Source: a virus
Lineage: Duplodnaviria > Heunggongvirae > Uroviricota > Caudoviricetes
Direction: 5' to 3' (one strand)
Length of the DNA stretch: 31,309 bases
Virus record (IMG/VR): IMGVR_UViG_2534681697_000027
Location: 1 to 31,309 of that record
The notes under the pieces are model-generated. The model ran no database searches. It was not told the origin of the DNA and was given only the letters and a program-made list of their open reading frames with translations. The translations under genes and the position numbers were made by a program. Shown here one piece after another: positions 1 through 31,309 of the stretch (its first letter is position 1; each line of letters starts with the position of its first letter).

Positions 1-268
1 AGATGCGAAGTGATGATCGATAGTGATGCGAATAAGTGTTCGATTCAGATGCGATTATGCAATATGATTTTATGTGTGTTGCTTAATTATCATATTTCTT
101 GCCCGTTCCCCGCCGCGCAGATCCGGTTTCCGGCTGAAGTGGATACAGACCTGATTTGTTGCTGAGTATCGGTAAAAGTGCGGCTTATAAGCTATTCTGA
201 AACATGGCAAGTGAATCTGGGCGGTATAATTCCGGCAAATGTCATCTGTATTTAAAGGACGTGTGAGT

Positions 269-366
269 ATGAAATTTCTGGAATGTGCTGTCCGGGATGT
301 GATTTATGGGACCAATGTCCGTATTGTCAAACCGGTCAACATTTATGAATGTGAACTCAGGGACAA
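269..366 (+). pseudogene. 5' fragment of an unknown ORF ([33 protein letters not shown]) cut off by the IS2 left end
   Basis: ATG at 269 opens a frame that runs straight into the IS2 terminus, where a stop from the IS sequence ends it; no 3' continuation in window. Confidence 0.3.
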
Positions 367-457
367 TAGACTGGCCCCCTGAATCTCCAGACAACCAGTA
401 TCACTTAAATAAGTGATAGTCTTAATACTAGTTTTTAGACTAGTCATTGGAGTACAG

Positions 458-823
458 ATGATTGATGTCTTAGGGCCGGAGAAACGCAGACGGCGTACCA
501 CACAGGAAAAGATCGCAATTGTTCAGCAGAGCTTTGAACCGGGGATGACGGTCTCCCTCGTTGCCCGGCAACATGGTGTAGCAGCCAGCCAGTTATTTCT
601 CTGGCGTAAGCAATACCAGGAAGGAAGTCTTACTGCTGTGGCCGCCGGAGAACAGGTTGTTCCTGCCTCTGAACTTGCTGCCGCCATGAAGCAGATTAAA
701 GAACTCCAGCGCCTGCTCGGCAAGAAAACGATGGAAAATGAACTCCTCAAAGAAGCCGTTGAATATGGACGGGCAAAAAAGTGGATAGCGCACGCGCCCT
801 TATTGCCCGGGGATGGGGAGTAA
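458..823 (+). CDS. insC: IS2 transposase OrfA (InsC), 121 aa
   Basis: [41 protein letters not shown]... matches recalled InsC; the track ORF begins 15 codons upstream. Confidence 0.85.
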
Positions 824-1686
824 GCTTAGTCAGCCGTTGTCTCCGGGTGTCGCGTGCGCAGTTGCACGTCATTCTCAGACGAACCGATGACTGGATGGAT
901 GGCCGCCGCAGTCGTCACACTGATGATACGGATGTGCTTCTCCGTATACACCATGTTATCGGAGAGCTGCCCACGTATGGTTATCGTCGGGTATGGGCGC
1001 TGCTTCGCAGACAGGCAGAACTTGATGGTATGCCTGCGATCAATGCCAAACATGTTTACCGGATCATGCGCCAGAATGCGCTGTTGCTTGAGCGAAAACC
1101 TGCTGTACCGCCATCGAAACGGGCACATACAGGCAGAGTGGCCGTGAAAGAAAGCAATCAGCGATGGTGCTCTGACGGGTTCGAGTTCTGCTGTGATAAC
1201 GGAGAGAGACTGCGTGTCACGTTCGCGCTGGACTGCTGTGATCGTGAGGCACTGCACTGGGCGGTGACTACCGGCGGCTTCAACAGTGAAACAGTACAGG
1301 ACGTCATGCTGGGAGCGGTGGAACGCCGCTTCGGCAACGATCTTCCGTCGTCTCCAGTGGAGTGGCTGACGGATAATGGTTCATGCTACCGGGCTAATGA
1401 AACACGCCAGTTCGCCCGGATGTTGGGACTTGAACCGAAGAACACGGCGGTGCGGAGTCCGGAGAGTAACGGAATAGCAGAGAGCTTCGTGAAAACGATA
1501 AAGCGTGACTACATCAGTATCATGCCCAAACCAGACGGGTTAACGGCAGCAAAGAACCTTGCAGAGGCGTTCGAGCATTATAACGAATGGCATCCGCATA
1601 GTGCGCTGGGTTATCGCTCGCCACGGGAATATCTGCGGCAGCGGGCTTGTAATGGGTTAAGTGATAACAGATGTCTGGAAATATAG
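781..1686 (+). CDS. insD: IS2 transposase OrfB (InsD), 301 aa, DDE domain
   Basis: 301-aa ORF overlapping insC in the -1 frame; sequence matches recalled InsD. Confidence 0.9.
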
Positions 1687-1698
1687 GGGCAAATCCAA

Positions 1699-2041
1699 TA
1701 GCTATTCCATCTCTACAAACAATAGTGATGATTTGCTTCTGGTCTCGCCATTGTTCAACCGTAGAAATAAAGGTTTCTACAAGTTGCCCCTGTCTGGTTA
1801 ATAGAACTGAACCCGTCGAATCAACCACTACAACACCGCTAATAGAGATGGTCTTAGGTGCTCTCTGAACATTATCAGTGATAGTTTGCCCCGATTGCAT
1901 AGCCTGAGTTGTCACCATCATCGGTGAGTCATAGTCCATCTGTTCAGTAGCTGTTAAGGCAAGAAAAGATTCTACATTATCTCTAAGGTGAAAATAGATA
2001 CCATCTTTACCTGAGTATCTAATTTGCTTTGTGTCAAACAT
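1699..2041 (-). pseudogene. 5' portion (about 114 codons) of a phage tail/baseplate-region gene truncated by IS2
   Basis: Minus-strand ORF starting at 2041 reads without a stop into the IS2 right end at 1698. Confidence 0.4.
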
Positions 2042-2044
2042 TGT

Positions 2045-2247
2045 TTATTCCTCTGGGTAAGCTGAGCTAATCAAGGTATCTTCCTGCATACGATTAATAT
2101 GAGATGTGGTTCTTTCATCAATAACCTTTCCATCAAGTACCGTCTGAGTTGTGATATTGATTGTCTGAGGCTGAATATTTACTGACGGCTTGATAACCTT
2201 TAAATCTTGTGTGAATGTTTCCACTCGACCTTTCAGATTATTTAATG
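2045..2247 (-). pseudogene. 3' fragment of a phage tail-region ORF lying directly outside the IS911-like terminus
   Basis: Track ORF 2045..2326; its first ~26 codons lie inside the IS terminal repeat, so only 2045-2247 is phage-derived. Confidence 0.25.
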
Positions 2248-4325
<2,078 letters not shown>

Positions 4326-4329
<4 letters not shown>

Positions 4330-4769
4330 ACCAGATCCCACATTTCAGAGTTGATGTAATACGTACCAGTAATGGTGATGGCCACACCCGGCTCGCCCCC
4401 GGCGAAGGTCATATCCTGCACGTTGGTGATCGCCGTGTTATAGATATCGAAGTCACCGAACACCGTGCTGTCGCTATACACTTTTGCGTCGCCGATCGTG
4501 GCATTCTTTTCCCATTGCGCCTTGAATTGTTTTCCCAGCGCCTGGCTACGCAGCAGATGAACACGCGCCTGTAAAATCATGTATGGCTGCGGCGACTGCA
4601 CGGCTCCCGTCATAGCGGGTAAAAACTCCGTGATATTGCCCTGACAGGACAATTCGACGCCTTCTTTTGCCAGAAATGAGGCGGACACATTCAGTTCAGA
4701 ATGGGAGGTGAATTTAACGCTGGCGCGAACCCGGTTAAGGGTGCCAACGGGGATCATTGGATTAGGCAC
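4326..4769 (-). CDS. Tail tube-like protein, 147 aa
   Basis: Small ORF between a sheath-sized ORF and the chaperone pair; assignment by size and position only. Confidence 0.35.
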
Positions 4770-4780
4770 GGTTCAGTCCC

Positions 4781-6034
4781 TCACGAAAGCTGCATTGTCA
4801 CATTGATGTTAAAAATGATTTCGACAAATCCGCGCATCGGCGTATAGGAGGCCGAAAGGCCTGCATAACGCCCGATACCGTAATCATTGGGATTAGTGTT
4901 GATATACTGGCGGAAAGGCACTGCATCGATGACAGGCTGACCGTTGACCAGGCCGTAAGATACGCCCGTATTGAACACCGCCTGTGCGAGCTGCATATCG
5001 ACATTAATCTGCACCCAGTCCACGGAATACCAGTACGTCATATCGTTACCGTCACTGGTAACGCCTTTCACCAGAATCGTGTTGGAAATTCCCCCCTCAG
5101 CCCCCGTGTCGACGTAGTTAATATTCTGCTTCGTCATCGTGACCAGAATTGAATTTTTGCCCGTGTGGGCGTTTACCGCCTGTAGATAGCGAAATGCCAT
5201 CGGCGGCACCTTGTTGATTTCTGAAGGTGATGCGGAAACATAGTTCCACATTACGGCTGCTGCCGCGTTTGTCGCCGGGTACGTATCATCCGCCGTTGCA
5301 ATAACCGACTTAATACCGGCATAAGGCGAAACGTAATTCGTGTCGTCCGGCGTTTTCGTCAGCACGAAGAAATACTGCATCGCTTCGTTGGCGGTGTGGA
5401 GTTTTGCCAGACTGATAAACTCTGCGTCACCATCCCACGGCTGCGGCACCAGATACGCATAAAAACGCAGGAGCGGATCTTCCATATAAGCTTTCAGTGC
5501 AGCGATTTCCTTACTGACTCCACCTTTCTGTACTCCCAGCTCCAGCAGGTAAATCCCAACTGAATTTCCCTGGGCAAAAAACGTGTTTACTGCCGTCACC
5601 AGATTTTCACTGCCAACAATGGAAAACTGCCCCAGTGTCACTGGCGAACCGGAAAGCTGAGAATCAGCAATCGTCCAGGTCAGTGTTTTTTCATCCGTGA
5701 CGGTAGCAGTATATTCGCCATTCCACGCGTCGGGCGAACACCCGGAAACAACAATTTTCACCTCAGAACTGTTTTCGCGTCGGATGTTGCTCCCTTCCGG
5801 AAGCGTCATCGTAACGGTGACGTTTGCCGCAGATTTTCCTGCAGCAGCCGCCGACAACGCAGCAATCGGATTTCTTACCAGATCGTTAATATCCTGATTA
5901 CGGGTGAGTAATACAGGCTTTCCCGGCTCATGAGTCGTGGAGCCAAACGAGAGAACAGCGGACATCTGCTGCAAATTCGAGGGAATGGCCCCGATGGTCT
6001 GGGACACATTCACCGTGACGATATTAAACCCCAT
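4781..6034 (-). CDS. Tail sheath-like structural protein, 417 aa
   Basis: Large ORF directly upstream of the tube-like gene; start overlaps upstream stop (TAATG); assignment by position. Confidence 0.35.
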   Translation of the reverse strand: MGFNIVTVNVSQTIGAIPSNLQQMSAVLSFGSTTHEPGKPVLLTRNQDINDLVRNPIAALSAAAAGKSAANVTVTMTLPEGSNIRRENSSEVKIVVSGCSPDAWNGEYTATVTDEKTLTWTIADSQLSGSPVTLGQFSIVGSENLVTAVNTFFAQGNSVGIYLLELGVQKGGVSKEIAALKAYMEDPLLRFYAYLVPQPWDGDAEFISLAKLHTANEAMQYFFVLTKTPDDTNYVSPYAGIKSVIATADDTYPATNAAAAVMWNYVSASPSEINKVPPMAFRYLQAVNAHTGKNSILVTMTKQNINYVDTGAEGGISNTILVKGVTSDGNDMTYWYSVDWVQINVDMQLAQAVFNTGVSYGLVNGQPVIDAVPFRQYINTNPNDYGIGRYAGLSASYTPMRGFVEIIFNINVTMQLS

Positions 6035-6978
6035 TATTTAACCTCATATTTACAAATGACTTTTTCAATCAACTGCCGGGATATTTCCCGGGCGGTGCTC
6101 TGGTAGTAATTCACGTCAAAATCGACAATCTTTTTCTTCGCCAGAGCGTTGATTTCAACCTGTCCCGACTTTGCGTCCTGAACCACCGGAATATTGGTTA
6201 CACCAAACTTTTCCTCCTCCAGCGCCCTGTTCACCACCGAGTCGACAAGATCCAGCGCCATTTTATTGCTGAATCCATAAAGCGTCAGGCGAACCGAATC
6301 CTGGACGAGCTGGAATCGCTCACCACCGAAAACAACGGGAGCCACCTGCAATGGAATACTGTTGCGAACATCCACCGCGATATACGGAGGGCGAAGGTTC
6401 TGCGGTACCAGGTAAGACGGATACACGGTCGCGGCATCTTTCATTTGCAGCCAGATCGGGATGCTGTTGGATATGATCTGCTCGTCGCTGATATCCTCCT
6501 CGCAGTCGATAATCTGGGAACGCATGGTTGGAAAAATCGCCATGCCGCGATAATGAAAAATACCCGACTGCTGATAGCGGCTCTCCATTCGAGAAAAAGC
6601 GAACTGGACGCCGCCGTACTCACCGAGATAGATCGCATCGGGATTTTCCACATTAAAATCATCAACCTGCTGAACAGGCGTGAAAATAATGTTGTTCACA
6701 TCCTTCGAGACAGACTCGTCCTGAATCGCAATAATCTGACGATGCAGGCTGCCTTTGATTTTCAGACGAGTTGGTGACTCAATATTCAGACGACACAGTT
6801 CATCGCAACTGATGATTTCCGCATTAACCCAATAGACAAAGCCATCCAGCGGCAGAACCTGCCGGACATAGAGCCTGAACGTGATTTCCTAGTCTGACGA
6901 GATGGTTTCAACTGCGGATTTAAGAACGGACGAGAGCTGCGAACTGTGCTGTTCGGCTAATTCTTCAAGACTCGGCAT
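6034..6978 (-). pseudogene. Phage structural gene (315 codons) carrying an in-frame TAG at codon 30
   Basis: ATG at 6978 overlaps the upstream gene by 14 nt; frame is MPSLEELAEQHSSQLSSVLKSAVETISSD-TAG-EITFRLYVRQ... and continues into track ORF 6034..6699. Confidence 0.5.
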
Positions 6979-7407
6979 TGTTATCTATCCACGCTATAAA
7001 GCTGCCCTTAAACAGGCCGCCATCTATGAATGACGGGCGCCGCTCCCCGGTATATTTGTCCTTAAGCCTTGAGTTAACACCCTGTAACGCAGCCTGGGTT
7101 GGGACCTGATTTCCGTTGATCGTCATTCCGGCCATTTCTTCGGTTTCAAGAAATATATGGAAAATCTTCCCGGTCCCTTCCAGAAAATGCTCGCCAGGTA
7201 GCGGAGCCTTATACTTGAAGTGATTGACCAACTGGTACGCCAGTTCAGTACCTGCCTCCTGGATAATCTCGTCCTTATGCATTTCCCAGAAGTGCGTAAA
7301 AATTTCGTATCGCTCCTCGAGGTCACAGGCCACGTCAAACGTGGTTTTTCCCAGTTCGTCGCCGTAGTCATACGGCTGGTCGATAACCCCAAAACAAAGT
7401 TTCATGG
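6965..7407 (-). CDS. Phage structural protein, 146 aa (MKLCFGVIDQPYDYG...)
   Basis: ATG at 7407-7405 overlaps the upstream stop (ATGA); within the packed late operon. Confidence 0.45.
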
Positions 7408-7718
7408 CGTGTAACCCCATACCGTGCCCATCTGCATCAGCACCGCAACAACCTGTCGTCCATACGGATCCTGTAACATCTGCAAATCCAGCAAAGACAG
7501 ATTACTCAGCGCGTCGCTGATGGTGATCGAACCAGATGTCCCCTGGTCTGCTGCCGCGCTGACAAGCCCGGTAGCCAGTTTCCCAAGGTTGAGTTTTTTT
7601 CTCAGGTCGGCAAACCACGAGCCGGGAGCGAAATTCAGGAGAAATGAGGCGGCAGCGTTATAAACCGTTCGCACATAGATGATGGGTAAACGCTCCAGCC
7701 CCTGATCGTGAGGGATTA

Positions 7719-8634
7719 GGCTGTGTCCCTTAATTACGTAAGCGTTGATAAAAGAGTCGGATGCAGCCCAGTTTCACCATCGCCAGGTAATTTCTCGCCG
7801 TTTTGTCGTAACGCGTGGCGATGCGGCGATATTCTTTCAGCCGCCCAAAGCACCGTTCAACGACATTACGATTGCGGTACGCATCACGATCAAGCTGTGC
7901 ACGTCCATCCGATGCCATTTTCTCATTTGACTTTCGGGGGATTACTGCCTTTATACCGTTATTTTTCAGCTCGTTGCGCAATGCGCGCCCTGAATACGCT
8001 TTATCAGCCAGTACCGCATGTCCACGGCGTTTCATGCTGCCGTTCTGACGCTGAACGCCAATCCCGTCCAGAAGTCGTTGCGCGAACTGGCTTTCATGAG
8101 CTTGTCCGGGGCTTAGCACGATATTTAACGGGAGGCCACTTCCGTCTGTTGCCAGATGGATTTTGGTGCCAAAACCGCCGCGAGAGCGACCCAGTCCATT
8201 ATCTCCGTCGATATCGGGATGTTTTTTTGAGCACCGGCGGCACATTTCAGCGCCCGGATATTACTGCCATCCAGCGCGGTGGCAGACCAGTCAATAAAGC
8301 CGTTTGCATCAAGTAGCGAAAGCAACCTGTTGAAAATAATATTAATCACGCCTGACTTTGACCATCGGTTAAAGCGGTTATAAACAGTTTTCCATGACCC
8401 ATATCGTTCGGGTAAATCGCGCCATGGTGCACCGGAACATAACACCCAGAACATGCCATTGATGATTTTACGGTGCTCAGCCCATGGGCGTCCGGCCCGT
8501 GGTGTGGCGGGTTCAGGAGGTAACAGGGGCTTGATGATGGTCCATGCCTCATCGGGAAGGTCGTAGCGAGCCATAGTTCAATATGTTGTGTAAACAGACA
8601 GTTACTATAGCTCAGATGATTAAGGGACACAGCC
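7719..8634 (-). mobile_element. IS5-family (IS427-group-like) element, copy A, 916 bp, flanked by TA
   Basis: Inverted termini GGCTGTGTCCCTTAAT / ATTAAGGGACACAGCC; TA at 7717-7718 and 8635-8636; ~99% identical to copy B. Confidence 0.8.
7730..8574 (-). CDS. IS5-family DDE transposase encoded as two overlapping frames (8574->8125 and 8245->7730) joined by a -1 shift
   Basis: ORF1 MARYDLPDEAWTIIKPLLPP...; ORF2 carries DDE-like residues (LATDGSG, LADKAYSG, NVVERCFGRLKEY); A AAA AAC heptamer in the overlap. Confidence 0.75.
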
Positions 8635-8759
8635 TAGCTCCATAGCAGACTGAAAGCAACATTCCAGCGTCGGATCATCGTCAGCAATAGCGTGAACCGA
8701 TACTTTCATGTCGTCACGAACAAAGCGAATAAATCCCTCCAGTGACGGACGCAAGGTCA

Positions 8760-9230
8760 TTATTTTTTAACCTTAATATTTCGCTTTGTGCTGGGCGGAT
8801 TTTCCTGTTCAGTGTTAATCGCTTCCCCGGTGATTTCCATTTCAATACCACCCGGTTGAGGTTTTTCGCCACTTTGAATCACTGCCTGATCCACTGCGTT
8901 ATTCAGCGATACGGCGCTGGCTGCAAGAATTTCTTCTGACAGGGATTCCAGATTTTCCGTTTTCTGCTCCGCGCAATCCTCAATGCGACCGACGCTCACA
9001 GGTTTATCGATGGAATAGCAGATACCGGAAAAATTCTTGTCCACCTTGTCACAACGCTGGAATCCGTAAGGCTCATGCTGTCGGATGATGTGGTCGATAA
9101 TATCGGACTGATTTTCGATCATATGCTGACGTCCGGACGGAATTGTCACACCGAACGACTGCGTTTTTTCGGGGAGTTTGTAGTTGAACGTGTGCGGCTG
9201 ACGTGAGCAGTTAGCGATGTAGAGCTTCAT
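8760..9230 (-). CDS. Phage structural protein of unknown function, about 156 aa
   Basis: ORF between major capsid and the IS-split gene; stop overlaps the downstream start (TAATG); start taken at MKLYIANC with an upstream GGG-rich ribosome-binding site. Confidence 0.4.
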   Translation of the reverse strand: MKLYIANCSRQPHTFNYKLPEKTQSFGVTIPSGRQHMIENQSDIIDHIIRQHEPYGFQRCDKVDKNFSGICYSIDKPVSVGRIEDCAEQKTENLESLSEEILAASAVSLNNAVDQAVIQSGEKPQPGGIEMEITGEAINTEQENPPSTKRNIKVKK

Positions 9231-9286
9231 AAATTTTTCCCACAAAAAAGGGAGCATTTAGCTCCCCGCGTTATCAGATTGAACGT

Positions 9287-10315
9287 TTATGCGTATTTGG
9301 CAGACAACAGGGTGATCCCCTCAGGGCGGAAGTTCCAGCCCGGCGTCGCGCGCATGGTATACAACGTGGTCAGGCCGCCATCCGGCATAGGGGACGGGAT
9401 TTCCGTCGGCGCTGCCATATCACAGAACATCACGTTGACGGCCTGCTGGTTAGGTACCAGCGTGGAGAAAATATTGGTGTTAATGGTGTGACGCGCTTCC
9501 GGAACCTCAATCGTCGGGTTCGTAACGATGATCAGGTCATTACCACCAGCGCCTTTACCGATCAGCGTGTCGTCCTAGCAGAACATGATGTCGTCGCCTG
9601 TCGCCTTATCGGCGACGTCTTTAACCATCGTTCCCACCGTTCCGGTACCACCACCAGGACGCTGGTAACTGGTCAGCTCAACAATTCCTGTCCACTCCAG
9701 CGCCTTCATGAATCGCTGTGGGCTCAGAATAACAGTCGTTAATGGCTGCCCCAGCAGCAACATGCGGGTTTTCTGGTCAGCAATCAGGCCAAGCATAAAT
9801 TTAGCCATCTCGCCGGAATCCCAGGTGGTGTACGAATCGTTACCTTTGCTGTCGTTGCCCAGATTCAGCGTCACTGCGTTCGGTGAGTTGGTGATCCCCT
9901 CGTTATTAGCTGCATTCACGCCATACAGCAGCATATTACGCAACATTTGAGCGTGTCCCTGACGGTTAGCCAGGCGCAGGCCTTCAATCAGAGAATAGCC
10001 CCAGCGATCTGCTGCATCAGTATCGAGATAGCTGTATTGCGAGCGGGAAGAAATTCGGTAAGTCATCATTCCGTCATAGCCGCCAGAGATACTGGAAGAC
10101 GGTAACTGACCCGGCAGAGACTGGCTGACCTGCGCCTGCGAGGTCATGCGCAGATATTTCTGATAGACCATCAAATCACTGGAACTGATTTTTACCGCTG
10201 GAGCACCACCGGCCAGGACTTCAAACGCCCCGGAAGCCATGCTCTGTTGCACGATCATTTCCGGCAGCACCATTGACGGCGACACAATAGTAGTCGCAGG
10301 AGTAAATGCGCTCAT
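9287..10315 (-). pseudogene. Major capsid-like protein (343 codons) with an in-frame TAG at codon 247
   Basis: Track ORF 9575..10315 ends at TAG (plus 9575-9577); the same frame stays open for 95 more codons (DDTLIGKGAGGNDLIIVTNPTIEVPEARHTINTNIF...) to TAA at 9287; size and position after scaffold fit a major capsid. Confidence 0.55.
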
Positions 10316-10329
10316 TAATTAATATCCCC

Positions 10330-10947
10330 TTAAATTAAAAACAGGCCGCACGGTTTGCCGATTTCCCAGACAACGTTACCACCATCCTCTTTTTTCACCG
10401 TCAGGTTTCCGTCAACTGAAACCATCAGCAGCTTAATATCCACTTTCGGATTAGCGCCGGGTGATCCCGAATAAACATCAACCATGTTTTTCGTCAGATC
10501 CCACACAAAACCACTGGCAGCAACGGTGTTATTTCCATCAGCCAGCGCAACAACTTCTGCACTGACAGGGAGAGGAATGCGGGCACCTGAGCCAACGCGG
10601 TAATAGTGAACAAAGCCACCCGCGAGATATAACGGCACCGGATTATCCGGCGTGGTAATGCCATGAAATGCCTGATTAAAGACAGTAAAGGCGTTACAGG
10701 CGTCCTTCGTGGCTTGTTTAATTACCGCGCCGTTAACGCTGTCTTTCGCGGGGGCAATGCACTCCATAACTCCAACGCCACCCCATACCGGTTCAGTGAT
10801 TTTGCTGTCCAGTCGACCGGAGCAAAGTTGCAGACGAATTGCCGGATCATCCTGCGCATCCCCCTGCATCAGCCCACGGGATTCGACGTTAAAAAGGCCA
10901 CCAAATGCTCCACGGTTTTTAAACGGATGAAAGTTAATATCAGCCAT
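10330..10947 (-). CDS. Head protein of unknown role (possible decoration or minor capsid), 205 aa
   Basis: ORF between scaffold and major capsid; start overlaps the scaffold stop. Confidence 0.35.
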   Translation of the reverse strand: MADINFHPFKNRGAFGGLFNVESRGLMQGDAQDDPAIRLQLCSGRLDSKITEPVWGGVGVMECIAPAKDSVNGAVIKQATKDACNAFTVFNQAFHGITTPDNPVPLYLAGGFVHYYRVGSGARIPLPVSAEVVALADGNNTVAASGFVWDLTKNMVDVYSGSPGANPKVDIKLLMVSVDGNLTVKKEDGGNVVWEIGKPCGLFLI

Positions 10948-11656
10948 TGTTCAGGCTCCCTTGAGTGTTAATTTTTGCCAGACGACGCCCCGGAATTTTG
11001 AAAGCACTCAGCCAGACGTTCGGATCGCCCTGATATTCAGTAATGCGACGTCCGGCTTCATCGTTGCGGATACGTTTATGCAGTTGCCCCTGCGTACTCA
11101 TCATTTCTTTTTCGATGGACTGACGGGCGGCACTGAAAATTGCGTCCTCAAGCACAGCCAGCGTTGCAGAATCCGCAATCGCGCGAATATTGACGTCCTT
11201 ATGTACCGAAGAGTGTTTCTGCATAGCGATTAGCGCACGCTTGCGGTAGTCCAGCGCATTTTCACCAGAAAACGGTGCTGGCGCGTTTTTACCGCAGGCA
11301 CTGAATGCGGAGTCGGCTTTTGCCTGTGCTTCTGCCAGGGCTGAGTCATTGCGTTCTTTTTCTGCCTCCTCGGCAGCCTTACGCTGTTCTTCCGCTTCGG
11401 AATCAGCCTTTGCTTTCTCCTCAGCGTCTTTAGCTGCCGCCTCGTCAGCTTTGGCTTTTTCTTCCGCCTCCTTTGCCGCAGCTTCATCAGCTTTACGCCG
11501 TTCCTCTGCGGCTTCATCGGCTTTGGCCTTTTCTTCGGCCTCTTTTTTCACCTGTTCTTCGGCATCCGCCCGCGCTTTGTCCCGCTGTTCTAGTGAGTCC
11601 ATGCGCGTAACGACACCATCGATTTTCTGATTAATGCCTTGCAGGGCATCGCTCAC
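10940..11656 (-). CDS. Scaffold-like coiled-coil head protein, 238 aa, now starting with GTG at the IS110 junction
   Basis: K/E/A-rich repeats (EEKAKADEAA...); position between head morphogenesis and capsid; first codon GTG whose G is the complement of the IS terminal base. Confidence 0.5.
   Translation of the reverse strand: MSDALQGINQKIDGVVTRMDSLEQRDKARADAEEQVKKEAEEKAKADEAAEERRKADEAAAKEAEEKAKADEAAAKDAEEKAKADSEAEEQRKAAEEAEKERNDSALAEAQAKADSAFSACGKNAPAPFSGENALDYRKRALIAMQKHSSVHKDVNIRAIADSATLAVLEDAIFSAARQSIEKEMMSTQGQLHKRIRNDEAGRRITEYQGDPNVWLSAFKIPGRRLAKINTQGSLNNG
11370..11560 (-). repeat. Imperfect tandem coding repeat (~30-33 nt units) inside the scaffold gene
   Basis: Repeating GCNGCNTCNTCNGCTTTNGC units encoding (A/E)EEKAKADEAA. 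Confidence 0.5.
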
Positions 11657-30172: not shown

Positions 30173-31309
30173 TCAGTCCGCCCACCACTGCATCATTTCT
30201 CTGCGCTTATCGAGATACTGCGCATGGTTGTAAATCCCGCGCACAGATCCGCCGTTGGCATGTGCCAGTTGCACTTCAATAGCGTCAGCAGGCCATTCGT
30301 GCTCGTTCATAATCGTGCTGAATTCATGCCTGAATCCGTGACCGCTTTCCAGACCCTCATAGCCGATTTGTTTGATCACAAGCAATACCGCGTTCTCGCA
30401 GATTGGCTTCTTCTTATCGTTGCGCCCGGCAAAAACAAACTCTGATACTGGTTTGGTGATGGAGCTTAGCGTAGTGAGAAGTTCAACCACCTGGTCTGAC
30501 ATCGGGACCACATGAATTTTGCGTCCCTTCATCACACTGGCGTCGATGGTGATAATCCTGTTTTCAAAATCGACGTTCTTCCATAGCATGGAACGAAGCT
30601 CTTTCGTTCTTAGGGCTGTGTAGCGTAAAACTTTGGTCGCAATGAGCGATACGATACTTCCTGAAAATGTTGCCAGTGCTTTGTTGAATGCCGGGAGCTG
30701 GTCTGCAGGAAGAAACGGGAAGTTCTTCTTGCGGTATCCCTTCATGGCGTCAGCAAGATCAGGTGCCGGGTTATATTTAGCCCTTCCGATGACAATAGCG
30801 TAACGGAAAACCTCGCCGCATCTTCTACGTGCTTTGTTGGCTCGCTCCATTGCACCGCGATCTTCAAATCTGCGGATTACTTCCAGCAGTTGCATCGGCT
30901 CAATATCCTGAATTTCAAGGCCGCCGATGATGGGTAAAATGTCGTCATCAAACATTTTTGCAAGTTCAGTCGCATACCCTACTGACCAGACTTGCTTCTT
31001 GTGTTCGTACCATTCCTTGTAAATTGCACTAAAGGAATTGTTGTTAGACGAAGCCTTTTTCGCCTTTACCGGATCGATGCCAACCGAGATGTCTTTCCTC
31101 GCAGTCCATGCTTTATCCCTTGCCTCCTGCAAAGTCATAAGCGGATATTTTCCGACAGTCAGGATTTTCTCCTTACCGTCAATCTTGTAGCGAAGCTGCC
31201 ATACCTTTTTCCCTGACACAGGGACATAAAGGTACAGGCCATTACCATCGAGTAGGCGGTATGGTTTTTCTTTCGGCTTTGCTGCTTCAATCTGCTTAAC
31301 GGTGAGCAT
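30173..31309 (-). CDS. int: P4-type tyrosine integrase, 378 aa; start codon is the last three bases of the window
   Basis: N-terminus MLTVKQIEAAKPKEKPYRLLDGNGLYLYVPVSGKKVWQLRYKIDGKEK typical of P4-family integrases; C-terminal HGFRH...RGIYNHAQY catalytic region. Confidence 0.85.
   Translation of the reverse strand: MLTVKQIEAAKPKEKPYRLLDGNGLYLYVPVSGKKVWQLRYKIDGKEKILTVGKYPLMTLQEARDKAWTARKDISVGIDPVKAKKASSNNNSFSAIYKEWYEHKKQVWSVGYATELAKMFDDDILPIIGGLEIQDIEPMQLLEVIRRFEDRGAMERANKARRRCGEVFRYAIVIGRAKYNPAPDLADAMKGYRKKNFPFLPADQLPAFNKALATFSGSIVSLIATKVLRYTALRTKELRSMLWKNVDFENRIITIDASVMKGRKIHVVPMSDQVVELLTTLSSITKPVSEFVFAGRNDKKKPICENAVLLVIKQIGYEGLESGHGFRHEFSTIMNEHEWPADAIEVQLAHANGGSVRGIYNHAQYLDKRREMMQWWAD

What the first reader, a model, noticed from the sequence alone, without database searches (positions are those of the whole stretch)
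6889..9577. Two otherwise intact late structural genes each carry a single in-frame TAG
The major capsid-like gene (10315->9287) is interrupted only by TAG at plus 9575-9577, with the same frame continuing for 95 sense codons to its TAA. A second structural gene (6978->6034) has TAG at codon 30 (plus 6889-6891) and then 284 more sense codons. Both genes keep overlapping start/stop coupling with their neighbours, so they look recently intact. Two amber codons and no frameshifts is not the usual pattern of prophage decay; it could reflect recent inactivation or passage through a suppressor background. None of the four phage tRNAs has a CUA anticodon.
Basis: seen in the sequence. Interest (0 to 1): 0.6.

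Follow-up and report, generated by a model that had tools for sequence, protein, structure and literature searches.

The report
Amber pseudogenes in a decaying prophage
Two phage structural genes in a crippled Shigella boydii prophage were each knocked out by a C-to-T change at a Dcm methylation site (CCAGG to CTAGG), the textbook hot spot for amber mutations, so this is ordinary prophage decay and not a suppressor or recoding system.

Summary
The gene at 10315->9287 is a major capsid gene with an HK97 fold, and it has TAG at codon 247. The gene at 6978->6034 is probably a neck or tail-terminator gene, and it has TAG at codon 30. In 7 aligned intact relatives both are single genes of the same length with CAG at these codons. 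None of the 55 and 83 E. coli genomes that carry these stretches matches the TAG-bearing 61-mers exactly. The window is identical over 20,315 bases to a contig of Shigella boydii ATCC 9905. Both TAGs recur in independent assemblies, so they are not sequencing errors. The prophage is far from otherwise intact: two insertion sequences sit inside late genes, terS has a -1 frameshift, the sheath gene has an 84-bp deletion, and the tape-measure gene is cut by IS911/IS2 with the distal tail genes missing. Lineage-specific substitutions show relaxed selection (14 synonymous, 17 missense, 2 nonsense). About 1.0-1.5 nonsense changes are expected by chance. Both changes hit the methylated cytosine of a Dcm site (CCAGG->CTAGG), the classical amber hot spot. 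Deamination at such sites in these genes can only create TAG stops. Verdict: ordinary pseudogene formation. There is no evidence for suppression.

The parts
9287..10315 (-). Major capsid protein gene (343 codons, HK97 fold, DUF2184/PF09950 family), now a pseudogene
   Evidence: It has the same length as the intact homologues. The AF2 model of a 99%-identical full-length relative has pLDDT 82, and its best Foldseek hits are the phage T1, FCWL1, Pa193 and E217 capsids and HK97. Relatives carry PF09950 or are named 'major capsid family protein'.
9575..9577 (-). Amber codon 247, derived from CAG (Gln). The mutated base is plus 9577, the 5-methylcytosine position of the ancestral Dcm site CCTGG at plus 9574-9578 (CCAGG on the coding strand).
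   Evidence: The truncation removes 96 residues, including the invariant D248, D249, L251, D260, T280, P288, A302, P303, G313, R322, G326, W327 and R330.
6034..6978 (-). 315-codon conserved phage gene (phrog_6359) immediately upstream of the sheath gene, probably a neck or tail-terminator protein, now a pseudogene
   Evidence: The AF2 model has low confidence (pLDDT 59). Its best Foldseek hits are phage neck, connector and tail-terminator chains at E = 1e-4 to 1e-2, so the assignment is tentative.
6889..6891 (-). Amber codon 30, derived from CAG (Gln, invariant in 30 homologues). The mutated base is plus 6891, the 5-methylcytosine position of the ancestral Dcm site at plus 6888-6892.
7720..8634 (-). 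ISSfl7-like IS5-family element (915 bp, 3-bp target duplication TAG) inserted in the 146-codon head-tail gene at 8760->7402
11657..13106 (+). ISEc20 (IS110-like) element inserted in the DUF2213 head gene at 13711->10940
18095..18101 (-). T7 run (T8 in six of the seven relatives aligned; E. coli W has T7 followed by C) that gives a -1 frameshift in terS (18332->17242). The reading frame stops after 86 codons.
   Evidence: The T7 allele is also present in the independent genome CP026875.1.
4781..6034 (-). Tail sheath-like gene with a lineage-specific 84-bp in-frame deletion (after plus 4985)
2799..3647 (-). First 283 codons of the tape-measure/transglycosylase gene. Homology to the relatives ends at 2799, where IS911 and IS2 sequences begin (about 366-2815). 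The baseplate and fibre genes of the relatives are absent.
23517..23827 (-). Four prophage tRNA genes (Gly-UCC, Thr-UGU, Arg-UCU, Met-CAU). None is an amber suppressor.

Best explanation
The window is a defective Rac-SA53-like prophage of Shigella boydii ATCC 9905. It is no longer under selection to make virions. In this lineage two independent C-to-T transitions converted in-frame CAG codons into TAG, one in the major capsid gene and one in a probable neck or tail-terminator gene. Both hit the inner cytosine of a Dcm site (CCAGG -> CTAGG). The most likely mechanism is spontaneous deamination of 5-methylcytosine to thymine that escaped Vsr very-short-patch repair. This is the classical amber hot spot first seen in lacI. 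Because the prophage was already, or was becoming, useless, the mutations were fixed by drift. Shown here: the ancestral codon, the Dcm context, inheritance across assemblies, the other lesions and the relaxed selection. Inferred: that the cytosines were methylated and that deamination, not polymerase error, produced the change. The order of the lesions is unknown.
For: Both TAGs replace CAG in all 7 aligned intact relatives. None of the 55 and 83 E. coli complete genomes that hold these 61-mers matches them exactly. The window is 100% identical over 20,315 nt to AERN01000081.1 of GCA_000193915.2, which PMC6397287 lists as S. boydii ATCC 9905. Both TAGs are present in independent assemblies. 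Other lesions in the same late operon are ISSfl7-like and ISEc20 insertions, a -1 frameshift in terS, an 84-bp deletion in the sheath gene, and a tape-measure gene cut by IS911/IS2 with the distal tail genes missing. Lineage-specific coding substitutions are 14 synonymous, 17 missense and 2 nonsense. Polymorphism among the intact relatives is 465 synonymous, 136 missense and 0 nonsense (Fisher P = 3e-5), which shows relaxed constraint. Of the 33 substitutions, 21 are G:C->A:T transitions. With that spectrum 3.1-4.6% of random substitutions give a stop, so 1.0-1.5 are expected and P(>=2) = 0.27-0.45. Both mutated bases are 5-meC positions of Dcm sites. That is 2 of 39 lineage-specific substitutions falling on 70 such positions in 13.3 kb (expected 0.2, P = 0.018). 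Only 15 of 171 in-frame CAG codons lie in CCAGG, so P(both) = 0.008. Only 18 of 348 transition routes to a stop are Dcm positions, so P(both) = 0.003. Deamination at the 70 positions gives 44 synonymous changes, 8 missense changes and 18 TAG, and never TAA or TGA. That explains why both stops are amber. The review PMC12606429 describes the lacI amber hot spots of Coulondre et al. 1978 as GC-to-AT changes at the second C of CCAGG. Shigella genomes carry at least 199 pseudogenes each, made by IS, nonsense and frameshift mutations (PMC7373316).
Against: Presence and activity of dcm in this strain were not tested, and neither was the state of vsr. With only two events, the Dcm enrichment tests are post hoc and modest (P = 0.003-0.018). 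The other 37 lineage-specific substitutions are not at Dcm sites, so ordinary transitions are the majority class here. A coincidence of context cannot be fully excluded. Both Dcm hits falling on the 26% of positions that make stops has P = 0.066 under neutrality. That leaves a little room for selection in favour of inactivation.
Confidence: 0.85

Rival explanations
1. This is the same neutral decay, but the Dcm context is a coincidence. The two CAG->TAG changes are ordinary replication-error or unmethylated-cytosine transitions like the other G:C->A:T changes in this lineage.
For: In the coding set 21 of 33 lineage-specific substitutions are G:C->A:T transitions; over the whole aligned region, intergenic included, 24 of 39 are, and 22 of those 24 are not at Dcm sites. 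CAG->TAG is the commonest single route to a stop even without Dcm, at 32-33% of stops under a transition-biased spectrum.
Against: Only 8.8% of in-frame CAG codons lie in CCAGG, so P(both) = 0.008. Only 5.2% of transition routes to a stop are Dcm positions, so P(both) = 0.003.
Confidence: 0.08
2. The nonsense mutations were positively selected. Silencing capsid and tail assembly would domesticate the prophage and stop lytic loss of cells, while retained cargo such as trkG, the O-acetyltransferase-like gene and the tRNAs stays useful.
For: Both Dcm-site hits fell on stop-generating positions, which has P = 0.066 under neutrality. Cargo genes and lysis genes still have open reading frames.
Against: Any one of the many other lesions already blocks particle formation. 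Missense changes are also in excess across all late genes, as expected from drift. No parallel inactivation is seen in the 55-83 E. coli carriers.
Confidence: 0.04
3. The host carries, or once carried, a supE-type (glnV CUA) amber suppressor, or the TAGs are otherwise read through. Both genes would then still yield full-length wild-type protein, because each TAG replaces Gln.
For: Both stops are TAG and both replace Gln, which is exactly what supE would restore. The host genome outside the window could not be scanned.
Against: There is no CUA-anticodon tRNA in the window. The TAG/Gln pattern is fully explained by Dcm chemistry. Relatives all have CAG, and only two sites are affected, so there is no recoding signature. 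Suppression could not rescue a prophage with a terS frameshift, two IS-disrupted head genes and no distal tail, so nothing would maintain it.
Confidence: 0.02
4. The TAGs are sequencing or assembly errors, or the native genes are really two genes or start downstream of the TAG.
For: AERN01 is an older draft assembly.
Against: Identical TAGs occur in an independent complete genome and in contigs from at least three further samples. All homologues are single ORFs of 339-343 and 310-317 residues that span the sites. The residues just downstream of codon 247 are invariant, and Q30 is invariant.
Confidence: 0.005

Closest known systems
Dcm-site amber hot spots in E. coli lacI (Coulondre, Miller, Farabaugh & Gilbert 1978; reviewed in PMC12606429)
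   Same: The change is a GC->AT transition at the second C of CCAGG that converts an in-frame CAG into TAG. The stops produced are always amber.
   Different: Here the mutations are seen as fixed natural changes in prophage genes of a Shigella lineage, not as selected laboratory mutants. Methylation status and dcm dependence were not tested.
Genome degradation in Shigella (IS expansion plus nonsense and frameshift pseudogenes; Hawkey et al. 2020, PMC7373316)
   Same: The same mix of lesions is present: IS2, IS911 and other IS insertions, nonsense codons and a homopolymer frameshift. They are fixed within a lineage.
   Different: That study did not treat this prophage or S. boydii populations specifically. 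The ISEc20 and ISSfl7-like elements seen here are not among its five pan-Shigella expanded IS.
Cryptic lambdoid prophages of E. coli K-12 (Rac, DLP12, Qin)
   Same: This is a Rac-type element with trkG cargo and lambdoid lysis/Q genes that has lost the capacity to make virions.
   Different: Here the late genes are those of phage Rac-SA53 and its relatives, a module with a contractile-tail sheath gene. Most of that late operon is still present, and decay is at an earlier stage (0.25% lineage-specific divergence).
Laboratory amber-mutant phages propagated on supE/supF hosts (for example lambda Sam7 or P22 amber mutants; from general knowledge)
   Same: Single in-frame TAGs sit in essential late genes, and supE would restore them to Gln.
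   Different: There is no evidence of a suppressor. The element is a chromosomal, IS-riddled remnant found in several natural isolates and is not a propagated phage stock.
Stop-codon-recoded phages (TAG read as Gln in late genes of crAss-like and other gut phages; from general knowledge)
   Same: In-frame TAG occurs in late structural genes at Gln positions.
   Different: Recoded phages have many in-frame TAGs that are conserved among relatives, and they usually carry a suppressor tRNA. Here there are two lineage-private TAGs, all relatives have CAG, and there is no suppressor tRNA.

Membership tests
Dcm (5-methylcytosine deamination) hot-spot mutation | The mutated base is the inner cytosine of CC(A/T)GG | tested here: met
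   Both ancestral contexts are CCAGG on the coding strand. The mutated positions, plus 9577 and 6891, fall on 5-meC positions.
Dcm (5-methylcytosine deamination) hot-spot mutation | The change is C->T (G->A on the opposite strand) | tested here: met
   CAG->TAG at both sites against all 7 relatives.
Dcm (5-methylcytosine deamination) hot-spot mutation | Such sites are hit more often than other cytosines | tested here: met
   2 hits against 0.2 expected, P = 0.018. Conditional on being stop-generating transitions, P = 0.003-0.008. This rests on only two events and is post hoc.
Dcm (5-methylcytosine deamination) hot-spot mutation | The host has an active Dcm methylase, and the hot spot disappears without it | not testable with these tools
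A literature search gave nothing specific.
Pseudogene in a defective prophage | Orthologues are single uninterrupted ORFs spanning the stop | tested here: met
Pseudogene in a defective prophage | Independent inactivating lesions in other essential genes of the same element | tested here: met
   IS insertions in two head genes, a terS frameshift, a truncated tape-measure gene and absent distal tail genes.
Pseudogene in a defective prophage | Relaxed purifying selection on the lineage | tested here: met
   19 non-synonymous to 14 synonymous changes in the lineage, against 136 to 465 among intact relatives. Fisher P = 3e-5.
Pseudogene in a defective prophage | No virions produced on induction | not testable with these tools
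   This needs an experiment.
Suppressor-dependent amber mutant or TAG recoding | A tRNA with a CUA anticodon encoded by the element | tested here: not met
   ARAGORN finds only Gly-UCC, Thr-UGU, Arg-UCU and Met-CAU.
Suppressor-dependent amber mutant or TAG recoding | A suppressor tRNA in the host chromosome | not testable with these tools
   The host genome beyond about 20 kb is not available. The genome-contig collection does not hold this genome.
Suppressor-dependent amber mutant or TAG recoding | In-frame TAGs are recurrent and conserved among relatives | tested here: not met
   There are two sites only. None of the 55 and 83 E. coli genomes that hold these stretches has a TAG there, and all 7 aligned relatives have CAG.
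HK97-fold major capsid protein (gene 10315->9287) | HK97 fold, and membership of a capsid family by sequence | tested here: met
   The AF2 model has pLDDT 82. Foldseek gives E = 5e-16 to the phage T1 capsid, then FCWL1, Pa193, E217 and HK97. Relatives carry PF09950. There is a weak hit to phrog_264, major head protein. The protein itself has no direct Pfam hit.
Tail terminator / neck protein (gene 6978->6034) | gpU/gp15-like fold, and a position between the head-completion genes and the sheath gene | tested here: inconclusive
   The position fits. The model is weak (pLDDT 59), with partial neck and terminator hits at E = 1e-4 to 1e-2. There are no Pfam, NCBIfam or PDB sequence hits.

The most novel reading that the evidence does not exclude
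The S. boydii lineage carries, or recently carried, a glnV(supE)-type amber suppressor. Both CAG->TAG changes would then be phenotypically silent and would be tolerated for that reason. This would be a natural suppressor background in a pathogen. A milder variant is that frame-biased Dcm sites (C-CAG-G) act as a systematic, built-in source of amber pseudogenes during Shigella genome degradation.
Probability: 0.02. Interest if true: 0.4.

Novelty: already known. Interest (0 to 1): 0.1.

Why it matters
It matters little for biology. It is a clean natural example of a mechanism known since 1978, acting in a genome already known for pseudogene accumulation. It has practical value for annotation and for this kind of scan. 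An in-frame TAG in enterobacterial DNA that sits in a CTAGG context, in an element with IS insertions, should be read as a Dcm hot-spot pseudogene. It is not a sign of suppression or recoding. In these late genes a quarter of the Dcm-methylated positions (18 of 70) would give an amber codon on deamination. That number could be tested genome-wide as a contributor to Shigella gene loss.

Tried and rejected
An exact-match scan of genome contigs for the capsid TAG 33-mer found nothing, so the source genome is not in that collection and the host could not be scanned for suppressor tRNAs or dcm. Pfam and NCBIfam gave no hit for either gene, and PDB sequence searches gave only chance hits. The capsid assignment therefore needed a structure prediction. 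The record annotations of Rac-SA53, vB_Apl-pPE4 and RefSeq call both genes hypothetical. The structure of the second gene came out with low confidence, so its neck or terminator assignment stays tentative. Literature searches for Dcm status in Shigella returned nothing usable. Sequencing error, two-gene and downstream-start readings were considered and rejected. TAG recoding was rejected because relatives have CAG and there is no suppressor tRNA. The idea that two nonsense codons are statistically unusual was rejected by the neutral expectation.
Full report
**Observation.** Reading the minus strand of 5900-10500 confirms both features. The 343-codon frame 10315->9287 contains one stop, TAG at codon 247 (plus 9575-9577). 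The 315-codon frame 6978->6034 contains one stop, TAG at codon 30 (plus 6889-6891). The mechanical ORF list shows the fragments this creates: 9575..10315 (246 aa) and 6034..6699. ARAGORN finds four tRNA genes at 23517-23827 (Gly-UCC, Thr-UGU, Arg-UCU, Met-CAU). None has a CUA anticodon.

**Homologues and the ancestral codons.** The 4.6-kb stretch matches 82 E. coli complete genomes over everything except an inserted IS. The best match is 99.6% (strain C7). It also matches phage Rac-SA53 at 98.8%. In these records both genes are single ORFs of 1029 and 945 nt. A codon-by-codon comparison shows that both TAGs replace CAG (Gln), each by a single C->T transition. No E. coli complete genome carrying the surrounding 61-mers (55 and 83 genomes) has the TAG. 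Wider protein searches give only full-length families of 339-343 and 310-317 residues. The residues directly after codon 247 (D248, D249, T250, L251) are invariant or nearly so, and Q30 is invariant. The native genes therefore span the TAG sites.

**Source and reality of the mutations.** An exact-protein look-up of the truncated capsid fragment found it in CP026875.1, AERN01000081.1, QWSH01000241.1 and SRR3793777. The fragment of the second gene was found in CP026875.1, QWSH01000206.1 and ERR200285. The window is 100% identical over 20,315 nt to AERN01000081.1 of GCA_000193915.2. PMC6397287 lists that assembly as Shigella boydii ATCC 9905. Exact-string checks confirm the TAG alleles in each of these loci. 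They are inherited lineage markers, not sequencing errors.

**What the genes are.** The first gene has no direct Pfam hit, but relatives carry PF09950 or are named major capsid family protein. An AlphaFold model of a 99%-identical full-length relative (pLDDT 82) matches the capsid proteins of phages T1, FCWL1, Pa193 and E217 and HK97 itself, with E down to 5e-16. It is an HK97-fold major capsid protein. The stop removes the last 96 residues and 13 invariant positions. The second gene (phrog_6359) lies directly upstream of the sheath-like gene. Its model is weak (pLDDT 59), but its best structural matches are phage neck, connector and tail-terminator chains. That assignment is tentative.

**State of the prophage.** The element is not otherwise intact.
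- Self-comparison and comparison with relatives show an ISSfl7-like IS5-family element at 7720-8634 inside a 146-codon head-tail gene.
- An ISEc20 (IS110-like) element at 11657-13106 sits inside the DUF2213 head gene. A second copy of each IS lies further right.
- A multiple alignment with seven intact relatives reveals a lineage-specific -1 frameshift in an A8 run of terS (plus 18095-18101). The reading frame ends after 86 codons. The frameshift is also present in CP026875.1.
- The same alignment shows an 84-bp in-frame deletion in the sheath-like gene.
- The tape-measure gene matches the relatives only down to 2799, where IS911 and IS2 sequences begin. The baseplate and fibre genes of the relatives are missing.

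**Selection and chance.** Against the seven relatives, the window has 33 private coding substitutions in 13.2 kb: 14 synonymous, 17 missense and 2 nonsense. Polymorphism among the intact relatives is 465 synonymous, 136 missense and 0 nonsense, which gives Fisher P = 3e-5. Constraint is therefore relaxed on this lineage. Of the 33 changes, 21 are G:C->A:T transitions. Enumerating all possible substitutions in these genes, 3.1-4.6% would create a stop, depending on the spectrum. That predicts 1.0-1.5 stops among 33, and P(>=2) = 0.27-0.45. Two nonsense codons are what neutral decay predicts.

**Why both are TAG from CAG.** Both ancestral sites read CCAGG on the coding strand. The mutated base is the inner cytosine, the position methylated by Dcm. 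The 13.3-kb region has 35 Dcm sites (70 methylated positions). Two of the 39 private substitutions fall on them, against 0.2 expected (P = 0.018), and those two are exactly the amber mutations. The sites were chosen for being stops, so a conditional test is fairer. Only 15 of 171 in-frame CAG codons lie in CCAGG (P for both = 0.008). Only 18 of 348 transition routes to a stop are Dcm positions (P = 0.003). Deamination at the 70 positions would give 44 synonymous changes, 8 missense changes and 18 TAG codons, and never TAA or TGA. This is the classical lacI amber hot spot of Coulondre et al. 1978: GC->AT at the second C of CCAGG, absent in strains lacking cytosine methylation (review PMC12606429). 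The steps not shown here are that this strain methylates CCWGG and that deamination, not polymerase error, caused the changes.

**Comparison with known systems and verdict.** Shigella genomes are known to carry hundreds of pseudogenes made by IS insertions, nonsense mutations and frameshifts (PMC7373316). This prophage shows all three. The suppressor idea is not needed to explain the pattern. It is not supported by the tRNAs in the window. It also could not restore a phage that lacks terS, two head genes and its distal tail. Recoding is excluded, because relatives have CAG and only two private sites are affected. The finding is a correct observation of two amber pseudogenes. The biology is ordinary and already understood, and the only mildly attractive point is how neatly it reproduces the Dcm hot-spot rule in nature.

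Noticed in passing
window 11657-13106 and 21391-22847: Two copies of ISEc20 (99.9% identical, same orientation). This is an IS110-like element whose transposase matches the NCBIfam model 'IS110 family RNA-guided transposase'. The first copy interrupts the DUF2213 head gene. The second lies just upstream of the holin gene, next to the lysis cassette.
   Followed up: partly
window 7720-8634 and 27022-27936: Two copies of an ISSfl7-like IS5-family element (915 bp, two overlapping transposase ORFs) in inverted orientation about 18 kb apart. The first has a 3-bp TAG target duplication. The pair could mediate inversion of the whole late region.
   Followed up: partly
window 18095-18101 (terS 18332->17242): A lineage-specific -1 frameshift in an A8->A7 homopolymer of the small terminase gene. 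It is also present in the independent genome CP026875.1.
   Followed up: yes
window 4985/4986 (gene 6034->4781): An 84-bp in-frame deletion in the tail sheath-like gene, lying between imperfect short repeats (GCGA[C/G]CTGC). The gene has 417 codons here and 445 in relatives.
   Followed up: partly
window 366-2815 and 2799-3647: The tape-measure/transglycosylase gene is fused at codon 283 to a remnant of the IS911 transposase, and an IS2 lies next to it. CP026875.1 has a different arrangement of these IS. This suggests ongoing IS-mediated rearrangement.
   Followed up: partly
window 18615-20090, 28369-29472, 30173-31309: Cargo and boundary genes with open frames: trkG (TrkH family) directly next to terS, an O-acetyltransferase-like gene (phrog_3333), and a tyrosine integrase that runs off the right end of the window.
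   Followed up: no
L015 (GenBank PP818812, 'Actinobacillus phage vB_Apl-pPE4'): This record is 97.5% identical to the E. coli / Rac-SA53 prophage late region. The stated Actinobacillus pleuropneumoniae host looks doubtful.
   Followed up: no
L001/L010-L014 portal genes (window 15909->14470): RefSeq names the portal gene 'anti-CBASS protein Acb1 family protein', whereas it matches the portal families phrog_146 and PF06381. This is probably a misleading product name.
   Followed up: no
late genes 2799-18332 (analysis on L010 orthologues): Dcm sites in these genes are strongly biased in reading frame (NNC-CAG-GNN or NNC-CTG-GNN). As a result, deamination outcomes are 63% synonymous, 11% missense and 26% amber.
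   Followed up: partly
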